The notes under the pieces are model-generated. The model was not told the origin of the DNA, did not search any database, and was given only the letters and a program-made list of their open reading frames with translations. A stretch of DNA of 64,000 nucleotides from an uncultured Eubacteriales bacterium (GTDB lineage: Bacteria > Bacillota > Clostridia > TANB77 > CAG-508), in NCBI GenBank assembly GCA_902787685.1, contig CADAHH010000004.1:96310-160309 (forward strand), read 5' to 3'. This document shows positions 1 to 64,000 of the stretch, in pieces (positions within the stretch are counted from its first letter, which is position 1; each line of letters starts with the position of its first letter). Both the position numbers and the translations under genes were made by a program.

Positions 1-7225: not shown

Positions 7226-9082
7226 CTATCTTATAGCGTGGAATGGACATTTAGCTATACATGTACCGCATTTTATACAAATCGATTGATCAATTTCTCT
7301 AACATCTCTACCTTCACCTTTTATTGCACCAACTGGACAATTTCTTTGGCATAATCCACAACCTTTACACAATTCTGGATTAATAGTAATTTTTGCTAAT
7401 TTCTTACATTCATTAGTTCTACACTTTTTGTCAATAACATGTTCTTTATATTCATCCATGAAATATTTCATTGTACTTAAAACTGGGTTTGGAGCTGTTT
7501 GACCTAATCCACATACACTTGCTCTAATTATATTTTTAGCTAATTTATCAAGTTTTTCTAAATCCTTTTCTTCTCCTTTTCCTTCTGTAATTCTTTCCAA
7601 TATTTCTAGCATTCTCTTTGTTCCAATTCTACATGGATTACATTTACCACAGCTTTCACTAACTGTAAATTGAAGATAAAATTTAGCTAAACTTACCATA
7701 CATTTTGTATCATCCATAACAATAAGTCCACCTGAACCCATCATTGAACCTATTTGTTTTAGTGATTCATAATCTATTGGTACATCTAAGTTCTCTTTTG
7801 GTATACATCCACCTGATGGTCCACCTGTTTGAGCAGCTTTGAATTCACGACCATTTGGAATTCCACCACCAATATCAAAAACAATTTCTCGAAGTGTTGT
7901 ACCCATTGGAACTTCAACTAATCCAATATTGTTAACATTTCCACCTAAAGCAAATACTTTTGTTCCTTTAGAGGTTTCTGTTCCTATTGAAGAATACCAT
8001 TCTGAACCTTTTAAAATAATTTGTGCAATATTAGCATATGTCTCAACATTATTTATTAAAGTTGGTTTACCCCATAAACCTGCATTTGCTGGATATGGTG
8101 GTTTTACTCTAGGTTGACCACGTTTTCCTTCTATTGATTCTAAAAGTGCTGTTTCTTCTCCACATACAAATGCCCCTGCACCTAAACGAATTTCTATATC
8201 AAAACTAAAATCTGTTCCAAATATGTTTTCTCCAAGTATTCCGTATTCTCTTGCTTGTTCAATTGCAATTTTTAATCTTTTAACAGCTATTGGGTATTCA
8301 GCTCTAACATAAATAAATCCTTTATTTGCTCCAATTGTATATCCTGCAATTTCCATTGCTTCTAAAACAGCATGTGGATCTCCCTCTAGGATACTTCTAT
8401 CCATAAATGCTCCTGGATCTCCTTCATCTGCATTACAAACCACATATTTTTGACTGCCTTCAACAGCTTTTGTAAGCTCCCATTTTTTACCTGTAGGGAA
8501 ACCTGCTCCACCACGTCCACGAAGTCCTGAATCAGATATAACTTTTACTACATCATCTTTACTCATTTCTTTTAATACTTTTTCTAATGCTTTATATCCG
8601 TCAAAAGCAATATATTCATCAATTTCTTCAGGATTAATTACTCCACAATTTTTAAGAGCTATTCTTTTTTGCTTTTTGTAAAAGTTAAGTTCATCAAGAC
8701 TATTTACTTTTGTTCCATCAATATCTTTTGCTAACAATCTTTCAACTTTATTTCCTTCTATAATATGTGTTTGAATTATTTCTTCACAATCCTCTGGTGT
8801 AACTCCTGCATAAAAAGTATCTTCAGGTCTAATAATTACAATTGGTCCTTTTGCACAAAGTCCAAAACATCCTGTTTTTATAACTCTAACATTTTCAATG
8901 TTTTTTTCTTTAATTATTCTATTAAAGTTTTCTAAAATTTTTGGAGATTTAGATGATGTACACCCTGTACCATGACATACTAAAATATGCTTTTCTCTGG
9001 TATCAGCTGAAGTATTGATTCTTAAATCTAATTCTTTTTTCTTTTCTTCTCTTATTTTATGAATTTCTTCTAAACTTTTCAT
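7226..9082 (-). CDS. hydB: NuoF-like NAD(P)H-binding flavoprotein subunit of the hydrogenase (HydB)
   Basis: GRGGAGFPTGKKW FMN/NADH region, a SLBB/4Fe-4S region, and C-terminal 2x[4Fe-4S] motifs CKGCGLCQRNCP and CIKCGTCIAKCP. Confidence 0.9.
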   Translation of the reverse strand: MKSLEEIHKIREEKKKELDLRINTSADTREKHILVCHGTGCTSSKSPKILENFNRIIKEKNIENVRVIKTGCFGLCAKGPIVIIRPEDTFYAGVTPEDCEEIIQTHIIEGNKVERLLAKDIDGTKVNSLDELNFYKKQKRIALKNCGVINPEEIDEYIAFDGYKALEKVLKEMSKDDVVKVISDSGLRGRGGAGFPTGKKWELTKAVEGSQKYVVCNADEGDPGAFMDRSILEGDPHAVLEAMEIAGYTIGANKGFIYVRAEYPIAVKRLKIAIEQAREYGILGENIFGTDFSFDIEIRLGAGAFVCGEETALLESIEGKRGQPRVKPPYPANAGLWGKPTLINNVETYANIAQIILKGSEWYSSIGTETSKGTKVFALGGNVNNIGLVEVPMGTTLREIVFDIGGGIPNGREFKAAQTGGPSGGCIPKENLDVPIDYESLKQIGSMMGSGGLIVMDDTKCMVSLAKFYLQFTVSESCGKCNPCRIGTKRMLEILERITEGKGEEKDLEKLDKLAKNIIRASVCGLGQTAPNPVLSTMKYFMDEYKEHVIDKKCRTNECKKLAKITINPELCKGCGLCQRNCPVGAIKGEGRDVREIDQSICIKCGTCIAKCPFHAIR

Positions 9083-9111
9083 AGTAATTTTTCCTTTCTT
9101 TCATTCTTTTC

Positions 9112-9299
9112 GAAATTAATATATAAATTTATTCCGTTCCTCGGCTCAATACGGTCTCTAGAGAGTGTAACATTTAATAAACCGAGCCTCTCGCTGCTCT
9201 TGCTTCGCAAGCCATCGCTTCCTCAGTTTATTAAAATAACACTCTCTAACGCGACCTCCAATCACATTCGTCACTACATAAATTTTATATATTAATTTC
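9112..9299. repeat. ~188-bp near-perfect palindrome with 21-bp AT-rich terminal inverted repeats and a GC-richer core (MITE-like, family D)
   Basis: gaaattaatatataaatttat (9112-9132) matches ataaattttatatattaatttc (9278-9299). The inner arms agagagtgtaacatttaataaaccgag / ctcagtttattaaaataacactctct also pair. Confidence 0.8.
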
Positions 9300-9317
9300 T
9301 ATATACAATAAAATAAC

Positions 9318-9815
9318 TTATTTTTCAATCGCCATTAATTCATCTAGAACTTGGTCCAACTTTTGTACAGTTGCTTTTCCATAAACTTCGCCATTTACAG
9401 TGAAAACAGGCGCTAAACCACAAGCTCCAACACATCTAGTTTCTTCTATTGAAAACTTTCCGTCTTTAGTTGTTTCTCCTACCCCAATTTTTAATCTATC
9501 AATTAATCTATCTAATATTTTTTGTGAACCTTTGACAAAACAAGCTGTTCCTAAACATACTGATATATTATATTTTCCCTTTGGTTTTAAACTAAATCTT
9601 GAATAAAATGTAATTACTCCATATATTTCTGCCATTGGAATTCCTAAATATTCTGAAAGCACTTGTTGAGCTTCTTTTGGAACATAACCATAATGTTCTT
9701 GTACCTCATTAAGCATTTGTATTAAATTATCTTTTTCTGGTTTAAATTCTTTCAAAAGTTCAGCCATAAACTCATCTTTATTACTGCATTTACAATTATT
9801 TTCTTCCATAATCAT
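9318..9815 (-). CDS. hydC: NuoE-like 2Fe-2S subunit of the hydrogenase (HydC)
   Basis: Thioredoxin-like [2Fe-2S] motifs CLGTAC...CVGACGLAP. Confidence 0.85.
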   Translation of the reverse strand: MIMEENNCKCSNKDEFMAELLKEFKPEKDNLIQMLNEVQEHYGYVPKEAQQVLSEYLGIPMAEIYGVITFYSRFSLKPKGKYNISVCLGTACFVKGSQKILDRLIDRLKIGVGETTKDGKFSIEETRCVGACGLAPVFTVNGEVYGKATVQKLDQVLDELMAIEK

Positions 9816-9926
9816 TTCAACCTTTCTTTTATTATTTCAAATACTATATTAACATTAATAATTTTATATTTCAATATATTCAAGCAAAAAAATTGCAGTT
9901 AATTTTTAGTCATTATTACAAAATTC

Positions 9927-9962
9927 GACAAAAAGAGACTACTATTTAAGCAGTCTCTTTAA
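9927..9962 (-). terminator. Intrinsic terminator ending the suf-mnmA operon
   Basis: agagact / agtctct stem followed by a T-run on the minus strand, ~80 nt after the mnmA stop. Confidence 0.6.
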
Positions 9963-10041
9963 TCATTTTTGTATTTTTATTTTTCTTTTAAAACCTCATA
10001 CACATATACAATATAGCTGGCAATATAGCTGGGTTGAATAA

Positions 10042-11091
10042 TTATTTAATTTTTCCCCCACCTAAACAAAAATCTCCTATATAGAATACTGCAGATTGTC
10101 CAGGTGTTAAAGCTCTTACTTCTTCATCAAATCTTATTTTAATAGTATTTTTATCTATTTGAATTATTTTGGCTTTTGTTTGTTTAGAAGAATATCTTGT
10201 TTTAACCTCTACTTCCATTTCATCTTTTATTTCATCTACTAATATTAAATTGATATTTTCTACTATTGCTTCCTTTTTATATAATTCTTTTTTTTCCCCA
10301 ACTATTACCTCATTTTTTAGGTTATTAAATCCTAAAACAAAAAGTGGCACTTTATTTGAAATTCCTAATCCTTTACGTTGCCCAATTGTATAATTATATA
10401 GCCCTGTATGTTCTCCTAGAATTTCTCCTTTTGAATTTACAATATTACCTTTTTTAGGTTTTATATCAGAGTTGTTTTCTAGAAATGTTTTATAATTTCC
10501 ATCTGGTACAAAACATATATCTTCTGAATCTGGCTTATTTGCAACTTTTAGATTATTATCACTTGCAATCTTTCTAATTTCATCTTTTGACGAAAAACTT
10601 CCTAAAGGAAAAACTATATGCTCTATTATATCTTTTGGAGTATTCCACAATACATAACTCTGATCTTTTTTACCTGCATTTGATTTTTTTATACCCCATC
10701 TTTGAAATTCTTCATTAAAATCTGTTTTTGCATAATGACCTGTTGCTATGTAATCTATCCCCATTTCTTTGGCCTTTTCGTACATAAGACCAAATTTCAT
10801 ATATTTATTACATTCTATACATGGATTAGGAGTCTTACAATTTGAATAGCATTTAATAAAATCATCTATTACATATTTTTTAAATTCATCTTTATAATTA
10901 AATATAAAATGTGGAATTCCTATTTGGTTACATACATTTTTTGCATCTAAATATGTATTTGTATTACAACAACTGCTTCCAGCAAATAATTCTAATGTGC
11001 ATCCTATTACTTCATAACCTTGTTCTTTTAATAGTAGAGCAGAAACAGAGCTATCTACTCCTCCGCTCATACCTAATAATACTTTTTTCAT
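10042..11091 (-). CDS. mnmA: tRNA 2-thiouridine(34) synthase
   Basis: PP-loop GMSGGVDSS and MnmA-like sequence throughout. Start set at MKKVLLGMSGG. Confidence 0.9.
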   Translation of the reverse strand: MKKVLLGMSGGVDSSVSALLLKEQGYEVIGCTLELFAGSSCCNTNTYLDAKNVCNQIGIPHFIFNYKDEFKKYVIDDFIKCYSNCKTPNPCIECNKYMKFGLMYEKAKEMGIDYIATGHYAKTDFNEEFQRWGIKKSNAGKKDQSYVLWNTPKDIIEHIVFPLGSFSSKDEIRKIASDNNLKVANKPDSEDICFVPDGNYKTFLENNSDIKPKKGNIVNSKGEILGEHTGLYNYTIGQRKGLGISNKVPLFVLGFNNLKNEVIVGEKKELYKKEAIVENINLILVDEIKDEMEVEVKTRYSSKQTKAKIIQIDKNTIKIRFDEEVRALTPGQSAVFYIGDFCLGGGKIK

Positions 11092-11136
11092 AAATAAACC
11101 TTTCACTTTTTATTTTTACACACAGCAAGATGACTA

Positions 11137-11571
11137 TTATTTTTCTAACGATATCATATCATCTAGTGTGTGCCATGCTAAAAGTGCACACTTAACTCTT
11201 GCTGGCATATTAGAAACATTTTTAAAAGCAATTGCATCTTCTAGTTTTTCTAAATTTGCTTCATCAACTTCTTCTCTTTTTATCATAGAAATAAATGTTT
11301 TAATTATTTCTTTTGCTTCTTCAATTGTTTTTCCTTTTAATGTATCTATCATAATTGAAGTAGATGCTTGTGATATTGCACAGCCATGTCCTGAAAATGC
11401 CATATCTTCAATAACATTTCCATTCATTTTAACTTCTAAGGTAATTTCATCTCCACAGTTTGGATTATGTCCAATATCACATAAATCCGCTTTACCTAAT
11501 TTCTTTTTATTATATGAGTTCATACTGTGTTCCATAATTAATTCATTGTATATATTATTTAAATCATCCAT
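11137..11571 (-). CDS. sufU: SUF-type Fe-S cluster scaffold / sulfur acceptor
   Basis: NPNCGDE...GHGCAISQAS...RVKCALLAW (three conserved Cys, SufU-type). Start set at MDDLNNIY. Confidence 0.85.
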   Translation of the reverse strand: MDDLNNIYNELIMEHSMNSYNKKKLGKADLCDIGHNPNCGDEITLEVKMNGNVIEDMAFSGHGCAISQASTSIMIDTLKGKTIEEAKEIIKTFISMIKREEVDEANLEKLEDAIAFKNVSNMPARVKCALLAWHTLDDMISLEK

Positions 11572-11635
11572 AAGAAATCCTTTCAAAATTTGACATTTAT
11601 TTATTTATTATAATTGTAAATAGGAGGTGATAAAT

Positions 11636-11929
11636 ATGGCGGATTCATTAACCTTTCGTAATCAACAATCAGTCAAACCATCTGCAGTATATACTGTTAC
11701 TAATAAAATGTCACAATTACATATTCTGTCATCTAAAGTTAAGGTTTGTATTGATGAAGCACTATCAAAAAGTGATGATAAGGATTACCTATCTTATAAT
11801 CTAAATACAGCAAAAACTTATATTGAAAATATACTTCAAGTTTTAGAACCCGAATTAAATTCTCATACCGCCCCTACAGGTAATGATGAACCTGAAGAAG
11901 GTGGACTTGACAAAAGTGACTTTGTTTAA
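11636..11929 (+). CDS. Hypothetical 97-aa acidic protein, antisense to the suf operon
   Basis: AGGAGGTGA lies 5 nt before the ATG at 11636 (the track start at 11627 is rejected). A terminator hairpin follows immediately. No motif recognised. Confidence 0.55.
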   Translation: MADSLTFRNQQSVKPSAVYTVTNKMSQLHILSSKVKVCIDEALSKSDDKDYLSYNLNTAKTYIENILQVLEPELNSHTAPTGNDEPEEGGLDKSDFV

Positions 11930-11956
11930 AACCTTGACTATCAAGGTTTTTTATTT
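11927..11956. terminator. Bidirectional hairpin overlapping the sufS stop codon
   Basis: aaaaccttga ctat tcaaggtttttt. Confidence 0.65.
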
Positions 11957-13174
11957 TTTCAAAAACCTCTCAAACATACTATAAGCTTTATTTAATGCAT
12001 TTACCAATTTATCCACATCATCCTTTGTATTATACAGATAAAAACTTGCTCTGCAGGTTGAATCTATTCCCATATATCTTAAAAGTGGTTGTGCACAATG
12101 GTTTCCTGATCGCACACATACTCCTTCTGAATCAAGTATACTTGCAACATCATGTGGATGAACTCCTTTTATGTTAAAAGAAATTACAGCCGAATGATTT
12201 TTTGCATTTTGTGTTAAATATAATTCTATATAATCCAATTTTTTTAATTCTTTAATTGCATAGCTTACAACTTCATTTTCAATTTCTTGAATTTTATCAT
12301 ATCCTATATTTTCAATATAATCAATTGCTACACCTAACCCAATTACACCTTCTACATTTTGTGTTCCTGCTTCAAATTTATTTGGTAGTGGTGCAAATGT
12401 TGTTTCTTGTTCATATACATATTCTATCATATCTCCCCCCATAAGAAAAGGGGTCATTTTATTTAATATTTCTTTTTTTCCATATAATACTCCTATTCCA
12501 AGTGGAGCTAGCATTTTATGACCTGAAAAAACTAGAAAATCACAGTCTAAGTCTTGTACATCTATTTTCATATGAGGAATACTTTGAGACGCATCTAATA
12601 CTACAACTGCACCTTTTTTATGTGCATATTTAATTATCTTTTTTACATCATTAATAGTTCCTAAAACATTTGATACATGTGTAATTGCAACAATCTTTGT
12701 ATTGTCTGTAATTTTAGTTTCTATTTCTTCATCAGAAATTTCATAATTATCATTAATATACATATATTCTAATTTAGCGCCTGTTACTTTGCTTACTTTT
12801 TGCCAGGGTACTAAATTTGAATGATGTTCCATAATAGAAAGAACTATTTCATCATCTTTTTTTAGATTATCCATTCCATAAGAATAAGCAATCAAGTTTA
12901 AAGCTTCTGAAGCATTTTTTGTAAATATAATTTCTTGTGCTTGTCTACTATTTATAAATTTTGCAATTTTCCCCCTAGTGTTTTCGTACATTTCAGTAGC
13001 TTCCATACTTAAAGAATATGCTCCTCTATGAGGATTTGCATTAAAATTTTCATAAAAGTCTTTAACAACATCAATTACTTGCACTGGTTTTTGTGTTGTA
13101 GCTCCACTATCTAAATAAGTTATATTTCTATTTTTCAATAATGGAAAATCATTTATTATTTCTTCTATATTCAT
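11951..13174 (-). CDS. sufS: Cysteine desulfurase, SufS type
   Basis: Class V aminotransferase fold, PLP lysine in FSGHKM, catalytic Cys in RSGNHCAQP. Confidence 0.9.
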   Translation of the reverse strand: MNIEEIINDFPLLKNRNITYLDSGATTQKPVQVIDVVKDFYENFNANPHRGAYSLSMEATEMYENTRGKIAKFINSRQAQEIIFTKNASEALNLIAYSYGMDNLKKDDEIVLSIMEHHSNLVPWQKVSKVTGAKLEYMYINDNYEISDEEIETKITDNTKIVAITHVSNVLGTINDVKKIIKYAHKKGAVVVLDASQSIPHMKIDVQDLDCDFLVFSGHKMLAPLGIGVLYGKKEILNKMTPFLMGGDMIEYVYEQETTFAPLPNKFEAGTQNVEGVIGLGVAIDYIENIGYDKIQEIENEVVSYAIKELKKLDYIELYLTQNAKNHSAVISFNIKGVHPHDVASILDSEGVCVRSGNHCAQPLLRYMGIDSTCRASFYLYNTKDDVDKLVNALNKAYSMFERFLKK

Positions 13175-13290
13175 AATTTAGCCCTTTCTGTCGACTTTTG
13201 TCGAACGATTTTTCTTGATTTATAGCACATTTGGTAATATAATTATGTAGCCTCTTTTTAAGAGAGTTCTTATTAAAGGAGGTGAACTAT

Positions 13291-13356
13291 ATGAAAAAGT
13301 TCATACGTTTAGTTGCTATGATATTAATATATTTGATTTCAAAATCAGATGATTAA
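13291..13356 (+). CDS. 21-aa hydrophobic peptide MKKFIRLVAMILIYLISKSDD; candidate type I toxin
   Basis: Promoter TTGATT (13215-13220)-17-TATAAT (13238-13243). The 5' UTR cctcttttt can pair with the SD aaaggagg. SD AAGGAGGTGA. The peptide is conserved in copy B. Confidence 0.5.
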   Translation: MKKFIRLVAMILIYLISKSDD

Positions 13357-13368
13357 TACATAGACACG

Positions 13369-13400
13369 AAAAAATCCCACTTGGCAGAGTGGGATTTTTA
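13369..13400. terminator. Bidirectional intrinsic terminator
   Basis: aaaaaatcccac ttggcaga gtgggattttt. Confidence 0.8.
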
Positions 13401-13427
13401 TATATGATAAGTTCATACGTTTATCAT
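13369..13427 (-). ncRNA. Candidate antitoxin sRNA (~60 nt)
   Basis: Minus-strand TTGACA (13463-13458)-17-TATTAT (13440-13435). The transcript starts with the complement of 13401-13423, a direct repeat of 13288-13311 (ATG plus codons 2-7), and ends at the shared terminator. Confidence 0.45.
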
Positions 13428-13510
13428 CATATTTATAATACATCAGATTTTTAGAAATGTCAATATCTATGTAAATTTTTTAATCGCAAAATTCGACATA
13501 TTCCCCACTT

Positions 13511-14572
13511 TTATGTTAATTTAGTATCTATCTGCTCAACAATTTTCTTTTTTATCTCTTCATTTTTTATATTTTCAATTATCTCATTAAACCCTGCTCT
13601 TATTATTAGTTTTTCTGCTTCTTGTTTTGATAATCCTCTTGTCATTAAATAAAACAAATTCTTTTTATCTATTTTCCCACATGCTGTGCTATGGCTTCCT
13701 TCTACATCTTCTTCTGTGCATAAAAGAATTGGAAGTGATATAGATTTTGCAGTATCAGATAGAATTGTACAATATTCTTTTTCATCTCCTATTGCCTTTT
13801 TTGCACCTTTTTTGAAATCTATTGTACCCTTGAAGTGTTTTTTACAATTATCTTTTATAGCACCTTTTACATCTATTCTTGCATTTGTATTTTTTCCATA
13901 ACACTCCATAATATAATTTAAATCTATAATTTGATTTTCATTTCCTAAATATACTGTATTCAAAGTATTTTTTGCATTATCGCCTTTTAAGTTTGAATAA
14001 TAATTTGTAACACTATTTTTTCCGCCAAAATCTACTATTGTATATTTTACATCTGCATTTTCTTCCAAAATGTTTTCAATTGCAATAAAATTATTTGATT
14101 TATTATTTAGCATATTTAGAATTATAATACTGGCTTTAGCTTCTTTATTTGCTATAACTTTTACTTTAGAATTATGATAACCATATGTATAATCAATTGA
14201 TTTATAATCTAAAACAATAGTAGAATTTGATTTTTCTTTTAGATTTATTTCTATATTTTCTATTAAATATTTATTATTCTCAGAAAATTCATAAGTTAAA
14301 TGTAATTCTTTATTATTAGTATTTGTTACATTAATTGATATTGTTTTATTTGATTTATCTTTAATTTGATTTTCTAAAAAATCCCCATTTCCATACTTAA
14401 ATTCTGTGAATTTATTAATTTCTAGAATTTCAAAATCAATTGTATCAACTAAAAACCTCAAACCATTAAATTGTTGTATAGTTTCAGGTATTTCTATATT
14501 TTCCAATTTTATATTATTTATAGCATAATTTTTTGCTGTTCTTATTGGTGTTTCGTTTAGTGTTAAATTCAT
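13511..14572 (-). CDS. sufD: Fe-S cluster assembly protein SufD
   Basis: SufB/SufD family C-terminal beta-helix region. Start moved to MNLTLNETP (ATG 14570-14572, GAAAGGAC upstream), because the track's 34-codon extension is repeat sequence. Confidence 0.8.
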   Translation of the reverse strand: MNLTLNETPIRTAKNYAINNIKLENIEIPETIQQFNGLRFLVDTIDFEILEINKFTEFKYGNGDFLENQIKDKSNKTISINVTNTNNKELHLTYEFSENNKYLIENIEINLKEKSNSTIVLDYKSIDYTYGYHNSKVKVIANKEAKASIIILNMLNNKSNNFIAIENILEENADVKYTIVDFGGKNSVTNYYSNLKGDNAKNTLNTVYLGNENQIIDLNYIMECYGKNTNARIDVKGAIKDNCKKHFKGTIDFKKGAKKAIGDEKEYCTILSDTAKSISLPILLCTEEDVEGSHSTACGKIDKKNLFYLMTRGLSKQEAEKLIIRAGFNEIIENIKNEEIKKKIVEQIDTKLT

Positions 14573-14693
14573 GATATTTAGTCCTTTCTGTCGACTTTTG
14601 TCGAACAATTTTTCTTGATTTGTAGCGCTTTTTGTAATATAATTATGTCGCCTCTTTTTAGAGAGTATTTTCATAAAGGAGGTGATGTTACTT

Positions 14694-14759
14694 ATGAAGA
14701 AATTACTAAAACTAGTAGCTATGATATTAATTTATTTGATTTCAAAATCTGATAATTAA
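14694..14759 (+). CDS. 21-aa hydrophobic peptide MKKLLKLVAMILIYLISKSDN; candidate type I toxin
   Basis: SD AAGGAGGTGA. 16 of 21 residues are identical to copy A, with all differences in residues 4-7 and the last residue. Confidence 0.5.
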   Translation: MKKLLKLVAMILIYLISKSDN

Positions 14760-14772
14760 TACATAGAAACGT

Positions 14773-14805
14773 AAAAACCCCACTCCGACAAGTGGGGTTT
14801 TTTTG
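14773..14805. terminator. Bidirectional intrinsic terminator
   Basis: aaaaaccccact ccgaca agtggggttttttt. Confidence 0.8.
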
Positions 14806-14834
14806 ATACTTATGAAAAAATACTAAAACTTTTC
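14773..14834 (-). ncRNA. Candidate antitoxin sRNA
   Basis: Minus-strand TTGACA (14869-14864)-17-TATTAT (14846-14841). The 5' end is the complement of 14807-14830, a direct repeat of 14690-14713 (acttatgaa.aaa.tactaaaact). Confidence 0.45.
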
Positions 14835-14918
14835 ATATTTATAATACATCAAATTTTCGAAAATGTCAATATTTATTGAATTTTTTCCATCGACATAATT
14901 TGGCATATTTCCCACTTT

Positions 14919-16316
14919 TTATCCTATAGCTCCTTCAAGTTCTAAGTTAATCAAATTATTCATCTCCACTGCATACTCAATTGGAAGTTCTTTTGAAATT
15001 GGTTCTGCAAAGCCTCTTACTATCATTGCTTTTGCATCTTCTTCACTTAAGCCTCTTGTCATTAAATAGAAAATTGATTTATCACTAATCTTCCCTATTT
15101 TTGCTTCATGTGAAAATTCTACTTCATCTGTTCTTATATCATTTACAGGAATTGTATCTGACCTTGATATATCATCTAGCATTAAAGATTCGCAGTCAAC
15201 CGATACTTTTGAATTTTTTGCATTTTCGTTAACTCTAACTAAAGCTCTGTAAGTTGCTGTTCCTCCATTCTTTGAGATTGACTTTGAATTTACAATACTT
15301 GATGTATTTGGTGCGTTGTGAACTACTTTAAATCCTGTATCTAAGTTTTGCCCTTTTCCTGCAAAAGATATTCCTGTATATTCTGTTTTGGCACCTTCTC
15401 CATTTAATATACTCATTGGATATAACATTGATATTTTTGAACCAAATGATCCAGATACCCAATCAACTTTTGCATTTTTGCCTATAATTGCTTTTTTTGT
15501 ATTTAAATTAAGCATATTTTTTGACCAGTTTTCTATTGTAGAATATCTTAAATAGGCATTATCTTTTACATATAATTCTACACATCCTGCATGGAGATTT
15601 ACTTTATTATATTTCGGTGCTGAGCATCCTTCTATAAAATGAAGTGAAGCACCCTCATCTACAATTATTAAAGTATGCTCAAATTGCCCAGATTCTGGAG
15701 AATTTAGTCTAAAATAGCTTTGAATTGGTATCTCAACTTTTACTCCTTTTGGTACATATACAAAAGATCCTCCTGACCAAACAGCACCATGTAAAGCAAC
15801 AAATTTATGGTCATATACTGGAACACATTTCATAAAATGTGCCTTCACTAAATCAGGGTATTCTCTAACTGCTGTTTCCATATCTGTGTAAATAACACCT
15901 TGTTCAAAAAGCTCATTTTTCATACTATGATAAACAACTTCTGAATCATATTGAGCTCCAACTCCTGCTAAAGACTTTTTTTCCGCTTCTGGAATTCCAA
16001 GTTTATCAAATGTATTTTTTATGTCTTCTGGAACTTCATCCCAATTTCCTGTCATCTTAGATTTTGGCCTTACATAAGTTGCTATTTCATCCATATTTAA
16101 TTCAGATAAATCTGGCCCCCATGTTGGAAGTTCAAGTTTTTCATATACTTCTAATGCTTTTAATCTAAACTCTTTCATCCACTCAGGGTCATTTTTTTGT
16201 TTTGATATTTCTTTTATTATTTCAGGGGTTAATCCTTTTTTTATTTTAAAATCATATTCATCTTTGTTTTTTATGTCATAAATATTTCTATTTATTTCTT
16301 CTAATTTTGTTTTCAC
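14919..16316 (-). CDS. sufB: Fe-S cluster assembly protein SufB
   Basis: Full-length SufB-like sequence. GTG start as given by the track. Confidence 0.9.
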   Translation of the reverse strand: MKTKLEEINRNIYDIKNKDEYDFKIKKGLTPEIIKEISKQKNDPEWMKEFRLKALEVYEKLELPTWGPDLSELNMDEIATYVRPKSKMTGNWDEVPEDIKNTFDKLGIPEAEKKSLAGVGAQYDSEVVYHSMKNELFEQGVIYTDMETAVREYPDLVKAHFMKCVPVYDHKFVALHGAVWSGGSFVYVPKGVKVEIPIQSYFRLNSPESGQFEHTLIIVDEGASLHFIEGCSAPKYNKVNLHAGCVELYVKDNAYLRYSTIENWSKNMLNLNTKKAIIGKNAKVDWVSGSFGSKISMLYPMSILNGEGAKTEYTGISFAGKGQNLDTGFKVVHNAPNTSSIVNSKSISKNGGTATYRALVRVNENAKNSKVSVDCESLMLDDISRSDTIPVNDIRTDEVEFSHEAKIGKISDKSIFYLMTRGLSEEDAKAMIVRGFAEPISKELPIEYAVEMNNLINLELEGAIG

Positions 16317-16374
16317 CTTTCCTACTTCTCACCTCTCACATCTAGCTTCTCACTTCCTGTTTTCCACTTCAAAA
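16317..16374 (-). repeat. Purine-rich GAGGT/GAAGT repeat (mRNA sense), family E half-element
   Basis: The sense strand reads gaagtggaaaacaggaagtgagaagctagatgtgagaggtgagaagtaggaaagg. It is related to the arms at 22557-22658 and 39271-39349. Confidence 0.5.
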
Positions 16375-17112
16375 TTATTTATAGTTCTTATATCCATTTT
16401 CCTCTATATCTTTTATTATTTCTTCTCCACCGGTCTTTACAATTTTACCATTTACTAAAACATGTACATAATCCACCTTTAGATTTTTAAGTATTTTAGC
16501 ATTATGAGTAATAATTAATACTGCATTATCTTTATTTTTGAACATTTCTATACCCTTAGACACTACATTTATTGCGTCTACATCTAAGCCAGAATCTGTT
16601 TCATCTAATATTGCAAGTTTAGGATTTAAAACAAGCATTTGAAGAATTTCATTTTTCTTTTTTTCTCCTCCAGAAAACCCTACATTTAAATCTCTTTCAC
16701 TATATTCTGGCTTTATTTGAAGTTCATTCATTTTTTGCTTAACTTCTTCTTTAAATTTAAATATTTTTACTGGCTCTCCTGTTACTTTATTTTTAGCAGT
16801 TTTTAAAAAATTAGTAACCGATATTCCTGGTATTTCTTCTGGAAGTTGAAAAGACATAAATACACCTTTTCGAGCTATTTCATCAGGTGATAAATTTGTA
16901 ATATTTTCATTTTCAAATACAATACTACCATCCATTTTTGTATACTCTGGATTATTAAATATTGCATTTGCAGTAGTTGATTTTCCAGAACCATTTGGTC
17001 CCATAATAACATGAACTTCACCTTTATTAATTTTTAAATCTATTCCCTTTAAAATTTCTTTTTCACCCGCATTTACATATAAATTATTTATTTCTAATAG
17101 TTCGTTTTTCAT
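16375..17112 (-). CDS. sufC: Fe-S cluster assembly ATPase SufC
   Basis: Walker A GPNGSGKST, ABC signature FSGGEKK, Walker B LAILDE. Confidence 0.92.
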   Translation of the reverse strand: MKNELLEINNLYVNAGEKEILKGIDLKINKGEVHVIMGPNGSGKSTTANAIFNNPEYTKMDGSIVFENENITNLSPDEIARKGVFMSFQLPEEIPGISVTNFLKTAKNKVTGEPVKIFKFKEEVKQKMNELQIKPEYSERDLNVGFSGGEKKKNEILQMLVLNPKLAILDETDSGLDVDAINVVSKGIEMFKNKDNAVLIITHNAKILKNLKVDYVHVLVNGKIVKTGGEEIIKDIEENGYKNYK

Positions 17113-17133
17113 CTTAAAATCCTTTCTTTTTTG

Positions 17134-17206
17134 TTATCACTGGCTTTGTGTACGTGACCGCGTTTTTGATAAAATTTAACACAGCTAAAATTGTAATTAT
17201 TTTTCA
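17134..17206. repeat. Family C repeat (right half of the GTAC hairpin plus aaaattgtaattatttttcaa terminus)
   Basis: gtgtacgtgaccgcgtttttgataaaatttaacacagctaaaattgtaattatttttcaa aligns with 7165-7225. It overlaps the TGA stop of the DtxR-like gene. Confidence 0.75.
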
Positions 17207-17647
17207 ATCGTTAACTCTTCTCTTGCAAGTTCTGCATCTCTCTTGTGCTATATCATAGTTACAATTCAATTCATTTAAATTAAGAACTTTATGCACATAT
17301 TTAGCTAAACTATTTAACGTATAATCTTCCATAGTAAGTTTGAGTTTTTCCGCTTCTTTTCTTGCTTTTTCTTCATCTAGCTCTAAAACATCTTTAAGAA
17401 AAACATAACTTATATCATATGCTTCTAAGACTTTTTTTGCTATATCTTCACCTTTATCTGTAAGCTCTATTTTTCCATATGTTTTATTATTTACTAAATC
17501 TAATCCTTTTAAATTATTAATAGCTTTTGTTACACTTGGTTTTGAAACATTTAAACTTTCTGCTATATCAGTAACTCTGATTTCTTCATTTTTTATTTTT
17601 AGCACATACATTGTTTTTAAATATTCTTCTTGTGATTTTGATATCAT
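17204..17647 (-). CDS. DtxR/MntR-family metal-dependent repressor
   Basis: N-terminal winged HTH (VTDIAESLNVSKPSVTKAINNL) plus a dimerisation domain, located directly upstream of sufC. Confidence 0.75.
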   Translation of the reverse strand: MISKSQEEYLKTMYVLKIKNEEIRVTDIAESLNVSKPSVTKAINNLKGLDLVNNKTYGKIELTDKGEDIAKKVLEAYDISYVFLKDVLELDEEKARKEAEKLKLTMEDYTLNSLAKYVHKVLNLNELNCNYDIAQERCRTCKRRVND

Positions 17648-17748
17648 TTATTTCTCCTTCAATGTTAGCTTCGGCTAACATTATATTATAATTATCCCCT
17701 ATTGTCAATTGAAAATACAAAAAATATTTACTTTTTTTGAAATATCCC

Positions 17749-17777
17749 TTGACAAAAATAGAAACAAATACTATAAT
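17749..17777 (+). promoter_or_regulatory. Consensus promoter for tRNA-Leu
   Basis: TTGACA-17-TATAAT, ~35 nt upstream of the tRNA. Confidence 0.7.
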
Positions 17778-17812
17778 ACTATTTGTCGTAAGACAAAATC
17801 TACCAATAAAAT

Positions 17813-17900
17813 GCAGATGTGGCGGAATTGGTAGACGCACAGGACTTAAAATCCTGCGGTTGAATAAACCGTGCCGGTTCGATTCCGGCCATCTGCACCA
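17813..17900 (+). tRNA. tRNA-Leu, anticodon UAA, long variable arm, CCA encoded
   Basis: Manual cloverleaf: acceptor gcagatg/catctgc, anticodon loop cuUAAaa, T-arm gccgg ttcgatt ccggc. Confidence 0.9.
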
Positions 17901-17937
17901 AAAAAGCAACTATTGAAAGTTGCTTTTTTATTTTTTA
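17901..17937 (+). terminator. Intrinsic terminator after tRNA-Leu
   Basis: aaaaagcaac tattgaaa gttgctttttt. Confidence 0.8.
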
Positions 17938-17945
17938 TTATAATT

Positions 17946-18401
17946 CTACCTACTAAATAATTTATTATTAAAGACTTCTATTGGATAAATATTTTTATCT
18001 TCATAATCTTTAATATACTGAATAGCAATTGAATATTCTCTTAATTCTTTTTCCGTCATTTTTTTAACTTTATCTATATCTAACCATTGAACATCTAAAA
18101 TTTCTTCTTTGTCAAATTGTATATTCTCTTCTATAACTTCAGCAATAAATCTTACCATTAATCTAGGTTCAGCATCTTTAACATCAACAATTCCAATAGG
18201 TAAAACTCCTATAAGTTTTACTCTGCAACCTGTTTCTTCATAAACTTCTCTAATTGCAACATCAGTTATCAATTCTGCTCCATCAACATACCCAGCTGGA
18301 AAATTCCATTTACCATAGCATTTTTTATTTGCTTCTTTAACCATTAAAAACTTATTATCTTTTATAATTATACAACCTGCTATAACTATCATATTTTTCA
18401 T
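17946..18401 (-). CDS. NUDIX hydrolase
   Basis: Nudix box GYVDGAELITDVAIREVYEETG. Confidence 0.85.
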   Translation of the reverse strand: MKNMIVIAGCIIIKDNKFLMVKEANKKCYGKWNFPAGYVDGAELITDVAIREVYEETGCRVKLIGVLPIGIVDVKDAEPRLMVRFIAEVIEENIQFDKEEILDVQWLDIDKVKKMTEKELREYSIAIQYIKDYEDKNIYPIEVFNNKLFSR

Positions 18402-18467
18402 CCCCCGTGTCTTTATCTCTTATTATAAACAAGTAACTATCGATTTCTTTCTATTATTATTTTCTAA

Positions 18468-18809
18468 TTAAAAGCTTTTTGAAATATAATTTAATAAAAC
18501 ATATCCAAGTACTCCTAATATAATCAAAACAGAAATTACAATTGCTTTTACTTTTTTTGTAATTTTTTTATTTAATATAACAAATAATCCTATTATAAAA
18601 ATAACAACTAAAATAATAGGTTTAGCTATTTTTGATAATGTCTCTCCTGTGGTTAATGGTGGTGGCCCATATAATTCTTGTTCTTGTGGTGGCCCATATA
18701 GAGCCTGGATTGGTTCTAACGCAGCTCTTGAAATTAATCCACCTATTTTAGTAAATGCTGAAATAATAATTGCTCCTAAACTAATAAATATTTTCTTAAT
18801 TTTATTCAT
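18468..18809 (-). CDS. Small three-TM membrane protein with a tandem (A/E)LYGPP motif
   Basis: Start set at MNKIKK (GAAGGAGG upstream), overlapping the rSAM stop in an ATGAATAA arrangement. The motif reads ALYGPPQEQELYGPPP. Confidence 0.6.
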   Translation of the reverse strand: MNKIKKIFISLGAIIISAFTKIGGLISRAALEPIQALYGPPQEQELYGPPPLTTGETLSKIAKPIILVVIFIIGLFVILNKKITKKVKAIVISVLIILGVLGYVLLNYISKSF

Positions 18810-19902
18810 TTGCTTTTCCTCCTTCAAAAATTTTTTTTAAACATATTTTAGGTTTCTGATTTTTAAAATCCCATGTATGCAAAGAATCTCCTCTACAATA
18901 CTTCCAATCTTCACATTTTTCACATTCTTTACATTGTAGTTTATCTAAATCTCTAAACCACTTAAATCTATTTTCCCATATGTTTATAAAATCATCTTGT
19001 CTAATATTTCCTTGAATTAGTTCTTTTCTTCTTTCAACATTTGGACATACAAATATATCTCCATTGTATAAAATACTTGCAGTTGTAAAACCAGATGTAC
19101 AAAAGAACATATTTCTCCTTGTTTCTTTCTCATATTTAATGCCTAAATAGTGAGAACAACCATAAGTAACATCCATTTTAGATTTTTTTCGCTTTTCTGC
19201 TATAAACTTAATAAGATATTGATAATCTTTAGTATCAAGCAATAAACCATCATTGTCATTAGCTCTTCCTATTGGATCCATGTTGACAACTCTCCAAGAA
19301 TCTATTTTCAATTCTTTCATCTTATTATACATTTCTTCCAAATCTTTTAAATTTGATTTATTAACTACTGTTGTTACTTGCAAACAATCTAAAAAATTAG
19401 CTTTTTTTAATTTTTGAATATTTTCTATTATTGTTTTATATGACCCTTTTACTCCCCTAAATTCATCATGTGATTCTTCCAGTCCATCTAGACTTATAGA
19501 TATTGTAGCCATTTTAGTATCTTTCATTTTCTGTATAACATCATCATTAATTAAAATTCCGTTTGTTGTCATTCCCCAATGATAACCTAATTTTCTTGCA
19601 AATTCCATCACTTCAAACAAATCTTTTCTTACAAGTGGTTCTCCTCCAGTAATATTTAATAAAATTTTGCTTGTATCATATTTATTAGCAATACTTTGTA
19701 AGGCGTTTTTTATTTCTTCAGTTGTTAGTTCATCTTTGAAGTTACTCTCTTCACCTGCTCTACTACCGCAATGTTTACATTTTGCGTTGCATCTTAAAGT
19801 TGTCTCCCAAAATAAATTATATAAAATAGGTTTTTCAGCTAATACTTTTTTATTTTTATATGTAAGCTCAGCTTCCCCATATTTAATTATATCTTTTAAC
19901 AT
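18802..19902 (-). CDS. Radical SAM enzyme with a C-terminal SPASM-type auxiliary cluster domain
   Basis: CNAKCKHC (CX3CX2C) near the N-terminus. C-terminal Cys-rich region FFCTSG...VCPN...CKECEKCEDWKYCRGD. Confidence 0.8.
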   Translation of the reverse strand: MLKDIIKYGEAELTYKNKKVLAEKPILYNLFWETTLRCNAKCKHCGSRAGEESNFKDELTTEEIKNALQSIANKYDTSKILLNITGGEPLVRKDLFEVMEFARKLGYHWGMTTNGILINDDVIQKMKDTKMATISISLDGLEESHDEFRGVKGSYKTIIENIQKLKKANFLDCLQVTTVVNKSNLKDLEEMYNKMKELKIDSWRVVNMDPIGRANDNDGLLLDTKDYQYLIKFIAEKRKKSKMDVTYGCSHYLGIKYEKETRRNMFFCTSGFTTASILYNGDIFVCPNVERRKELIQGNIRQDDFINIWENRFKWFRDLDKLQCKECEKCEDWKYCRGDSLHTWDFKNQKPKICLKKIFEGGKANE

Positions 19903-20044
19903 AATTTTAATCCCTTATTTTTATTACATTGATATTTTATCATATTAAAAATTAAAAATCTACAATTTAAATAAATTATAATTATTTAATTCTATATTAA
20001 AATGTGATATAATTTGAATAATTATAATTTTAGGAGGTATCAAT

Positions 20045-21079
20045 ATGTCAGAACTAGCCCAAAGAGCACAAATTTCTTATGAAAGAAAAACCAATACATT
20101 ACACTCATTTTTTGCATTAAAATTTCATGATGGTGATGAAGATCGAGCAAAAGTTGAGGCAATAGAATCTGCTTTAAATAAAGCAGGTATAGAAATAACA
20201 TTAATGGCACGTGATGTTGAAAAATGGGGCAATGCAGATATTCCTGCTGGTAAAACCCTAATGAAAGATTATGCTTTTCCAGCAATGTTACAGTGTGATT
20301 GTAATATAATTGAATTTAGTGAAAAAGGTGTCGGTCTTGGTATGAATGGTGGCTTTTGTTATGCTTCAGGAAAGCCTATTTATGTTATTGCAAAAACTGG
20401 TAGTGACATTTCTACAACAATGGCAAATATTGCCACAGAAATAATTTTTTATGATAAACCAGAAGATTTAATAAAACCATTTTCTAGAATTGTAAATAAT
20501 TTCCCACGTGTGATCTTAGCATCTCAATCTGTTTTTCGTAAACAGCAATTGATTGATAACAGTATTCCATTTGAAGCAATTGTTAGTAATGTAGATGAAA
20601 CTCCGGATAAAACAAAATCTTTTAAAAATCAATTAGCTGAAATATCAATGAGAAAAGCTCAAAAAGTTTTAGAGATGACTAAAGCTAGAGGTTTAAGGCT
20701 TATTATTGCTGCAGACCAAAATATGGTATTTAATAATGTGATGTACGGAAAACCTAAATCTATTTCTGATGCCCGCAACCTTTTAATTCAAATGAGAGGT
20801 TCTGAAGAAATATATTTATATACTGGTAATGCTGTACTATTAGCTAAAAATGATAAAATACTTCAAAGTATTAATATTACTGATGTTGCAAGAGTTAGCT
20901 TTGATAATATTTCTGATGAAAAAATAGATGATTATTTAAAAGATGATATCTGTTTATCAATATGTGGTGGAATACAGATTAATAGTCCTTTTATACATCT
21001 TAAAGAAGGACGTTTATCAACTGCACAAGGAATGACTATTGAATATGCAAAAGAGATGATGGCAAATTTAACTATATAA
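20045..21079 (+). CDS. Fusion protein: nucleoside 2-deoxyribosyltransferase-like N-domain plus Maf nucleotide pyrophosphatase C-domain
   Basis: The C-terminal ~190 aa has the Maf pattern (ILASQS..R..LL......VDE...). The N-terminal ~150 aa shows an NDT-like pattern (CDCNIIEF...GVGLGMNGGFCYASGKPIYVIA). Confidence 0.65.
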   Translation: MSELAQRAQISYERKTNTLHSFFALKFHDGDEDRAKVEAIESALNKAGIEITLMARDVEKWGNADIPAGKTLMKDYAFPAMLQCDCNIIEFSEKGVGLGMNGGFCYASGKPIYVIAKTGSDISTTMANIATEIIFYDKPEDLIKPFSRIVNNFPRVILASQSVFRKQQLIDNSIPFEAIVSNVDETPDKTKSFKNQLAEISMRKAQKVLEMTKARGLRLIIAADQNMVFNNVMYGKPKSISDARNLLIQMRGSEEIYLYTGNAVLLAKNDKILQSINITDVARVSFDNISDEKIDDYLKDDICLSICGGIQINSPFIHLKEGRLSTAQGMTIEYAKEMMANLTI

Positions 21080-21080
21080 C

Positions 21081-21108
21081 GGGCGATTAAAATCGCCCCT
21101 ACATTTTC
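21081..21108 (+). terminator. Weak terminator hairpin after the Maf-fusion gene
   Basis: gggcgat taaa atcgccc, followed by a poor T-run. Confidence 0.4.
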
Positions 21109-21159
21109 TATAATTTTTTTCATTACCTTAAAAAATTCAATTTAATATATCTTTTTGTA

Positions 21160-21188
21160 TTGCCAAATTTAAATTTTTGTGTTATTAT
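21160..21188 (+). promoter_or_regulatory. Promoter for tRNA-Trp
   Basis: TTGCCA-17-TATTAT, 15 nt upstream of the tRNA. Confidence 0.55.
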
Positions 21189-21203
21189 AAATAAGTAGCT
21201 TAT

Positions 21204-21278
21204 AGGAGTATAGTGTCAATGGTAGCACATCGGTCTCCAAAACCGCCTGTGAGGGTTCGAATCCTTCTACTCCTGCCA
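21204..21278 (+). tRNA. tRNA-Trp, anticodon CCA, CCA end encoded
   Basis: Acceptor aggagta/tactcct, anticodon loop cuCCAaa, T-loop ggttcgaatcc. Confidence 0.88.
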
Positions 21279-21282
21279 AGTT

Positions 21283-21324
21283 AAAAAAAATCCAAGATTT
21301 ATCAATCTTGGATTTTTTTATTTT
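21283..21324 (+). terminator. Intrinsic terminator after tRNA-Trp
   Basis: aaaaaaaatccaagatt tatca atcttggattttttt. Confidence 0.8.
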
Positions 21325-21335
21325 GCAAATATGTT

Positions 21336-21396
21336 GTCAAAAATCTCCGGTACCGGTGACACAAATTTTTCAAAAATCTCTTGTACCTGCTGCAAT
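21336..21396 (+). repeat. 30-mer repeat family F, tandem pair (second copy degenerate)
   Basis: gtcaaaaatctccggtaccggtgacac, then ttcaaaaatctcttgtacctgctgcaat. Confidence 0.7.
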
Positions 21397-21927
21397 CTAT
21401 TCTATTATCTTTTTTATTTCCTCATCATTTTTCAATCTTTCACTTAGAAAATGTATTGCCCTTTTGTCCTGATTTACTGCAATTTTTGCAATTTCTTCAT
21501 TATCTCTTAATCTGAAACTAGCATATTTTATAATTAGTCCCTTATTTGAAACTGCTGCTTTAACCACATCTTCATCATCTCTTAATTCTTCTGATGCATA
21601 ATATAAAGTTTGCCCATAAGTTTTTACACTTTCAAATATTACATCTTTATCAGCTTTTAATCTTTCTGAAGCATAACAAGCAGTCCAAGGAGCATTTTTT
21701 ATAGCTAACAGCATAATTTCTTTATTATCTTTTAATCTGTCACTTGCAAATTCTAAAGCTTCTCCATCATTTTCTAATGCTTTTTTTACAACCTCTTCAT
21801 CATCTTGTAATTCATTTGATACCCACTCTAATAGCTTTCCTTGATTGCTTACTGCATTTATTACATATTCTTTATTCTTATTATTACTTTTTATTTCTGT
21901 AACTTTTGGATCTTCCAACTTTATCAC
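21397..21927 (-). CDS. DUF4116-type repeat protein
   Basis: Five or so repeats of the pattern ..AV..NG.AL.YAS..LK.D.E... Confidence 0.6.
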   Translation of the reverse strand: MIKLEDPKVTEIKSNNKNKEYVINAVSNQGKLLEWVSNELQDDEEVVKKALENDGEALEFASDRLKDNKEIMLLAIKNAPWTACYASERLKADKDVIFESVKTYGQTLYYASEELRDDEDVVKAAVSNKGLIIKYASFRLRDNEEIAKIAVNQDKRAIHFLSERLKNDEEIKKIIE

Positions 21928-21984
21928 TTTCCTAATCTTATATTCTGGTTAGATAATATATTATCTAACCAGAAAAAGTATTAT

Positions 21985-22536
21985 TTAATCATTATATAAA
22001 TCTACATAAATATCATAATCTCTTAAGATTTTTCTCACATAATTATTAGTTTCTTTAAATGGTATATTTTCTAAATCTGAACCATCTTCTTTTATAGTAC
22101 CTTTGCTAATCCAATTATCAACATTTCCACTTCCTGCATTATAGGCAGCCAAAGCTAACCCTGTATTTTCATATTTTTGAAGTAGTATAGAAATAAGCTT
22201 CGAACCCATATTTATATTAACATCTGGATCATAAATATTATGTTCTGTAACCTTAATTCCTGCTTTTGGAGCAACTTCTGATGCTGTAGTTTCCATTAAT
22301 TGCATTAAACCTAATGCTCCTTGTGATGATTTAGCATATTGGTTAAAATTACTTTCTGCTTTAATAGTAGCATAAATTAAATATTTATCAACATTATACT
22401 CTTTCGAATACTTTTCTACATATTCAGAATAATCTATTTTATATATTTTTTTTAAAGTAAAATTTTTAACTTTGTCAAAATTTACACATAATACTATTAC
22501 TAATAGTATTAGAATAATGCTTAAAATTTTTTTCAA
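21985..22536 (-). CDS. Lytic transglycosylase (SLT domain), membrane anchored
   Basis: Catalytic region IKAESNFN...GALGLMQLM...AYNAG. TTG start with a GAGGAGAG SD. Confidence 0.8.
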   Translation of the reverse strand: MKKILSIILILLVIVLCVNFDKVKNFTLKKIYKIDYSEYVEKYSKEYNVDKYLIYATIKAESNFNQYAKSSQGALGLMQLMETTASEVAPKAGIKVTEHNIYDPDVNINMGSKLISILLQKYENTGLALAAYNAGSGNVDNWISKGTIKEDGSDLENIPFKETNNYVRKILRDYDIYVDLYND

Positions 22537-22556
22537 ATTCTTTCACTCTCCTCGAT

Positions 22557-22658
22557 TAGAAGTGAGGAGTTAAAGGTCAGAAGTCAGAGGTCAGATTCAT
22601 CTTCCTACTTCCTACCTCCAACCTCTTATCTCTAACCTCTTACTTTTTACCTCACTTG
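22557..22658. repeat. Family E hairpin: purine-rich GAGGT/GAAGT arm paired to a pyrimidine-rich arm
   Basis: gaagtgaggagttaaaggtcagaagtcagaggtcaga pairs with tcttcctacttcctacctccaacctctt...cctcacttg. It contains the polA TGA stop inside aagTGAgg. Confidence 0.65.
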
Positions 22659-25372
22659 CAATCATACCAATTGTTTGCTTCAGATATATCTGCAATTAAT
22701 GGCACTTTTAATTTTGCTGCACTTTCCATTGATTGTTTGATTATCTCTTTTATCTGTTCTTTTTCTTCTATTGGTGCTTCAATCATCATTTCGTCATGTA
22801 CTTGTAATACAATTTTAGATTTTAAGTCTTTTTCTTTTATTTTATTATATACTTTTATCATTGCAATTTTCATAATATCTGCTGCTGTTCCCTGAATAGG
22901 AGTATTCATTGCTGCCCTTTTTCCAAATTCCCTTACCATATAATTGCTTGATTTTAGCTCTTGAATATATCTTCTTCTTCCAAATTGTGTCTGGGCATAT
23001 CCTTTAAGTTTTGCAGTTTCTACTATATCTTCCATATATTTTTTTATTCCAGAATATTCTTCTAAATATTGGTCAATATATGCTTTTGCAGCTTTTCTTC
23101 CTATTCCTAATTGTTCTCCAAGTCCAAAGTCACTTATCCCATATACGATTCCAAAATTAACTGCTTTTGCATTACTTCTTTCTTCTTTGGTAATCTCTTC
23201 TATTGGTTTATGCAGCACTTTTGATGCTGCTTGTTTATGAATATCTTCTCCATTTTCAAAAGCCTCAATCATATGAGCATCTTCAGACATATGAGCTAAT
23301 ACTCTTAATTCTATTTGAGAATAATCGGCATCAATATATACATATCCTTCTTCTGGAATGAAAACTTTTCTTAATCTTTTTCCAAGTTCTATTCTTGTTG
23401 GTATATTTTGAAGGTTTGGCTCAGTTGAGCTTATTCTACCAGTTGCTGTTATTGTTTGATGGAAAAATGAATGTATTCTGCCTGTTTTAGGATTAATAAA
23501 TGGTCTCATTCCTTCTACATAAGTTGAGTTTAATTTTGCTAGTTGTCTATAATCTAATATTTTTTCTATTATAGGTGATTCTTTTTTCAACTTTTCTAAA
23601 ACATCTTCTGCTGTTGAATATCCACTTTTGGTCTTTTTTATTACAGGTAACTTCATTTTATCAAATAGTATTTCACCCAATTGTTTTGGTGAATTAATAT
23701 TAAATTCTTCTCCTGCTAATTCATATATTTCTTGTGTTAATAAATTTAATCCTTCTTTTAACTGCCCACCAAATTCTATTAAATCATTTTCATTTACTTT
23801 CATTCCATTCCATTGCATATTTGCTAATACTTCAATTGTAGGCATATCAATTGTTTCAAACAATTCTAGTTCATTTTGTTCTTTTAACTTTTGAGTTAGT
23901 ATTTCTGACATTTTACCTATTGCATATGCATATAGTGCATTTTTGTATGATATATCTTCTTTTTGATTTTCAGTGCTGTCAAATAATGTAATTTGTTTTG
24001 AATTTTCCTCATTTATTCCATTTTGAGCTAAATAGCTTGAAACACTTAAATTTAAGTATTGTTCAATTAGTCCATCAATTAGGTATTTTCCAATACTTGG
24101 GTCTAAAATATAAGCGCCAACTGTTATGTCATATTTCATATTATTAATCGTAATTCTCATTTGTTTTAATATAATATATACATTTGATAGTTCATACCCA
24201 ATTTTTTCTATTTCATTATTTTCAAATACTCGCTTTAAGAAACTTTTAAAGTCATTTTGTGTATTTTTTATAGAATATACTGTATTATTTTCATTATTAT
24301 AAATAGAAATTGATGTTACTTTGCTTTTAATTATAAGTTCTGGATTCAAATCATCTTCTAGTCCCAAATAAAATATAATTCTTTTTTGATTATTAATAAA
24401 TTGTTCAACTTCTTCTATTGTTGCATTTTCTTCTATCTTGAATAAATTAGCTAAATCTATATTAGTATTGTTACTTTGGTTTTTATCTTCTAAATTAAAT
24501 CTTTCTATAAATCTTTTAAAGTTCCACTCCCTAAATAGTTCTAAAACTTTTGCTCTATCCCATTCTTCTGTTTTTAATTCTTCAAGTGTATCTTCAATAG
24601 GGACATTAACATTTATTTCTCCTAATGTTCTTGAAAGAAAAGCCATATCTTTGTTTTCTATAATTGATTCTTTATTTTTGCCTTTTAAATCATCTGTTCC
24701 TTCTTCTATTGATTTATATAAATTTTCAATTGTTCCATATTTTTGAATTAAACTGATTGCCGTTTTAGGACCAATTCCTGGAACTCCGGGAATATTATCT
24801 GATGTATCACCTTGCAACCCTTTTACTTCTATTAATGCTTTAGGCTCTATTCCATATTCTTCAATTACTTTATTTCTATCATATTCATCTGTTTCAGTTT
24901 TACCTTGTTTAGTTCTTGGAATTCTTATTGTAACTTTATCTGTTGCAAGTTGGAATGTATCTCTATCTCCAGATAATATAGTAACATCAAGCCCTTCTTT
25001 TTCACCATATTGGCTAAGAGTTCCTAAAATATCATCTCCTTCGTAGCCTTCCATTTCAACAATATCTATATTCATAGCTTTTAAAACTTCTTTAATCATA
25101 GGCATTTGCTGAGCAAGTTCTTCTGGCATTCCATGGCGATTTGCTTTATATCCTTCATAAAGTTTATGTCGTTCTGTTTTGGCTTTTAAGTCAAAAGATA
25201 CAGCAATATAATCCGGGTTTAGATCTTCCAAATTTTTAAATAAAATAGCTAAAAAACCATATACTGCATTTGTATATTTTCCATTACTTGATAACATTTT
25301 ATTTCCCATTATTCCATAAAATGCTCTATTCATTATGCTATTTCCATCAATTAATAATAGTTTTTTATTCAA
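22652..25372 (-). CDS. polA: DNA polymerase I
   Basis: 5' nuclease N-terminus (LLLIDGNS), polymerase motif A DYSQIELR, motif C QVHDE. TTG start. Confidence 0.93.
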   Translation of the reverse strand: MNKKLLLIDGNSIMNRAFYGIMGNKMLSSNGKYTNAVYGFLAILFKNLEDLNPDYIAVSFDLKAKTERHKLYEGYKANRHGMPEELAQQMPMIKEVLKAMNIDIVEMEGYEGDDILGTLSQYGEKEGLDVTILSGDRDTFQLATDKVTIRIPRTKQGKTETDEYDRNKVIEEYGIEPKALIEVKGLQGDTSDNIPGVPGIGPKTAISLIQKYGTIENLYKSIEEGTDDLKGKNKESIIENKDMAFLSRTLGEINVNVPIEDTLEELKTEEWDRAKVLELFREWNFKRFIERFNLEDKNQSNNTNIDLANLFKIEENATIEEVEQFINNQKRIIFYLGLEDDLNPELIIKSKVTSISIYNNENNTVYSIKNTQNDFKSFLKRVFENNEIEKIGYELSNVYIILKQMRITINNMKYDITVGAYILDPSIGKYLIDGLIEQYLNLSVSSYLAQNGINEENSKQITLFDSTENQKEDISYKNALYAYAIGKMSEILTQKLKEQNELELFETIDMPTIEVLANMQWNGMKVNENDLIEFGGQLKEGLNLLTQEIYELAGEEFNINSPKQLGEILFDKMKLPVIKKTKSGYSTAEDVLEKLKKESPIIEKILDYRQLAKLNSTYVEGMRPFINPKTGRIHSFFHQTITATGRISSTEPNLQNIPTRIELGKRLRKVFIPEEGYVYIDADYSQIELRVLAHMSEDAHMIEAFENGEDIHKQAASKVLHKPIEEITKEERSNAKAVNFGIVYGISDFGLGEQLGIGRKAAKAYIDQYLEEYSGIKKYMEDIVETAKLKGYAQTQFGRRRYIQELKSSNYMVREFGKRAAMNTPIQGTAADIMKIAMIKVYNKIKEKDLKSKIVLQVHDEMMIEAPIEEKEQIKEIIKQSMESAAKLKVPLIADISEANNWYDCK

Positions 25373-26864
25373 ATTTGTTCCTCCTTATATATATTGTTCT
25401 ATTTTTGTTGTTTTTTATAATACAAATTAATATACCAAAAACAAAAATCATAAAAAATGGTACTCCATATCTAAAATTTTCTGAATTAATTAAAAATACT
25501 ATATTCGCATATAAAGTAAGCAATTGCATTTGTATTATTAATTTAATATTTTTTGAATTTTGCCAAATCATTAAAGGTGATAGCCAAATAAAATACCATG
25601 GTTGAAAATTTGTTATTAATAAAAATATAAATGCTAATAAAAATAAATATACTATTTTCATTTGTTTACTGAATATTATTGTTTTACTAAACAACAAGCT
25701 TACACATGTATTAAAATAAATAACAGTAAAAATTGCTAAAGCTATTGTTTTTATATATTCTGTTAAACCTGGTGGATTATTAAAATATTCTGAAATAAAC
25801 AAATATAATCCTTTAGCTATTCTTTCTCTTTGAGTTAATAATCCCATAAATATTCTAAAGTCTTTAAAAAATACTATATATGGAATTATTACAAATAATA
25901 TAAACAAACTACCAAATTTAATACAATTAATAATTCTTGTTTTTATATCTTGATTTTTATAATAATATATAATTATAAATGGTAAAAACAGTATTGTAAA
26001 ATATTTAATATCTGTTGCAAGAGCCAAGTATAATAAACATGAAATAATACTCTTTTTATTTAGTAATTGGTATAATGAGAGTAATAGGAAAAATATAACA
26101 AAAAGATCATTATGGACATTTGCAATACCTTCAATTAAAATAAAAGGATTTAATCCATATAATATTGGAAAGACTTTCTTTTTTGAAATTTTAAATAATA
26201 AATAACAATTTCCTATATGTATTAGTAAATTTATAATTTTAAAAATTAGTAGTCCTAATTCTAATCTTCCTAATGATAAAAAAGAGATTATGGAACATAT
26301 GATTGTCCAAACAGCACCATATACTACAGTTGTTTTTGCCCAATAATTTTTATAACCTTTTTGCATTACAGTATCTTTTTCCATATTTATTTCATTATTA
26401 TCTATAAAACTTTTCATATCGGTATAATAAGGATTCTGATGATATTCTTCAGCTAATCTTCCGATTCCCAAATAATAAAACACATCTGAACACCAAAAAG
26501 GAACTACAAAAACAAATATAGAAGATACTATAGTTATGAATATAAATATCTGATTTACATTCTTAAATATTTGCTTTCTAAACTTTATTATCATAAAATA
26601 GATTATTACTATTATAGTAATAATTATTGTATATATTATTGCTTGATATAATCTATTTATATTATTTGTAAGTAAAAAACAATATTCTAAATTACCATCA
26701 AAATTAAGCAATGTTTTATTATTGAACAAATAAACATATGATGGAATTGCAAAAATAATTGCCATTATAATAAACAAAGCTTTTATATTTTTTAAAAATG
26801 TTTGCATTATTTTATATTTGAAATCTTTTTTCAATATTTTTGTATCTCCTAACTTATTTAACAA
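25365..26864 (-). CDS. Large polytopic membrane protein (GT-C-like glycosyltransferase fold is possible)
   Basis: 12 or more hydrophobic segments. Function and exact start are uncertain. Confidence 0.5.
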   Translation of the reverse strand: MLNKLGDTKILKKDFKYKIMQTFLKNIKALFIIMAIIFAIPSYVYLFNNKTLLNFDGNLEYCFLLTNNINRLYQAIIYTIIITIIVIIYFMIIKFRKQIFKNVNQIFIFITIVSSIFVFVVPFWCSDVFYYLGIGRLAEEYHQNPYYTDMKSFIDNNEINMEKDTVMQKGYKNYWAKTTVVYGAVWTIICSIISFLSLGRLELGLLIFKIINLLIHIGNCYLLFKISKKKVFPILYGLNPFILIEGIANVHNDLFVIFFLLLSLYQLLNKKSIISCLLYLALATDIKYFTILFLPFIIIYYYKNQDIKTRIINCIKFGSLFILFVIIPYIVFFKDFRIFMGLLTQRERIAKGLYLFISEYFNNPPGLTEYIKTIALAIFTVIYFNTCVSLLFSKTIIFSKQMKIVYLFLLAFIFLLITNFQPWYFIWLSPLMIWQNSKNIKLIIQMQLLTLYANIVFLINSENFRYGVPFFMIFVFGILICIIKNNKNRTIYIRRNKFE

Positions 26865-27369
26865 TATTTGCTATAACTCCAAAAGACAATATCATCATTA
26901 TTATACTTGCCATAACCACTCCAATACATACAGATATAAATGTTTTCTTTTTATCCATTTCTAAAACAGATGCAATAAGAGAACCTGTCCACGCACCTGT
27001 CCCTGGAAGTGGAATTCCAACAAATAAAATCACTCCTAAATATCCGTACTTTTCAATTTGACCTTTGTGTTTTTCAACTTTTTTATCTAACCAATTTGCA
27101 ATTTTACTAAAGTGCCTACTAGTTCTCATCCAAGATAATATCTTATTTATTAAAAGAAGAATAAATGGAACAGGTAAAATATTTCCAATTATACATATTA
27201 TATAACTCTTTAAAGGGCTTAATCCTAATAATGCTGCTGCAATTAGTCCTCCTCTTAATTCTAAAATTGGCATTAAAGAAATAATAAAAACAAGCATTTC
27301 TTTACCAAATTTTATTGCGGTTAACCCTCCAAATGCACCTATTATCGTATTTACTAATTTTTCATTCAT
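26854..27369 (-). CDS. Small multidrug-export-like (COG2426) membrane protein
   Basis: PILELRGGLIAA motif and four TM segments. Confidence 0.6.
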   Translation of the reverse strand: MNEKLVNTIIGAFGGLTAIKFGKEMLVFIISLMPILELRGGLIAAALLGLSPLKSYIICIIGNILPVPFILLLINKILSWMRTSRHFSKIANWLDKKVEKHKGQIEKYGYLGVILFVGIPLPGTGAWTGSLIASVLEMDKKKTFISVCIGVVMASIIMMILSFGVIANIVK

Positions 27370-27520
27370 TTTTTAATCCTTTCAAGCTTTAGCTTTTAAT
27401 ATTTTACATTAACTAATTAAAAAAAACAACATTATTATATGTTTATTCATAAATACTTTTATTTTCAAAACAGTCTAATTAATTATAATATTTATATCTT
27501 TCCAATAATTAGAATACTTT

Positions 27521-28600
27521 TTACGTATTTTCTTTAACTTCATATCCAAATTCTTTTAATATTTTATAGGCTTTTTCCATTTGTTCATAAGTATAAAAAA
27601 CAATTTTTAAAACTCCATAATTGTTTTCTCTATTATTAAGTATTTCAATGTTTTTTATTCCAATATCATTATCGCTTAATATATTAACAATTTTAGCTAA
27701 TGCACCATTTTCATCCTTAATGTTTATATTTAATTCAGGCATAGTATTACCATTTACTTTTTTGTTTATAAATGAGTCTCTATATTTTTTTGCTGAATCT
27801 ATAAAATTATAAGTTATTTCACTATTAGAAATATTTTGTTCAAATTGATTAATTATTTCCTTAAATATTGATAATATTTTTAAGATTTCATCTTTATTCT
27901 CACTACAAATATTTTCCCACATTAAAGGATCTGACGAAGCAATCCTTGTAATATCTTTAAACCCTCCTGCTGCTAAGTTTTTCATTGTTTCATTTTTATC
28001 ATCCAATTGTTTTACTAAACTTACCAAACTAAAAGCAATTACATGTGGTACATGACTAATAGTTGCTGTAATATAATCATGTTTATCTTCATCAATAATA
28101 ATTGGAATTGCTTTTATTGCTAAAATCAAATCTTTTAACGTATTTATTGCTCTATCTGTTGATTTTGGAGATTTAGTAATAATATAATATGAATTTTCAA
28201 AAAGAAATTCTTTTGATGTTTTATATCCTGATCTTTCTGAACCTACCATTGGATGTCCTCCAACAAACTCTCTATGTAATTTTTTGGATTGTTCAATAAT
28301 CTTCTTTTTTGTACTACCTGTATCTGTTATAATGCAATTTTCATTAACAACCTTGTCAAGTTCTTGTTCTATAATAGGAATGTATTTTACAGGTGTACAG
28401 ATAAATACAATATCACATTCATAAAATTTATCATCAATTTTGTCAGAATAATCTGTAATTACATTTTCATTTTTAGCTAATTTCAAACTATCAATATCTA
28501 TATCATATGCTATTATTTTATTTACTATATCTGTTGATTTTAAACTTTTTGCAAGAGATCCTCCTAAAAAACCCAATCCAATAATCCCTATATTATACAT
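27521..28600 (-). CDS. tyrA: Prephenate dehydrogenase with a C-terminal ACT domain
   Basis: Rossmann motif GIIGLGFLGGSLA and the HPMVGSE region. Confidence 0.85.
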   Translation of the reverse strand: MYNIGIIGLGFLGGSLAKSLKSTDIVNKIIAYDIDIDSLKLAKNENVITDYSDKIDDKFYECDIVFICTPVKYIPIIEQELDKVVNENCIITDTGSTKKKIIEQSKKLHREFVGGHPMVGSERSGYKTSKEFLFENSYYIITKSPKSTDRAINTLKDLILAIKAIPIIIDEDKHDYITATISHVPHVIAFSLVSLVKQLDDKNETMKNLAAGGFKDITRIASSDPLMWENICSENKDEILKILSIFKEIINQFEQNISNSEITYNFIDSAKKYRDSFINKKVNGNTMPELNINIKDENGALAKIVNILSDNDIGIKNIEILNNRENNYGVLKIVFYTYEQMEKAYKILKEFGYEVKENT

Positions 28601-28614
28601 CTAAACTTCTCCTT

Positions 28615-29808
28615 TTAAATTGCATTTTTCTTTATTTCATCCATCAATTCTTTAAATCTATCTATAGATTTTTTAACTATTTTTGTCTCTGTACAAAACG
28701 CTAATCTTACATAACCTGGCATTGCAAATGAACTTCCTGGTACCATTAAAATATTAAATTTCTTTGCAATATTACAAAACTCTTTCTCATCTTTTATTGG
28801 TGATTTTAAAAATAAATAGAATGTTCCTTGAGGCTTTTTGCACTCATATCCATTATCTATTAATCCATTATATAGAATATCTCTATTTTTTTCATATTCT
28901 GACATATCACATGTTATATTTACACATTCAGCAATAGCCTTTTGAATTAAAGATGGAGCATTTACAAATCCTAATATTCTAGTTGAAATCGTCAACGCTT
29001 GTATTAATTCTTCACTATTTTCTACTTCATCAGGTATTGCAACAAACCCAATACGTTCACCTGGTAAAGATAAGCTTTTACTATAACAATATATAACAAT
29101 TGTATCTTTATAATAATGTGTTAAATATGGTACATTAATATTATCATAAACGATTTCTCTATATGGCTCATCAGAAATTAGATATATTGTATGATTGAAC
29201 TCTTTCTCTTTCATTTTTAATATTCTTGCAAGTTCTTCTATTATCTTTTCAGAATACACTATTCCTGATGGGTTATTAGGGCTATTTACTATAACAGCTT
29301 TTGTATTAGAAGTAATCTTTTTTTCAAAATCTTCCATATCAGGTTCAAAGTTTTCATTACATAATACTTCCACAACTTTTCCATTATAATTTTCTATGTA
29401 ATTTTTATACTCCATAAAATATGGAATAAAAACAATAACTTCTTCATCTGGATTTAAAATAGATTCTAAAGTAACATTAATTCCTCCAGCAGCTCCAACA
29501 CTCATAATAATATTTTTATTACTGTATTTGGTATTAAACCTTAAATTTAATGATTCAGCTATTTTTTGCCTTACATCTTCATATCCACTATTACTCATAT
29601 AATTATGAATACTATTTTCCTCTAAACTTTTTCTAATTGCCAAATTCACTTCATCAGGTGGCTGAACACTTGGATTTCCCAAACTAAAATCATAAACATT
29701 TTCTTCTCCGTATTTTTCCTTGAGTTTCTTTCCTTCTTCAAACATTTGACGTATAACTGAATTATTATTTACTAATTTTTTCATTCTATTTGAAATCATA
29801 TTTAGCAC
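28615..29808 (-). CDS. Class I/II PLP-dependent aminotransferase (aromatic/aspartate type)
   Basis: NPSGIVYS...YSKSLSLPGERIG (PLP lysine region). Start is either GTG 29808 or ATG 29799. Confidence 0.8.
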   Translation of the reverse strand: MLNMISNRMKKLVNNNSVIRQMFEEGKKLKEKYGEENVYDFSLGNPSVQPPDEVNLAIRKSLEENSIHNYMSNSGYEDVRQKIAESLNLRFNTKYSNKNIIMSVGAAGGINVTLESILNPDEEVIVFIPYFMEYKNYIENYNGKVVEVLCNENFEPDMEDFEKKITSNTKAVIVNSPNNPSGIVYSEKIIEELARILKMKEKEFNHTIYLISDEPYREIVYDNINVPYLTHYYKDTIVIYCYSKSLSLPGERIGFVAIPDEVENSEELIQALTISTRILGFVNAPSLIQKAIAECVNITCDMSEYEKNRDILYNGLIDNGYECKKPQGTFYLFLKSPIKDEKEFCNIAKKFNILMVPGSSFAMPGYVRLAFCTETKIVKKSIDRFKELMDEIKKNAI

Positions 29809-29824
29809 ACACTCCTTTGCATAT

Positions 29825-30619
29825 TTATATTTCTTCGTATCTGCCTAGAACTTTTAAATAATTACATTCGTTATTTAATTCTTGCATAACCTTATTTATA
29901 TTTTCATTGATATCTAAATCAACTAAAAAAATATACTCACCTAATTTTGTTTTTGCTGGTCTTGATTCAATTTTAGTTAGGTTTATTTTATTTTTATTAA
30001 AAACACCTAACACTTGGTATAATGCTCCTGGTTTATGTTTTGTAGAAAAAATTAAAGACATTTTATTACCTTTATTTATTTCTTTTTTACTTAAAACCCA
30101 AAATTTAGTAATATTAAAATCATTGTCTTGAATATTTTCACCTAATAATTGAAGTCCATATTCTTCTAAGCAACTAATATTTGCAATACATGCACAATAG
30201 TCCTTTTGGGTAATTTCCTTTGCAGCAAGTGCAGTACTTGAAACCTTAATAATTTTAATGTTTTTCAAATTTTTATCAATATATTTTCTACATTGTGCAA
30301 TTGCCTGTGGGTGTGAATATAATTCTTTAATTTCATTTAGTTTGTATTTTTTATTTGCCAATAAATTTTGATTTATTTTCATCTTAATTTCTTTATTTAC
30401 AAAAATCCCATCATTTTCAATAATAGCATCAATAGTCTCTGTGACTCCTCCTTGTATTGAGTTTTCAATTGGTACTACTGCTTCATCTATTTCTTCATTT
30501 TTTAAGCTTATAATTACTTCTAAAATTGTATTAAACTCAACCAATTCTGCTGATTTATAATAATTTTTTGCTACTTCAAATGAAAATGTCCCTTTAGGGC
30601 CTAAATATCCTACTTTCAT
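29825..30619 (-). CDS. pheA: Prephenate dehydratase
   Basis: PDT domain plus ACT domain with TKIESRPAK. Confidence 0.85.
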   Translation of the reverse strand: MKVGYLGPKGTFSFEVAKNYYKSAELVEFNTILEVIISLKNEEIDEAVVPIENSIQGGVTETIDAIIENDGIFVNKEIKMKINQNLLANKKYKLNEIKELYSHPQAIAQCRKYIDKNLKNIKIIKVSSTALAAKEITQKDYCACIANISCLEEYGLQLLGENIQDNDFNITKFWVLSKKEINKGNKMSLIFSTKHKPGALYQVLGVFNKNKINLTKIESRPAKTKLGEYIFLVDLDINENINKVMQELNNECNYLKVLGRYEEI

Positions 30620-30748
30620 ATATATTCTCCTATTATTATTTAACTATTTATAATAGTATCATTAATTGTATAGAAATTTCAATAGTTTAATGTTTTAATA
30701 CTTTTTCATTTAATTCTTTACAATATATTTGATCTAATTATGATTTCT

Positions 30749-31274
30749 TCAAATATCATATTCTTTTACCTCACAATTCTTAATTCCATAATTCGCTAAA
30801 TTTCTATTTTTTGGAACCCCCTCAAAATAACATCTAAAAATTCTAGATACTCCTCCGATGAGATACAATTAAAACATTTTTTTCTTTATATTTATTCTTT
30901 ATATCTTCTATAAAACCATATATTCTTTTTTGAAAATCCGAAATATTTTCTCCATTGATGCTTTTATAGTCAAAATCAAAATTCCAATAGTCTTCAGAAT
31001 ACACTTTTCCTTCCAAATTTCCAAAATTCATTTCCATTATTCTTTCATCTATTATAACCTCTTTTTGCATATTAAGATTTATAATTTTAGCTGTTTGTAT
31101 TGCTCTTTTTAATGGTGATACAATAATAATATCAATATTTTTATTTTCTATTACTTCTCTTATATCATTTGCTTGTTCTATTCCATTATCATTTAATTCC
31201 AAATCAGATATTCCTTGCATCCTTTTAGGATTATTAAAATTTGTCTGCCCATGCCTCACAAATATTATCTTCAT
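30749..31274 (-). pseudogene. Histidine phosphatase family protein, frame broken (+1) at CGG 30857-30855
   Basis: RHGQT at the N-terminus. The 0 frame reads VSH-RRSI-stop. Skipping the C gives VSHGGVSRIFRCYFEGVPKNRNLANYGIKNCEVKEYDI-stop (30749), which restores the conserved SHGG motif. Confidence 0.85.
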
Positions 31275-31416
31275 TATCTTTTCCTCTTCTACAAATTCTT
31301 AATTAAATTAATCTCTCATAATTGTTTTATGAATTTCTTTTAAAAAAAATAGTCCTTTGTCTTTATCACTACAACTTTGTAGTTAAGAATTTAATATTAA
31401 ATGTCTTAAATTTTTT

Positions 31417-31941
31417 TTATTTTAAAAAACCTAAATCTTTAAAATAGTCTTTTACTTGCTCTATTACTTCTAGTACCTCTTTTATTTTTCTTTCATTCGC
31501 ATTTTTTTGAGCATATTCTGAAATATCTCTTAAATATTTTATACCTTTTCCAAATTTCTCAGTCATCCAATCATAATTAGGGAAAATCCAAATGTGTAAA
31601 TGCTTAGATCGTTCTTCTTGAACCAATGTTACTTCATTGGTAATATTTAATTCTTTCAAAGCTTTTTCTGCATAAAATATAACATCTGCAACTTCGTATC
31701 TTTCTTCTTTACTAAGTTGTGCAAATGAATTAATATGTCTTTTAACATTTACTATTAAAAAACCTGGTATTGGAATTTCTGGGTCAGCACCTAATAATGT
31801 ATGCTTTCCTTCATAAATAATTCCTCCTGGAATTGTAATTTGTTTGTTTGAAATAGCACATCCCATACATTCATAGTTCCATTTATTTCCTAAAAAATCA
31901 ATTGCAGTTTTAGAATTTCCTGCAAAATTTTCATCTTTCAT
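31417..31941 (-). CDS. HIT-family nucleotide hydrolase/transferase
   Basis: Histidine triad HLHIWIFP. Start set at MKDENF, with an ATGA overlap onto the queH stop. Confidence 0.75.
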   Translation of the reverse strand: MKDENFAGNSKTAIDFLGNKWNYECMGCAISNKQITIPGGIIYEGKHTLLGADPEIPIPGFLIVNVKRHINSFAQLSKEERYEVADVIFYAEKALKELNITNEVTLVQEERSKHLHIWIFPNYDWMTEKFGKGIKYLRDISEYAQKNANERKIKEVLEVIEQVKDYFKDLGFLK

Positions 31942-32519
31942 AATTTCCTCCACTCAAATCCTTCTGGCAAGCTTAAAGAATCTTTCTTTTTCTTTAAATA
32001 CCTATCTTCCTCTGAAAACACACATCCACAATACTTTTGCATATATAGCCCCGCTTCTTTTGCTTTATCATGTCCTTCCCAAAATCCATATCTAAAATCT
32101 CTATATAAAAATTCAATTCCATAATCTTTGCTTAAATCTTCACATAACTTTTTTATATATTCATGTTTTTGATAAATACTATATAAAAGAGTTGTTGTTA
32201 CTGCTTCATATCCATTTTCTTTTGCATATTCAAATGTTTTTTTCATACGTATAGGATAGCAATACTCTACACATCTTGAATTTAAATTATTAGCTACATT
32301 TTTGCAAAACTCATCTAAACCATATTCATCTTCAAATATGGCTTTTACATTTATTTTCTCTGCATATACTCTTAAACAATCTCTTCTTGCTTCATATTCT
32401 TTATATGGATGAATATTTGGATTATACCAATAAAGTACTGGTTCAATACTTTCTTTTCTTAATTCATCTATACAATATACACTACAAGGGGCACAACATG
32501 TATGCATTAATAATTTCAT
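31938..32519 (-). CDS. queH: Epoxyqueuosine reductase QueH (DUF208)
   Basis: N-terminal MHTCCAPCS and DUF208-like sequence. Confidence 0.8.
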   Translation of the reverse strand: MKLLMHTCCAPCSVYCIDELRKESIEPVLYWYNPNIHPYKEYEARRDCLRVYAEKINVKAIFEDEYGLDEFCKNVANNLNSRCVEYCYPIRMKKTFEYAKENGYEAVTTTLLYSIYQKHEYIKKLCEDLSKDYGIEFLYRDFRYGFWEGHDKAKEAGLYMQKYCGCVFSEEDRYLKKKKDSLSLPEGFEWRKL

Positions 32520-32565
32520 TTAACTTCTCCTTTAGCATTTTTATTTTCTTGTTACAATTTATATC

Positions 32566-32640
32566 CGCAACTTTGCTGTGCATTGTATATACTTTTTTCT
32601 CGACTAAAGCACGAAAAAAGATATACAATGCCGCCGTTGC
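32566..32640. repeat. Long intergenic hairpin (MITE-like)
   Basis: gcattgtatatacttttttctcg pairs with cgaaaaaagatatacaatgc, flanked by gcaac/gttgc. Confidence 0.55.
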
Positions 32641-33701
32641 TACTCTACACTATCAATTTTTTTGCTTGCTTCTGTTTCATTTATATCTTTATTTTTTTTA
32701 TATTTAACTTTTACATAAATATCATTAATTACTGCAACAATAAAACTAATTGCAACTAATAAATAAAAATTAATAAATCTATCTACTACCATTGCTGTTT
32801 CTAACATATTTTTATCTTTGTAAATATGTTCAAATAATGCAAGATATGCACTTTCGCTTGCTCCTACTGACCCTGGTAATGGAATTCCTGAAACTGTGCC
32901 ATATAAAACTGATTGTGTTGCAATTAAATTGATCATATTATATTCATTAAATCCAAGTGCTCTATATACAAAATATGTAACTGAAAAAAGAGAGATATAT
33001 TGTATATATGTTCTTATCAAAACTTTAATTATTACTCGTTTTCGACTTCTTATTTCTTTTGCATTTTTTTGATATTTTTGTAATCCATTTTCTAGTTTTT
33101 CTTTTTTGTTTTCAATATTTTTAATTTTAAAAAATTTCATAACTTTTACTAAAAAGCTAATTATTCCTTTGCTAACTCTTCTTGAAAATATTGCAACTAG
33201 AAGGAATATTAATGCACTAAGATTTAAGAATATTCCTAAAATAAATAGTAATATCATTGGTAATTTCATATATTTGTAATTAAATACCATATTAAACAAT
33301 GCAAGAGAAATAGTTGCAACTTGCATACAACTTAGATTTATCAAAAATGTAAGTGTACTGTTTTCCACTTTTACATTATCTTTATGCATATAATAAATCT
33401 GCATTGGTTGTCCTCCAGAAGCTGCAGGAGTTATGGCACTAAAGAAAAAACCAATAAGTGAATATTTTATACATTTCCAAATTGTAGTTTTTTCATTTAA
33501 ATTTCTTAGCATTTTACGTATATTAAAGCCATCACATATTACAAAAAAACTCATAAATACTATTGCTAAAACAATAAATTTTATATCAACTCTTCCAATT
33601 AAATTTAGTATTTCTTGGAAATTTTGTCCCCTAAAAATAAAATAAAATGTTAAATATATTAACAATAAAAATATTGATACATTTCTTATATTCTTTTTCA
33701 T
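32640..33701 (-). CDS. UPF0104/flippase-like (LPG synthase TM region) membrane protein
   Basis: Eight or so TM segments, with the GGQP motif in AASGGQPMQIYY. Confidence 0.6.
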   Translation of the reverse strand: MKKNIRNVSIFLLLIYLTFYFIFRGQNFQEILNLIGRVDIKFIVLAIVFMSFFVICDGFNIRKMLRNLNEKTTIWKCIKYSLIGFFFSAITPAASGGQPMQIYYMHKDNVKVENSTLTFLINLSCMQVATISLALFNMVFNYKYMKLPMILLFILGIFLNLSALIFLLVAIFSRRVSKGIISFLVKVMKFFKIKNIENKKEKLENGLQKYQKNAKEIRSRKRVIIKVLIRTYIQYISLFSVTYFVYRALGFNEYNMINLIATQSVLYGTVSGIPLPGSVGASESAYLALFEHIYKDKNMLETAMVVDRFINFYLLVAISFIVAVINDIYVKVKYKKNKDINETEASKKIDSVE

Positions 33702-33902
33702 TTTAGTAAGATCCTTTCTTAATGCTTATTTTATAATAATCATGTTATTTTTTCAATACATTTCTTTAATTTGTTTTGACCATGTTACTATAAAGTAACA
33801 AAACTCGTATGTAAAATGTTAATAATAACTATTAATAATATACTATAATTTATATAGCGAAATAATAGAAAATTACTTTTTAAAGGATAATTGGAGTTTT
33901 TT

Positions 33903-64000: not shown

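Follow-up and report, generated by a model that had tools for sequence, protein, structure and literature searches.

The window, that is, the whole stretch of 64,000 nucleotides that was analysed, carries a suf operon on its minus strand (Table 1). Its genes sufC, sufB, sufD, sufS and sufU were named through their Pfam matches. According to the gene coordinates, the sufD-sufS gap is 336 bp long and the sufB-sufD gap is 346 bp long. An earlier note on this DNA had described these two gaps as paralogous copies of one element with the layout of a par-type toxin-antitoxin locus: convergent promoters, a leader able to pair with the Shine-Dalgarno sequence, an ORF for a hydrophobic peptide of 21 residues, a symmetric terminator inside the operon, a direct repeat kept within each copy, and imperfect terminal inverted repeats. 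These features were all found again. [quoted passage not shown]

The two gaps are copies of one unit of ~340 bp, here called cassette A (sufD-sufS) and cassette B (sufB-sufD). Mean column identity in the MAFFT alignment was 88%, and blastn aligned the copies over their full length with 80% identity. The homology between the cassettes reaches precisely to the stop and start codons on either side, and the coding DNA beside them shows background identity (0.23-0.53 per 30-nt block). Duplication by gene conversion through the paralogous 3′ ends of sufB and sufD was ruled out because the homology stops at the stop codon. We also rejected a longer ORF (13511-14674) as an extended SufD: the homologues are all ~353 residues long, and the extension falls within cassette B. 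No third copy was found in the 64-kb window by a pattern search and an nhmmer profile. For comparison, 25 related loci supplied 34 distinct copies (45 occurrences in all).

The terminal inverted repeats pair 13189-13200 with 13487-13498 in cassette A (12 nt, 92% complementary) and 14589-14604 with 14890-14905 in cassette B (16 nt, 75% complementary). In cassette A, 8 nt separate the left-end motif from the toxin -35 box downstream of it; the motif is nearly invariant in the 34 copies. As TGTCGA-N4-TGTCGA, a conserved motif stands upstream of both cassette promoters.

In each copy, the promoter scan found TTGATT-17-TATAAT on the plus strand and TTGACA-17-TATTAT on the minus strand. Promoter-like sites were not enriched as a class in this AT-rich region (50 found versus 45 expected), and the evidence for the four predicted cassette promoters is the conservation of their positions in the 34 copies. 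Both transcription starts were placed from the -10 boxes.

Table 1. Features of the suf operon and of the predicted elements in its two cassettes (positions in the window).
Feature	Position	Strand	Detail
Host suf operon	11137-17647	minus	DtxR-family regulator gene, then sufC, sufB, sufD, sufS, sufU
Consensus promoter of host suf operon	17708-17680		
sufB	14919-16316	minus	
sufD	13511-14572	minus	
sufS	11951-13174	minus	
Cassette A	13175-13510	plus	Entire sufD-sufS intercistronic gap; toxin strand, antisense to suf
A, left-end motif	13189-13206		TGTCGACTTTTGTCGAAC; one arm of imperfect terminal inverted repeat
A, toxin (RNA I) promoter	13215-13243	plus	TTGATT-17-TATAAT; promoter scan
A, predicted RNA I	13247-13400	plus	~150 nt; MFE -50.5 kcal/mol, z -7.5
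A, 5′ stem-loop	13250-13285		GCCUCUUUU paired with AAAGGAGGU
A, DR1	13288-13311	plus	Predicted RNA II target; start codon and codons 2-7
A, 21-codon ORF	13291-13356	plus	MKKFIRLVAMILIYLISKSDD and stop; Shine-Dalgarno AAAGGAGGTGA at 13275-13285
A, predicted RNA II	13369-13428	minus	~60 nt; co-directional with suf
A, bidirectional intrinsic terminator	13370-13399		Arms 13370-13381/13388-13399
A, DR2	13401-13423	plus	Direct repeat of DR1, after terminator; complement is the RNA II 5′ end
A, RNA II promoter	13435-13463	minus	TTGACA-17-TATTAT; promoter scan
A, right-end motif	13483-13498		ATCGCAAAATTCGACA; second inverted-repeat arm, upstream of RNA II promoter
Cassette B	14573-14918	plus	Entire sufB-sufD intercistronic gap; oriented like cassette A
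B, left-end motif	14589-14606		TGTCGACTTTTGTCGAAC
B, toxin (RNA I) promoter	14615-14643	plus	TTGATT-17-TATAAT; promoter scan
B, predicted RNA I	14647-14804	plus	~158 nt; three hairpins as in A; MFE -48.7 kcal/mol, z -6.6
B, DR1	14686-14713	plus	
B, 21-codon ORF	14694-14759	plus	MKKLLKLVAMILIYLISKSDN and stop; Shine-Dalgarno at 14675-14685
B, predicted RNA II	14772-14834	minus	~63 nt
B, bidirectional intrinsic terminator	14773-14802		Arms 14773-14784/14791-14802
B, DR2	14804-14830	plus	
B, RNA II promoter	14841-14869	minus	TTGACA-17-TATTAT; promoter scan
B, right-end motif	14890-14905		Second arm of terminal inverted repeat

Predicted RNAs, peptide and recognition repeat

The consensus fold of RNA I has three hairpins: the 5′ stem-loop, one covering the 3′ portion of the ORF, and that of the terminator. 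In this consensus 98.3% of the cells were paired, compared with 38-57% when the partners were slid. Seven pairs had changed on both sides. For example, among 33 rows, CG and UA replaced each other at one stem position of the terminator (23 and 10 rows), as did AU and GC in the apical stem (16 and 13 rows). The 5′ stem-loop contains a helix of 9 bp (helix 1) that places CCUCUUUU on the Shine-Dalgarno sequence in the consensus and in both window copies; across the copies, 99% of its pairs are formed. There were no changes on both sides in this helix, so the support for it consists of conservation and energy. The terminator arms, 12 bp each, are 100% complementary in both gaps; an A-run borders them on one side, a T-run on the opposite side. 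An Rfam search of the whole window at gathering scores returned two tRNAs only and no family at the cassettes; a permissive Rfam 15 search of 12000-16000 gave only terminator-driven matches at chance level, the best being Phe_leader with 31 bits against a gathering score of 55.

The sequence AAAGGAGGTGA precedes each window ORF by 5-8 nt. The position of the stop codon is kept in the related copies (TAA in 28, TAG in 3, TGA in 2). Synonymous changes occur at codons 11, 12, 13, 16 and 19, yet residues 9-19 hardly vary. At residue 6, 28 of 33 copies have K or R, for which six different codons are used; the remaining five have Q or N. The other two reading frames have stops in 31-33 of the 33 copies. 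These patterns indicate that the 21-codon ORF is coding and that its peptide is under purifying selection.

The consensus peptide, MKKILRLVAMILIYLISKSDN, has a basic N-terminus (K, R or N at positions 2-3), a hydrophobic stretch at positions 4-16 with the core LVAMILIYLI, and a short polar tail, SKSDN, with two charged residues. An uninterrupted core of just 10 residues in a peptide of just 21 is at the short extreme for type I toxins and counts against a toxin. The signature of the Fst/Ldr family includes PXXXG in the hydrophobic helix, which is essential for the toxicity of Fst and Lpt, and a conserved Trp (PMC7472228). PXXXG was absent from the cassette peptides; none of the 22 variants has a Pro or Gly, save one G at position 20, and the consensus has no Trp. 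A charged N-terminus followed by a hydrophobic helix is an Fst/Ldr feature shared by the peptide, yet it is generic among type I toxins. Searches with the peptides against Pfam (E ≤ 1) and NCBIfam (E ≤ 10) gave no family, at the little statistical power that a 21-residue query has. Therefore, of the earlier description of the cassettes as Fst-like, the part on locus architecture holds and the part on the peptide does not. Because it lacks the Fst/Ldr signature, the putative toxin would be of a new type.

The first ~25 nt of the predicted RNA II are complementary to the start codon and codons 2-7 of the ORF, and in cassette A this RNA is predicted to form a 5′ recognition hairpin and the terminator hairpin. 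The repeat co-varies within each copy: the alignment score between DR1 and DR2 was 18.8 when they were cognate and 11.0 when they were not (permutation p ≤ 1e-4, although the permutation and shuffle statistics overstate independence because the copies are phylogenetically related). Several repeat columns have three co-varying states, for example CC in 9 copies, AA in 11 and TT in 12, with 2 mismatches. Directly after AUG, 28 of 34 copies retain a bulge of 1 nt. In a tally from the per-column table, 35 repeat mismatches were G.U-compatible in the orientation of RNA I with RNA II, versus 5 of the reverse kind.

The mean duplex energy was -27.2 kcal/mol for cognate and -14.7 kcal/mol for non-cognate pairs. 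In the window, A with A gave -25.0 and B with B -27.2 kcal/mol, while the crossed pairs gave -12.9 and -7.6 kcal/mol. By duplex energy, the two window copies are mutually orthogonal. The recognition segment has diverged between them; therefore each RNA II should control its own RNA I only. The anatomy of the cassettes, the selection on the peptide, the conservation of the fold (where apical stem and terminator show compensatory changes) and the co-variation of the repeat are conclusions from sequence and its comparison among copies.

Copies in related Clostridia

Nearly all of the 34 copies keep the promoters, the 5′ stem-loop, the 21-codon ORF, the terminator and the RNA II side. The ORF is intact in 31 of them, and the cognate repeat is present in every copy. 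The earlier note would have taken copies in other genomes without the ORF or the within-copy repeat as a refutation; the outcome favoured its reading. All 45 occurrences lie antisense in suf intercistronic gaps and fill the whole gap. Only uncultured Clostridia of gut and rumen, a small group, yielded the cassette, each time in the suf operon; cassette-bearing operons have 1-3 copies. The ENA assemblies ERZ27280421 and ERZ27280307 derive from samples in which these organisms are abundant.

No copy outside suf was found in six cassette-carrying genome assemblies, the 64-kb window, metagenome matches, plasmids and viral contigs. Against plasmids and phages, tblastn with the peptide and blastn with cassette B yielded only a 42-nt AT-rich match to Bacillus plasmids (blastn), and a scan of viral contigs with an ORF-core pattern gave 0 matches. 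An nhmmer profile detected no diverged copy in a relative of 58% identity (L010/L011). Cassette-free relatives have the same operon with gaps of 15-68 nt. Other antisense small genes are present in suf gaps of relatives.

Copies of type A group together across species, as do those of type B; both types must therefore predate the split of these species and have been retained since. We rejected a recent insertion of a dispersed mobile element: the cassettes are instead old paralogues that one clade carries in its suf operon. The two cassette sites show a degree of exchange.

Decay was found in a few loci. The toxin side is damaged by a frameshift in L022A, by a shortened ORF of 19 residues in L016Bu, and by a mutated Shine-Dalgarno sequence in L017B. 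Both sides are lost in the remnant of L013-15 and in L007, where a scar of 47 nt joins the left and right ends. No copy among the 34 retained the toxin without the RNA II promoter. This pattern of decay fits toxin-antitoxin logic.

The cassette might be a MITE-like miniature mobile element, or a repeat spread by recombination, in which the promoters, ORF and hairpins are incidental. The imperfect terminal inverted repeats (12-18 nt), the variation in presence, absence and copy number (0-3 per operon, some in tandem), the L007 scar, and the exchange between sites are what would be expected of such an element. We nevertheless regard this as very improbable. There are no dispersed copies, all occurrences being in suf gaps, and no target-site duplication was seen. 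The selection on the peptide, the co-variation of the direct repeats, and the compensatory changes in the terminator imply that the interior of the cassette is functional. The inverted repeats are similarly spaced upstream of the two convergent promoters and could equally be promoter-associated protein-binding sites.

It is also quite improbable, in our judgement, that the 21-residue peptide is a small membrane protein that is not toxic and has a task in cell physiology, such as modulating a transporter or the Suf machinery, and that RNA II tunes its level. Many small membrane proteins are not toxic. In this case the peptide is conserved, can be translated and is tied closely to a single pathway, and the Fst/Ldr signature is missing. 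On the other hand, the double lock predicted on its translation, by the 5′ stem-loop and by an antisense RNA, would be unexpected for such a protein, as would a decay that consists of toxin-side lesions while the RNA II promoter alone was lost in no copy. Two or three orthogonal copies per operon, with private antisense RNAs, are typical of type I loci such as LDR and Ibs/Sib (PMC4147584) and not of accessory subunits.

Proposed function and known systems

Our preferred reading, with a probability of roughly 70%, is that both gaps contain a type I toxin-antitoxin cassette of the par type. Under this reading both RNAs would be made, the peptide would be membrane-toxic (its toxicity is assumed by analogy), and RNA II would be the antidote. 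The plus-strand promoter would drive RNA I, a stable mRNA of ~150 nt for the 21-residue hydrophobic peptide, which would be translationally closed by itself because its 5′ stem-loop pairs CCUCUUUU with the Shine-Dalgarno sequence. The stronger convergent promoter, which points in the suf direction, would drive an RNA II of ~60 nt ending at the shared bidirectional terminator. RNA II would pair with RNA I at two places: through the complementary terminator stem-loops and through its 5′ ~25 nt over the start codon and codons 2-7. The 5′ pairing would block translation of the peptide.

Neither the promoter scan nor the 34-copy comparison found a conserved suf-sense promoter 3′ of the cassette terminators. 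The sole suf-sense candidate there, TCGACA-18-TAAATT, abuts the start codon and therefore cannot serve an mRNA led by a Shine-Dalgarno sequence. With no conserved promoter downstream, sufD and sufS would have to be transcribed by read-through of the terminators, which the RNA II promoter may replenish. Such a read-through transcript of suf would contain the sequence of RNA II and the whole complement of RNA I. As for the ribosome-binding site, the earlier claim that the elements supply it to the downstream suf gene is right in that the site lies in the unit. It is not newly supplied: the cassette-free gaps of relatives have an equivalent, CCTTTCT (AGAAAGG), so the site was carried along with the unit.

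An alternative that we consider unlikely is that the cassette is not a toxin-antitoxin pair, and is instead an operon-internal regulatory device shaping suf expression. The terminator and the internal promoter would set the ratio of SufC/SufB to SufD/SufS, RNA I would act in cis as an antisense RNA, causing the polycistronic suf mRNA to be processed or degraded, and the peptide would be harmless or secondary. This would agree with the residence of every copy in a suf gap, always antisense and filling it, with the lack of copies elsewhere (six carrying assemblies, the window, plasmids and viral contigs), with the retention of both paralogues across species, and with the other antisense small genes in the gaps of relatives. 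The lack of a conserved suf-sense promoter past the terminators also speaks for it, and implies that the cassette must influence the transcription of sufD and sufS. However, if suf mRNA were the sole target, there would be no need for the clear purifying selection on the peptide, for the conserved anti-Shine-Dalgarno stem-loop, or for a variable 5′ segment of RNA II that tracks the translation start of the peptide and no suf sequence. Cassette-free relatives run the same operon with their short gaps; thus the cassette is dispensable for suf. The toxin-antitoxin and the regulatory readings are not mutually exclusive. Selfish addiction modules are not usually confined so strictly to a single operon, and this confinement allows for a role in suf regulation.

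A more speculative extension of the toxin-antitoxin reading, to which we give a low probability, is that the cassettes are wired into the suf operon. Because RNA II is co-directional with suf, read-through suf transcripts would carry the antitoxin sequence together with the full complement of RNA I, and head-on suf transcription would run into the toxin promoter. Translation of the toxin might then be permitted only when suf transcription collapses. In the reverse direction, the cassette terminator and the strong internal promoter might set the stoichiometry of SufC/SufB versus SufD/SufS. If this were true, the cassette would be an addiction module guarding an essential operon for iron-sulfur assembly, or a growth brake tied to iron-sulfur demand.

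To our knowledge, few type I loci have been described in uncultured Clostridia. Those proposed here would add a new 21-residue type of putative toxin under textbook par-style RNA control. The 34 natural variants form a ready-made series of compensatory mutations for the recognition code between RNA I and RNA II, and they include orthogonal pairs coexisting in one cell. The unusual part is the location: terminators and convergent promoters lie in consecutive gaps of a housekeeping operon that is normally tightly packed. Different species share this arrangement, with one to three copies, and it was seen nowhere else in the material searched. This raises the question of how the operon tolerates or exploits such inserts, and whether a toxin-antitoxin module senses the transcription of its host operon.

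Among the known systems, Fst-Sm/srSm of Streptococcus mutans is likewise a chromosomal, intergenic type I locus with a convergent toxin mRNA and antitoxin RNA, and the paper describing it uses the terms 'direct repeats' and 'bidirectional terminator' (PMC3543317). Its toxin belongs to the Fst family, and the locus is single-copy and not operon-internal. The chromosomal Fst locus par_EF0409 of Enterococcus faecalis resembles the cassettes as a par-type locus lodged between paralogous metabolic gene sets. It sits between two PTS operons of the mannitol family and is suspected of being linked to the metabolism encoded on its flanks (bioRxiv 10.1101/2022.02.04.479212; PMC7472228). However, it lies between two operons, whereas the cassettes fill gaps within one and place their terminators in the path of transcription, and its toxin bears the Fst signature.

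Ibs toxins of Escherichia coli are 18-19 residues long. They are as tiny and hydrophobic as the cassette peptide, and the Ibs/Sib and Ldr/Rdl loci also occur as several paralogous copies per genome, partly in tandem, with a separate antisense RNA for each copy and with recognition domains over the translation start (PMC4147584). In contrast to the cassettes, Sib RNAs are fully overlapping antisense RNAs and not convergent ones whose pairing involves direct repeats and a shared terminator. Both E. coli families are dispersed in intergenic regions rather than operon-internal, and they have no sequence similarity to the cassette or its peptide.

The closest parallel in architecture is the par locus (RNA I/Fst - RNA II) of the E. 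faecalis plasmid pAD1, together with the par-like loci of Firmicutes. Its differences from the cassettes lie in the peptide, which here has 21 residues instead of 33, no PXXXG, no conserved Trp or Val position, a mildly polar tail of 5 residues, and no match to Pfam Fst_toxin; in the setting, which here is chromosomal, operon-internal and found only in uncultured Clostridia; and in the U-turn motif of the terminator loop, which is not conserved in the cassettes, where loops vary. The likeness extends to convergent promoters with a shared bidirectional intrinsic terminator, oppositely transcribed direct repeats with complementarity over the translation initiation region of the toxin, and a 5′ stem-loop sequestering the Shine-Dalgarno sequence. 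In both, the antitoxin RNA is short, and the peptide is small, hydrophobic and charged at its N-terminus (PMC7472228). As in DRa and DRb of par, the cassette repeat consists of two sub-blocks, offset by 1 nt, with spacings of 118 and 117 in cassette B. A par-like locus is defined by convergent promoters, a shared bidirectional terminator, direct repeats over the initiation of toxin translation and a stem-loop at the Shine-Dalgarno sequence (PMC7472228), and all of these features, as far as sequence can test them, hold in the cassettes of the suf operon.

Two copies of one cassette in the suf operon

The window is AT-rich (G+C about 27%), and its suf operon follows a consensus promoter. The earlier note had proposed two par/Fst-like type I toxin-antitoxin cassettes there, A in the sufD-sufS gap and B in the sufB-sufD gap. 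These gaps proved to be copies of one unit, with 88% mean column identity by MAFFT and 80% by blastn, and the similarity broke off precisely at the stop and start codons on either side. A promoter scan recovered, at the places proposed, both promoters in both copies: one for a predicted plus-strand toxin mRNA (RNA I), the other for a predicted convergent antitoxin RNA (RNA II), co-directional with suf. The Shine-Dalgarno sequence and 21-codon ORF, the symmetric terminator, the direct repeat of the ORF start region and the imperfect terminal inverted repeats were also confirmed in both. No further copy was found in the 64-kb window by pattern search or nhmmer profile. In DNA this rich in AT, promoter-like hexamers occur at least as often as chance predicts (50 found vs 45 expected), so the case for the cassette promoters rests on conservation. 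The observation itself is confirmed, and its par-type interpretation is supported by the sequence comparisons below.

The sufC-sufB gap in the window is just 58 nt long and CT-rich. A 54-nt stretch upstream of sufC shows 81% identity to one upstream of an Alg14-like glycosyltransferase ORF; the pair may represent a shared promoter or operator.

Features in the window and in related suf loci (L numbers, each in its own coordinates)
Feature	Position	Strand	Remark
DtxR-family regulator gene, then sufC, sufB, sufD, sufS, sufU	11137-17647	minus	Pfam
suf operon promoter	17708-17680	minus	promoter scan
Cassette A	13175-13510		336 bp
Cassette B	14573-14918		346 bp
21-codon ORFs	13291-13356, 14694-14759	plus	A, B
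End motif, cassette A	13189-13206, 13483-13498		"terminal inverted repeats"
End motif, cassette B	14589-14606, 14890-14905		"terminal inverted repeats"
sufC-sufB gap	16317-16374
54-nt stretches	17170-17223, 40548-40601
Alg14-like ORF	40032-40505	minus
GGGAC(n)GTCCC repeats	2038-2102, 3437-3501		also suf gaps of L004, L006, L008, L010, L013
69-nt direct repeat	6998-7066, 39863-39931
117-nt units	21490-21831
sufC-sufB gaps with antisense hydrophilic ORFs	L008 1492-1970, L012 1777-2255, L013 1995-2473, L027 3169-3473, L010 2334-2587
sufB-sufD gap of L007	L007 2749-4000		contig shared with L019
Cassette remnant	L013 3872-4000		129 nt, L013-15
Decayed cassettes	L022 6170-6510, L016 6919-7246, L017 6808-7153

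Peptide, predicted RNA folds and predicted cognate recognition

Copies for comparison came from loci of SufD homologues, whose identity declines gradually from 94% to about 55%, and from public genomes, metagenomes and viral contigs scanned with a degenerate ORF-core pattern. This gave 45 cassette occurrences with 34 distinct sequences. The ORF was kept, at exactly 21 codons in 31 of the 34 distinct copies; its stop position was held by three different stop codons, and the other two reading frames were closed. The peptide consensus is M-[KNR]-[KRN]-[LIF]-[LI]-[KRQ]-L-V-A-M-I-L-I-Y-L-I-S-K-S-D-N. Residues 9-19 (AMILIYLISKS) were almost invariant, with synonymous variation at codons 11, 12, 13, 16 and 19, and residue 6 was Lys or Arg in 28 of 33 copies, encoded by six different codons. 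At the sequence level, this pattern is one of purifying selection on the peptide.

The predicted RNA I, running from just past the -10 box to the T-run, is 145-161 nt long across copies, and its consensus fold has three hairpins. In hairpin 1, the 5′ stem-loop, GCCUCUUUU pairs with AAAGGAGGU, the Shine-Dalgarno sequence; this helix was conserved, without co-variation. Hairpin 2 is long and comprises codons 9-21 and the 3′ untranslated region, which explains the unusual nucleotide-level conservation of the 3′ part of the ORF. Hairpin 3 is the terminator. Between hairpins 1 and 2 is a stretch with little structure, which contains the start codon and codons 2-7. Standard pairs occupied 98.3% of pair cells across copies vs 38-57% with the partners slid, seven pairs were changed on both sides, and on four of five measures none of 500 shuffles reached the observed values. 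Both window sequences gave much more stable folds than their shuffles did (z -7.5 and -6.6).

The RNA II promoter, TTGACA-17-TATTAT on the minus strand, was conserved in all copies, a few having TTGACT or an alternative -10 box. The predicted RNA II (59-68 nt) folds into the terminator hairpin preceded by a weak hairpin at its 5′ end. Over about its first 25 nt it is complementary to DR2, the repeat beyond the terminator, which directly repeats DR1, the ORF start codon region. DR1 and DR2 diverged greatly between copies and matched within each copy, with three co-varying states in several columns. The proposed co-variation was thereby borne out (score 18.8 for cognate vs 11.0 for non-cognate pairs; 0 of 10,000 permutations reached the observed mean). 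A 1-nt bulge directly after AUG was kept in 28 of 34 copies, and by our tally 35 DR mismatches give G.U in the RNA I-RNA II duplex vs 5 of the reverse kind. Predicted duplex energies averaged -27.2 kcal/mol for cognate vs -14.7 kcal/mol for non-cognate pairs; for the window they were -25.0 and -27.2 for the cognate pairs vs -12.9 and -7.6 kcal/mol when crossed. With crossed duplexes this weak, cassettes A and B should not cross-regulate through the recognition domain.

Residence, decay and inferred read-through in suf operons

Every one of the 45 occurrences was in a suf intercistronic gap with the ORF antisense to suf: one or two tandem cassettes in the sufB-sufD gap, one in the sufD-sufS gap, and zero to three per operon. 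A relative with 58% SufD identity lacked the cassette, and its gaps were tight (15 and 68 nt). Searches of viral contigs, phage records and plasmid records yielded none. Metagenome contigs carry an identical SufD protein, and among named records the nearest are metagenome-assembled genomes titled "uncultured Clostridia bacterium" and "Clostridiales bacterium UBA9784". In a neighbour-joining tree, the A-type and B-type clades each spanned species, with a few exchanges between sites, so the window copies are long-standing paralogues that several species have retained and did not arise by a recent duplication. From these sequences, the cassette is strictly a resident of suf intercistronic gaps, in one to three orthogonal copies, within a narrow clade of uncultured Clostridia.

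Decay took several forms. A 47-nt gap in L007 is the left cassette end joined to the right end, the sufD-sufS gap of L004 holds only a right-end fragment, and the remnant in L013-15 retains only the toxin promoter and terminator, toxin and antitoxin having been lost together. The toxin-side lesion was a frameshift in L022, a premature stop leaving 19 residues in L016, and a mutated Shine-Dalgarno sequence with a mismatched DR in L017. Among the copies collected, none kept the toxin and lost the RNA II promoter.

The promoter scan and the comparison of copies showed no conserved promoter for sufD or sufS downstream of the cassette terminators. Since every genome with a cassette nevertheless keeps both genes intact and conserved, the terminators must be read through by suf transcription. 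Immediately ahead of its terminator, each cassette has a promoter close to consensus and pointing along suf; this RNA II promoter may compensate for polarity on suf. Any suf RNA reading through would necessarily include the sequence of RNA II together with the full-length complement of RNA I, which suggests a coupling of suf transcription to silencing of the putative toxin.

The "terminal inverted repeats" are a nearly invariant TGTCGA-N4-TGTCGA that lies ahead of each of the two convergent promoters and has the same orientation with respect to both. They could be a protein-binding site rather than a transposon end; a recombination site and an mRNA-stabilising hairpin are the other candidates. 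The left copy also folds, in RNA of the suf sense, into a 5-bp hairpin that immediately precedes the ribosome-binding site of sufS and sufD.

Other elements were noted. Short palindromic intergenic repeats (core GGGAC(n)GTCCC, CATT/AATG flanks) resemble REP elements and, in some relatives, occupy suf gaps beside the cassette or in its place. The sufC-sufB gaps of relatives, as far as the 58%-identity one, contain small hydrophilic ORFs of 43-125 residues in antisense orientation (one starting MANNNCNEFRKNQ), unrelated to the cassette and mostly with a recognisable -10 box, Shine-Dalgarno sequence and terminator-like hairpin. In L007, the sufB-sufD gap has a cassette, a 148-residue antisense ORF and, preceded by a TTGACA/TATAAT promoter, another small hydrophobic ORF (MKKIIKIFKNLSNVLPLIANIFTAIVAIYELTSSEASVSVGEEESGE); this last ORF had no NCBIfam match and may encode another type I-like toxin. 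The window also has a 69-nt direct repeat (93% identity, 33 kb apart), with no Rfam match at gathering score, and three copies of a 117-nt unit (62-73% identity, spacing 75 and 150 nt), probably a repetitive coding region.

Comparison with known type I systems

A literature search turned up no type I locus described within a suf operon; the two papers with both terms were unrelated. The chromosomal par_EF0409 is described as located between paralogous PTS operons (bioRxiv 10.1101/2022.02.04.479212). In the LDR and Ibs/Sib repeats, type I loci occur in multiple copies with a private antisense RNA each (PMC4147584). Par-like loci share convergent promoters, a bidirectional intrinsic terminator, direct repeats and intramolecular Shine-Dalgarno sequestration (PMC7472228), and the suf cassettes have all four. 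The signature of Fst/Ldr toxins consists of a Trp, conserved where the transmembrane helix meets a highly charged tail, and a PXXXG motif that is essential (PMC7472228); the cassette peptide, in contrast, has neither. As it also had no profile match in Pfam or NCBIfam, it should not be filed as a member of the Fst family, although the locus is par-like. Judged by these predicted features, the RNA logic of the suf cassettes is par-type, and the 21-residue peptide is new.
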